Shown here piece by piece: positions 1 to 64,000 of a DNA stretch of 64,000 nucleotides. The stretch covers positions 59,788,368 through 59,852,367 of the forward strand of contig NC_068987.1 in assembly GCF_001194135.2 (NCBI RefSeq), written 5' to 3'. The notes beneath the pieces were generated by a model that made no database searches, was not told the origin of the DNA, and worked only from the letters and a program-made list of their open reading frames with translations. The stretch's first letter is position 1, and each line of letters begins with the position of its first letter. A program made the position numbers and the translations under genes. Origin of the DNA: Octopus bimaculoides (lineage: Eukaryota).

Positions 1-59
<59 letters not shown>

Positions 60-82
60 ATGTATGCATGCATGTATGTATG
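1..82. repeat. (TG)n then (TATG)n compound microsatellite
   Basis: Directly visible tandem repeat. Confidence 0.97.
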
Positions 83-1620
83 CATTTACTATATGTACCT
101 TATCTTGACCATTTAATCTGCAATTACTAAACTACAGTACTTTAAAGGAGCCATAAAGTAACGTTTATTGCAAACAACCTACAATTTCTACCTTCGTTAG
201 CTTTAAAGAAAGCTAGTACTTATCTCCAAAACAAAAGTGAAAAAATATATATAGTGTGATATCCAATTTCCCAGAATATAATTTACTGTATTTGTCTAAG
301 ATATTCACAATAATGTGCTTGATTTGCGGAAAATAGTATGTTTAGTGAATAATTAAGAATTATATATTTCTATATATATTTTTTTACGCTTCAAGTTTTT
401 TTTATAAACTATACCACCTCGTTGTTTTTGTATTGTGTAATGATTATAAATGAAGTAAATTTGAAAAGGTGAAAATGTTACTATATATGTATGTGCGCAT
501 ATATATATACCATAATAGATATGTTACAGAGACTTTTCCATTTTAGTTTCTCCAAAATATTAGAAAAAAAAAATTCTTCACAATATTTTCTTGTGCTGTT
601 TTTAAATGGAATTGTATTTTTCGATCTGCTTCCTTAGTTTGTATTTGCCAAGTTAACAATGTGGTAATGATCTTTATTATTCATCTATGAAATAGGTTTA
701 GTTCTTTTTTGTTTTTTTGTTATCTATTTTGCTCCTATTGACGAATGTATTTTTGAAGAATATATTGTATTCAAGATGAAAGTGATACCATAATAACTGA
801 TATTGATTTATTTTGAATTGAAAGAAATTCTGCCCAAGAGTGCTATAAAGCAATATAAGAAAAATATATTCGATTCTTTTGAATAGTTAAAAAAAAATGT
901 ATTTATCGAATGTTGCAAGCTGTTATTTTATGTTTTCTCTGGAGGCATGAAGAGCAAATTAATTAAAAAAAGAAATTGAAACCGGTTTGCATACACAGGT
1001 AAAGAGCATCATTTCCTTTGATCTAAGGTAACGTATTCACTGCATCCTTTCATTTTAGGGAATTTAAGGACAATTAAACGGAGGATTGCGACCTAAGTGA
1101 CTTACCCAAGATATTAGTAGCTTAATGAAGTGAAATAGATATAACTGGAGACTAAAGTAGGTTTTTAAAAAGCTTACTTTTTAATCTCAATAATTATAAA
1201 GACAACATCTGGTTTCATTCGAGTACTTTAAGTACTAGATTTTCAAGCGAAGAGGAAAGTTTTTGAATTGGATTAAATTGATAACTTGCATACATGTTTC
1301 ATCAAACCCTGCTGAATGAGTTGTCTATCCTAACGGGATTGAAAGAAAATGCAAGACGAAATTAGTTATTCTAAGAAAGTTAGTTAGGAATTCTACCGAG
1401 GTCCATAAAATACTAGACAGGAAAACATTGTCTGACACCGAGAATTTTATCATGAACTTTGGAGGTGAATGTAGAAGCATGTTGCTTTAATGTGAGCTGA
1501 AACTCATCCATGGATTGCCAAGACAAAAGAATAAGTATTTTCATTGGATTTATGATCCCTTAATAAGTTTTATTACCTTTACTATATATTTTTTATTTTA
1601 TTTTTTTTATTCATTTTATC

Positions 1621-1853
1621 TAGTTTCAGCTCATGAGCTGTGGCCATGCTGTGGCCATATATATATATGTATATGTGTCACTGTGTTTCTTCCCATCACC
1701 GCTTGACAGCCGGTGTTGTTTTGTTTATGTGCCCCTAACTCAGTGGCTCGGCAAAAAGAAGTGATAGAGTACGTTCCAGATTTAAATGTAAGTACTGTAG
1801 TCGATTTGTTCGACTGAAAGCATTCAAAGCTCGCCTAGAAGACTGAAACAAGG
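1621..1853 (+). mobile_element. Decayed short interspersed repeat (SINE/MITE-like family)
   Basis: Shares 'cttgacagccggtgttgt..ttgttta', 'gtcgatttgttcgact' and terminal 'gactgaaacaa' with the reverse complement of 7795-7968. Confidence 0.7.
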
Positions 1854-2416
1854 AAAAAGAACAAAAGAGAGTAACATTAACATATAATTAGGTGTAAATA
1901 TACAGTATATAGGTAAGAGAAGCACAGGATGGTATTTCATTCATATCTTTCCAAGGAATTGTAATGACATGAAGAGAAAATGTTCTGATTCTGAAATAAA
2001 AACGAAATCTCCACAATACCAATTCTCACTTGTGAAAGGAATATATTGAACGAACAAAACACATAGAAGTATGTTGTGAAAAGCAGAAATTAACATTTCG
2101 AGCAAAAAATAAATCTCATATTTCCAGAAGAGGAAACTATTAAAGTAGTACGACATTACAAGACGTAGAGCTATATTTTGGGGTTTCGGGAATGAGATGA
2201 TCTTAGTTAACGTAGGTAATCTCGCTCTCAACTTTTCAGGAAACCGTAATATACATTAAGATTTTAACGTCTTTTTTTTTAATGAAAGCATAGGTTGGAG
2301 TTTGCTACAATAAACCACCACTTCTCAATATTTTGATATTCATTTTGTGAAATACTACACACTATGATATAACCCTGACACTGTTGTTCTTCTCTTAATC
2401 AGTATCATTCATGTAC

Positions 2417-2475
2417 CTATCCCCAGTTAGATCGACCAGAATATCTGTCCAACTTCTCATCAGTTTCCTATGTGC
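2417..2475 (-). CDS. Candidate internal exon, AHRKLMRSWTDILVDLTGD(R), phase 0 to 2
   Basis: Acceptor tcctttatatctttcag|, donor TAG|gtacat, open frame, 59 nt. Phase-compatible with the candidate exon at 7446-7533. Prediction from sequence only. Confidence 0.4.
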
Positions 2476-3390
2476 CTGAAAGATATAAAGGAAAATTCTG
2501 TTCTTTCCACCATGAAGAGGCTATTTTTATCCATAGAAAGAACACAAAACAACAGTCTTAATGACAAGCCTACGTACAACAGTTGGCATGCAAAATGAAA
2601 TTAAATCGATATAGCTATTAAGACAAAATGAAACAAAAAAGCATTATGTTATTATTGCAAATTCAGAAATAATCTGTTTTGGCACGGTTTACGATTTTGC
2701 TGAGCACAAAGACACTGCTTCAATGAAATCTATAACTTTATGAACGAAACATATCAAGTGAATGACCCTGTTTCAGAAGAAAATGCCCTCTAAAAATAGG
2801 CATAATTGAATACCCATCTATACACGCATATATATCGGCAGCTGGGAGTTTATACACATAAATACGTATACATACGCACACACATAAGCACAACACATAG
2901 ACATGCACACACACCACATACATATATCCATATATATGAACATACGTACACATGCATACACACATACACAAATACCTATAAACATGCACATACAAACACA
3001 CACACATAGGTATATAAACATTATAAACTTAAACACACAAGGCACTTGACGGGGAACGTATAAAGGAATATACTAAAGTGAATCAAAACAATGAAGGAGT
3101 GTGTGCGATAAAAATATATACGCTAACTAAAGCCAAACAGAAGATCTAAAGTTTCAGATTTAAACCTTCATCAAAAGATGTAAAAAATGAAAATTCACGT
3201 CTGTTTAAATTGCAGTTAAGATTTTAAATTAAGAATCGTAAAGAAGAGGGAGAAGTCAAAATAAGAGTATGACGGAAAGAGTAAAGGAGTGAGAGAGAGA
3301 GAGATAAATGTCGTATGTTGTTATATAGCAATTGTTATGGTCAGCCCGGGTTCTAACGGTGATTTGTTCTGCGTAGGTGTCAAAATACCA

Positions 3391-3780
3391 GTTGATGTTG
3401 TTGGCACTCCGTCGATTACGACGTCGAGGGTTCCAGTTGATCCTATCAGCGGAACAACCTGCTCGTGAAATTAACGTGCAAGCGGCTGAGCACTCCACAG
3501 ACATGTGTACCCTTAACGTAGTTCTCGGGGATATTCAGCGTGACACAGTGTGACAAGGCTGACCCTTTGAATTACAGGCACAACAGAAACAAGAAGTAAG
3601 AGTGAGAGAAAATTGTGGTGAAAGAGTACAGCAGGATTCGCCACCATCCCCTGCCGGAGCCTCGGGGAGCTTTAGGTGTTTTCGCTCAATAGACACTCAC
3701 AACGCCCGGTCTGGGAATCGAAACCGCGACCCTATGACTGCGAGTCCGCTGCCCTAACCACTGAGCCATTGCGCCTCCAC
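3391..3780 (-). mobile_element. tRNA-derived SINE, full length (octopus OR-like family, tentative)
   Basis: Minus-strand head GGAGGCGCAATGGCTCAGTGGTTAGGG (A box) and GGTTTCGATTCCC (B box), with a (CAA)-type tail. Near-identical copies at 45095-45483 and 47124-47483. Confidence 0.9.
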
Positions 3781-5106
3781 AAGTATAAGAATACCAGTAG
3801 AAGAAAGATAAATAAGTAAAACGAAGGGAAGGATAGGTGAGGGGAGAGTAAAAACATATACGAAACAAAAATTTAGACAAGTAAATTACGCTGTGGAGAA
3901 AATGTAGAAAGATGCAATGAGAAATGAAATATCAAATAAAGGTGGTGAATGAAAAAGAAAAGCATCGAAGAGGATGTCACGTTTCGTGTTAACCTATTAA
4001 CAAGAAGAAATGAAAGAATCCAAGAAAGGAGGAGAAAAGAAATAAGTACGATGCGAAAGTAACATATCATACTGATACGATTTTTTGTACCTTCTGAAAA
4101 CATACATTTATATGTACGCGTGCGGATAAGTATACGCGCGCATGCGCACACACACACACATACACACACACTCACACACACAGATACATACATACACAGG
4201 ACGATAGAGAGATTGATAATCACTCAGATAACCGAACAAATGTACACAGATATATTTTTAGAGAAATATTTCTCTCTCTCTGTTTCCCTCCCTCTCTCCC
4301 CATCTTCCTCGCTCTCCTTGCATATATATATATATATATATANNNNNNNNNNNNNNNNNNNNNNNNNNNNNNNNNNNNNNNNNNNNNNNNNNNNNNNNNN
4401 NNNNNNNNNNNNNNNNNNNNNNNNNNNNNNNNNNNNNNNNNNNNNNNNNNNNNNNNNNNNNNNNNNNNNNNNNNNNNNNNNNNNNNNNNNNNNNNNNNNN
4501 NNNNNNNNNNNNNNNNNNNNNNNNNNNNNNNNNNNNNNNNNNNNNNNNNNNNNNNNNNNNNNNNNNNNNNNNNNNNNNNNNNNNNNNNNNNNNNNNNNNN
4601 NNNNNNNNNNNNNNNNNNNNNNNNNNNNNNNNNNNNNNNNNNNNNNNNNNNNNNNNNNNNNNNNNNNNNNNNNNNNNNNNNNNNNNNNNNNNNNNNNNNN
4701 NNNNNNNNNNNNNNNNNNNNNNNNNNNNNNNNNNNNNNNNNNNNNNNNNNNNNNNNNNNNNNNNNNNNNNNNNNNNNNNNNNNNNNNNNNNNNNNNNNNN
4801 NNNNNNNNNNNNNNNNNNNNNNNNNNNNNNNNNNNNNNNNNNNNNNNNNNNNNNNNNNNNNNNNNNNNNNNNNNNNNNNNNNNNNNNNNNNNNNNNNNNN
4901 NNNNNNNNNNNNNNNNNNNNNNNNNNNNNNNNNNNNNNNNNNNNNNNNNNNNNNNNNNNNNNNNNNNNNNNNNNNNNNNNNNNNNNNNNNNNNNNNNNNN
5001 NNNNNNNNNNNNNNNNNNNNNNNNNNNNNNNNNNNNNNNNNNNNNNNNNNNNNNNNNNNNNNNNNNNNNNNNNNNNNNNAATACCTCGTTGAGAGATTTA
5101 ACATTG

Positions 5107-5140
<34 letters not shown>

Positions 5141-5148
<8 letters not shown>

Positions 5149-5270
5149 TTATAAGGGTAGAAATTAATATTAATCAATTAAAACCAGTGGCTTAGCATAT
5201 TTAAAAAATCCGAAGATTAAAAATTGTGTTACATACAAAATTAAGAGGAATAACCACTAAAGTGGACACC
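5141..5270 (-). repeat. Diverged copy of the terminal segment of the 23815-24449 element
   Basis: Reverse complement aligns to 24305-24449 (ccact..agtgg..cctctt..tgtatgtaa..aatcttc..gct..gccactggtttta..cccttat..ttta) and ends at a (TA)n run. Confidence 0.75.
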
Positions 5271-7445
5271 TAATATGCTAAACATAGACGTCAAATTACC
5301 ATTTGGTGCAAAGTGTTCACGTCTATTTTGTAAAACACAGCTTTGTTTAGTTAACGGAGATTTTTGTGAATTCACGTAACCAAAACAACGAATCAATGTA
5401 TCAAGGGACGTTACTCTTGGGTAGCATCTTTTGGATATTTGTCTCCTCTGGATTTGTCTTTTGGGCAAATTGTTGTGTGGTCACCTTGTTTCAATTATTT
5501 TGTTTTTGTTCTGGGCGTATATACATTTGTGTGAACACACTCACACACATATATACATATCTTACCTTACTACAATTTTAATTTTGATAATAACCCTAGA
5601 CCATAAATTATCTCCACATATTTGTATAAGTGTAAGTCATATATCTAACTGAAATCATTGTAGGTCAACACTGTGCTTATGATGCCAATTAAGAGAGAAT
5701 TATCTGTTTACAAATCTTTAATGCCACCTTTATCTTCTAAATCCCTTTTCATGAAGGAAAAACGTCCAAAGCGTTAAAACAACTTTTCTCGTCAAAGCGT
5801 TAAGCTGATACCTTATTTGTAAGACTTTGTTCCTTCTGTGTTTTCTTTTTATCATTTATTCTATTCATGCCACAGCGTAAACGCTTATGCGGACTTCTAG
5901 ATTAAAACTCGGAACTTGAACGTTGAAGTCTAGGCTAAGTCATTGCCTGAATTACTGTGAACATTATTTTACTGCTCTTTGAAATCTATTTCATCTCTTA
6001 CGATTTCCTTACCTGTTTTCTTCTTTTTCTCTCTTCCATTCGCTTTTATAAATGGTATCCTATCTTACGATTGCTTCTCGCATTCATGGTGTATTTTATA
6101 TTACATCCGTTATTTTTTTTTCTTTGCATCACTGGCTATTCCTTTTATCGGTCCTTCCATGCTTCTTGCTTTTGATAAGGGACTCACGGTTCTAACGTCA
6201 AGCTGATTTATCTTTCCTTCCAAGTGAATCTAATTAATACCTTATTTGTCAAACAGTATTAAGGGGAAAAATAATCGTTAAAAAATAACAATTTATACCA
6301 GTGGCCAACATGCGTAAAAAGCGCCCAAGGACGTTATATATATATATATATATATATATGCATATGCGTACATTTATACATGTGTATGTGTCTAGGTGGG
6401 GTATTATCAGTTCGATAGAAATATAGGTTCTCTCTCTCAATAGCATATGTAACGCAGGCGGTTCGTATGATGACCAGCTACTGATAAACACGCAAGAAAT
6501 GAAATTGTTCATACGGAGTGGATACACAAAAATGCGCATGACATTGTATAACATTCAAAAATCATTGATTCAATGAAAGTGTGTATATTGTTACCAACCA
6601 TTACAGGATTCATTAAAAGTAACTTAACAAGATGGAAAACAAATGTGTTACTAAATAAAATATTCAAATTCTAAAATTATTAATTCTAAAACTGTTATAT
6701 TCCCAGCAGATTTAATTTCACTATTTTAGTTCTGTCTAATTCCTTTTTCTATTATGTGTAGCCTCAAACATTCAGGATGTGTGGGTGGAAGCATGATCTG
6801 TCACTTGCTGTATCAAGTTATATGTCAAGTTCGAGACAGCTTGAAACCTGTTTTATACTGTAAAATGTCATAGCTAAGACTTATGGAATATGTGTCTGGA
6901 AAATGCCGCAGGACTGCATTAGAAAACGATTAGGTTGACCAAATAGGCAAGAAGTGACTTCGAAATCAGTCATAATATTTTAATGAGTTTTGTATAAATA
7001 CATCATTCAGCTATTTGGGTATCGACGAAAGTGAGTAGACTCAGCTTGGCAGAATGAAAGAACAAATTCATAAGGGATATATCCGATGGCCTAGGATGAT
7101 ACTGAAATGTAAACTCAACTCGAAAAATAAGATAAAGAAATTGATTGTTTTTACCTTTTGCTGGATGAGGTTAGGGATCCAATGGGTAAAGTATAATATA
7201 CAAAAGTTAAAAAAATAACAAGACAAGCACAGGAAAACTGTTGACAAAATTTAGACTACATCTCTCAAAAACTGACATACAACATATGTATATCTCTAGA
7301 TAGAACGGGGGGAGAGACGTCTTTTGGAACCAGGGGTCGTTTATAAATCCAGTATAATTAAACTAAATATATCCTTTCTTTTTTTGCATTAAACAGTTGC
7401 TAAACATTAAAGTAAAGGGTTGCACTCCAAACAAAAGTTTTCTAC

Positions 7446-7533
7446 CACAGATTTCTTCACAAGTTTAACAAATTCTCTTATTGAATACGCATTCACTGCA
7501 GAAATAATCGACTCAGTAACAGAAGTTATAGAT
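7446..7533 (-). CDS. Candidate internal exon, SITSVTESIISAVNAYSIREFVKLVKKSV, phase 2 to 0
   Basis: Acceptor ttgttttaaattttagtttag|, donor GTG|gtagaa (moderate), open frame, 88 nt. Confidence 0.35.
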
Positions 7534-7794
7534 CTAAACTAAAATTTAAAACAAAGCAATCGATTTGTGACAAAAGAACAATAAAAATAACAACAATAGT
7601 TATGAATAAGAACTTATAATTGTGACTTAATGCGACACATTTATGGCAGACTGGATAAACAATATGCAATTCGTATGCTTTTTCGAAAACATTGAAGTTT
7701 TAAGTGAACTGAATGACATTCAATTGTTAAACTTAGATTGTGACTCCGTTTATTCTAAGCCACTCTCGCCAAAGTTTTTCTTTTATTCTGTTAT

Positions 7795-7968
7795 TTGTTT
7801 CAGTCATTTGACTGCGGCCATGCTGGAGCACCACCTTTAGTCGAGCAAATCGACCCCCAGGACTTATTCTTTGTAAGCCTAGTACTTATTTTATCGGTCT
7901 CTCTTTCTGAACTGCTGAATGACGGGGATGTAAACACACCAGCATCGGCTGTCAACCGATATCGGAGG
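7795..7968 (-). mobile_element. Short interspersed repeat, same family as 1621-1853
   Basis: Minus strand reads ...gataaaataagtactagg...ggggtcgatttgctcgactaaaggtggtgctccagcatggccgcagtcaaatgactgaaacaa. Confidence 0.8.
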
Positions 7969-8038
7969 GAAAAACACAGACACACAAACACACACACGCA
8001 CACGCACGCACGCACACACACACAGACACGCACACACA

Positions 8039-9056
8039 TATTGTTGTATTTGGGGATGGTGATGTTGCCAGTTTAGTCAATAAAACACACGCCCTATATA
8101 TTTGGTGTTAATTTGCTTCGGCTTTATTTTATTTTTTACATTAATCGTATTTCAGCCACATTTAGCCCACAAACAAACTGTAAAGCCAGAAATATAGTTT
8201 ATAATATAAGATGTACAGAGGGACGGTGCAGTAACAAGACAACGACGTACGGAGGGTAAACAGCACGGAGCATAGGAGAGTGGGTAAATGAACATTGTAG
8301 GGAACTTAAGGAAGAGAAGAGCTCATCGGTTCTGTATCAGCATGCCGAGCAAGAACACGGGGGCTCACTCAACAACATAGATGTTAAAATCGTGTTCACA
8401 CATAGAACAGATGCAACGCTTAGACAAATTACATAAGCTACACACATAATACACGATAAGCCTAGCCTGAATAGGAAACTGGAATGGAACACTAACACAC
8501 ACCCCTAACACACCACAACATATGACAGAATAAGATCCCCATAAACTGATAACAATATGAACAAAATATAATACAATACAAATGGAATTAAATAACTATA
8601 TACGTTACCAAAATTAAATTAAATTAAATTAAATTAAATTAAATACAAAAAAAAACAATAAAAAAATAATAAATAGATATAAACATATGAACAAAATAAA
8701 TAAAAACAAATTAAACGAACGTGTATAAACAAGGGATATAGATAATGCAGGCACTCCCCCACCATGTGCACTTACTAAGCATAGACACACATAGGGGTAT
8801 ACTCATGCGCAAATAAAGACATATATAACAGGAATACAAGATACAAAATGGCTGATCGTTAGTAAGGAAAGACACACAAATGAGAAGAAGGCAAAGGACC
8901 ACTCATGAGGTCACAGAAGTGTGACGAAAGAACTCTGACCGAAATACGATTAATGTAAAAAAAATTAAAAGAGCAGCGGCAAATTAATACCAAATATATA
9001 ATGCGTGTGTTTTATTAGCTAAACTGGCAATATGACCATCCTCAAATACAACAATA
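8039..9056 (+). mobile_element. 5'-truncated Penelope-like element: GIY-YIG endonuclease remnant flanked by ~115-bp inverted repeats
   Basis: 8179-8490 translates CKARNIVYNIRCTEGRCSNKTTTYGG*TARSIGEWVNEH...LRQIT*ATHIIHDKPSLNRKLEW, matching the PLE GIY-YIG pattern. 8039-8153 is the reverse complement of 8941-9056 at roughly 85% identity by eye. Confidence 0.85.
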
Positions 9057-9138
9057 TCTGTTTCAACACACGATTTCACATCAAGAATCTTGTAAAACGA
9101 ATATATAAACGTATATATATATATATGTATGTATGTAT

Positions 9139-9300
9139 TACGGGCTTCTTTCAGTTTCTGTCTATCAAATCCACTCGCAAGACTTTGGTCGGCCCGAGGC
9201 TATAGTAGAAGACACTTCCCCAAGGTGTCACGCAGTGGGACTGAACCCAGATCCATATGGTTGGTAAGCAAGCTACTTACCACACAGCCACTCCTGCGCC
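9139..9300 (-). mobile_element. tRNA-derived SINE (second family)
   Basis: Minus-strand head GGCGCAGGAGTGGCTGTGTGGTAAG...GGGTTCAGTCCCACTGCGTGACACCTTGGGGAAGTGTCTTCTACTATAG. Copies at 13631, 29720, 36771 and 48630. Confidence 0.85.
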
Positions 9301-10381
9301 TAAATATTGTCTAAATACTGTTCACAGTGACAGTTACATGGGTAGTATAGGGCTCTGGTACATTTATTTAAAATATATTTATCTATTTGTAATAAATGCA
9401 TTCTTTTATCTGAACATATTCGAAAAAGCAACATAGTTTTTGTTCAACCTTTCGCCGGAGAAGAATATTCAACCATTATTGTAATGCTTGAGGTTTCTTT
9501 GTCAGTAAAAGGATGGGTAGACATAATATTCAGAAAAAAAAAACTTGTTATAGCTTTTTCGATCTTTTGTCAAAAACAGCTTAGCCAAAACCACACAACT
9601 CGCCTTCTAGACCGGAGATTTGCTGAGCATATAAAATCTACTTAAATATAAGAATAATATGATATGGCAGCAATATGCGGGCAAAAAGGATAATTTTATT
9701 TCACTAAAAGAAGCAATAAATATAGCTGAGTTGAGATTTTCGTGTGGGAGCCTTATAGATAGTATTTCTCTTCATAAATGTTTGAACTGTTTGTGTTGGA
9801 GGAATTCATTAGAAACAGAAAGAAACTATTATTATTATTATTTCGACTAAGCTGCCGCATTAATAATTCAAAGACATCAACCATTACTATATATATAAAT
9901 TATATAAATGAATACCTAGACCATTAAAAAAAGCCAAGTAGATTTATACCCGCGGTAAGAGGAAAAACACATCACTCAATAAGTAATGTTTTTCCAGCAA
10001 TCGTGCATTTCTTTTCTTTTTCTAGCTTATCAGCTAAGCTTAGCGTAAATGATTCCACTAAGTAAATGTGTAGAATACTATTTAAACTATAAATCGAAGC
10101 ACGTCCGTAGTCTTTCTCCCGTTATTGATAAATATCGGTTTTTCTTTGACTTTCTGTTTATTTCCAGCTAGTTTTTTTCTTTCCTCTTAAGAACCTGTGC
10201 ATGAAGTATGTTATCTGTATATTATATTATCTAGGCCGAGAAAAGATTTTGAAATTAATAACATTAATCATTGCTCAGTTTTACAAAACATAGGAAGAAC
10301 TAAATTGAACTATCAAGTAGTTGATATATTTCAGTGGATTTCAATGAACATTAGTTCGAATAGAAATGGTAAATATTCTGC

Positions 10382-10383
<2 letters not shown>

Positions 10384-10455
<72 letters not shown>

Positions 10456-10469
10456 TAATAATAATAATA
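10384..10469. repeat. (AAT)n microsatellite
   Basis: Visible tandem repeat. Confidence 0.97.
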
Positions 10470-12886
10470 GACACTCTAGAACAATACGCTGTGCAAAACC
10501 AAAAATATGATACCCTAGTTATAATAACGACTTGAACTTCTTGTCTCTTAAGGTCTCTGAGTGAGACTTGGAGTCAGCTTTTACAAATAATAAGCGAAAG
10601 CCAAACATATAATAATAATAATAGTAATAATAATAAAAGTAAAGAAGATACATATCTAACTGTCCTTTAATGCGATAGTGAATTGCGTGAACTTTCAATT
10701 CAGGCAAGAGATTTGTTTACTTTAGAGGATTAGAACGACAGATAATGGGGCCTCTATACATTTCTGCGTAAGTTTAGAAAAATTAATGAATTCACAACGA
10801 CCGAGTCACATCTTGATTATAAGGCATAACATTCTGTTACCATCCGCTCGTGCACGTTATGCGAAACGGGAACTTCACTTCATTGTTGTTACTGTGCCTG
10901 ATAAAAATAACAGCTGAGTCTCCTTTAAATCATATCCTACTGTTTAAGAAAGGCAAGGCTACATTGGATATTGTAGTCTTGAGTGCACAATATCTGAGAA
11001 AAAAAAAAAAAGAAATGGTTTCAACTTGAATGCCTTTGTTATCATTATCATCAACACCATCATCAACTCGACTATCAAGTATCCTCCTCCTCAACCTCAG
11101 CATCATCATCATCATCATAATCATCATCATCATCAACGAAAACAACAGCAAGAATAACAAGGATGTTGTCTATCACATAAACTGCTTATTGCATATATTT
11201 GGTTTATTTTGCTTAATTCTCACATTTGATCATTCTTTTCAATTGATTTCTTTGGAAACTCATTTATTGTATGCAATGTATCCAGGGTAAATTTTTTTAT
11301 AAACTCAGCCTAAAGATTCATTATTTAATTAAATCCCCGTGGAATAATGTACAATAATAATAAAGTATTTAACAATGTCAATAGTATATAACCAACAGCA
11401 AAATGTTTTCTTTATCATTTAGTTTATTTGATCATGTTTGATAATTTTTTCACTTATTTACTTCTAAAAATTGCTTTATTGTCGTTGGAAAACATTATAA
11501 AAGCGACATGTCTTTTAATTTTTTTTTAATAAAATTCTAGACACCAAAGATTTCTTTGTATAATATATTTTCATACATATTAAAGTTATTAATTTTCTGT
11601 GACAGAAAAAAAAAAATTAAAAAATAATGCGGTATTTCATATTCAAAGCTTTATAGGAAATAAATATTACATTTTAGTTTCATGCGTTTAATCCTTTGCA
11701 TGTTTTACATAATAAAGAAAACTAAAATTCATGCTATTAGGGAGAATCCAATGAGAATAATAAACATTTATTTTTTACCATATCTAACTAAATTATGGTT
11801 GTTTTTTTAATTGAAGGTAATTCACCTCATCCTTCTATGTATATAAGTGTATATATACGCGCGTGCATGCTTGTATATNNNNNNNNNNNNNNNNNNNNNN
11901 NNNNNNNNNNNNNNNNNNNNNNNNNNNNNNNNNNNNNNNNNNNNNNNNNNNNNNNNNNNNNNNNNNNNNNNNNNNNNNNNNNNNNNNNNNNNNNNNNNNN
12001 NNNNNNNNNNNNNNNNNNNNNNNNNNNNNNNNNNNNNNNNNNNNNNNNNNNNNNNNNNNNNNNNNNNNNNNNNNNNNNNNNNNNNNNNNNNNNNNNNNNN
12101 NNNNNNNNNNNNNNNNNNNNNNNNNNNNNNNNNNNNNNNNNNNNNNNNNNNNNNNNNNNNNNNNNNNNNNNNNNNNNNNNNNNNNNNNNNNNNNNNNNNN
12201 NNNNNNNNNNNNNNNNNNNNNNNNNNNNNNNNNNNNNNNNNNNNNNNNNNNNNNNNNNNNNNNNNNNNNNNNNNNNNNNNNNNNNNNNNNNNNNNNNNNN
12301 NNNNNNNNNNNNNNNNNNNNNNNNNNNNNNNNNNNNNNNNNNNNNNNNNNNNNNNNNNNNNNNNNNNNNNNNNNNNNNNNNNNNNNNNNNNNNNNNNNNN
12401 NNNNNNNNNNNNNNNNNNNNNNNNNNNNNNNNNNNNNNNNNNNNNNNNNNNNNNNNNNNNNNNNNNNNNNNNNNNNNNNNNNNNNNNNNNNNNNNNNNNN
12501 NNNNNNNNNNNNNNNNNNNNNNNNNNNNNNNNNNNNNNNNNNNNNNNNNNNNNNNNNNNNNNNNNNNNNNNNNNNNNNNNNNNNNNNNNNNNNNNNNNNN
12601 NNNNNNNNNNNNNNNNNNNNNNNNNNNNNNNNNNNNNNNNNNNNNNNNNNNNNNNNNNNNNNNNNNNNNNNNNNNNNNNNNNNNNNNNNNNNNNNNNNNN
12701 NNNNNNNNNNNNNNNNNNNNNNNNNNNNNNNNNNNNNNNNNNNNNNNNNNNNNNNNNNNNNNNNNNNNNNNNNNNNNNNNNNNNNNNNNNNNNNNNNNNN
12801 NNNNNNNNNNNNNTATATATATATATATGAGGGGATGATCATATTTTTGCCAAACGTGCACTATATACTTGGTCTTGACATCAGCT

Positions 12887-13065
<179 letters not shown>

Positions 13066-13096
13066 GTCTAATCTGTTGTGTGTATATGAAAATAGC

Positions 13097-13127
<31 letters not shown>

Positions 13128-13202
13128 TTACAAGATAGAAATATTTGCTCCAAAACACGACTTCACAACAGGAATCTTGCAAAACAAATGTATACACGTA
13201 AC

Positions 13203-13238
<36 letters not shown>

Positions 13239-13286
13239 AACTGTGTATATGTGTGCGTATGCATATTTATATGTGTGTGTGCACGT

Positions 13287-13332
<46 letters not shown>

Positions 13333-13630
13333 GCTTAATGAATAATTAATAGCAACAGAAGCAGATTTAATACCATAAGGTAATGGTTATCTCCCACTTC
13401 AAGTGGATGTTGTGTTAGAACACTGAATATCGTGAGGGTTACCATGAGAAAACCTCTCATATGAGCTTGTGGGGCATAAAACATTCGTGTTTATGTCGCT
13501 GAAAGGCGATATCCGTTCGCTACACGCCGGAACTGCCAAATCCTGTGATTTCATCTTTCCTCGGTCTTCTCAATGACAGACATCTAGCAGCTGGTTTCCT
13601 TGTCGGCGATAAATATATATGCAACGGAAT

Positions 13631-13770
13631 CCCTTCACTATCCGTCTATCGAATCCATTCACAAAGCTTTAGTCATCCCGGTGCTATAGTAGAAATAAAG
13701 GTGCCGCGTTGTGGGACTCCACCTGAAACTATATGGTTGGAAAGCCAACTTCTTACTACACAGCGATGCC
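13631..13770 (-). mobile_element. Decayed SINE of the 9139 family
   Basis: Retains 'ccattcacaaagcttt..gctatagtagaa..ggtgccgcg..gtgggact..tggttggaaagc'. Confidence 0.7.
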
Positions 13771-14265
13771 GCACACAAACACACCCAGACACAGACACAG
13801 ACTGACAGACAGGCAGACAGACAGACAGACATACAGACACACACACACACACACACATACACACACACACACACGNNNNNNNNNNNNNNNNNNNNNNNNN
13901 NNNNNNNNNNNNNNNNNNNNNNNNNNNNNNNNNNNNNNNNNNNNNNNNNNNNNNNNNNNNNNNNNNNNNNNNNNNNNNNNNNNNNNNNNNNNNNNNNNNN
14001 NNNNNNNNNNNNNNNNNNNNNNNNNNNNNNNNNNNNNNNNNNNNNNNNNNNNNNNNNNNNNNNNNNNNNNNNNNNNNNNNNNNNNNNNNNNNNNNNNNNN
14101 NNNNNNNNNNNNNNNNNNNNNNNNNNNNNNNNNNNNNNNNNNNNNNNNNNNNNNNNNNNNNNNNNNNNNGAATTACGCAAAAATGAAAATAACACTGACA
14201 TCTTATTTTAAAAGATATATTTACTAAAATTGCATAAAAATATCTTGAAATACTAATGAGTAAAT

Positions 14266-14790
14266 TTATTTAATAAAATCATCATTGGCTTCACCAATAA
14301 CCTTCAGATGACTTCGGAATCTCCTGCAACTCTTCTGGACGGTCTCTTTGCTTAAGTTGGTGAATGTTGCCATAATCTTTGCCTTCAGCTCATCTTTCGT
14401 GTTACAAGAAGTTTTGTTGGTCTCTCGCTCAACTATGCCCCACACATAATAATCAAGAAGGATACAATCTGGAGAGTTAGGTGGCCAGATGTTAGGGGTG
14501 ATGTGGTCGCAAAAATTGTCTGACAGGCATGACTGAGTTCTCCTGCTTGTCTGACATAGTGCAGAGTTCTATAGGGTCTTTCAGCAGCCACCCTCTTGAC
14601 CTAGGGCAGCACTGCCTCCTCCAGGCACTTGATGTAGGCCTCCGTGTGGAGTCTGAGGCTGAGAAGATGAATGGAGGCATAACGTCGCCATCACTAGTGA
14701 TCACTCCAAACATCATGATGCTGGCTGGATGTTTGATTTTTATCACTCCCGGTACAGAGTGCATTGACCTCAGATTGACACCCAAACACG
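14266..14790 (-). mobile_element. Tc1/mariner superfamily transposase remnant, maT-type (DD37D), C-terminal part
   Basis: Translates IKHPASIMMFGVITSDGDVMPPFIF ... (N)SALCQTSRRTQSCLSDNFCDHITPNIWPPNSPDCILLDYYVWG ... EANDDFIK*. There are 37 residues between the second (mutated D to N) and third Asp. Confidence 0.85.
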
Positions 14791-15964
14791 CATTACTTTT
14801 ATCTATATAAAATAAGTTCTTGTTGAATTATTTCTTAGTACTTAACCAGAAACTTTCGCCTGTATATAATGTTTTGCTTCTATATTTTTCTTAATACTCA
14901 ACGAGTAATATTTCCACTATTTATCGATTTTCTCCTATCTACGTTTGACTTCTCCACTAACTCAAGGTAGACATTGATTTTCACCCACATTTGAAATAAA
15001 TAACCGGTAGCGTGTAACACATTCAAAAAGTTACTTGTGTTGATTTGCGCTTTCTTTCTTTTTTTGTTTACGAATAACTTCTTTTTTATCTTTACTAAAC
15101 CTCTAAAAGATCATTGACTTCAATGGAGCAAGTTTCCAGTTTCAGCAAAGCTAGATTAGATTGGTATGAAACTTGAAACGCCAATTAAATATATATATAT
15201 ATANNNNNNNNNNNNNNNNNNNNNNNNNNNNNNNNNNNNNNNNNNNNNNNNNNNNNNNNNNNNNNNNNNNNNNNNNNNNNNNNNNNNNNNNNNNNNNNNN
15301 NNNNNNNNNNNNNNNNNNNNNNNNNNNNNNNNNNNNNNNNNNNNNNNNNNNNNNNNNNNNNNNNNNNNNNNNNNNNNNNNNNNNNNNNNNNNNNNNNNNN
15401 NNNNNNNNNNNNNNNNNNNNNNNNNNNNNNNNNNNNNNNNNNNNNNNNNNNNNNNNNNNNNNNNNNNNNNNNNNNNNNNNNNNNNNNNNNNNNNNNNNNN
15501 NNNNNNNNNNNNNNNNNNNNNNNNNNNNNNNNNNNNNNNNNNNNNNNNNNNNNNNNNNNNNNNNNNNNNNNNNNNNNNNNNNNNNNNNNNNNNNNNNNNN
15601 NNNNNNNNNNNNNNNNNNNNNNNNNNNNNNNNNNNNNNNNNNNNNNNNNNNNNNNNNNNNNNNNNNNNNNNNNNNNNNNNNNNNNNNNNNNNNNNNNNNN
15701 NNNNNNNNNNNNNNNNNNNNNNNNNNNNNNNNNNNNNNNNNNNNNNNNNNNNNNNNNNNNNNNNNNNNNNNNNNNNNNNNNNNNNNNNNNNNNNNNNNNN
15801 NNNNNNNNNNNNNNNNNNNNNNNNNNNNNNNNNNNNNNNNNNNNNNNNNNNNNNNNNNNNNNNNNNNNNNNNNNNNNNNNNNNNNNNNNNNNNNNNNNNN
15901 NNNNNNNNNNNNNNNNNNNNNNNNNNNNNNNNNNNNNNNNNNNNNNNNNNNNNNNNNNNNNNNN

Positions 15965-16076
15965 GATGATGATTATAGTAAGAGTGGTGATAATGTTGGT
16001 GATGGTAGTGGTTATAATGGTAATGTTTGTGATGCTGGAAGTGATGATGATGATGTTGATGATGATGATGATGATA

Positions 16077-16118
<42 letters not shown>

Positions 16119-16218
16119 CTGATGATGATGATAATGATTGCAATGGGGATGCTGCTGTTGCTGATAATGATGATGACGACGACGACGACGACGACGACGA
16201 CGATGATGACGACGATGA
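15965..16218. repeat. Degenerate (GAT)/(GAC)n trinucleotide repeat
   Basis: Visible repeat; explains the poly-Asp, poly-Met and poly-Ser pseudo-ORFs. Confidence 0.9.
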
Positions 16219-16608
16219 GAATAAGGAAGACGGTGATGTGATAGTGGTGGCGGTGGTGGTGGTGCAGTGATTCTCTGGAAGTATTAATGATGAGGGTGAG
16301 GGTGGTGATGCTGGTGGTGGTGGGACGTCGGTGTGGTTGGCGACGTTGATGGTCTTTAAGAGATTTGTATGGCTGTGACTATCCAAGCATAGATGAAGTA
16401 AAAGAAAAAAAAATATCAGTTGTTGTTGTTGTGAGATGTAAGTTGAAAGAGCTGCCACCGTTTATTTCAGATGCAGTAACTCAGACAACACTAAACAATA
16501 TCTCATTCCAGTTTTTAAAGATGTTTACGTGAAATTTCAATGAGCTAACACTACTGCTAATTATGGATCATCCAACTTCTTGTTATTTGCCCTCTACATC
16601 TTCTTCCA

Positions 16609-16639
<31 letters not shown>

Positions 16640-16659
16640 ATCATCATCAACATCATCAA

Positions 16660-16691
<32 letters not shown>

Positions 16692-16718
16692 GCATCATCA
16701 TCATCATCATCCTCATTC

Positions 16719-16761
<43 letters not shown>

Positions 16762-16845
16762 AATCATCATCATCATCTTCTTCTTCTTCTTCTTCTTCTT
16801 CTTCTTCTTCTTCTTCTTCTTCTTCTTCTTCTTCTTCTTCTTCTT
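16609..16845. repeat. (CAT)n then (CTT)n compound microsatellite
   Basis: Visible tandem repeat. Confidence 0.97.
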
Positions 16846-17120
16846 TCTCACCCCATCGTTCTTCCTCTCGTTCTTCGTCTTCTCTACATCTAATCTCAAC
16901 CTACTCCTGTTTGATCAAAATATATGAGGCGTAGATATTTGGTCTACGAAGATTCCCGTCGATTAGAGTTTCATCTCGCTACTTTTAACATACAGTCTCA
17001 TATACACACCATAGGTATACAGTTACAAGTTTCATCAACGATAATTGGGATTGAATAGTAAATATGGATCCCCAAGGGAATTATGGAAGACAAGTCAGTT
17101 AAAAATATCCTGTATCTAAT

Positions 17121-17158
<38 letters not shown>

Positions 17159-17499
17159 TTCACTGTTTAATTTTTCCAGTCTTGGTTTTTGTTTGCTACT
17201 TTAGAATCCTCCGCTTAGCAGGTTAATCCACTTCATGGGAAGAGCTATTCTAAGAGCGCGTTCTGCCTCATCTTCGAAACGCCTAGTTTAGAATAGAGGC
17301 AGCTGATGAAGGGAAAGTTCCTTAAGTGGCTTGTCTGTTTTCCTATGTGTTCATTCTGTTGTCCGTAAAAAAAAGTCCTTTTTTGTGCTTTGTTTATGTT
17401 CCCGTTCCTTTTTTGTCCACGTTTTTTGACGTCCTGTATCCGGATATGCATCTAATATAGATGTAGGTATGTAGATATATGTATGTATACATGCATATG

Positions 17500-17568
<69 letters not shown>

Positions 17569-17573
17569 CTCAC

Positions 17574-17939
17574 AAGGGAAATTATAGAAGGAACACGTCT
17601 AGGCAATCAATATAAACTCCAAAGCACAGTTTAAAACACACAACGAAATAAACATACATATAAATTTATAAATCAATCAGTGAACAAAATTACATGTAAA
17701 AGTCATGTCTGAAAACTATGCAACATGTACATTGGGTTCAGGTACCGAATGTACATGATGTATAGTTTTCCCATATGACTTTTACATGGAATTTTGTTCA
17801 CTGATTTATAAATTTATATGCATATTTATTTCGTTGTGTGTTTTAAATTTATATGCATATTTATTTCGCTGTGTGTTTTAAATTATGCTTTTAGAATCTG
17901 TATTGATTGCTTAGATGTGTTCCTTCTATAATTTCACTT
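17574..17939. mobile_element. Foldback / MITE-like long inverted repeat
   Basis: Left end aagggaaattatagaaggaacacgtctaggcaatcaata matches the reverse complement of the right end (aagtgaaattatagaaggaacacatctaagcaatcaata). Arms pair inward to catgtacatt/aatgtacatg around a ~14-nt loop (17734-17747). The right arm carries a 35-bp tandem duplication. Confidence 0.85.
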
Positions 17940-18217
17940 ATCCTTCGATTTAGTTCGCAATGAGCACTTCTTAATACAGCTCATATATTGTGAAGTATAC
18001 TTAAAAACATATTTTATAAGAAAATTTAACTTGATCTATATATATATATATTTATCTAAAAATGGAATTAATTATCTTAAATTATATATATNNNNNNNNN
18101 NNNNNNNNNNNNNNNNNNNNNNNNNNNNNNNNNNNNNNNNNNNNNNNNNNNNNNNNNNNNNNNNNNNNNNNNNNNNNNNNNNNNNNNNNNNNNNNNNNNN
18201 NNNNNNNNNNNNNNNNN

Positions 18218-18284
<67 letters not shown>

Positions 18285-19160
18285 ATGTATGAATCTATGT
18301 ATTTCTGTTTGTGTTTGTATGTGCATATCTCTATTCGTATTGGAATATGGTATTTGTATATCGTGTAATGTGAACTGGATCAACTAGAGTTAGTTGCAAT
18401 TGTCGTGGCCATTGCACAGTGTAAGCGACAATATACGAACCATCTACGGATACATGCTTTCTTCTTAGTAAAACCTGTGCACACCTGATTATCCAATGTT
18501 AGCTACTTCAGTAACCATGCGGATTGAGCGGGTCAATGGTTGTTAGTGTCAATGTTAGACAACGTTAGTATCCATTTTCTTTTACGTGTGTGAGTGTGTT
18601 AGGATGAATGTCATGCTAACAGATGCAAAATTATAAGATCGTGAAGGTCATTCATAATTTAGCCGCCATCCATAGCGACTTATTTGATTCAAATCGACTG
18701 AAATCCATGGAACATGTTATTTTTGCCATAATTATATGTCAAACTAAGTAAAGTAGCGAACGTTTCATTTCATATATGTTTGGAGTGTATATATAATTAA
18801 TAAAGAAAGCACCATGTCGGATGTATTGATTATGCGCTGACGTCATACGCCCTTACAAGTTTTTATTGTCTAATCAGCGTTGATTTTTATTACAAATGAG
18901 TGTATCACTGCTTTCAGTGTTTTAATCACATCGACATTATAATTAATAATCCTGTCAACTACAGTAACTGCATTTTGTTACATCTTGTCATATGATCTAG
19001 CAACCACCGCCCACTGTTCTTTGTAATTGAGGCATGTGTAGTTGAGCTTAAACAAATAAGTGCCCAATGCCACACATGCATGCATACGCTCATACGCACT
19101 CTTACACAGACATACACACACTCACACTCACACTTATATAGGTGTATATGTGAGTGTGCG

Positions 19161-19194
<34 letters not shown>

Positions 19195-19401
19195 CATATA
19201 TTTATATGTATACATACATACACACACACATATATATATACATATTCATATGCGCACACACATACATAAGTATGTATAAATACAAATATATATATATAAA
19301 TATATACATGTGTCTTAATCGATCTCCATGTGCAAGTAGTAGTTATAAGAGGAGAATTGGAGAATAAAAACAAGAGTATGAGGTTGAGGAGCACCAACAA
19401 C

Positions 19402-19522
19402 AGTAGTAGTAATAGTAGTAGTAGTTGTTGTTGTTGTTGTTGTTGTTGTTGTAGTAGTAGTAGTAGTAGTAGTGGTAGTAGTAGTAGTAGTAGTAGTAGC
19501 AGCAGCAGCAGCAGCAGCAGCA
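19402..19522. repeat. (TAG)/(TTG)/(CAG) compound microsatellite
   Basis: Visible tandem repeat. Confidence 0.95.
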
Positions 19523-20520
19523 GGCAAGATGTTTGCTTGTACGGACGGGAAATGAGAACTCAGATTGTATTAATATTTTACGGTTTCAAATATCACTTAG
19601 TCACTTTGTAGAATCTCATTGCTTTAAATGAGAAATCCTGAGTAGTGATTAACGATCCTTTCCCGAGAACATTAAATATACATATATACATCCACACACC
19701 TACACATACACACACGCACACGCACNNNNNNNNNNNNNNNNNNNNNNNNNNNNNNNNNNNNNNNNNNNNNNNNNNNNNNNNNNNNNNNNNNNNNNNNNNN
19801 NNNNNNNNNNNNNNNNNNNNNNNAACACATACGCGCGCATATATATCTATGTCCATCTCTCCCTGTATATATGATCCTCCAAAAGTATTATATATCAATA
19901 TATATATATTTATATATATGAACACACACACACACACATATATATATGTGTGTGTGAATATATATGTGTGTATGTGTGTATGTGTGTATGTATGTATGTA
20001 TGTATGTATGTATGTATGTATGTGTGTATGTATGTATCCACTTGTATGTGTGTGCACATTCGAATTGATAAAGGAGTGGACAACGTATTCAAAACAAGAG
20101 CAATATTTTTCGTTGCGCTGAAATCCATCTCTTTTGCAATGAATATCAAGAGTGTCGCTGTTCATGTAACATACATGCATAAATGAATAAATGCGTCACA
20201 CATACATACATACATACATACATACATACATACATACATACATAAAACAACTAATGAATTTGAGGAGGAACATGAACTAAGAGCTGATACATATCTCACC
20301 CGAAGGAGCATTGAAAAATTCTATTACAAAATAGAAAAAATAGAGCAATTCAATAAGAAAATAGTGCGTAGTAGCTGGTGTGAAAGATACAAATCACAGA
20401 AGGAATTGATTATCTCAAAAGCATGGCATAAGTAAGACTTACCAATCTGAAGGCTACCTGCATGCAATTCAGGAATAATAGACCTCCATGTAGTGCCTAC
20501 AGCATAAAAGGCAGAAAAAA

Positions 20521-20695
20521 TTGGTTTCAAATGTTAGCACAAGGCCAGTATTTACATCGACCCCTATATTGAACCCCGGAAGGATGAAAAGAAAAGTCGA
20601 GCTCGGCGAAATATGAGCTCAGAATGTAAAGCCGGACGAAATACCGCTAAGTATTTTACCCGGTGCGGTAACGATTGTGCCAGCACGCCGTCTTA
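20521..20695 (-). mobile_element. Decayed tRNA-SINE with Nin/Deu-like central domain
   Basis: Minus strand includes 'cgactttt..tttcatccttccgggg', resembling the Nin/Deu domain (from memory). Same family as 59040 and 60945. Confidence 0.7.
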
Positions 20696-20744
20696 AAAGT
20701 AGAAAGCATTGACAGCAAATGTAGACTGTACTAAACTAAGTCTT

Positions 20745-21280
20745 AAGACATCAACCGTGTTATTTCCAACTGTGAGAGAATATCTTCCAGATGTTATCCA
20801 TCCATGGAACATGATGCTGCAGCCAGAACAATCTGGATAACATAAAAGGAAAATACCAACTGATCGAGTTGACTATACTGAGACCAATGTGCCAAAAGAA
20901 TATTCGTAAGAACTTAGAAAAGCTACGAAGTTGAAACGCATCCCGCACGATATTGCTTTGTGGAACCACAAGAAAAAGATGCGGTGAGCAGTAGAAGTCA
21001 GTTGCCTTCTGAACACCAATATGATCAGAAAAATGAAAGAGAAAGAGGATATACACAGACTATTGATAAGGAGTATGCAAATCCAGTGCTGAAGTTGTAT
21101 TTTCAGCTTCATACCAATCATTATTGGAGCGAGAGGAGATATGTATCAATCTATATGGAGCAAAGTATGGCTGAACTTGGATTCTTGTAGAGAGAACGCA
21201 ACACCTTAATTCGTACTGTATAAATGATCGCGATATCTGAGACCATAAGTATCTATATGATTTTCCTATGATTTAAAGGA
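20745..21280 (+). mobile_element. Decayed 3' end of an RLE-type (R4/Dong-like) non-LTR retrotransposon
   Basis: Frameshifted remnants of C..S.(Y)...HD.AARTIW, HDIALWN...AVEVSC...KEKED, FSFIPIIIGARG, homologous to the C-terminus at 55300-55990. Confidence 0.7.
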
Positions 21281-21769
21281 TGATGGAGAAAACAAAACGC
21301 TTTCTTTCATAACCTTGATACCAAGCAGGTTCACTGGTCAAAATCAACTTTAAATTGAAAAAGAACATATACACGCATACATACATACATACATACATAC
21401 ATNNNNNNNNNNNNNNNNNNNNNNNNNNNNNNNNNNNNNNNNNNNNNNNNNNNNNNNNNNNNNNNNNNNNNNNNNNNNNNNNNNNNNNNNNNNNNNNNNN
21501 NNNNNNNNNNNNNNNNNNNNNNNNNNNNNNNNNNNNNNNNNNNNNNNNNNNNNNNNNNNNNNNNNNNNNNNNNNNNNNNNNNNNNNNNNATATATACATA
21601 TATATATTGGGTAATCCCATAAATGATGCGGTTTTTTCAATTGCATGAACAAAACGTTGGAGGGGGATGGGATAAACTACCTGCATCAACTTGATATAAA
21701 AGCAGGTAGTAATTTTAGCCTGTTCTTATTGCTAGTGCAAGTTTTGAAAATCTGTAGGACGTCCTGCAA

Positions 21770-22315
21770 ATCCTGGTGAAACAAAATCCCATCGTAACTG
21801 TTGAGGAAGTAGCAGAGTAGCTTGGATTTGGACATTCAACCCTTCATCGACACCTGCGTACCATCGAAAAAGTCAACAAATTGGGTCAATAGGTTCCTCA
21901 CAAACTTTCCGAGTCTAATCATGCGCAGAGAGTGAATGTGTGCCCTTCTTTGTAGTCACGTTTCACAAATGAACCATTCTTGGACCGAATAGCGATTGGT
22001 GACGAGAAATGGGTTCTCTATAAAAATGTCAAGCACCGAAGACAGTGGGTAGGGAAAAGTGAAACACCGGCTAAAGCAGGTCTTCACTGACGTAAGATGT
22101 TGTTATCTGTTTGGTGGTATTTGAAAGGTTTAGTCTACTTTGAACTTTTAATCTCAAACCAAACGATAACAAAGATTTACTGCGAGCAGCTTGAACGGCT
22201 TAAGTCAGCGCTAGAAGGACAACGACCATCTTCGGTTTCAAGACGAAAGGTGTTCTTCCATCAGGATAATGCTCGCCCACATACAGAGAAGATGACATTT
22301 CAAAGGCAGAAGCAG
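21770..22315 (+). mobile_element. Mariner transposase remnant
   Basis: Motifs Q*VPHKL (WVPHEL), IGDEKWVLY, KMLLSVWW and FHQDNARPH. Truncated before the third Asp; contains stops. Confidence 0.9.
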
Positions 22316-22589
22316 ATTTTTTTCTGATTCTTAGCTTATAACTAATATAAAGATAGCATGATTTATCACCCCAGTATTTCATAAGTAAATACCCAGAGCA
22401 ATCTTTATAGAAATCACCTTATAAGTAAATAATTAAATACAGGTTTGAATATTAAACTAATTTTGTGTAATCTTCTCTTTTTAATGTTGAAAATTGGTAT
22501 ATATACACAGTTTATATGTTCTGTTTATAATATCATTTTTAGTAATCTAAAATTTAATCTTCATACAACATAACAATATTGTGGTTTTC

Positions 22590-23790
22590 GGCCCTCCTGG
22601 GGCACAGTTGATTGTATCTATGCTGTTAGACAATTACAAGAAAAGTGCATTGAACAGAACCTTGCTATACACCATTGCTTTGTTGATTTGAGCAAAGCAT
22701 TCGATATTGTTAATCGAAATGCTCTGTGGCCAATTCTAAGGAAAATAAGTTGCCCAGAAAAATTTGTAAACATGATCAGACAAGATATGAAAGCAGGAGT
22801 TAACGTTGTTGGTAGGCTCTCTGAATCAATCTGCAATTGACTCGGCTTGTGATGATTTGAGCTTGACCGACAACTTCAATAAAAAAACAGTTTTAGTACA
22901 TCAACCTGCGTGTGGTGCTGCTTGTAACCCCACTAAAATTTTGTTAAGGGTAAGTTACTTGAGGTTGTCGATTCGTTCATCTGCTCTGTTCAAAATGATG
23001 GAAATCTTGATACAGAAATACAGCTGCGAATTCAAAGAGCAGCAAAAGCATTTGATGGCTTGGAGTCACGCGTTTAGTGCTAGCGACATATAAATAAGAA
23101 TACAAAGCTGGCTCTTTACTAATCATTTGTCTTACCATCTATGTTGTATTCCTGTGAAACTTGGACTTGTTACGAAAGGCATTTTAAATTGTTAGAACAA
23201 TTCCATCAAAAAGTGCCTTCATCGCATTTTAAAAATTCAATGGCGTTCTTTTACTCCAAACACAGATGTCCTTGCAACTGCAGGCATCACCTCAATTAAA
23301 GCTCAATTAAAGCTATGATTTTGAGGAACCAAATGAGATGGTGTTGCCATATTGTTCAAATAGAAGATGAACGCATGCCGAAACAGCTGTTTTATGGTGA
23401 GTTTGCAGAGGGAAAACGCTATCTGCGTAAACCTAAAAAAAGTTTAAGGACGACATAAGGACTACTATGAAGTCACTTGGACTGGATCCAGAAAACATAG
23501 AAAGCCTTGCTTCGGATCGAGTTGGATGGTGAACAAAAGTGTCGAGTGGAGTGAAAGCATTTGAAGAGGCCAGGATAACGTATGTAAGACTCAAAAGAGA
23601 TCTAAGGAAGAATGTAACGATCGAGAAGGTGAATGAAAATGACCTTTTTGTGTGCACAGTCTGTGACAGACCATGCTTGTCTTTTTTGCTGGGTTCAAAT
23701 CTCATCTGCGAACCCATGGAAAACGAACCTTCACCAACTATTCTACCTATATGTCTGTTCATACCTTTGAATGCAGTGTATACCAGAAGA
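22590..23790 (+). mobile_element. RTE-clade LINE remnant (partial RT, thumb, C-terminal C2H2-like finger)
   Basis: DCIYAVRQLQEKCIEQNLAIHHCFVDLSKAFDIVNRNALW; LYSCETWTCYERH; RMPKQLFYGE; CTVCDRPCLS/(frameshift)AGFKSHLRTH. Internal deletions and stops. Confidence 0.9.
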
Positions 23791-23814
23791 TTTGCAAATT
23801 CAACGGATTTAAAA

Positions 23815-24449
23815 TTTTCTGAATCTTCAGATTTTTCAATTTGCTAGGCCACTGGTTTTAAATTGATATTAATCAAATTAATATTCAATTTTTTCACCCT
23901 TATTATTTAAATTTAAATAACTATGTTCTATAACCATCAAAATTCACTGCAGAGAATTATTTTCTGCAGAATTATTTCCGGTATTTGGCGCGCCAAAACG
24001 AAGACGTTTGAAATATAACCCCAAATGTAATTGGTAGAACAATATACATGTTCAATCTCATGCGGACGTCTCGTGTATAGTTCTGCATATTATATTGCAA
24101 AGGACGATCATACTGAAGAGTTGCAGACAATTACGTAAGTAATTACGCAAGTAGTTAACAACGAAACCGGTCTATGATTAATTCTTTATATTTTGTATCT
24201 TTCCATTTGTCTTGCTCGCTTACGTTCTGATGTTTGGTGAATTTTCTTGAGACCAATCTTTTCTTAGTGGTCAGACCGTAGGTGGTTTTCTTGTAACAAA
24301 AGGGATATCCACTTAGTGGTCATCCCTCTTATATGTATGTAATATAATTTTTCTGAATCTTCAGATTTTTCAATTTGCTAGGCCACTGGTTTTAAATTGA
24401 TATTAATCAAATTAATATTAAGTTTCTTTCCCCTTATTATTTAAATTTA
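23815..24449 (+). mobile_element. Non-coding retrozyme / Penelope-pLTR-like unit with 101-bp terminal direct repeats
   Basis: 23815-23915 matches 24349-24449 with 5 mismatches (period 534 bp). Contains a hammerhead, has no ORF, and is followed by (TA)n. Confidence 0.7.
24107..24178 (+). ncRNA. Type I hammerhead ribozyme with canonical core
   Basis: Helix I ATCATA/TATGAT; CTGAAGA; helix II GTTG/CAAC with a 35-nt loop; GAA; palindromic helix III ACCGGT; GUC cleavage triplet (predicted cut after 24172). Confidence 0.85.
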
Positions 24450-25121
24450 TATATATATAAATATATACATACACAAATATGCACACAATTAAGTCATTCA
24501 GACAATTAGAAAGAATTTTTAACGATCCCAACAAACTTTCCATTTGAAGACATATTCTCCTCTTTGAACAATTTAATCAATGGACATTATTATTTAACTG
24601 AATTACAAATATATATGATATATTTAAGAGAAATACATTGGGATTCTTTAAAGCATAAATTGGCTTTGTCATTTTAGAAACAATAATAAACAGTTAATTC
24701 CGATTTAGTTTTTCCTTTATTCTCTTTAATCATTGTCCTGCAGCCATTCTGTGTCACGCGCATACTCACGCGCACAGACTGAGTACAGTTTGCGCACATG
24801 TGTGCTGAGCACACTGGTGCGATGTGAACAGGAACGTCTTACCCATGACACAACGTTCCTATCAGGTCCAGAAATTAAGTACACGGCTTATGATGGTGGG
24901 CTCAAAATTATAACAGCATCACGCGGTTTTATACATAAGAGAATTATACACACACATACGTATATGTGAATATGTATGTTGCATGTTTGAATGTATGTAT
25001 GTATGTATGTATGTATGTATGTATGTATCTATGTATCTATCTATCTATCTATCTATCTATCTGCCTGTCTGTCTATATCTATCTGTCTATCTGTCTGTCT
25101 ATCTACATGTATATGTATGTA

Positions 25122-25171
<50 letters not shown>

Positions 25172-25269
25172 AACATATATACATACATACACGCATGCAT
25201 ACATACATATATATTTCACTGCGCAATGCCTAATTTTATATCCTAATTCAGCTTCACTAATCCTTCAGC

Positions 25270-26440
25270 CTTGATTAGAATGGCGTCGCTAAACACCTTA
25301 CTACACTTACCTTTAGGAAGGCTCAGTATCCAAACCACTTCTGGCTGATCCGTCTACAGCACAATATAAAGTTTTCTGCTTTCTTTTTCACCCCGCCTTA
25401 TATACCACGTCTACTATCCTGACCTTCCGAACGTCCTATACGAGCGACGTTTTGCTCTATTCTCTCACAATTTCACATTCTTAACCGTTCTATCCCTCCC
25501 TACACAAACTTCCTTTTTTCATCTACCTACATAGTACCTTTCACACTATCTAAACTTCCTCTGCTGTTTTCAGTTTTTCTCTTATACCAAGGCACTGAAA
25601 CTTTACTTACTCTTTCCGACACCCTCCGATACGCTTCACTATTCAAATCCTGCATCCACTAGTTTTGCCTCTGGCAAGGCCTTTATTCCTATCCACCGTG
25701 CTTTCTCAGAAATGTTTCCCATTGTATTTTGGTTAAACAATTTCTGAATCTCAACGCTTTTTTTCTCTCTAGAGACCATCGTTTCATGTTCTTAAGTTCT
25801 TGCAGAGATCAGTTTCAAACTTGCACAGAGGTCGGACAATTCCTCCGCCGTGAGAAATTGCATGATTTCTACGTCAGCCATCCGCCTGAGCTCAACAACT
25901 CTAATGATTTTACTGACCTTGGTTGTCAAACATTTCACAAGGTGCCACCCTCAGGCCAATTCACAAGCCTTGGCATTGTCACAATATGTGCCCTTTCTAG
26001 ATAAAATGTTATGATTTTATTAACCTGTTTTGATGTTTCAATATTACTTAAACTGAATTCGGAAACTTGCCAACTCCGACACTGAAACAGTACTATGATG
26101 GAAACACAAGTCAGTGGCAAAGTAGTTACGACCATTTTCATATTTCATGAACGTCATTTCCTTTCCTTCAAACGAGATCATTTAGTCCATATCTCTGTAA
26201 TCTCTCTTCAGTGTAACACATGCGTTTACACCAAAAAAACTTACGAGATAATCACTTAAATTACACCAAATCGCCTATTGGCTGGCACTTCTGCTTGTTC
26301 ACCGATGCTGTTTCTTACCTCACAGTCTGTGATGTTATTTCACCCCTCTCGCTTCTCACTATCATAAAGAACAGTGTCTTATCTTTAGCCTCGGTTATCT
26401 CTCCCACACAGCTTTAAATAGGGTACTCATGTTCACATAA
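25270..26440 (+). mobile_element. Penelope-like element remnant: N-terminal domain joined to GIY-YIG C-terminus, RT missing
   Basis: LSRDHRF...EVGQFLRREKLHDFY...VPPSGQFTSL (PLE N-terminal pattern) and SPIGWHF...KEQCLIFSLGYLSHTALNRVLMFT* (EQ.LIF.LG.L.P.GLN pattern). Confidence 0.7.
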
Positions 26441-27047
26441 CTGCACACTACATCACCGTATTCTACACTCACATTGTTGTACCCCACCATAACATACCAC
26501 ACTTATACTTACTTATCATAGACCACATACTCTAATCCATTACATCTATAAAACCATATAAAGTTGGCATAACACACGCACACATATACACGTATACATA
26601 CAAACACACACACACACAAGAACACTAGCACAAATACTAACTTCACATGCGTATACGCAAGCAGACACCCTAATAACAAAACTATTACATGTTATATCAA
26701 CGCACATACCTTAAACAAACTACTCGCCCACATATATTTCAAAGTGCCATAAAACAACATAAATGCATATCACATACAAATAACCGTTATTAACCACGGA
26801 CTTATCCTATATAGCCATACCAACAAATAAACCCATTACATCACACATACGGACAAGTAAACCATTAGTTTTACACACGTTATGAATATTCATAAATAAA
26901 GTAATACATGTAAATGACTAACTTCACCCTCTTCTCCATTCCACTATGTAATTATTACCTACACAAATGCATAACTGATATATTGTTACAACTCACATTA
27001 CATTTCATAGGTTCACGTATTCACGTTTGTATGTCTTTGTAAATATT

Positions 27048-27130
<83 letters not shown>

Positions 27131-27823
27131 TGTGTGTGCATGTTTGTGGGTGTATCATAATAGAGAAATGATTTTTGCAAACAGATTTACAATCTTTATT
27201 TTGCTTGACACATATTAAGGCTATTTAACACCTACATAACTGACAAAATTGCATACTTAACTTCTCTATATACACATAAAACCGTTATATGAGCTTCCCC
27301 ACATTTCTCTTCTTCTCCTTCATTCTTTCTGTCTCTCTTTTTTCTCCTCTTTCTCTTACCTTCTTTCTTCCCCCTTCATTTTTTCGCTCTCGATCTCTCT
27401 CACTTTTTCTCTCATTTTCCACATGCTATCAGTATAACCCAGATTATGTCTCTACTTCCGGTCATTCTAAATCACTCTCCAACAACCTTTTTACACCTAT
27501 AATGTAAAGAGACGACGTAAATCCGTTTTTATTTCTTTTACACCGACCATTCTTCTCCCTTTTATCTCTCTTTCATAAAAGTGTGTAAATAGTAAAGTAA
27601 TACTTTCATTGAAAATTTGTTTTCATTGTACGCAAGCTTTAAATTTTATATTTTCTGGTTTTCCGCCATGTATTTTATTTGTTTAACTTCATATATTTTA
27701 TATTTGTTTCTTTACTCTTTGCCACATCATCGTTCACGTTCAACGTTGTGTTTTTATTCATCCAACCATCCATCCGTTCATCCATTAGTCCACCCTTTCA
27801 TGAATCAATCAATCAATCAATCA

Positions 27824-27879
<56 letters not shown>

Positions 27880-28089
27880 GTCTGTCTGTCTGTCTGTCTC
27901 TTTGCCCCTCTTTCTCTCTCCCTTCATTTCTCTCCCTCTCCGCCTGTCTCTGTCTCTTGTTCTTGGAATCCCTTCTCACAGGGTTATGTGGCAGAGTTTT
28001 GCCTCTGAGAGTCTTGCCTGAGAAAAATATATGTCACATTTATCAATGCATGTCCTCCTGCCATTATTAATTTAGATGAGAATAAGAAT

Positions 28090-28700
28090 CAGTCTTTGAA
28101 TCCAAGCTATCAGTCGTGTCATCTTCATAAGCTGCTTTTTCTTGATGATTTCAGTAGTAGATTGGATCAGAGAGTTATATGGTCTCATGTCATTGGTCAT
28201 TCATGTGGTGGATTCTTGTAACAGCAACGACCTCTTCCTTTTAAGGCATGTGCTGAACACAGTCTCTTTATAACCAACATCTTAGACGCATTTTCGCTGC
28301 AAACACTGGCGTTTCATTGGCCACATAATTGTGAAAAGGCATGATCTAAGTGATGAGCAGATAATAAGATCTCATGTGGGGATGGGCGCAGCACTGATCA
28401 TAAGTTCATTGTTAGTAAAATAAGTTGGTATTTAGAAGCAACAGGCGTCCTCAGGGCAAGCCACCATGAAGAAAGCTCACAAATCGTCAGAATGTCAAAG
28501 GTCATTTCTGAAATCCTTTCAGAGAACCTAAACAAAACATCTTTCAATATTGAAGACAGAGAGAACAGCTGGGCTTCTCTAAACAGACTTTGTGTACATT
28601 TGCAGTTGGCATCCATGGCCTTTCTAGAACACACTGCAAGGATTGGTTTTGACAAAAATAACAAAGAAATCCATTAAGAGACGAAAAAAACTAATCAAGA
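28090..28700 (+). mobile_element. RTE-clade LINE remnant (C-terminal half of the AP endonuclease and linker)
   Basis: Remnants of WRFIGHIIVKRHD, STDHKFIVSK, ENSWASL and GFDKNNKEI. Confidence 0.65.
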
Positions 28701-29119
28701 CTGTCAGCATTGATAAAAACTCACCGTGAAAGGTAGGTGCTCTTCATTATGTAAAATTGGTCTTCAGAAGGATAATAAGGCTTATGAAAAATAATTAGTG
28801 TAAAGAACGGGCTTAGGTGACGCAAACACATGCTGACACGATGCAGGGTAAATTTTGAAATCCATCATACAATCAATAGCCTTTACATACAAGATTTACT
28901 TAAATCATACTTCTCTAATCACAATATTGGATCACAGTGGGAAGACGGATTAACCATATTATACAATCACAATGGCTTCATACAATATGCCTTTAGAAAA
29001 TATATAATATCTGTTAATATGTAGATCTGAAATCTACAGTAGTCGCAAACCGAACAATAGCTGACTTAGCTTCGGCTCCAATAATTACAAGCCATTTCAG
29101 AAGGCCCCGAATGAGAAAG

Positions 29120-29153
<34 letters not shown>

Positions 29154-29227
29154 NNNNNNNNNNNNNNNNNNNNNNNNNNNNNNNNNNNNNNNNNNNNNNN
29201 NNNNNNNNNNNNNNNNNNNNNNNNNNN

Positions 29228-29291
<64 letters not shown>

Positions 29292-29463
29292 GTGTGTGTG
29301 TGTGTGTATTAATATATGTATTTAATAATGTTTATTACACTAAAGCTGCTTTTACTTCACATGTAAATTTTCTCTTAGGCATGCAATTTTCGGGCATATC
29401 AGCCCGTGATTTTACAAGCCATGAGCATATAAGTCGTGGACTGGCTAGGTGACCCAAGCGGGT

Positions 29464-29514
29464 GAGTGATGCTGACAAGCCACAAAAATGGCGAAACATC
29501 GATGTCCATCACTC
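29464..29514 (+). ncRNA. Type I hammerhead ribozyme with one core substitution (G8 to A)
   Basis: Helix I GAGTGATG/CATCACTC; CTGACAA (consensus CTGANGA); helix II GCCA-CAAAAA-TGGC; GAA; palindromic helix III ACATCGATGT; GUC triplet (C29506). Confidence 0.8.
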
Positions 29515-29719
29515 CCAACTGGGATTGAGGTGAGTTATCTCACATGTCCATAACTCTGACGTGTTTAACACCAGCGACATGAAAGTTATATACTCCACTA
29601 CGCCATTGCAGCAACCAGAAAATACACAAAGCATATAAATCAGTATATGTATGTATGTATGTGTTTATGCATGTACCCATGTATGCATATGTATATGTAT
29701 GTATACATACATGCTTATG

Positions 29720-29872
29720 CATGTGATTAGAAGCTTGGTTCTCAACAACAGGGTTCCGGGTTCAGTCCCACTGCGTGGCACCCTGAGCAAGTGTCTTCTA
29801 CTATAGAATCGGGGGGGGGACCAAAGGCTTGTGAGTGGATTTGGTACACGGAAACTGGAAAAGACTGTCGTA
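29720..29872 (+). mobile_element. SINE of the 9139 family
   Basis: ccgggttcagtcccactgcgtggcaccctgagcaagtgtcttctactatag...gagtggatttggta..cggaaactg. Confidence 0.85.
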
Positions 29873-30289
29873 TATATATGTATATATATATATAATTTAC
29901 AGAAAAGAACCAAAGTTCATGAACTCAGCCATGAAAATCGACAGTCACATATAGAAAAGTTTAATAAGTAAATACACTAAAAAGAATTATAATAAAATAC
30001 AATGTAATGATCATTAATATAATAAAACGACTACACGTGTTTCATAACCAAAGTTTCAAATAGAAAATGAAATAAAATAAAATCGATTAAAATAAATCGA
30101 TCGAAAATCAATTTTATTCAAAAATATAGCTTAGCTTCGGGTCAAAATACAACAACAATAATAATAAAATGAATGTATATATATCAACCAACAATAAATA
30201 ACAAATTAATTTATATAAAAATACTTATTATATCAAGAAGTAAAAGTACTTACATATCTGTGGAGATCTGCAATTAAAAATTCTGAAAT

Positions 30290-32217
30290 GCTTTAATTGT
30301 CAGAAAATAGAACATAAAAGCTCACATTGAAGAGGGAAGCAAAAAAAGTCGAAAAATATTCTAAAATAGTTTGCACAAAAGAAAGTCGTAACGACACCCC
30401 AAAAAGGAATGCGTATGTAAAAATAGACCACGCAAACGTGAAACTACAACTAGACATAGGTAGCGATATTACAATTATTGATACCGATACGTAGAAGAAA
30501 ACTGGGAAACCTACATTAAAGAAAACATCGAAAAGTGCGCGAGGCGTCGCAGGTAAAAGATTACATTTCTTAGGCAAAATGGTAAGCGACATTACATTTC
30601 GTGGTAAAACTTGTAAAGCAAAAGTGTTGGCGTCAAAAAATGGAATGAATTTGTTCGGTACTGACTGGATGGAGGTGTTTTATTTATGGGACTTCCCCAT
30701 ATGTCCGTTCCGTTAAAACATAAATGATTGTTCCTCTAGTAAGAATAAGGCGTCAGATGAATTGAAGAAAAAATTATAAAATGCTTTTCCTGAAGTGTTG
30801 TCGGATAAATTAGGTTTCTGTATTAAGACCGAGGCATGTTTCCGAATTAAGGGAAACGCAATACCAAAAACAGAACGATGCCTTTTGCTGCAATACAACG
30901 TGTCGATGAAGATTTAGACAGATTACAGAAAATTGAAGTCATTCAGAAAGTGAAATAAGCAAAATGGGAAGCTCCAACAGTGTGTATTAAAAAATCAAAG
31001 AATAACACAATCAGGGTGTGTGCCGATTTTTCCACTGGCTTGAATGAATGTCTGAAAACGTGTCACTATCCGCTACCTACTCCGGAGATATTTTTGTGGA
31101 GTTAAACGGGAGCAAAATATTTTTGAAACTGGACCTCACTGATGCGTACCTACAAATTAGAGTAGACGAGGAATGCTCAAAATACCTAACAGTGAATACG
31201 CATAAAGGACTATATAAATATAACAGATTAGCATTTGATCTAAAGGTCGCACCTGCAACTTTTTAATGGGTTACGGATACAATGTTAGCGGACTGAGAAA
31301 TCACAATTCCACACCTGGATGATATATTAATTAAAAGTAAATCTTGTGATCAGCATGTCGAGCATGTAAAATGTGTTTTTGAAAGAAATGAGAGATTACG
31401 GTTTCACACTGAGTGACAAAATATGTAAATTTTTCTTATCTAAAATTAAGTACTTAGGACAAATTATCGACAGGAATGGACGACGCCGGACCGTCTCGAG
31501 CAGACGCAATTAAAAATATGCCTCCTCCGACTAATATAACGACCTTACAAGCTTTTCTAGGTCCAGCGAATCATTATCAAAATTATATAGCAAATATGCA
31601 TGAATTGAGAGCTCCACTAAATAATTTGCTAAAAAAAGGATGTGAAGTGGAATTAGTCAAATATCGAAGAAAGAGAAGAAATACCGGTGAAAGTTTGTTA
31701 TGACTTGTTCGATGTTTCAACGCCAAAAGAGGTTGAAACTAGGCGGATCAAAATAGAAAACGTAAACAAACAGAACGACTAGAAATAGTCCCTAAGCGAA
31801 AGAAGACTTAAAAACTTCTGAGAAAATTGAAAGGGAGAAGTGATGATGAAAAGAAAAAACAAATTAAATTAAATAAACAATTTACACTTCCTACAGAAAT
31901 CAAATCTCAAAGGGGGAGATGTTATGGTGAGAATCATGACAACCCCTATGAGAATAGACGAGACGAACTCGTATAAATAGCAACGTGTTTGACAGAGCGA
32001 GAGATGAGAAATCGCAGGAAGATGAAAGATGTCGTTCGTGAGTCCGTGGAGTCGCAGGAAATTGTTCAGAAGTTGTTATAGCTCGTTGAGAGTTGTTTGG
32101 ATTGGTTACAGTTGTTGGCAGAGTATTTAGGAATACATCAAGTGGAGACTGTTGGTGTCTTCCCCGCTCTGTGGTAATATATCTCACACTGTATTAGTGC
32201 ACGACACTATCATGACA
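30290..32217 (+). mobile_element. Ty3/Gypsy (Mag / K02A2.6-like) LTR retrotransposon remnant: gag end, protease, RT, internal deletion, PPT, 3' LTR
   Basis: Protease VKLQLDIGSDITIID; RT IRVCADFSTGLNE, KLDLTDAYLQI, NRLAFDLKVAPATF, HLDDIL. PPT aaagggggaga at 31909-31919 is followed by TGTTATG. Confidence 0.9.
31920..32217 (+). repeat. 3' LTR of the Gypsy element
   Basis: Starts TGTTATG directly after the PPT and ends CATGACA (imperfect inverted termini); TATAAATA at about 31973. The right boundary could instead be 32188. Confidence 0.65.
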
Positions 32218-32257
32218 TATACAGACTACGTTATAAAACACTTATATGTATGCATAC

Positions 32258-32293
<36 letters not shown>

Positions 32294-34581
32294 GTATGTG
32301 TGGGTATTAGAGTGCGTGTGTGTTTGTGTGTGTGTGTGTGGGGGGGGGTGAAATATCGAGAAATGTCATTATGAAAGACTAGACTGAGATCATTCATTTT
32401 CGTCAAAATGGCAATTGGTTTTTGGAATCACGTCGGGATATGACCGCTCTAGTTCGATTGCATTGTGATAGTTTTCACACAGAAAACATGGTCGGATGCA
32501 ATACGCATTTCACATTATATACACAATAAGAGCATTTCATAAAGTTCTAGCATTCAACACAGCAAGTGTAATATCAAGGGTGATCTTTGAATCGATGATT
32601 GTAGAAATATGTCAGCGGACAGGAAGTATTCAAATGTATTTTTTCTCGTAAAGTTCAAAAGCTTAAGGCAACGCATGGAAAACTTTCCAAACACTGTTCC
32701 ATTAGCAAAAAGAAATAGCATTGTTGAAAATCTGTTTCACAACAGAAGAATATGGTGCAACCATAGAGTTCAAAAGCATCGCTGTTAAAATATCACCTCT
32801 GAATCAACGCTAAAACGTTCTTTCTTTTTAACATCAATATGTTTTAGCGTGCATGCACGCGTGTATGCGTGTGTGCGCATGTCTGTATATGTCTCTGTGC
32901 ATGTGTGCATACACAGATACATATATGCATGCACACATACATACACCTCCCGACATATATATGTATATATATATATATATATTTTGTATGTATGTATGTA
33001 TGTATGTATGTATGCATGTATGTATATCGTTTATCTTTTACTTCTTTGATTATACTGGCCTTGAACAAACCTATTCCACACCACATCACACCACCCGCAC
33101 ACACTAGCACTGACCCCTTCCCAGCACCCACACCATCTTCCACACACCTACACATGCACACACGCACACACACACACATCAAGGTCACCAGCCCCCTTCC
33201 ACAGACACAACACTCTCACATACACACACACGCGCACCTTCGTTTTGGGATCACAACTACTTTATTATCTCCCCTTCTTCCTAGCTCTCCAGTGTGACCT
33301 GTGTGTCTGGCATTCGCCATGATAGATCGCTAGCCATTAAACCTTTTTCATTTTCTCTCTCTGTTTATTTCTGTGTTCCTCTCTGTCGAAAAGCGTAGGC
33401 TCCTAACGTAAGACTTTCTCACTTCCTGAGCGCTAAACTAATACATCTATTTGTTATTTACATACTCGCCTTCGTCTTTTGCTTTTTTTTTGTTTTGTAA
33501 AATCTCACTATCCCAATACTTGTTTGTTTGGTCTGGTCTCATTTTGAATATAACCATCAGCTCACGTTTTCAGCTGAATCAGTTTCATCAACTGATGTAA
33601 CGTTGATAAGTTTCACCAGGATTAACTTGAGTGAGGATATTATGCAAAATGTCCAGCTTGGATAGATAGGTATATTTTTTGTTACAGAGAATATACACTT
33701 TGCCAATAGATATCTTGTTTGCTGCCAGTAGGTCACTATGGCTCATCAGTCACACATATGGTTACTTGAGATGTTATAAATAATGCCCATAATTTTCTCA
33801 GTCATACTGTGTCATCCTGTATAAAGACAAGACACTGGATAATGTTGTCGTATGGACTTCCAGATTCAGGATGTTGATTGTCAGATTGCTCTTGATCATA
33901 TGTCTACTTGATCAGGTTTGATTTGGGGCTAAAAACAACAACCTTTGAATTCAAATTTAGCTCCATTCCTACCACCACTGCATGAAATAAATATGTATTC
34001 TTTAGATGATACATAAATTCACATATATAGTAAAGGAAATATATATGAGCAAACTTCTGTCAAACCGCGCAGCTGTAGTCAGATATTATTGCGACGATAT
34101 CTACTGTCTATTACGTACATGTATAATATTTTCTACAGAATAAGTTCCAATGACAAAAACAACTAGTTAAAATGGACCAAATTACATAGCAGTAGGAAAA
34201 AAATTAACATACTTATTAAACAAGAGACAGAAAGTAATGGTTTCATCTATCTCTAATACAGTAGGATATCTGAGACAGTTAGGAGAAAACTGGGGGAGAA
34301 GGGAAATTGTTGTGGGTGCTAGAAAATAATATTGACAAAATGCGCCTCTTTAATAATCAACCTAAAAGTTTGTGGATATAGAAAGCTGTTGATATATCTC
34401 GGAAGAAAAGGAGGAAGATGCTTAGAATCAGTACAGACTCAGAGTGTCGCATGTTACGTCAATATTTAATATCAGCACAGTAAACAAACGCATCGACCAA
34501 GTTTCCAACTAGGAAAAAAGAAGCTATTCAAGAATCGGAAATAAGCGCTTCCATAATCCAAGTTTCTAAAGATGCCAATAC

Positions 34582-34672
34582 AGCTGTTATTGAAGTCCGA
34601 TGTCTGCCAGACTTCAATAACAATTTTGTTTCAAGGTAACTTAATAATGATCCCAATATTGACAAACCTTTC
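34582..34672 (-). CDS. Candidate exon, KGLSILGSLLSYLETKLLLKSGRHRTSITA, phase 2 to 0
   Basis: Acceptor aaatttag| and donor GCT|gtattg, both moderate. Phase-compatible with the exon at 34741-34874 across a 68-nt intron. Confidence 0.3.
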
Positions 34673-34740
34673 CTAAATTTGAGACCCTTTTAGTACTTCA
34701 TAATTTTACAGTTTAATAGTAATTGATAAATCTAAAATAC

Positions 34741-34874
34741 TCGTTGAACCACTGAGAAAAAGAGAAACATCTTTTATCTCTCAAGACGCGAGAGAAAATA
34801 TCGGTTAAATCAAATGTAGAAAATATTTCACATGTCAGTGAGAAATATTCCAAACTGTCCTCAGTTGGCTTTGC
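34741..34874 (-). CDS. Candidate exon, AKPTEDSLEYFSLTCEIFSTFDLTDIFSRVLRDKRCFSFSQWFN(E), phase 0 to 2
   Basis: Acceptor tgtatttttatag|, donor CGA|gtattt, 134 nt open in one frame only. Confidence 0.4.
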
Positions 34875-34952
34875 CTATAAAAATACATTGTTACTACAAT
34901 ATCATAAATAATCACTTACAGAAAAAAAAAAATTCTCTGTGACAAATATTAC

Positions 34953-35017
34953 CATTATTTCTCATGTTGAGAACATCCATCTTTTGGCTCGACAGATGAG
35001 ACAGAAGCAAAATTAAT
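34953..35017 (-). CDS. Candidate exon, LILLLSHLSSQKMDVLNMRNN, phase 2 to 1
   Basis: Acceptor cgtttgtttgtag|, donor ATG|gtaata. Its phase conflicts with the next candidate exon (see findings). Confidence 0.3.
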
Positions 35018-36304
35018 CTACAAACAAACGTGAACGTGACATTCAGATTCAAGGAGAAAGAGATTACTTATGTACGAACGTTTTGAAAACTAACAACAAA
35101 ACATATCTAAATTATAAGCTTACGTTTGTACCTGTAATGTTTGGCACACTTAATTACGCTACCAAATTCTTACAAATTTTAATGACTATTACTTAATAAT
35201 AAGTAAAATCTCTGACAATAAAAAACAATCTTCTAATACGAATTCTATAAATGCAATCAGTAAGAAAAAAATCTAAAAATATGCGTGATTTTTTAATATT
35301 TTGCATGTAACTTTGTAGTTATTGTTGTCTAGCTTTCTTTCGTTAAAAACAAAAGAAAGAGAACAGACACACATCCATACGTTGAGATTATAAATTACAT
35401 TAAATGCTATTTAAAGTTTGATTCGAAAGATTTTGAACAAATTATTTTCCACGTCTGTCACACAGAAACATAAGAGTATGCTTCACAAACCTGTATTTTC
35501 AGCCATATCATTATAGTTTACCGTTTTGCTTTCTTTTCTAATGATTCACGCATGGAATTCAACTCATATTTTATTTATACAAAAAGTAAAATAAATAACA
35601 AATAAATTAACGTATTGGAAACGCTATAATGAAATAAATCAAATAACATTTTGAAATTGTATTTTAATAAATGTTATTAGATTTCTTAAAGAAAAGTCAT
35701 GTATTATTTTAGAACATATCAGCTAAATTTGTATTTGATAGCTTTGTGTAGCACAATTTCGGGAATTTATGAGAATAAAACAATAAAGACAAATTGTATG
35801 AAACATACGATGTAGGATTACATAATGGAGAAATAATAAAAGTTTAATATGAAAGAATTAAAGCGAATACTAAGAGCGAATAATATAAAACTGTGTAACT
35901 GAAAAGAGAGAAAAAAAGAGAGAGAGAGTGGGGGGGGAGTTAGAAAAGACAGATGGGGATCCGGTTATATACAGTGATAATCAATTTATATTTATTCTGT
36001 TCCTGTTTAAAATATTTTCGTCTTTTACCATGAAAATTCACTTCATATTGTTTCTTGAAATAACGTTTAAATCAAACTGCGTGTTTTTCATGAATATACA
36101 GCTATTACAATGTCAAAATTAAGATCTTTATTAAAATTATAATAAATACGTATACATTTCTCCTAAGATTAAATCATGTTCTCCAACATTTTTCTACAAC
36201 AATGTATTGTGTATGAAAATCTCAATATATGCTGTACTTCTACCTGTAGACAGGATTAAGTCGGTGTAATTGTCTTCTAATTCACTTTAGAAGCAGAGCC
36301 TTAC

Positions 36305-36394
36305 CTAAATTGTTTTGTGAACGTATAAGAACTAAAAAAAAGTACTTGGAAGGTTTCTTTCCATTCCATAAACTCTACAAACATAGTCTCTATC
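36305..36394 (-). CDS. Candidate exon, IETMFVEFMEWKETFQVLFFSSYTFTKQF, phase 2 to 2
   Basis: Acceptor aatacttttag|, strong donor TAG|gtaagg, 90 nt open. Compatible with 34953-35017. Confidence 0.35.
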
Positions 36395-36770
36395 CTAAAA
36401 GTATTGTGATATGTTTAATCATTTTGAAATATTGTGTATTAACATTTGTTTTATGAATAATCTTTTTAGAAGTGGTATTTTTTCATTGTCAACAATAATC
36501 AACTAACTACTTTTATCAATATACTTTAATAATTATTCTGTCGGTACACTACATAATAACATAACTTACGTAACTTATAGGAAATCAATTCATATAAAAG
36601 AATATTCGTTGGTTAATCGATATTGTAAATTTGATCGTTTTTGTTAACACCTCTTGCATGAATTACTTTTTATAGTGATAATATAAGTACAGACCGTAGA
36701 TGAATAACGTGAATCATAAGTTGCTAGAGAGAAACCGAACATGTTCATTCGTATCATTTGTTGTTTTTTC

Positions 36771-36910
36771 ATGGCTAAGAGGTTCACTTCAAAACCACAT
36801 TTGTCTAAGTTTCGATCCCACTGCGCGGCACATTGGGCGATTGTCCTCTTCTACACCTTCGGCTTAATTAATGCCATGTGACTGAAATTTGCTATACAAA
36901 AAGGCTGTAC
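36771..36910 (+). mobile_element. Highly decayed SINE of the 9139 family
   Basis: gtttcgatcccactgcgcggcacattgggcga..tcttctac. Confidence 0.6.
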
Positions 36911-37030
36911 TATACATACTATACATACATACATACATACATACATACATACATACATACATACGTACATACATACATATACATACAAACAAACATACAT
37001 ACATACATACATACAAGCATACATACATAA

Positions 37031-39260
37031 TGTTTCCCCTGTATCTGACGAGGAATGTTACAGGTATCTAGAGGTGGATGAAAATATAACTTACAATGGC
37101 ACCTGTAACAAAACACGTGTCACTAAAGAATATTACAGTGGAATAAAGAAAACTATCTGCATTCAATAAAACAGTGACCCACAATGTGTTTGCAGTGCCT
37201 GTACTCATACCAACATTTGGGCTGCTTGATTGGAGTTTGATGAGATCCAAGCCATTGATGTGAAAACCCGGAAAATACTAACAAGGTCACCTAATTTCCA
37301 CATAAACAGTGACGTAGATCACCACTACCTAAAACGAGACCAAGGCGGCAGAGGCTTAATATCGATCCAAAATGCATTTAAATAACGCATTATATACCTT
37401 CGGCAACATCTTTTAACCGCCAAGTTTGCATACATGAGGCTGATAACATCATAAGACTTGGAAGGTAGATCCTTGAGCAACACTCTTTTTTGATAACCTT
37501 ACATACATGCCGAGAAAAGTCGCACGACTTTACTGTAACATATTATCATATGAAAGGATGAGCTTATATGGGCAGAAGACTATGCATGGGTATGTTGGTA
37601 GTATAACGGTGAATGTTACCACCTTTATAAAGAGGTGAGATTATCTTATTTATATGGTGATTATTCTCCCGAGTAAACTTTTCTAAGTCCACGTCGGTTT
37701 GTCACCAATTTATAACGTTGTGTTGGATTATCTGGCTTAAAATGTTTTTGACTTGGAAAAGATAATAAATATGGATGTTTATTGAGTAGAAATCTATTGT
37801 GCTAAACCCGACACTTGTAACTTAATTATAAGTATTATCACTATACATAAATCTTAATTCAGGCTGCGTAAACGCCGTGATAAATTATATACACTAAGAC
37901 GCTGAAACGTACATGTATGTTGAAGATAAATAAGCTCGTTCTTTTTTCACCGCTATAATAACAGTTTCATAGTTGCAGAAATAAATTTCATTAGCAGGTT
38001 GAAGAAAATGAAATGAAGAAAGAGAAATTATTTACTAAATTTGTTTATTTACTTTCATTTGATATTTGCAGTACATTTATGAGTCAAAAGAAATTTGTCG
38101 TAGAGAGATACGACATAAAATTTATACTCATTCTTCCATACTAAGCTACTAGATTTTTACACAGCAATTCAAAATAGCCTTGTTGAATTAAGTAATAGAC
38201 ATGGCATAAAAGTAGCCTATATCTCAAAGGTATGAGTGTCGTGGAGTCAAGTAACAACCAACGATCACTGATTAATTTCCCAAAAATCAGGGTTTTTATA
38301 ACTGCTTGTACTCGAATTCTAAGAACCGTATTTCGCGAAAGATTTCTCTTTGACGAAGGTTTAGAATTCAAATATGGGCAGCAATTTTAACCAATGGCAA
38401 ACTAACAATTATACCTATTCGGGCAACATGATCATTACCTCATATTACCGCCGATAAAAGTTTATTATTATGACTTGCGTCGCTACAGTAGAACGCTCCG
38501 TGATGATAGTAACGTTGATCATCAAAGCAGTCTATCATGGACCAATAACCGGAATACTACCTCCCACTTTGAAGGCTATGCGTTTACAATCCAAGAACAG
38601 GAAATATCAAACAAGTACCTGATGCACAAAAAGGTTAGAGATGCAGGAAAAGTAGTAAAATGTGACAACCAATGCAGACTTTATGGAGTTCAAACTGAAG
38701 ATAATACCCACATTATAAGCAGTTATCTGAAGATGTCATAACGATATTATCTAACGATGAGACGTGATGTTGTAGGTAGGACACTCTATAATGAAATCCG
38801 TCGGAAAGATAATCCCGAGGACAAAGAAATAAGAACCCACAGTATGGTAAAAGCCATAGCGACCCATAATAAAAAGGAATACTGGTGGAATATGCCAGTG
38901 AAAACCTCAATAAAATATAAGTGCAACAGACCTGATTTATTGATTTGGGATATAGAAGAGAAACTGTGCACAGTTGTGGGAATCAGCTGCCCATCGGATG
39001 TTAACATAAAGCTGAAGATCAGTGAAAAAGAGAATACCTATGCTGAACTATTGAGGTTTATACCTGTAATTATTGAGGCCCTGGGATCTTGAGAAATTAG
39101 GCTCCTCAAAACCAGGAAGGAGAAAGCTAATTCGAAGACTACAGATCCAATCCGTCACTGGAATTGTAAAAATCTGTAAAGCAAAACATAAAAATCCGCA
39201 CATATGCACACATACATACATACATAATACATAAATACATGATACATACATACATACATA
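37031..39260 (+). mobile_element. 5'-truncated R4/Dong-like RLE LINE interrupted by an 887-bp insertion (37599-38485)
   Basis: YRYLEV (YKYLG-like), HYLKRDQGGRGL, CRLYG..HII..RRDVV, NRPDLLIW, GISCPSD. Highly similar to 54585-56224 on both sides of the insertion. Confidence 0.85.
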
Positions 39261-39431
39261 CATACTGTTATGTCCTTATGGATAAACGAATACACTGCAA
39301 CAGTGTAATAATATAATCGAAACAAACGGTAGTAACCAGATGGAGCGTAACAACAATCTTTTAAGAACCAACCGTCCAACACGCTAACTCGAACTGTAAA
39401 CTTTGAACGCCAGCTTTGAACTACCAACATA

Positions 39432-40500
39432 CGAACTCTAGAACTAGCATGATGATTTTATTTAAACCACAAGGGTTAAATAAAGAGGGGACAATACACA
39501 GGACAAATGGGGTCTGGAACTTATCGAATGATATTACATATATGAATAAATATATTACAATTTCAGATAAAAATGAAAAAAAAAAATGAATGGACGCGGA
39601 ATGGGTTTGACCCCAACAGCCACATTCCCGTGTTGTACCGTTTACTTCGTCCTTTTTTCTTTTTGCACCGCTTAATTAGGCACTTACATACCCAACATTC
39701 GGCTACTTTCTTCCATCATTTTTCGTACTTTTTTGACGTCAGGCAATTCTTCTTCAGACATGCTTTCTCTCTTAGGTGATATAAAAAGAGGTTAAACAAA
39801 GTATGCCCGGAAACGTAAGTGCTTGATGCGACACCTCTTTCACGCGTATTCCATATCGCCTCTTTCGCGATAGCTATTACGGTTAGAAAGCAGAATTTCT
39901 CTTCTCCTTTTAGAGGAGACGGCGGAACGATAGAATAATCGATTTGGCTGGCAGCTGTGACAGAACCCAGCTGTGATAGTACCCGTTCGGTAGAAACCCA
40001 CGGGTCCGAGAGACTCAAACACTATATGATTGCATGCAGAACAGCTTAGTGGCTCTGCCCGCAACGTGAGCACGTAGGCGAAGCCGTGACACCGTGCCTG
40101 CAAGGCACTTCGAAGCACAGCCAAGCCAGCGACCTATAGCTGACTTTCATCGAAATCCAGAGTTTCTCCCAAGTCGTCATCATACTTGTTCTCTACCAGC
40201 CCTCTATAGCACGCTGAGGTGGTGCCCCCCACCCCACCCACCGGCATTGCTTGTTCGGGAAAGAAGCACGAGCGCCGGTCGACACTCTGCTTGCCAAGCT
40301 CCCAGCCTTGGTCTACGCCTGATCCAGCATTCCAGTTCACCAAAAGAGGTAAACCTGAGAAATATCTCATCAAAGAACGGAGACCACACCCGCTCACTGT
40401 CCAGGTAGAGCCAGAGATGCCTCAACATCAGCGCATTACTGCGCATCTTTAGCCACAGCATCCTTAATCCACCAATTAGGGATTCACGGCATCCCTAACC
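39432..40500 (-). mobile_element. Tx1/L1-like LINE 3' end (post-RT region, CCHC knuckle, 3' UTR)
   Basis: GGLRMLWLKMRSNALMLRHLW; PTCSRCGQSH*AVLHAII*C; IAKEAIWNTR. The 3' end has AATAAA followed by a short (ATC)n tail. Confidence 0.75.
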
Positions 40501-40549
40501 CCCCACGAATGACGGTTAGGCGTCCTCATTTTGTGTTATGTTCCAATAC

Positions 40550-40842
40550 TCCATTCTGGTGATGAATAATGAACTTCTATTACAGAAAGTTTTGAAAGTA
40601 GTTCAACAGTTTCTTGGAAACTAATCTCACTCCACTTTTTGGGCAGAATAAAGTTACAGTAAGGCTCATGTTCGGCAGAAGCTACCTTGCACAGTAAAAG
40701 CCTTACTTTCTGCTTCTGCGACCATGACTTGCATTTGTTGTTAAAATTTTCCTCGTATCTTCTATAATACGCGGGAAACGTAATACTTTCCTCCGGATTA
40801 TAGGTAAATTAAGAAATTGCGTTAGCCACGCTGTCTGTGAAC
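40550..40842 (-). mobile_element. Gypsy (Mag / K02A2.6-like) gag fragment
   Basis: FTYNPEESITFPAYYRRYEENF...WSQKQKVRLLLCKVASAEHEPYCNFILPKK..EISFQETVELL. Confidence 0.75.
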
Positions 40843-41185
40843 TACTGTCTTTATTTTGGCACTACCGCGACAACACAGAAGGGGACACTACAAGGACAGA
40901 CAGTACAATACAAATCGTGGGGTACATAGAACGAGTGATGGATGAAATGAATTACAATGAATTGATGAAATGGCTCACGGGCCTCCCAAATCTCGCAGCT
41001 TCATTTAACTGTTCTATTTTATACAGTTCTTATACGGTTTTAAGATCTTTTTTTTTACTCTTCAATCATTATATATAGCAGTATATCCTCTGATATTATT
41101 ACTTTTGGCAGATTATTATATCGCACATACAGCTCACTCTCTACAATTTTTTCCGGTTATAACTCTTTCAGTCTTTTCACCATAT

Positions 41186-41675
41186 TCACTTCCACCAATG
41201 CAACTTTTCATATCCTTCGATTATCATCGGATCCAACCTTACTCTTATCAGCCCTTTTGTTTGCGAAATCTTTTTTTCTATCTCTACATCTTTTTCATAG
41301 TACATTAACGTATGGTAATGTTTTCTTATCGTTCTCTCAAAATTCGCTGCTTCGCACAACCTCTCCTCCACCTTCTACTCCCACTCTTCAATTTTCGCCG
41401 TTCTTTCCGATTCTCTTGCATATTTATCTGTATCCTCAGGTTCCTGGGTTCGATTCTCTGTATCATTCTCTTCCACCACTGTCTTCTTTTCCCCTCTCGG
41501 TCCGCGCTCTCTTTCTCTCCGTTGCAACTTCGTCCACATCTTCTTCCAATTCCTCTTTTTCTTCTTCCATCCGTTTTTCCTCTTCCACCTCTATTTCGCC
41601 TTTCACCACTGTTTCTTCACTGACCTCTGTCTCCTCTACCGGTATCTCTATTCGGGGACAGCTGTCTGTGACTAT
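41186..41675 (-). pseudogene. Glu/Lys-rich coding remnant with one frameshift and one internal stop, possibly LINE ORF1
   Basis: IEIPVEETEVSEETVVKGEIEVEEEKRMEEEKEELEEDVDEVATERKRART... then ...KIEEWE*KVEERLCEAANFERTIRKHYH...LHWWK*. Identity not recognised. Confidence 0.35.
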
Positions 41676-41724
41676 TTATCTGTAGTGGTCCAGTTCATTC
41701 TCGCCATGGGATGTTTACTCTCGC

Positions 41725-41868
41725 ACAACACATACATAAATACAAAAATACCCTGTTGTTGATGTTGAAATTTCAGTGAAAGAGCCTTGGATCTAGGTTA
41801 GAAACCGGCTCTTCCTCTCTTGGAAAGAAATCTTGAAATAAAACTAAATAATGACATACATACCTACC
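41725..41868 (+). mobile_element. 3'-UTR-only copy of the R4/Dong-like family
   Basis: Matches 56105-56224 (caaaaatac.ctgtt..tgatgttgaaatt...ggatct.ggttagaaaccgg...aataatgacata). Confidence 0.75.
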
Positions 41869-42734
41869 TACCCAAGGTCTGAACGTCCTGCAACTGCCAC
41901 CATCGAAGAAATCAATGATCGCCTTCACCACATGAGGAATAGGATGAATTGATACACTGTTAATAGTTGTCTGTGACAAGATGTTTAACTAATATAGTTA
42001 AGGAATATTTAGTTGTGTGGGTATGGAAGTATTCAATATTGAGGAAAGAAACTTATTAACTAGTGTATAAAGAACAAGAATTGGCTGAGATGATAGGTTT
42101 TGATATGTATATGCATTATAATATGTTAGTATACATTTTATAGTATGTCACTGCCAGTGTATTATACCATACTCTTCACTATAACAGAGCTAGGTTTAAC
42201 AAACCGAAAATAAGTACTTATGTGGCATAAAAAATACTGCATAAATTAGGAAACCTACATTATGTTGAGATTTTGAGTTTAAATACTTCAAAGTGTACCA
42301 CGACTTGATATAAGTTAAAGAAATTAAACAGTTAACCAGACTAAGAGTAGCCTTACAGTATTTTTAAGGAGTGTAAAATCTATTATTATGCAAGTTGGTT
42401 TTCTATAGATAAACTATATTGCTACAAAATCTGGTGATGATGTTTGAAGATTCAGTCATGAAAGTCATTCATATATTATCGGATAAATAATTTGTTAAAG
42501 AGCGTTTGGAAAGTGTTATTCATTTTCTGTAATTATCGTAATTCATTTCCTTCCAGGATACATTAGTCTTCCTGGTTTATATCAGACAGATTAAATTGAA
42601 CTTGAGCATTTATATTAGATTTACGTTTTCATTATCTGAACTATTATATATTCTTCTTTGACAAACCATACGTTTTCCTAATTGTTATTTATTTATCTGA
42701 AATTATGTTTCTCCAGACTTAAACACAATCTTAC

Positions 42735-42834
42735 TTTGACAGTTATTGTTTATTTCGTAAAACTTTCTAAATTGATAGCATTTATCCTTTACTGGACTTT
42801 GCAGGTTATCTATAGCCTTCTTTTTTATAAAACT
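42735..42834 (-). CDS. Candidate exon, SFIKKKAIDNLQSPVKDKCYQFRKFYEINNNCQ, phase 0 to 1
   Basis: Acceptor tatacactttgcag|, donor AAA|gtaaga, 100 nt open. Confidence 0.3.
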
Positions 42835-44449
42835 CTGCAAAGTGTATAGATATATGTTTTTTCATGAATCAAATAAACGTCCTGTATATGTTCGACTGAT
42901 TTCATACAAATATCAGTCAAATTTTCCTTACATTACCCTGTACAGTCTTAGAAATGAAAGAAGACATTGGTAAACGTAGTCTTAGAAACCCTACACCTCG
43001 CAAAATATAGCTAGACTGTCATGATGAAACTTCTCTTAGTTCATGGTTGACCTGTTGTTAAGAAACTAGAAATCGGTTGTTTTTAGAATATCAACTGCAT
43101 ACTTGAAATAGATTTCAAAATCATTTTTCATCTTTTTACCAAAATTGCCATTTCTTCAGAAAATAATATTATGTATTAGAATTATTATTTTAACAACTGC
43201 ACTATGTTTTGTTTTTGATTAGACAACTATAATTCTTTCAGTGGCAGACGAGATTATTACTGAATTCTGTAAACAAATCAGCGAACAACATTAATGGCTG
43301 CAAACATACCAAGTATCAAATGGATTGGAACAAGATCAGTCTAAGCCATTAACAGAAAGAAAAGAGCAATAATTAAATGAGTCTTTGGGAGATATATGTA
43401 TAGCATGACTATACATATACATGCTGAGACTATAGTACACCAGATTGAGTGGTTTACATTATTTTGTATTCTGCTTCAATCATTTTAGTTTCGGGTTCAA
43501 AAGTGTTCTATCCATAAGTCTTCTCTTTAGATTTAGTGTATCCAGGACAACATTTTCAAATGTGTACCTTTTAAAAGAAAACTTTGTGATTTAAGGAAGA
43601 TTTAGCTACTGTTTCTAAGCAGTTGAGTAGCTCTGTAGAAGTTCTACTAGCAGTCCGATGAACAACAATTATATACAAAGGTCAATTCTATCCACTATTC
43701 TTTTCTAGAATAATAGCTACAAAAGTGTGCTCTAAAAAAAACCCTGTAAACATACAGAAGAACAATGAACTGGCATAAATGATAAAGCGTTGTTTTCAGT
43801 TTCGTCTCCCTCCAAACTGACATCTAGATTCAATTTCTACAGAGTATACTGCATCATTCATTCCCTAAGGTTAGCTTGTACCTGAAAACTTTCGATTGAT
43901 TAGACATGTAATACAGAGATATTCGCCAAGCGAGCGTTTAAAAGGAGCAGATTCTTATATAAAACAAAAACTTCGCATTATTTTTAGTCACAGGTTACTG
44001 TATCTTTTTTAACAAATCTTAATACCTTTGCATAACAAGAACAAGAGCTTATAAGACTAGGTAAAATGAGAATATTATTATAAAGATATATTATAGCACG
44101 CAAGCATTCACACATGTTAAATAAATAGTTTAATGATTCTACAACCATTTTTTAAATTCTAGTGCATGATGCATTGTATTTCAGTTCGTATTCTCACGTT
44201 TTAGGAAATATATTTTAGACTCATTAAAATCAAAAAGGAATATTCATTAAATTTTTCATAAATATAAGCGCTATTCATTAATATATATACACGCACATAC
44301 ATTCATGCACATACACGCACACACATTCATATATATGCGCACATCTACTTGAACAGTTACACACAAATATGTAAATGAAGGTATAGATATTTACATGTAG
44401 GTAGGTAATTGACACTTTGTATGTGTATGTGTATATGTAAGCTTGCGTG

Positions 44450-44499
<50 letters not shown>

Positions 44500-44829
44500 T
44501 GTACGTGTGCGCATGTGTGTGCGGAACCAAATATGTATATAGTTATATATATGTTGTTCTTATATATTGATATACTCAAGCATAATTCACTATGCGTATT
44601 ATAAACCACATGCCCGTAACATTACAAACTACGAAAGCTCTTAGTTTTCTTGTCATTCAGCAATGTAACTATTCATTATCACGCTACAGACATAACACTG
44701 CAAGCTTAAAAGTTGTATAATTTCCGTTGCTTTGACGTTAACAGAATTGAAATGTATATCATTTTCCACTTCTATTTCTATACGAGGTGCTTACACGAAG
44801 ATATAAACTTAATCGAGTAAAAGTGTCAA

Positions 44830-45000
44830 GAAGGTGCATTGGTAGAATCGCTAAACACTCTGCTTTATATGTTCCAACTCCCACCCACGCCTTAAGTTCA
44901 AATACTGGCAAGAGTCAGTTCTGTCCTTTTTATCCTTTCAGACTCTTATAAGTAAAATACCAGGCCAACATCACGTTCGATTCTTTTCAATCGCCCTGGA
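44830..45000 (+). mobile_element. Highly decayed Nin-like SINE
   Basis: ttggtagaatcgcta..gagttcaaatac..cctttttatcctttc..ataagtaaaataccag. Confidence 0.5.
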
Positions 45001-45094
45001 TTGTACTTGTAATTCAAAGGTCTGGTTCTTTTACTTTATGTGACGCTGATTTCCTTTATATGTATTCATTTCTCTTACACGATAAGTCTACGAC

Positions 45095-45441
45095 AAGGTT
45101 AGGGCAGCGGATTCGCGGTTTCGATTCCCAGACCGGCCTTTGTGAGTGTTTATTGAGCGAAAACACCTAAAGCTCCACGAGGCTCCGGCAGGGGATGGTG
45201 GCGAACCCTGCTGTACCCTTCCACCACAACTTTCTCCCACTCTTACTTCCTGTTTCTGTTGGGCCTGTAATTCAAAGGGTCAGCCTTGTCACACTGTGTG
45301 TCACGCTGAATATCCTCGAGAACTACGTTAAGGGTACACGTGTGTGTGGAGTGCTCAGCCACTTGCACGTTAATTTCACGAGCAGGCTGTTCCGTTGATC
45401 GGATCAACTGAAACCCTCGACGTCGTAAGCGACGGAGTGCC

Positions 45442-45483
<42 letters not shown>
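45095..45483 (+). mobile_element. tRNA-SINE (3391 family), slightly 5'-truncated, with (CAA)n tail
   Basis: Near-identical to the reverse complement of 3391-3780. Confidence 0.92.
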
Positions 45484-45484
<1 letters not shown>

Positions 45485-46264
45485 GTCAATGGTGTATATG
45501 GGTGGGAGACGTGAACACCTTGTCTTTAACTACATTTCTTCGTAGATAGAAATGCGCTATAACGCATATTTCTGTGAAGAGCTAAGAACGTATCATATAT
45601 GCATGCGAATCGGCCAATTCGATTTATCTAAGCTCTCCTAAACGATGAGTTTATGAGCAGTCTCTTTGCATTTCAGTAGACACTTATAGAGAGTTTTCAG
45701 CTACTGATGACACCCCGCAAAAACAACTAAACTCGTTCTGCTGATCCCTGTCTTGATGCAACCAAGTGTTACGTTTAAAGATAGTGTTTGTCTCTGTCTT
45801 TACAAACACTTGGTCAAAATTTTAAAACTATCATTTAGGAAAGCATTACATTGCAATAAAATACCGTTAATGTGCCAGTAACCTAGCAGCTTGTATATTA
45901 TTTATTTTATATAATGTATATTACAAGAATAGCGTCGTTGATTACAGATTTCCAAGAAGCTAAACAGTGGTAAACTTCATTTCTGACAGTGAGAGTGCAC
46001 AAGGAGCGTGTATAACTCGAACCAATGGACTTTGTTCTCGCAAAGAGCTACGGGTGAAAAGCACCGCGTTTCCTGCAATGTTTACATTTTTCGTTGGTGC
46101 ACATCATCGAAATAAATAAACACACACACACACAGACCCTTATACACACACACTCATACTCACACATACACACATACACACACACTCACACACAAACACA
46201 TGAGTCTTTGCACGAAATTACTGGTTCACGGCGTTTCTAATGGCAATAGCAGAAAACATTTTAC

Positions 46265-46321
46265 CTGGGTTGCTGTGCAATGGGATCCGATCTCTAAAAC
46301 ACACAGCCATGCATGTTGTAT
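46265..46321 (-). CDS. Candidate exon, IQHAWLCVLEIGSHCTATQ, phase 0 to 0
   Basis: Acceptor tgttttgattgcag|, strong donor CAG|gtaaaa, 57 nt open. Compatible with 42735-42834. Confidence 0.35.
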
Positions 46322-46611
46322 CTGCAATCAAAACATTCAACTTTCAACATCCAGTTTACCCTGTAATAAATGTACAAGAGAGGGAAACACTGCACGCTCT
46401 ATACAGTATAACATTTTGAATGTTATTCAAATCAAGAGTTTGAATTTATGCTTCTCTGAGGCTAAATTTGAAAGAAATGGGTTTCGCAGAGCTGTGTTGT
46501 TTTTAAAACGATACCGATTACTAAAGATTAACTCTCAAAAAAGGTATTCTTTTGCATAACTTTTAATAAGATATTGTTTTACTTCCATGTGACCCCTACA
46601 CGCACACACAG

Positions 46612-46642
<31 letters not shown>

Positions 46643-46922
46643 CGTACATAATGAAGGAAATTGCTGTAAGGAGTGCTCAGGTGCACTACAACTAAAAAAA
46701 GGCCATCAGGTTACTGTTGGCGTGTTGGCGTATTCAACATGTAACCAGCTATGTAACCAGCTATGCTAAAAACACCATCACAGAGTAGAGAGTGTGCCCA
46801 TGTTTCCAGGTAATTTAATATATATATATATATATATCTACATACATACATACATATATACATACATACACACATACATTCATACATACATACATACATA
46901 TATATCAATCTATCTATTTATC

Positions 46923-46972
<50 letters not shown>

Positions 46973-47123
46973 NNNNNNNNNNNNNNNNNNNNNNNNNNNN
47001 NNNNNNNNNNNNNNNNNNNNNNNNNNNNNNNNNNNNNNNNNNNNNNNNNNNNNNNNNNNNNNNNNNNNNNNNNNNNNNNNNNNTATGTATGTATGTATGT
47101 ATGTATGTATGTATGTAGAGATA

Positions 47124-47483
47124 GGAGGCGCAATGGCCCAGTGGTTAGGGCAGCGGACTCGCGGTCATAGGATCGCGGATTCGATTCCCAGACCGGCCCT
47201 TGTGAGTGTTTATTGAGCGAAAACACCTAAAGCTCCACGAGGCTCCGGCAGGGGATGGTGAACCCTGCTGTACTCTTCCACCACAACTTTCTGTCACTCT
47301 TTCTTCCTGTTTCTGTTGTACCTGTAATTCAAAGGGCCAGCCTTGTCACACTGTGTTACGCTGAATATCCCCGAGAACTACGTTAAGGGTACACGTGCCT
47401 GTGGATTGCTCAGCTACTTGCATGTTAGTTTCACGAGCAGATCAACTGGAACCACCGACGTCGTAAGCGACGGAGTGCCAACA
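47124..47483 (+). mobile_element. tRNA-SINE (3391 family), full head
   Basis: A box TGGCCCAGTGG, B box GATTCGATTCCC; body matches 45095. Confidence 0.92.
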
Positions 47484-48629
47484 CACATGTAGAGATTGAA
47501 AGAGAGAGATAAACAGATAGACAGACATACAAACAGATAGGTAAAACCCACACAAATAAAACAAGTAAATTATGAGACAAGAATGAGATAAACAAAGACA
47601 TGTGAAGCATGAAGTCAGACAAGTAAACCACGCAGCTGAAAGGGTGGAGAAAATGCGTTTGCTTGTCTGATATCTGGTAGAATTTCTTTGTGTCCTCTTT
47701 TTCCATGATCTATCTCGTTTATTCAATTCTTATCTGCTTACGTCCGTACGCCTACACAGAAGTAGGACCGATTCTAGCAAATACACATACATACACGCAC
47801 ACACTCACAGACACACGCACTCATATACATCCCAGGGTATCCGCGAGACGTAAGTTAGAACTAAATTCCTGTGTTAACTAGTGGCATAGGAAAATAGATC
47901 ACATGGGAACCAACAATAACTGTTGAGAGTCAGTTGACAGCACGGAAAGAGACAACTGTGGCAACTCAGATGCAACAATACGATTAGCAAATCCATTCCT
48001 GCAAAGAATGAACTATATAAAGCACACCTGCAGATATTGCATAAGTGGGTAAGATGTGACTTAAGAATATGAACCCAAGGCATCGAAAACGAAAAAGAAT
48101 ACAAGTTGCATCTTCAGCTTTAAAATCCAGAAAGAAATATCCGGAGAAAAGGGGGGGAAAGCACAACGTACAAGATTACATCCTGCTGAGAGGCAGTTGA
48201 GATACGATCAGCAGTCAATTTATGGTGCCGAATCACTCCATATGTCTGAACCCCCGAATTCCATGCAAAGAAGTCCAGCAGATGAAATGACCATCAACAA
48301 GCAACAGCAGTGAAGAAGTGTGTCTACACAGTACTTCAACGAGGGTCGGTTTTTCCCCATTGGCCTGCTGTCTCGGGCTTTGAAGCTGAGGAGATGAAGG
48401 TCAATTATTTCTTTTGTACTCATTTCGATAAATCAAAGCATGCCACTAAACATCTACTCACATATCTAATGTGTTTATGCATATATGTACACATAGTTGG
48501 ATGGCCCATTGGCTTCCCTGAGTTCATATGTTCTTTGGCAAGTCTTGCTGTTCATGCTAGGAATGTGTAACGAGAACTGGGCCTTTGAATTGCGTGTACA
48601 TCCCACTCCATTGGATTCTATACTATTTC

Positions 48630-48770
48630 CGTCAATCCAATTTCATTCATAATGCTTGGGTCGATCTGAGACTATGCTAAAACAATTACCCACGATATAA
48701 CACATCGGGATCGAACCTGGAACTTTAAAGTTGAAAGCCAAGTATCTTAGCCTCTAAGTAATGCTTGCGT
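48630..48770 (-). mobile_element. Decayed SINE of the 9139 family
   Basis: ccgtcaatccaatttcattcataatgcttgggtcga..gactatg..cgggatcgaacctggaac. Confidence 0.55.
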
Positions 48771-50711
48771 TCATTACTTTCGTTTACAATTAGATGGACT
48801 TGGCAATTTGTTCTTTATAATATCGATATATTAAGTACCAGATAAAGTGCTGAGATCGTTATAATCGACAAAAATCATTGAATTTGATACGCCAGTATGG
48901 CAGTAGTCCTAATATTAAAACAATGAGATTGGTTAAAGAAAATGAAAATTTGTCACTGAATTAATATCTCGATACACATCTCTTTTCCTTTGAATCGACC
49001 TATTTCCCTTCTTTCTTTTTCATCTGTCGCCCTTTTGAAGTAGATAAAATAATATATACCAATCTTTATTTAATCCACTATACGATTTCCTCCTTTAACA
49101 CAATTTGCGACGTGACTATTCAAACAAAAGACACTTATACAGATTAATGGCTTTCTAATAACTTGAGGCACCATCTCTTTCCAACAAGTCTGCATTTACA
49201 GTATCACTGTTCACTCACTAAAAACGTTTTAACCAATTTGTAGTTGTCTAAAAACTATTCAAGTGCCACTTGTAAGTGAGTAGAGTATTGTAAGAACTAT
49301 TTATATGACACTTGCAAGCGAATGGAATGTTTTGTTATTATAATTCAGGTAGTTTGTATCTTTTAACATTATTTCAAATGATCTGTTAGAAAACTGGGGT
49401 AATATGTTGAAACTAAGATTTACTAGACTGCATTAAAGTAGCGTCTAAGTTAGGTGAATAACATTTTTAGATTGATAGACGTCGAAACCTCTTGTGCTTT
49501 ATTTTTATTAAACCGAGAAAGGAAAGAGCCTGAGGATTCATAAATTAGGATTGATTCTAGAATTCCAAGAACACTTGTTTATTGATCAAGTTCGGGGGCG
49601 ATTTGAGAATCATGTCTAAAACTATTTAATTAGTTAGTTTATCTGCAAGTATAGCAGGAATCAGGAGAAATGTGTTGCTAATGAATAGTCAAATACAAGT
49701 GATATGCCTCTTTAAAATATTCTAGAATTACATGTAAATCACGATTTACATTGATTAGTCAAATTGCATTGCGCGCGCTCACACACACACACATACACGT
49801 GCACACACACGTGCACGCACACACACACACATACACATATACACACATATACACACATATACACACATACACACACACATACATACATACATACATACAT
49901 ACATACATGCATACATACATGCACATGAATATTTTATCAGTGTTAAAAATCCCCACGAAAAGCTCGCTATAAGCTTTAAATAAATTATACACTCTACATA
50001 ACCGTATATTGAGTTCTTAATTGAACTATGGTCTTTCTCGGTCTGCAAATGGTATAACCCATATAAATAGATATTTACACACATATCTCTCAGTATACAC
50101 ACACACACATATACACGCGCGCACGCACACACACACGCATTAATATATATATATAAAAGAGATAAATTATTCTGGCGTGAGTGATAGACCCTTGATGAAA
50201 TTGCAATGACTAGAATGCATAATTGCATACAAAACAATGTGAAGTCGCTGCAGTCGAAACATATGTAGGTCAGATGTACATGGTGCGGAAGACTTTTAAA
50301 TAAAGAAGTTTTCGCCTCGATGTCANNNNNNNNNNNNNNNNNNNNNNNNNNNNNNNNNNNNNNNNNNNNNNNNNNNNNNNNNNNNNNNNNNNNNNNNNNN
50401 NNNNNNNNNNNNNNNNNNNNNNNNNNNNNNNNNNNNNNNNNNNNNNNNNNNNNNNNNNNNNNNNNNNNNNNNNNNNNNNNNNNNNNNNNNNNNNNNNNNN
50501 NNNNNNNNNNNNNNNNNNNNNNNNNNNNNNNNNNNNNNNNNNNNNNNNNNNNNNNNNNNNNNNNNNNNNNNNNNNNNNNNNNNNNNNNNNNNNNNNNNNN
50601 NNNNNNNNNNNNNNNNNNNNNNNNNNNNNNNNNNNNNNNNNNNNNNNNNNNNNNNNNNNNNNNNNNNNNNNNNNNNNNNNNNNNNNNNNNNNNNNNNNNN
50701 NNNNNNNNNNN

Positions 50712-50782
<71 letters not shown>

Positions 50783-53255
50783 GTCGTAGCTATGTGTGTA
50801 ACTATCAATGCAATGTAAAAACTGGTTGTTTTATCTAACCATAGGGACGTGGAGGATATGGTAAGAAGACTGGTTACTATTAATGCGCACAAAAGATCTG
50901 CATTGATGGAAAGCAGAATAAAAGTTGCGGACGATGTGAATAAAGTTAACAAGATATTACCATAATAATATGTGACAATTTTTTAAAACATGAGAGGGAA
51001 ACGTCTCAAACAGTGTTTTCGGATCATATAACTTTTTATAGTCAATTACTTAGTCATTATAGGAAACTGCATAATATTCTTTGCAGAAATATATTTATTC
51101 GCGGAACATTTTCCCAATGTCACATTTGGATTCCACTGAACAGCAGCTGAAATTCCGTGATCTGAAATTCTTTCATCTGAAGAGATAGGCGAACAATCAC
51201 CATATGAATTCTTCACAGCACTGCAATTTTCTAAAGCTGCTATAGATTTCATGTCATGATCTCCCGCAATTAAACCATTCATAGTAGTTAAAATTGCCTC
51301 TAGAACATATCAATAAATCTGCTACTAGAACACAATGTGTTCTCTTTAATAGAATAACAGTTATTCTGATTTATTCTTTTCATTGAAATGGGAGCTCTCA
51401 CGTACTGACTCGATCTCGCAGAAATAACAGCTAAACCTCTATCAAATAACATCCTATTGTCTTCGGTAAAAGACATCTGAATAATGTGGTCTACGTTTTA
51501 TTTGGAAAACAAAAAGCGGGAGGGGTCTTGTCTGGAATATCAGGTCTACCTTACGGTTAAACAGCTAGAACAGAAGAGAGAAAACAAATATTTTTTCATT
51601 ATATTGATTATTAACTCTGTGATGGTATGTTCAAATATCAAACGAATATGAAGTTTATAATTCATTGAAGTAATTGATAATACACATAAGCAAATAACAT
51701 TAAAAGGTTGACATCGTGTTTTTATTAAATGGAATACTCTGCGCGCGCGCACACACACATATAATATATCACTTACCTTGCTAAATCGTGTTCAAAACGA
51801 ATTAATTTTAATATGCTGGTATAATGTGTCCATTGCGTGATTCTCTCATTTTCACATTAAATATGACAATAAGAGTTATGTCAACTAACGTTTTTTTTTT
51901 CATTGATATAAACAACGAAGGTGTGACAATCTGATGTGTGTCTGACGAAATTAAGCAAGAATAATTACAATAATAACAAGAACAATAATAAAAAAATGAC
52001 AATCATTAGCATCATACTATCGACATCCAGACAAGCATTCGTTATAAAATTATAAGAAAGTTCAGAGACAAATGTGGACAAGAGGAGGGCTACATAGACA
52101 GGATCTTTTGATCTCATAGCCAGTCGAATGGTTTACTAGCATTAAGTGAAGCAACATTGTTTTCGCTGAAGTTCTTTTGAGTGGAGAACCAATGACAGAT
52201 ACATTTAAAAAGATGGCAAGTCTCTGTTAAGATTACAAACCTCTTTAAAAGCTATAGAAGAGCCTTTGAAGACTATGTAAGACTTAAACTGATGAAAGAA
52301 TTGATTATTGACAGCGATTTCCATTTTACTTGAGATGTTGGAGATAAGGAGCGAAACCAGTTTCTAAAGTAAAGGGTAGCAAGCATGGAACGAAAAGGTG
52401 CCAGAGCACGTAGAAACGTACCTAATATTCTTCAATATATTCTATATTTTAATGGAGAGCAAAGCCAATCCTCCAAAACCTATCATCCCAATTGTAGAAG
52501 AGGAAAGTACGTTTTCATGTGCATGGATCGAGTGAAGGATTGTTGAACAACTACACTCGTTGTTTGTATGGTTACAAAAACAATGATACAATGTGGAGAG
52601 ATCACGATAAATGCTGCATGCCGTTCGGGTTAATGAATGTTAGTACATCAATGGCGTCAATTGCTAAATATTTAAATTTGTCATACTGTTATTGCTTGTA
52701 CCCATTATTTCTTTATATGTTTCTGTCACTAAAAAAAGAAAGAAAAAAAAACTCGTGGGCGCCGCTTTTGTTTGACTGTTGATGAAATATGAGTACGTGT
52801 CTGCTAAACACTCTATTTTATTTATATTGTCTGCATTGTCAAACAAAAAAAAAAAAGATATCTTATATTCTAAATTAAAGATTGTAAGATAGAGCTTTTA
52901 ATCTATTTATATATTTACGGGAAAGTAGTCTTTATCTGCTAACGACTTCCCCACTGTTTCAATATTTAGGAAAAGATACGAATATAAGTGGAATGAATAT
53001 TAATCTCGATTTAAATACAGGGAGATTAAAACAACCAAGATAATTCGAAATGTGATATTCACACGATATATGACAAACTAGAAAACGTAACAAGCAAAGA
53101 TTTCATATTGAAAGTCTTGACGCTGTAGGAATATTTCGCAACCCTAAAGAAATTCATTATTGAACCCTACTTAGAGTCGCTTAGGTTCTGTTATAAATAA
53201 TACATGTAGGAGATTCAAACACTTTTGAACGTAACTTTCAAATGCAACGAACGGT

Positions 53256-53318
<63 letters not shown>

Positions 53319-53359
53319 TTACTACTACTACTAATACTACTACTACTACCACTACTACT
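53256..53359. repeat. (TAC)n microsatellite
   Basis: Visible tandem repeat. Confidence 0.97.
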
Positions 53360-54029
53360 GCCGATTGCTTGTTAATTGCATGCAGGTGTTTTATGAGTTA
53401 ACCGTGTTGTACCAGAAGTTCATGAAGCAATTATACGTTAGTTTATGCTTCAACAGACAGTATCAGTTCGTGAGAAGAATATGTTATAATAATTTGATCT
53501 GTGGCAGTGACTCTTCATTCGTCCTTGACTTTTGGTTATCGACAAACTAGTTACATAAATAATACACGTTCATTTCTCTTGTATTTAATTTGCTATAATA
53601 TTAGATAATTGTATTCGATATTCATTAATTTCTCGCTTCAGTAATGGTGTATGAAACTTATATATATCTGGAATTATGACTTGTGACATGAGAACGAATT
53701 TCTAAGTAATTTTACAGCAGCGAATAGGAATTCATGATAACACGGTTTGTCTTGGGTTCTACAAATACTAGCGATGATCAACATATCGCACGGCATTGAG
53801 CACAAACTTAAAATCAGTGGGAAGCTGGTTAAATATAGTAATTAATACAGAACATTCTTGCATGGACCACAATAAATAAAAAGAAAATGAAGTAAATATG
53901 GAAATAAGATCAGACTTTTATCGCATCAGGAAACTAATGATTGGAACAAACTGTTAAAGAGAGCTACATTAGAAGAATGGGATCTGGGTGAGCAGTTGCT
54001 TGCTTTAATCCCCACGTACATCAATATTG

Positions 54030-54480
54030 AATGGAAATGAATGTATTCCTCAGCGGTGGGTTTGTCAGCAGAGGCAGCTTCTCCATGCAGGAACACACTC
54101 TTAAGGTGGAACCTCCTTTGAAATTTATCAAACCGGCCTTTGTTGGCATTAAAATCGGTTGGTTTGGTGGGAGATGCCATAGACGGTCCTGGTTCAGGGT
54201 CGTCTGGCTCATCGTTACTGCCATCCGTAAACATGCCGTAGAGCTATCTGGCCTTCTCGCAGATGATGTTGGTAGCCAGTGCAATGTTCTTCTTCCTGCA
54301 GTCACTAATCCAAAGGGCTAATGCAGACCCATCCTAACCATAGCCTTATTGCGAGAAGTTATTACCGTTTTTGCTGTCTTGTTGAAAGTCACTTTTGCCG
54401 TCGCCCTTATAAATTTTCGCCCTTTTTGATGTAGCGAACAGTAGGTTCATTGATGTCGTAATGGCGGCCTACATCCGTAT
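54030..54480 (-). mobile_element. pogo/Tigger transposase N-terminal remnant (psq-like and CENP-B-like HTH)
   Basis: VGRHYDINEPTVRYIKK; ALALWISDCRKKNIAL..NIICEKAR; FNANKGRFDKFQRRFHLKSVFLHGEAASAD. Confidence 0.85.
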
Positions 54481-54540
54481 ACCTTATATATATATATTCG
54501 ATTAGAGGTTGTGTTAACTTACCAATATCCATTCTCCTTT

Positions 54541-54584
<44 letters not shown>

Positions 54585-54590
<6 letters not shown>

Positions 54591-56224
54591 AAATATATTT
54601 TACAATGGCACCTGTAACAAAACACGTGTGACTAAAAAATATTACAGCCGAATAAAGAAAATTTGGACCTCAGAACTCTCTGCATTCAATAAAACAGTGG
54701 CCCACAATGTGTTTGCAGTGCCTGTACTCATACCAATATCTGAGCTGCTTGATTGGACGCTTGATGAGATCCAAGCCATTGATGTGAAAACCCGGAAAAT
54801 ACTAACAAGGTCACATAATTTCCACATAAACAGAAACGAAGACTGCCCCTACTTAAAACGAAAACAAGGCGTTAGAGGCTTAACATCGATCGAAAATGCA
54901 TTTCAGTCTCGCATCATATCCCTTCGGCAATATCTTTTAGCCACGCAGTATCGAAGTGCATGCCTTGACCAAGTTTGCATACATGAGGCTGATAACATTA
55001 GAAGACTTGAAAGGCAGCTCCTTAAGTAACACACTTTGTTTGATAGCCTAGAATACATGCCCAAAGAAGTCGCACGACTCTACCCCAACGTATCATCAGA
55101 TGAAAGGATGAGCCTATATGAGCAGAAGACTATGCATAGATATGTAAGTAGAAGGCTCCGTGATGATAGTAGCATCGATCATCAAAGCAGTTTATCATGG
55201 ACCAATAGCCGGATGACTACTTTCTACTTTCAAGTGTATGCTTTTGCAATCCAGAAACAGGAAATATAAACCAAGTACCTGATGCACAAAAGGGATAGAG
55301 ATGCAGGAAAAGCAGTAAAATGTGACAACCAATGCAGACTTTGTGAAGTTCAAACTGACGATATCACTCACATCATTGGCGGTTGTCCGAAAATGTCATC
55401 ACAATATTATGTATCGATGAAACATGATGTTGTAGCTAGGACACTCTATAATGAAATCCGTCGGAAGGGTAATCCTGACGACAAAGGAATAAGAACCCAC
55501 AATATGGTAGAAGCCATAGCCACTCATAATAAAAAGGAATACTGGTGGAATGCACCAGTGAAAGCCTCAATAAAATGTAAGCACAACAGTCCTGATATAA
55601 TGATTTGGAATAGAGAAGGGGCACTGTACACAGTTGTGGGAATTAGCTGTCCAGTGGATGTTAAAATAAAGCTGAAGATCAGTGGAAAAGAGAACACCTA
55701 TGCTGAACTANNNNNNNNNNNNNNNNNNNNNNNNNNNNNNNNNNNNNNNNNNNNNNNNNNNNNNNNNNNNNNNNNNNNNNNNCTATTGAGACATATGCAG
55801 TTACTCTATCCAGATTACAACTTCAGATTTATACTTGTAATTATTGGATCCTTGGCATATGTAACACACTGCCTAAATACCAATCTTGAAAATTTAGGCT
55901 CTGGTCAAAACCAGAAAAGAGAAAGCTAATTCGAAGACTACAGATCCAATCCATCACTGGAACTGTAAAAATCTGTAAAACTTTCCAGAAGCTTATCATT
56001 TAAATATATAAGAGCATGTCTAGATATGCAATTATATACATGAAAATACATACATAAAGCAAACAAATCTGCACATACATACATACATACATACATACAT
56101 ACATACATACAAAAATACTCTGTTACTGATGTTGAAATTCCAATAAAGGAGACTTGGATCTGGGTTAGAAACCGGTTCTTTCTATATTGGCAAGAAATTT
56201 TGAATTAAATCAAATAATGACATA
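54585..56224 (+). mobile_element. 5'-truncated R4/Dong-like RLE LINE (thumb, CCHC knuckle, restriction-like endonuclease, 3' UTR)
   Basis: PYLKRKQGVRGL; CRLCEVQTDDITHIIGGCPKMSSQYYVSMKHDVVA; HNSPDIMIW..GISCPVD..KISGKENTY. Contains stops, frameshifts and a small gap. Confidence 0.9.
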
Positions 56225-57926
56225 TTTCTCTGTGTGTGTGTGTGCGTGCGTGCGCGCGCGTGAGTATGATGATTGTTATATTTTAAATTATAAAAACGTT
56301 CAGACAAGCAAATAAACTGTGAGTTGTGCGATCGATAAAGTTGTTATAAGAAGAACAGAATGAAGCCTACGAAGAAGAAAAGTTGCCTTTGGACAGTCTT
56401 AACCTGCTCTGTGGATCAGATTTATGCTAACCTCTGCTGGTATGATGAGAATAAGGAACAGTGATGTGACGTAGTTTTGCCATTGAAAATTTAATTAACT
56501 TCAGGATGACCCAAAAAAGCAAGTCAAATATCAAGAAGATTTTTCAATATTCACATCAATATTTTAAGCTAATATTTTCGCTAATCTAATAAACAGGTTT
56601 TATTGTTTGATTTTCCGTTATCACGCGCAAACATAAACCAATAATTAGTTCAATTTTCTGTTGTAGGTGGAGAAACAGTTGTCGCGATGACTCGCTCGTC
56701 CCTCGAAATTCTATTTATTTTTATGGAAACAAAAGTGGTACAACCGAGGTTTGAAAAACAATTTCTGGTTCAGCTTGTTTATATTTCTGTTTTTGACGTT
56801 AATTAAAAATAAAAGCTACGATGCTTGTTCCGCAAAAATCTTTAACTATAATATTTGCAGAATTCAATCGCAGAAACTGTGCCACAAGCTTTACAATTCT
56901 GTTTAACACTCTAATTGTTGATCACACCAGGGAACTTTTTAGTCATAGATTTGCTGGATCAAGATTTGCCTTGAAATAAAAAAGAAAAAAGGCTATAACC
57001 ACAACTACATTAACCACCTTATCATGAAAAGTCAAGAAATTGAACCTATTTACTGCAATAATGAACAGGAGAAATTCTTAGCTTTATTTTGATAACTTGT
57101 TTAACTGTCTTTGCGTTGGTAAGGAGAGGGATATTAAATCAATTTGATTTCTAAATAATATAGGTAGTTAGGGAGTTTGCTCCTAAAGAAATAATGGTAA
57201 TGACGTGTTTATTTCGAGTCGAGAATGTAAAGGTTGTAGAGTTAGTAAGTGTAAAACAGTTCATCAGAAAGGGATATGTAGTGGTAAAAATTATACATAT
57301 CTAGCTTATTCTGAAGACCGGAATAAATATTGGGAGGATACAATATATTATTGGATTACAAGGAGTGTGTAGTTGTTTGCTAATCGGTTGGAGTGGTTTC
57401 TCTTTTCCTTTCATGGTGGATGGTGGTGGTTACATGGAATATTTGTGTGCGTATTCAGTTGTACTATACGAGACATACGAAATGTATATTAATCGTTGAA
57501 GTGAAGTCATGTTTTTCTGCAGTGGTAGTTCAATACCGAGATGCTGTTTGACAACGTCCGAGACTATAACTACAATGAAAGCTTTTGAGGTACAACATTT
57601 GTAAAGTTTGAACATTTTATACGTGTGAAGTATATGAAAATGTCTATTTATCTGAACATGTGTTGCTGATGTTCAATAAGATTAAGCTATTGCATTAAAG
57701 TGATTGTAAGATACAAGACCTCAATCTATATAAATAATGCATATCTGGCGTGAAATGTTTAGGTTGCGTGCATAAATGGCATCTGGTTGTAGTCATTTTA
57801 CTTTATAATGCAAATTCACTTAGGAAACAAGTCACAGCATTCTTCCTAAATGTATAGGATATCAGTGCTGGACAAATTATATAAGAGCATATATATATAT
57901 ATATATATATACATACATATAAATAA

Positions 57927-57962
<36 letters not shown>

Positions 57963-58585
57963 GAGGTAATGATGAATTCGTCGAGAAATTTCCAGAAGTA
58001 ACTTGATTTATGCAGAGGAGAGTTAAAAAAGTCCAATAAAAATGTTAGAAATATTAAGAAGTTGGATAAGTTCAATTACCGTTTGTCAAAGAGTGAGCTA
58101 AAGAGATAGAGTGAAATTGTCAATTGGGTAATAGGGAAGTAAAATATCATATATCATATATGTTTTCTTTCATTAAACTCAAATGCTCTTCATATTGACG
58201 ATCCAGAAAACTGATTCTTGTAAGATTCATAATTAAGACATGATCTTTAAAATGGAATTGAAAATGTATCGTTGTATCACTTGGGTGGAACTTAATTTTT
58301 TAACTATCAGTTAAAACTTAGATTCAGAATAAAAATGCTTCTTAATCGTGCTACGTGGGGACCGACATGTCAAAGACTAGACCAAAATATTCTTCTACGT
58401 ATCGTAATAGATGACTAAAAGACATTGAGATTGGAATTGCACTCCGACCTCATAAAACTCTCACCAAAAAATGACTACTCAAACCGACCCATTGGTTGGA
58501 AGGTTGTCGCCTGAGTAATGCAAAGGAGCAGGGAATCGCCAACAAATGGTGGATGTGGCAACGCTTTGTTACAGCGCATGCCCCA

Positions 58586-58586
<1 letters not shown>

Positions 58587-58652
<66 letters not shown>
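58587..58652. repeat. (TAC)n microsatellite
   Basis: Visible tandem repeat. Confidence 0.97.
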
Positions 58653-58653
<1 letters not shown>

Positions 58654-59039
58654 ATACACATTGTTAAAAGGATTATGTCACTACAGATATACTGTCTTTA
58701 TTTGGTATGTCGAAAGCAAGTCAATCCTGAAGAACAGCTCATCCTTTCCGGCTATGGACTTCAATCAGGTATTATACGTGGAAGTGCTGTTAACCTACTA
58801 GTAATATACAGTAGTCACTAAATATCCCAGTAGTCACAATTAGGATATTTAGTAAACTGTGATTAGACGTAAGGATCGATTGTAAACTACTTAAAATGAA
58901 ATTTCTGGTTTGAGTTTTCACAGTAGAGCCTGAGGTTTCATTTCAAGTTTTCCTAAATTTAAAATGCAGTTCACATTTTTAGAACAAACTGTCAATTTTT
59001 TCCTGATAAATCTGAATTAAAGACAGAAACAAGAAAATT

Positions 59040-59240
59040 AGTTTCAGATTTTGGCACAACACCAGCAATTTGGGAGGAGGGGTAAGTCCATTGCACCGAC
59101 CACAGTACTCAACTGGTACTTATTTTATCGACCCCCGAAAAGAAGAAAGGTAAAGTCGACTTCGGCGGAATTTGAACTCAGAACGTGAAGACGGACGAAA
59201 TGTTGCTAAGCATTTTGGCCGTCTTTCTAAAGATTCCACC
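59040..59240 (-). mobile_element. Nin-like tRNA-SINE
   Basis: Minus strand: ctgagttcaaattccgccgaagtcgacttt..ttttcgggggtcgataaaataagtaccagttgag. Confidence 0.8.
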
Positions 59241-59499
59241 ACACAGAGGATGAAATATTGAAACATTGAAGTGCCATTTTAAAGAAATGTAGATAGTTTC
59301 TCTATAAACAGCTTTAATTTAAAATGAGAAAAAAATGTCACTAGAGCTCGCATAGAAGTCAACATTACAAATAAGTGTCGTCAGTTAAAAGGTACAGATG
59401 GTTATCAACGCTTTAGAGATGTGGTTCCTAAACTGCATTATACAGATAGCCTACACAGATAATATACATTGACGTGATTAACTAAGTAGGAACCATGAA

Positions 59500-59740
59500 A
59501 AAAAGTTTTAGCAATATCAAGAAGAAACACGTTAAGATCATTTGGATGACATATGAAAAGACAAAATATTGAACACTTTGAAATTAATGGGAAGCTGAAA
59601 GGAAAAGAACCTAGGGAAGACAGCAGAAGAAAATACTCTATGGCCTTCTCAGCTGGTTACAGAAAGACTGATACGATAGATTGCTAAATCGTGTGTGAGA
59701 CAGGAACCGATATTCAAGATCACCGAAGGCAGTATACGGT
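59500..59740 (+). mobile_element. 3' end of an RTE-like LINE, decayed
   Basis: Remnants of TLRSFG..KRQNIEH..GKLKGK..RGRQ..K.L.GL..W. Confidence 0.5.
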
Positions 59741-60309
59741 ATTTTAATAGAGACGCAATATAGTATTGAGTATAATGCTATCAGTATATTTATATTTGAA
59801 TGCGTTTTAGTGCTTACATCAATATTGCAACATGTTTCAACATTGTTCTATCGGGGATAAACAATAGGAACAAAGGCGTATGTAAAGGATGTGAAAAGTA
59901 TATGAAAGGTGTATGTATTAAAAAGTGACAGAGTAATATTGAATGCTGGAGAATATTGCACAGAGTGTAAACAATATAAACACATTTAAACTGGCAGTCA
60001 AATAACACTTAATTATGCAGAACAGGAAGATATCAATAGAATTTTGGGAAACCTGAAATTTTGTAAATATATTCCTAAAGTTAGAAATTGCAGCAATAGT
60101 TTGTATTCATAAAGAATACAATGTTAACATCTCAGCATCAGTGCTGAGATGTTAACATTCTCTCAGTTAGCGAGTGTATGATGTGTTTGTTTATCTCTAA
60201 CACAGTTTTGTTGAAGGTTGTACAAAAGCAGAAACTGCTGAAACTTGTCTTTCGATTGCAAACGCAGAATTTCTGTTGAAGCTAGTACGAATACACGCCC
60301 TCTTAAATG

Positions 60310-60342
<33 letters not shown>

Positions 60343-60396
60343 TGCATGTATGTATGATGGTATATTTCATTTAAGAGAATACTGTATTCGTACTAG

Positions 60397-60454
<58 letters not shown>

Positions 60455-60944
60455 NNNNNNNNNNNNNNNNNNNNNNNNNNNNNNNNNNNNNNNNNNNNNN
60501 NNNNNNNNNNNNNNNNNNNNNNNNNNNNNNNNNNNNNNNNNNNNNNNNNNNTTGTATATATATATATATATATATATATACATGCATATATGAATGTATG
60601 CATGTATTTGTGTGTGCACACACACAAATTAACACACACGCACACATATATATATATACATATACACATACATATAACTGCAGGATTTCTAATGGAGTTA
60701 TTTTCGCGTGCAGTTGAAATGATCGAGGGAGAATTTGAGAGAGTGAAAGAGACAGAAAGGTTGAGATAAAGACAGAAAGGAAGTAAGAGAAGTATTTTCC
60801 TTGTTGCTTAAGAAAGGGGGCATGTAGTTTGGTAACAGATCAGCTTATGTCCTTGAATAATATTCTAGAATGAAGATACTTTAGGGTTAGATAATATAGT
60901 AGCATATTAAATGTACTGTGTGGTTGTATAATGTAGTACAATAC

Positions 60945-61160
60945 TGGTTTCAAATTTTGGCACAAGGATTGAAATTCAGGGGAAGAGAGTAAGTCGATTA
61001 CATCGACCCCAGTACTCAACTGAGACTTATTTTATCGAGCCCGGAAAGATAACAGGCAAGTCGACATCGGCGGAATTTGAACTCAGGACGCGAAGACGGA
61101 CAACATGCCACTGAGTATTTTGTCTGGTGTGCTAACGATTCTGCCAGCTCGCTGCCTTCC
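60945..61160 (-). mobile_element. Nin-like tRNA-SINE with full head
   Basis: Minus-strand head GGCAGCGAGCTGGCAGAATCGTTAGC, B-box-like GAGTTCAAATTCC, gataaaataagt. Confidence 0.85.
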
Positions 61161-61783
61161 CCAACTTTAAAATATTAAATGCAAAAATCTAAAAACTTCA
61201 CTCAGTATTTAATGATGATACGAAATATTTATTTAATAATATTTGCAATACAATTTATCAAGAGTTATGGTTAGGGTTAGGCCCTTGTTCCAAAATTTGA
61301 AACCAATAAGAGATAGATCTCCAACTTCTAAATAAGAAATATTGATTCACCCATAGTTTCTTTTTAAGGAAATCATTGGTGGTCAACTACAAATTGCTGT
61401 AAGAATATTTATTTTTCTTTGAAGTTTATGTCATTTTAACCTCGACGCCTAAAATGTCTGATGTAGGATTGCAATTAAACTGTTGAATTTGGAGTATATT
61501 TACAATTCTGTATAATAATTAAAGACAGACATTACAAATTATCATGCCCATCTGTTGAGTTATATGCTTTCCTTTGTCTCAGTCTTAAATTTCGCTATCG
61601 AGGTGAATTGAAAATACATTTCCTGTTTTAATTTGTTCTGTAATTCGCTATTTAACTACTATAAAAGTGGTAAAGCCCAGGTATTTAGAATCTTAGCTAA
61701 ATCTTTCAACAAATTATATTAGTCATATCAGCATCGATACAGATTCTAATCTTTGAAGCTATAGTATATATTAGAGAGAAATA

Positions 61784-63545
61784 CAGCGTATCCATAAGGT
61801 CACTTTACAATTTCAAAAATTTATTACAAAGGCAATTAATTGATAGGATATCTTTATCAGATTTATCCTATGTACATGACCGGATTAGGACACAGAGAGG
61901 CCCACAAGCACTTATAAGATTTTGGTGCCTCATATGTATGCAATCCAAAATATAAACAATAATACCATAAAATAAATTTATATTTTTCAAAATGAAATAG
62001 AACTAATAGTAAGATGGAAAATTAATACTTTTTTTTATGTAAGACCAAGTTTATTTATATTTCAAAAGTTTTCTCTGACTTAACTGTAAAGTCTTTGATC
62101 AGATCCTCACTATGGCACCATGAACACTTCGAAATTATATTTCAATCATATATTTGACTTTGAATATTATTTCAGCAAGTTACAAGTGATTTCTTTTGAG
62201 CCGCAAATCATTTACCATTTCTGTAGCACCTCTTTCCCTTAATGCCCTAAGCACGTGGTTATTTTGCTTTATGGTTAATCCAGCACTGCCAATGTACTCA
62301 GTAATTATTAAAGTTTTTAACCACATTGCATTTGTGTTTTTTAGGTACCTTGTTAATGGAAAAGGGTTTGTTAAATGAAACCCTAAAACAGTGGCTCTTT
62401 ATCAAGAAAAGGCACAAGGTGTATCGTGGCTTATTGAAACAGAATCGGATACGCAGTCACAGTGAAACTGTAGGATTAAGTATGGGTGACATCCACCGTC
62501 AAGCCCATCAATTCGTGCGTGACACAAGGAATTTTTGGAAACAGGAACAGAGTTGGATAAAGGGAGGAGTGGCGGGTCAAAATTATCTGAGGAAAACTTC
62601 GATCGTGTAAGACAAGCCTTTGATAGTTCTCCTACAAAGTCCATACGTACTGCTGCCAGACAATTACAGCTACCACGCTCGACAGTGCACAAAGTCCTAC
62701 AGAAGAACTTGTGATTGTACGCTTACAAAGTGCAACTCTCACAGGCACACGAATCGAATGATAAACCAAAGCAAAAAGAGTTTGCAGGTAACATGCTGGA
62801 ACGAATTTCTGAGGATGCAAAGTTCCTCACCCGAGTTTGTTTTAGTGATGAGTCAACCTTTCATGCTTCAGGGAAACTGAACACACATAATGTGAGAATC
62901 TGGGGATCAGAACACTCCCATGTGACTAAGTAACTTCACTGAGATAGTCCGAAGGTGAGTGTCTGGTGTTTGATGATGTGCAATCGAATCATTGGTCTAT
63001 TTTTCTTCACAGAGAGATCAATTTCCGCAAATGGTTACCTTGAACGTTTGACTGAATAAGTGGCATCACAACTGGATGACCTCCAACCGAGTGTCGTTTT
63101 CCAGCAGGATGGTGCTCCACCACATTGGGTACTGCGTGTTTGTGGGTTCCTAAATCAAACATTTCCAGACCGGTGGATTGGAAGGGATGACTCAATTCCC
63201 TGACCACCTCGTTTCCCGGATATCAATCCCCTGGACTTTTTTCTATGAGGTTATGTTAAAGATATGTATCGAACAAAGATACGGGACAGCAACGACCTGA
63301 AGCAAAGGATTACTGCTACTATTGCGACCATTGATAACGCTATGCTACAACGAACATGGTAAGACATTGATTACCGTCTTTATGTGTTTCGTGCAACAAA
63401 TGGTGCCCAAATAGAGATGTATTAAATGTGGAAAAAGAAACTTCAGTACCTCCTGCTCAGTTTGTAATAATTTTCACAGATTTATCTATTTGTTTGGTTT
63501 TGTAATAGATTTTTAAAATTGTAAAGAGACTTTATGGACACACTG
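61784..63545 (+). mobile_element. Full-length Tc1/mariner superfamily element, rosa/Visitor type (DD41D), with TIRs and TA target-site duplication
   Basis: About 50-bp imperfect TIRs (cagcgtatccataaggtcactttacaattt versus the reverse complement cagtgtgtccataaagtctctttacaattt). TA at 61782-83 and 63546-47. Confidence 0.92.
62391..63425 (+). pseudogene. DD41D transposase pseudogene (345 codons, one frame, about 10 stops)
   Basis: FSDESTF, NTHNVRIWG, FQQDGAPPHW...PDINPLDFF with exactly 41 residues between the second and third Asp. Confidence 0.9.
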
Positions 63546-63588
63546 TATATTTATGGTCTCCTAAATGTGTAACTTATGTTCACTGCAG

Positions 63589-63600
63589 GCGGAAGTGACG
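63589..63600 (+). promoter_or_regulatory. Possible ETS-CRE composite motif GCGGAAGTGACG
   Basis: Motif match only, in a locally GC-richer patch beside the right TIR. Confidence 0.2.
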
Positions 63601-64000
63601 ATTTTTTTAGTAGAAGCAGGTTGAGGTGTCGTGGCTACAGAAATAGTAGGCTTGTGGTGCAACATACTCCACCATGTAGAATAAACAGGAAATTCTTTAC
63701 CATCATCGGTTTTAGGCGCTCTTAATTGGCATGTTTAGAAATAAGAAGACATCCCATACCACATAAAAATCCCAACTTATCTAGCATATATACATGCATA
63801 TGTATGTGTGGTGTGTGTGTGTGTATACATTTAGCTATACATAAATACACATACATATATACATACATACATATATACATATATATATACACACACATAT
63901 GTAAATGAGGGTATCTAAGAGATTCCACCATGCTTGAAATAGCAGTCAAAGCTTGACTCCAAAAACCACATCAAGTGTCCAATACAGTAGAAGATAAAAA

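What the first reader, a model, noticed from the sequence alone, without database searches (positions are those of the whole stretch)
23815..24449. Retrozyme-like unit: intact hammerhead inside a 534-bp monomer with 101-bp terminal redundancy
Seen in the sequence: direct repeats at 23815-23915 and 24349-24449 (5 mismatches), no ORF, and a hammerhead with every conserved core base (helix I ATCATA/TATGAT, CTGAAGA, helix II GTTG/CAAC, GAA, ACCGGT, GUC). Established knowledge: palindromic helix III is characteristic of Penelope-associated and retrozyme hammerheads that cleave as dimers, and metazoan retrozymes make small circular RNAs. Inference: a 1.2-mer insertion is what reverse transcription past one turn of a ~534-nt circle would leave, and PLE remnants nearby (8039, 25270) suggest a mobilising partner. 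The enlarged loop 2 contains a 12-bp tandem duplication (aattacgtaagt/aattacgcaagt) that can itself form a hairpin. I do not recall such a family being characterised in cephalopods but could not check this.
Basis: partly seen in the sequence, partly recalled or inferred. Interest (0 to 1): 0.85.

Follow-up and report, generated by a model that had tools for sequence, protein, structure and literature searches.

The report
Hammerhead-bearing short retroposon in octopus-like DNA
A roughly 534-bp non-coding mobile element carrying one sequence-intact self-cleaving hammerhead RNA motif sits here as a 1.2-unit head-to-tail copy; it looks like a cephalopod member of the already described retrozyme / Penelope-like family, not a new kind of system.

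Summary
The 101-nt direct repeats lie at 23815-23915 and 24349-24449 (5 mismatches, period 534). There is no ORF or Pfam signal. A type I hammerhead with every core base spans 24107-24178, with cleavage predicted after C24172. A generic hammerhead descriptor hits only this site in the window and 0.004 times per shuffled window.

The unit is a retroposon, not a local duplication. A third, 5'-truncated copy (about 5135-5276, minus strand, 78% identical) shares the same 3' end and also stops at a (TA)n tract. The hammerhead lies on the strand of the inferred RNA template. The LINE directly upstream does not own the unit: Octopus vulgaris copies of that LINE read on past the junction.

A short truncated copy abutting a full copy, 5' truncation and a (TA)n 3' junction are the published insertion pattern of Penelope-like elements and their non-autonomous derivatives, the animal non-LTR retrozymes.

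This locus has only one hammerhead, whose helix III needs a partner RNA, so it cannot release a monomer by itself. I could not retrieve other genomic copies, so retrozyme versus fragment of a coding Penelope-like element stays open. It is a new member of a known kind, of modest interest.

The parts
23815..23915 (+). R1: upstream 5'-truncated partial copy holding the last 101 nt of the unit. It abuts the 5' end of the full unit directly, in the manner of a pseudo-LTR.
   Evidence: It is identical to R2 except for 5 clustered mismatches. Unlike R2 and R3, it lacks the 38-50 nt of unit sequence that precede the repeat in those copies.
23916..24348 (+). Body of the full-length unit. It is non-coding and contains several perfect hairpins, for example CTGCAGAGAA/TTCTCTGCAG-type stems and GGCGCGCC.
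   Evidence: No ORF longer than 54 codons and no Pfam hit.
24107..24178 (+). Type I hammerhead motif. Helix I has 6 bp plus a possible G-U pair. The core is CUGAAGA...GAAA. Helix II has 4 bp and is extended by a 35-nt insert. Helix III is the palindrome ACCGGU.
24172..24173 (+). Predicted self-cleavage site, between C17 (24172) and U1.1 (24173).
   Evidence: Follows from hammerhead numbering applied to the motif. Cleavage itself is not testable here.
24124..24158 (+). Enlarged loop 2 / helix II extension, with a 12-nt tandem duplication at 24129-24140 and 24141-24152 (1 mismatch). It is predicted to form its own hairpin.
24349..24449 (+). R2: the native 3' terminal 101 nt of the full unit.
24450..24490 (.). 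Imperfect (TA)n/(CA)n microsatellite at the 3' junction. It is probably the target or priming site rather than part of the unit.
   Evidence: The same kind of tract follows the third copy. It is absent between R1 and the body.
5135..5276 (-). R3: an older, independent 5'-truncated copy of the unit's 3' end. It corresponds to unit positions about 24298-24449 and ends at (TA)n.
   Evidence: BLAST gives 78% identity over 167 nt, E=1e-28. nhmmer gives E=1.5e-7. Alignment.

Best explanation
This is a copy of a short (about 534 nt), non-coding, hammerhead-bearing retroposon of the Penelope-like / animal non-LTR retrozyme type, in an octopus-like genome.

Inferred life cycle, taken from the published model and not shown here:
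1. Multimeric or tandem transcripts of the family are cut by hammerheads. These pair through their palindromic helix III (ACCGGU with ACCGGU) and so act as dimers.
2. Monomers may be circularised by a host RNA ligase.
3. A reverse transcriptase supplied in trans, most likely from a Penelope-like element, primes at an AT-rich or (TA)n nick and copies the RNA for more than one unit length.
4. The result is a full unit preceded by a 101-nt partial unit.

Shown here: the motif, the repeat geometry, the 5'-truncated second copy, the shared 3' end at (TA)n, the sense orientation of the ribozyme, the absence of coding capacity, and above-background predicted RNA stability.

This particular locus carries a single hammerhead. 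It is therefore a dead-end 'monomer derivative', not a source of circular RNA.
For: - Exact repeat and motif anatomy.
- The hammerhead is unlikely by chance: 0.004 expected per window, the only descriptor hit in the window, and a full-length match to Rfam Hammerhead_1.
- It is a dispersed family with a fixed 3' end and a variable 5' end. The third copy at 5135-5276(-) matches body end plus R and also ends in (TA)n.
- The hammerhead lies on the strand of the RNA template inferred from the polarity of truncation.
- The adjacent LINE is not the owner. O. vulgaris copies of it continue for at least 150 nt of zinc-finger ORF beyond the point equal to window 23807, with no similarity to R.
- No coding remnant in six frames.
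- No tRNA-like head.
- Predicted RNA stability: linear monomer z=-4.2 and circular monomer z=-4.0. Nine control segments from the window range from -3.7 to +2.4, mean -0.9.
- Literature fit. Partial tandems, 5' truncation and (TA)n targets are typical of Penelope-like elements and their non-autonomous derivatives (PMC8557442). Canonical metazoan type I hammerheads have a 6-bp helix I, a 4-bp helix II and a 1-2 bp helix III with a palindromic loop (PMC4209133). Retrozyme consensus lengths run from 51 to 972 bp and monomer derivatives are common (bioRxiv 10.64898/2026.07.22.740005). Penelope-like elements are abundant in O. vulgaris (PMC13282606).
Against: - Only one hammerhead and 1.19 units at this locus, with no tandem array.
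- The Rfam score is below the gathering threshold: 23.4 against 34.
- Loop 2 carries a 35-nt insert. Loop-loop tertiary contacts cannot be assessed.
- Only three pieces of the family were seen, all inside this window.
- No other copy could be retrieved: metagenome, viral and prokaryotic genome pattern scans and a protein-level search were all empty.
- No Penelope-like element sharing the unit's terminus is present in the window.
- No target-site duplication was found.
- The clustered R1/R2 mismatches are unexplained.
- The predicted minimum-free-energy fold of the isolated motif sequesters part of the core.
Confidence: 0.55

Rival explanations
1. The unit is a terminal fragment (3' UTR or pseudo-LTR region) or an internally deleted derivative of an autonomous, hammerhead-bearing Penelope-like element. 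The 534 bp would be a 5'-truncated element end preceded by a second truncated copy, not a separate non-autonomous family.
For: The partial-tandem, 5'-truncation and (TA)n anatomy is equally that of coding Penelope-like elements, and hammerheads are typical of their terminal repeats (PMC8557442, PMC4209133). Penelope-like elements are abundant in octopus (PMC13282606). A probable GIY-YIG remnant lies in the same window at 8191-8433.
Against: No RT or GIY-YIG trace in the unit in six frames. The remnant at 8191-8433 shares no sequence with the unit. The hammerhead has the canonical architecture (6-bp helix I, 4-bp helix II, no extra base between A9 and G10.1). That differs from the minimal variant with long helix II and short helix I described for metazoan Penelope-like elements (PMC4209133).
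Confidence: 0.2
2. The unit is a SINE-like element mobilised by a LINE reverse transcriptase. The hammerhead would be a passenger or processing motif, (TA)n would be its microsatellite-type 3' tail, and the 1.2-mer would arise by template switching. The co-oriented LINE fragment upstream could be part of the same chimeric cDNA.
For: There is a fixed 3' end followed by (TA)n in two independent copies, with no (TA)n on the 5' side. 5' truncation is present. A co-oriented LINE fragment ends exactly at the junction, at 23807. Retrozymes have been likened to SINEs (PMC7761336).
Against: No tRNA-like head: ARAGORN found nothing over 23000-30500, and no small-RNA gene family was among the Rfam matches listed for the unit. 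R has no similarity to the 3' part of the adjacent LINE family. No target-site duplication was found. The (TA)n tract next to the nearly identical R1/R2 pair is already decayed, which suggests pre-existing target DNA rather than a new tail.
Confidence: 0.1
3. The hammerhead-like motif is a fortuitous or decayed match with no catalytic role, lying inside an ordinary low-copy repeat.
For: The Rfam score is below the gathering threshold, and the motif was not listed in the whole-window search at E up to 5. It is a single motif with a large insertion in loop 2. The minimum-free-energy fold does not show the active conformation. At 0.004 per 64 kb, a genome of a few Gb would hold on the order of a hundred chance descriptor hits.
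Against: All 13 core positions, G10.1-C11.1, A15.1-U16.1 and both helices are intact, and helix III is palindromic, which the descriptor did not require. The motif is on the sense strand of a retroposon. A second palindromic-helix-III hammerhead of a different family lies 5 kb away. This shows the genome carries such elements.
Confidence: 0.1

Closest known systems
Animal non-LTR retrozymes (Cervera and de la Pena 2020, PMC7229834; Li, Clavereau and Pollet 2026, bioRxiv 10.64898/2026.07.22.740005)
   Same: Both are non-coding, low-GC short units carrying a type I hammerhead with a 6-bp helix I, a 4-bp helix II and a weak palindromic helix III that implies dimer-dependent cleavage. The insertion is longer than one unit. 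The predicted RNA is stable. The unit length of 534 bp lies within the reported range of 51-972 bp. Monomer derivatives are described as common.
   Different: This is not a tandem array: 1.19 units and one ribozyme. Loop 2 carries a 35-nt hairpin insert with a 12-nt duplication. Two copies share a fixed 3' end at (TA)n. Neither cited paper samples a cephalopod. No expression or circular RNA data are available.
Penelope-like elements and their pseudo-LTRs, including the non-autonomous derivatives described for Chlamys (PMC8557442; PMC4209133)
   Same: A full copy preceded by a truncated copy forms direct terminal repeats. 5' truncation is frequent. The insertion is next to a (TA)n microsatellite. 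A hammerhead motif is associated with the element.
   Different: There is no RT/GIY-YIG ORF. The hammerhead lies outside the duplicated part. Its architecture is canonical rather than the minimal Penelope-type. No 30-40 bp 'tail' extension and no inverted partner copy were seen.
Newt/salamander satellite 2 and Schistosoma Sm-alpha hammerhead repeats
   Same: Short repeated non-coding elements with type I hammerheads. The amphibian ones have a 1-bp helix III with a palindromic tetraloop and cleave as dimers (PMC7229834).
   Different: Those occur as long tandem arrays or in very high copy number. The sequence here is unrelated, and copy number is unknown.

Membership tests
Hammerhead ribozyme, type I (Rfam RF00163 / clan CL00010) | Conserved core: C3 U4 G5 A6 N7 G8 A9, G12 A13 A14, the A15.1-U16.1 pair, and H17 at the cleavage site | tested here: met
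   CUGAAGA at 24113-24119, GAAA at 24163-24166, U 24171 and C 24172.
Hammerhead ribozyme, type I (Rfam RF00163 / clan CL00010) | Helices I and II flank the core, with helix I open (type I topology) | tested here: met
   Helix I is 6 bp, AUCAUA/UAUGAU. Helix II is 4 bp, GUUG/CAAC, with a G10.1-C11.1 pair.
Hammerhead ribozyme, type I (Rfam RF00163 / clan CL00010) | A stable helix III within one molecule | tested here: not met
   ACCGGU leaves at most 1 bp plus a CCGG loop within one molecule. As an intermolecular duplex it gives 6 bp and -9.7 kcal/mol. This is the dimer-type helix III known in metazoan hammerheads (PMC4209133).
Hammerhead ribozyme, type I (Rfam RF00163 / clan CL00010) | Score at or above Rfam's gathering threshold | tested here: not met
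   23.4 bits against 34. The loss comes mainly from the 35-nt loop 2 insert and the 2-nt loop 3.
Hammerhead ribozyme, type I (Rfam RF00163 / clan CL00010) | Self-cleavage activity | not testable with these tools
   Needs in vitro transcription of monomer and dimer constructs.
Animal non-LTR retrozyme | Head-to-tail tandem of at least 2 units, each with a hammerhead, so that a monomer can be excised | tested here: not met
   1.19 units and one hammerhead. This fits only the 'monomer derivative' category of the 2026 preprint.
Animal non-LTR retrozyme | Non-coding, low GC, unit length of a few hundred nt | tested here: met
   33% GC and 534 nt. No ORF or Pfam hit.
Animal non-LTR retrozyme | Multicopy dispersed family in the genome | tested here: inconclusive
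   Two loci within 64 kb. No genome-wide search was possible, and external scans were empty.
Animal non-LTR retrozyme | Expressed as linear and circular monomeric RNA | not testable with these tools
   No transcriptome access.
Penelope-like element (autonomous) | ORF encoding a reverse transcriptase and a GIY-YIG endonuclease | tested here: not met
   No ORF and no Pfam signal in six frames.
Penelope-like insertion pattern (autonomous or non-autonomous) | Partial tandem (full copy preceded by a truncated copy) together with frequent 5' truncation | tested here: met
   R1 plus the full unit. The 5'-truncated copy R3.
Penelope-like insertion pattern (autonomous or non-autonomous) | Sequence similarity of the 3' end to an autonomous partner | tested here: inconclusive
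   No similar sequence elsewhere in the window or in 33 kb of DNA fetched from an O. vulgaris chromosome and two unidentified sequencing-run contigs. The genome itself is not searchable here.
SINE (LINE-mobilised) | Head derived from a small RNA gene, and a 3' tail shared with a partner LINE | tested here: not met
   ARAGORN found nothing. Rfam found no small-RNA family above noise in the unit. There is no similarity to the adjacent LINE family's 3' part. Other LINE families were not tested.

The most novel reading that the evidence does not exclude
The unit represents a currently or recently active cephalopod retrozyme family. R1 and R2 are identical outside one 11-nt patch, so this insertion is young, whereas copy R3 is 22% diverged. 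The family would produce circular RNAs of about 534 nt through a dimer-dependent hammerhead with an unusually enlarged, internally duplicated helix II. This would extend ribozyme-made circular RNAs to cephalopods.
Probability: 0.2. Interest if true: 0.5.

Novelty: new member of a known kind. Interest (0 to 1): 0.3.

Why it matters
If the family is confirmed genome-wide, it would add cephalopods to the animal groups carrying hammerhead retroposons. It would also give a candidate source of ribozyme-processed circular RNA in a lineage whose transposon activity is under active study. None of the papers I found and read describes hammerheads or retrozymes in cephalopods. The concept, mechanism and architecture are already published for corals, mussels, amphibians and other vertebrates, so this is an extension rather than a new principle.

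Tried and rejected
1. LINE 3' UTR hypothesis. The first repeat starts exactly where a degraded LINE ORF seems to stop (TGA at about 23820). I rejected this because O. vulgaris copies of the same LINE read through that point into two more zinc fingers, with no similarity to the repeat. The LINE remainder is nowhere else in the window.

2. Retrieval of other copies all failed:
- hammerhead pattern in metagenome, viral and prokaryotic genome collections;
- repeat-core pattern in metagenomes;
- protein search with the unit's longest stop-free frame, hoping for spurious gene calls on octopus contigs;
- BLAST against the DNA fetched from O. vulgaris (29.5 kb) and from two unidentified sequencing-run contigs.
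These are nulls about the tools' reach, not about copy number.

3. Search for octopus Penelope-like proteins with the window's GIY-YIG-like remnant. The word-indexed search found nothing, Pfam nothing and PDB nothing. Exhaustive HMMER found 20 short relatives, three of them with sub-threshold Pfam GIY-YIG hits. The assignment as a Penelope-like remnant therefore remains probable only.

4. tRNA-like SINE head: none.

5. Target-site duplication: none of 8 nt or more at either copy.

6. Local tandem duplication as the origin of the repeat: rejected because of the dispersed third copy with the same 3' end.

Full report
**Observation**

- Window 23815-23915 and 24349-24449 are 101-nt direct repeats with exactly five mismatches. 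The period is 534 nt and BLAST gives E=2.7e-42.
- Between them, 24107-24178 (+) has all the elements of a type I hammerhead:
  - helix I, AUCAUA/UAUGAU;
  - core, CUGAAGA;
  - helix II, GUUG/CAAC with a G10.1-C11.1 pair;
  - a 35-nt loop 2 holding the 12-nt tandem duplication AATTACGTAAGT/AATTACGCAAGT;
  - GAAA, then CCGG, then U and C17 at 24172.
- Rfam's Hammerhead_1 model aligns end to end, but at 23.4 bits, under its gathering score of 34. The motif therefore does not appear in either whole-window search, at gathering thresholds or at E up to 5.
- A generic descriptor that I wrote finds only this site in the window. It finds 0.004 sites per dinucleotide-shuffled window over 1000 shuffles. 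The descriptor did not require the palindromic helix III.
- The unit has no ORF above 54 codons and no Pfam family at or above threshold in six frames.

**What the unit is**

1. The unit is a dispersed repeat with a fixed 3' end.
   - A third copy at about 5135-5276 on the minus strand is 78% identical (E=1e-28; nhmmer).
   - It aligns to the last 150 nt or so of the unit. That covers the end of the body plus the repeat, not the repeat alone.
   - Like the full copy, it stops at a (TA)n tract.
   - So 24349-24449 (R2) is the native 3' end, 23815-23915 (R1) is a 5'-truncated partial copy joined directly to the 5' end of a full copy, and the family shows the 5' truncation typical of target-primed reverse transcription.

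2. The polarity inferred from truncation is the strand that carries the hammerhead. The ribozyme would therefore be present in the RNA intermediate.

3. The degraded LINE immediately upstream is a neighbour, not the owner.
   - It spans 22574-23807 and is frameshifted, with RT and C2H2 fingers.
   - Its apparent stop codon falls inside R1. I therefore tested whether the unit is that LINE's 3' UTR.
   - It is not. Copies of the same LINE family in an Octopus vulgaris chromosome (locus L001) match the window at 83-84% up to position 23807. They then continue into at least 150 nt more of zinc-finger ORF that is unrelated to R1.
   - The missing LINE end is nowhere else in the window.
   - The best LINE protein matches (67-69% identity) come from O. 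vulgaris, so the window is from an octopus-like cephalopod.

**Fit to known insertion patterns**

- A full copy preceded by a truncated copy, frequent 5' truncation and insertion at (TA)n microsatellites are the published hallmarks of Penelope-like elements. The paper reports partial tandems for non-autonomous relatives as well (PMC8557442).
- Hammerheads are associated with the terminal repeats of these elements (PMC4209133).
- Animal non-LTR retrozymes are short non-coding tandem units with type I hammerheads (PMC7229834). A 2026 preprint argues they are non-autonomous derivatives of Penelope-like elements. It reports consensus lengths of 51-972 bp and many monomer derivatives (bioRxiv 10.64898/2026.07.22.740005).
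- The hammerhead here has the canonical metazoan architecture: a 6-bp helix I, a 4-bp helix II, no extra base after A9, and a 1-2 bp helix III with a palindromic loop. It does not have the minimal Penelope-type architecture (PMC4209133).
- Helix III cannot close within one molecule. As an intermolecular ACCGGU duplex it is worth about -9.7 kcal/mol, consistent with dimer-dependent cleavage.
- The monomer is predicted to be unusually stable. The linear form has z=-4.2 and the circular form z=-4.0 with 0 of 200 shuffles as stable. Nine control segments of the same window have a mean z of -0.9 and a minimum of -3.7. This is supportive but not decisive.

- The locus has 1.19 units and one ribozyme, because the duplicated part excludes the hammerhead. 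It cannot excise a monomer or form a circle from its own transcript. It fails the tandem criterion for retrozyme membership.
- A 1.2-mer is not specific for a circular template. Partial tandems are generic for Penelope-type insertion.
- Two independent copies share the same 3' end. This requires a defined RNA end or a preferred AU-rich priming site.
- All five R1/R2 differences lie within 11 nt (23886-23896), with none in the other 99 aligned positions or so. Random placement gives p of about 1.7e-4.
  - The duplication is therefore young.
  - The patch does not look like neutral decay after one pass around one template.
  - The third copy is a mosaic of both variants in that patch.
  - This remains unexplained.
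- No target-site duplication was found.
- The 'nearby Penelope remnants' give weak support. The stretch at 8191-8433 looks like a Penelope-type GIY-YIG endonuclease by eye, and some of its relatives have sub-threshold GIY-YIG hits. It gives nothing in Pfam or PDB itself, lies 15.6 kb away and shares no sequence with the unit.
- I saw no recognisable coding remnant by eye in six-frame translations around 25270; no domain search was run on that stretch.

**External copies**

I could not obtain other genomic copies.
- Pattern scans of metagenome, viral and prokaryotic collections were empty.
- A protein-level search was empty.
- BLAST against 33 kb of fetched DNA (29.5 kb of O. vulgaris and two unidentified sequencing-run contigs) was empty.
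- The tools hold no searchable cephalopod genome, so these results say nothing about copy number.

**Verdict**

The feature is real: a hammerhead-bearing, non-coding retroposon copy of the Penelope-like / retrozyme kind. The locus itself is most likely a dead-end monomer derivative (confidence 0.55).

Rivals:
- a fragment of a coding Penelope-like element (0.2);
- a LINE-mobilised SINE-like element (0.1);
- a fortuitous or dead motif in an ordinary repeat (0.1).

None of the papers I found and read describes hammerheads or retrozymes in cephalopods. The kind of element and its proposed mechanism are already known, so this is a new member of a known kind. Interest is about 0.3.

Noticed in passing
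window 29454-29529 (+): A second, unrelated type I hammerhead-like motif (Rfam Hammerhead_HH9, 34.3 bits against a gathering score of 52, E=7e-5 for the whole window). Helix I is GAGUGAUG/CAUCACUC, helix II is GCCA/UGGC, and helix III is the 10-nt palindrome ACAUCGAUGU. The core reads CUGACAA, with A at position 8 (29477) where G is conserved, so it is probably inactive. It sits in a unit of about 330 bp between a (GT)n and a (TATG)n tract.
   Followed up: partly
window 23886-23896 vs 24420-24430: All five differences between the two 101-nt repeat copies cluster within 11 nt (p about 1.7e-4 for random placement). The third copy is a mosaic of both variants there. This may reflect two template RNAs, RT slippage in a T-run, or gene conversion.
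   Followed up: partly
window 22574-23807 (+): A degraded, frameshifted LINE fragment (RT with an internal deletion, plus C-terminal C2H2 fingers). It is 83-84% identical to copies on an O. vulgaris chromosome. It is cut off at its 3' side exactly where the hammerhead unit begins, and its remainder is absent from the window. It is co-oriented with the unit, so a chimeric cDNA made by template switching is conceivable.
   Followed up: partly
window 21794-22303 (+): A mariner/Tc1-type transposase remnant with in-frame stops (Pfam Transposase_1, E=2.9e-18).
   Followed up: yes
window 8040-8500 (+) and about 8987-9199 (-): A probable Penelope-type GIY-YIG endonuclease remnant at 8191-8433. It starts next to a (CA)n tract. 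About 70 nt of inverted duplicate sequence (peptide ...SL(V/A)NKTHALYIW...) lie on either side, resembling the inverted truncated partner copies described for Penelope-like elements. The remnant itself gives no Pfam or PDB hit, and support from relatives is sub-threshold only.
   Followed up: partly
window 29735-29870 (+): A sequence that resembles, from memory, the abundant tRNA-derived SINE of octopus genomes. It ends in a (TA)/(TATG) tract. ARAGORN did not call a tRNA there.
   Followed up: no
window, e.g. 5050-5079, about 21300, 29155-29227, about 50300-50700: Runs of N of varying length lie inside or next to microsatellites. The assembly has gaps at simple repeats, so tandem arrays of short elements could be collapsed or missing in this assembly.
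   Followed up: no
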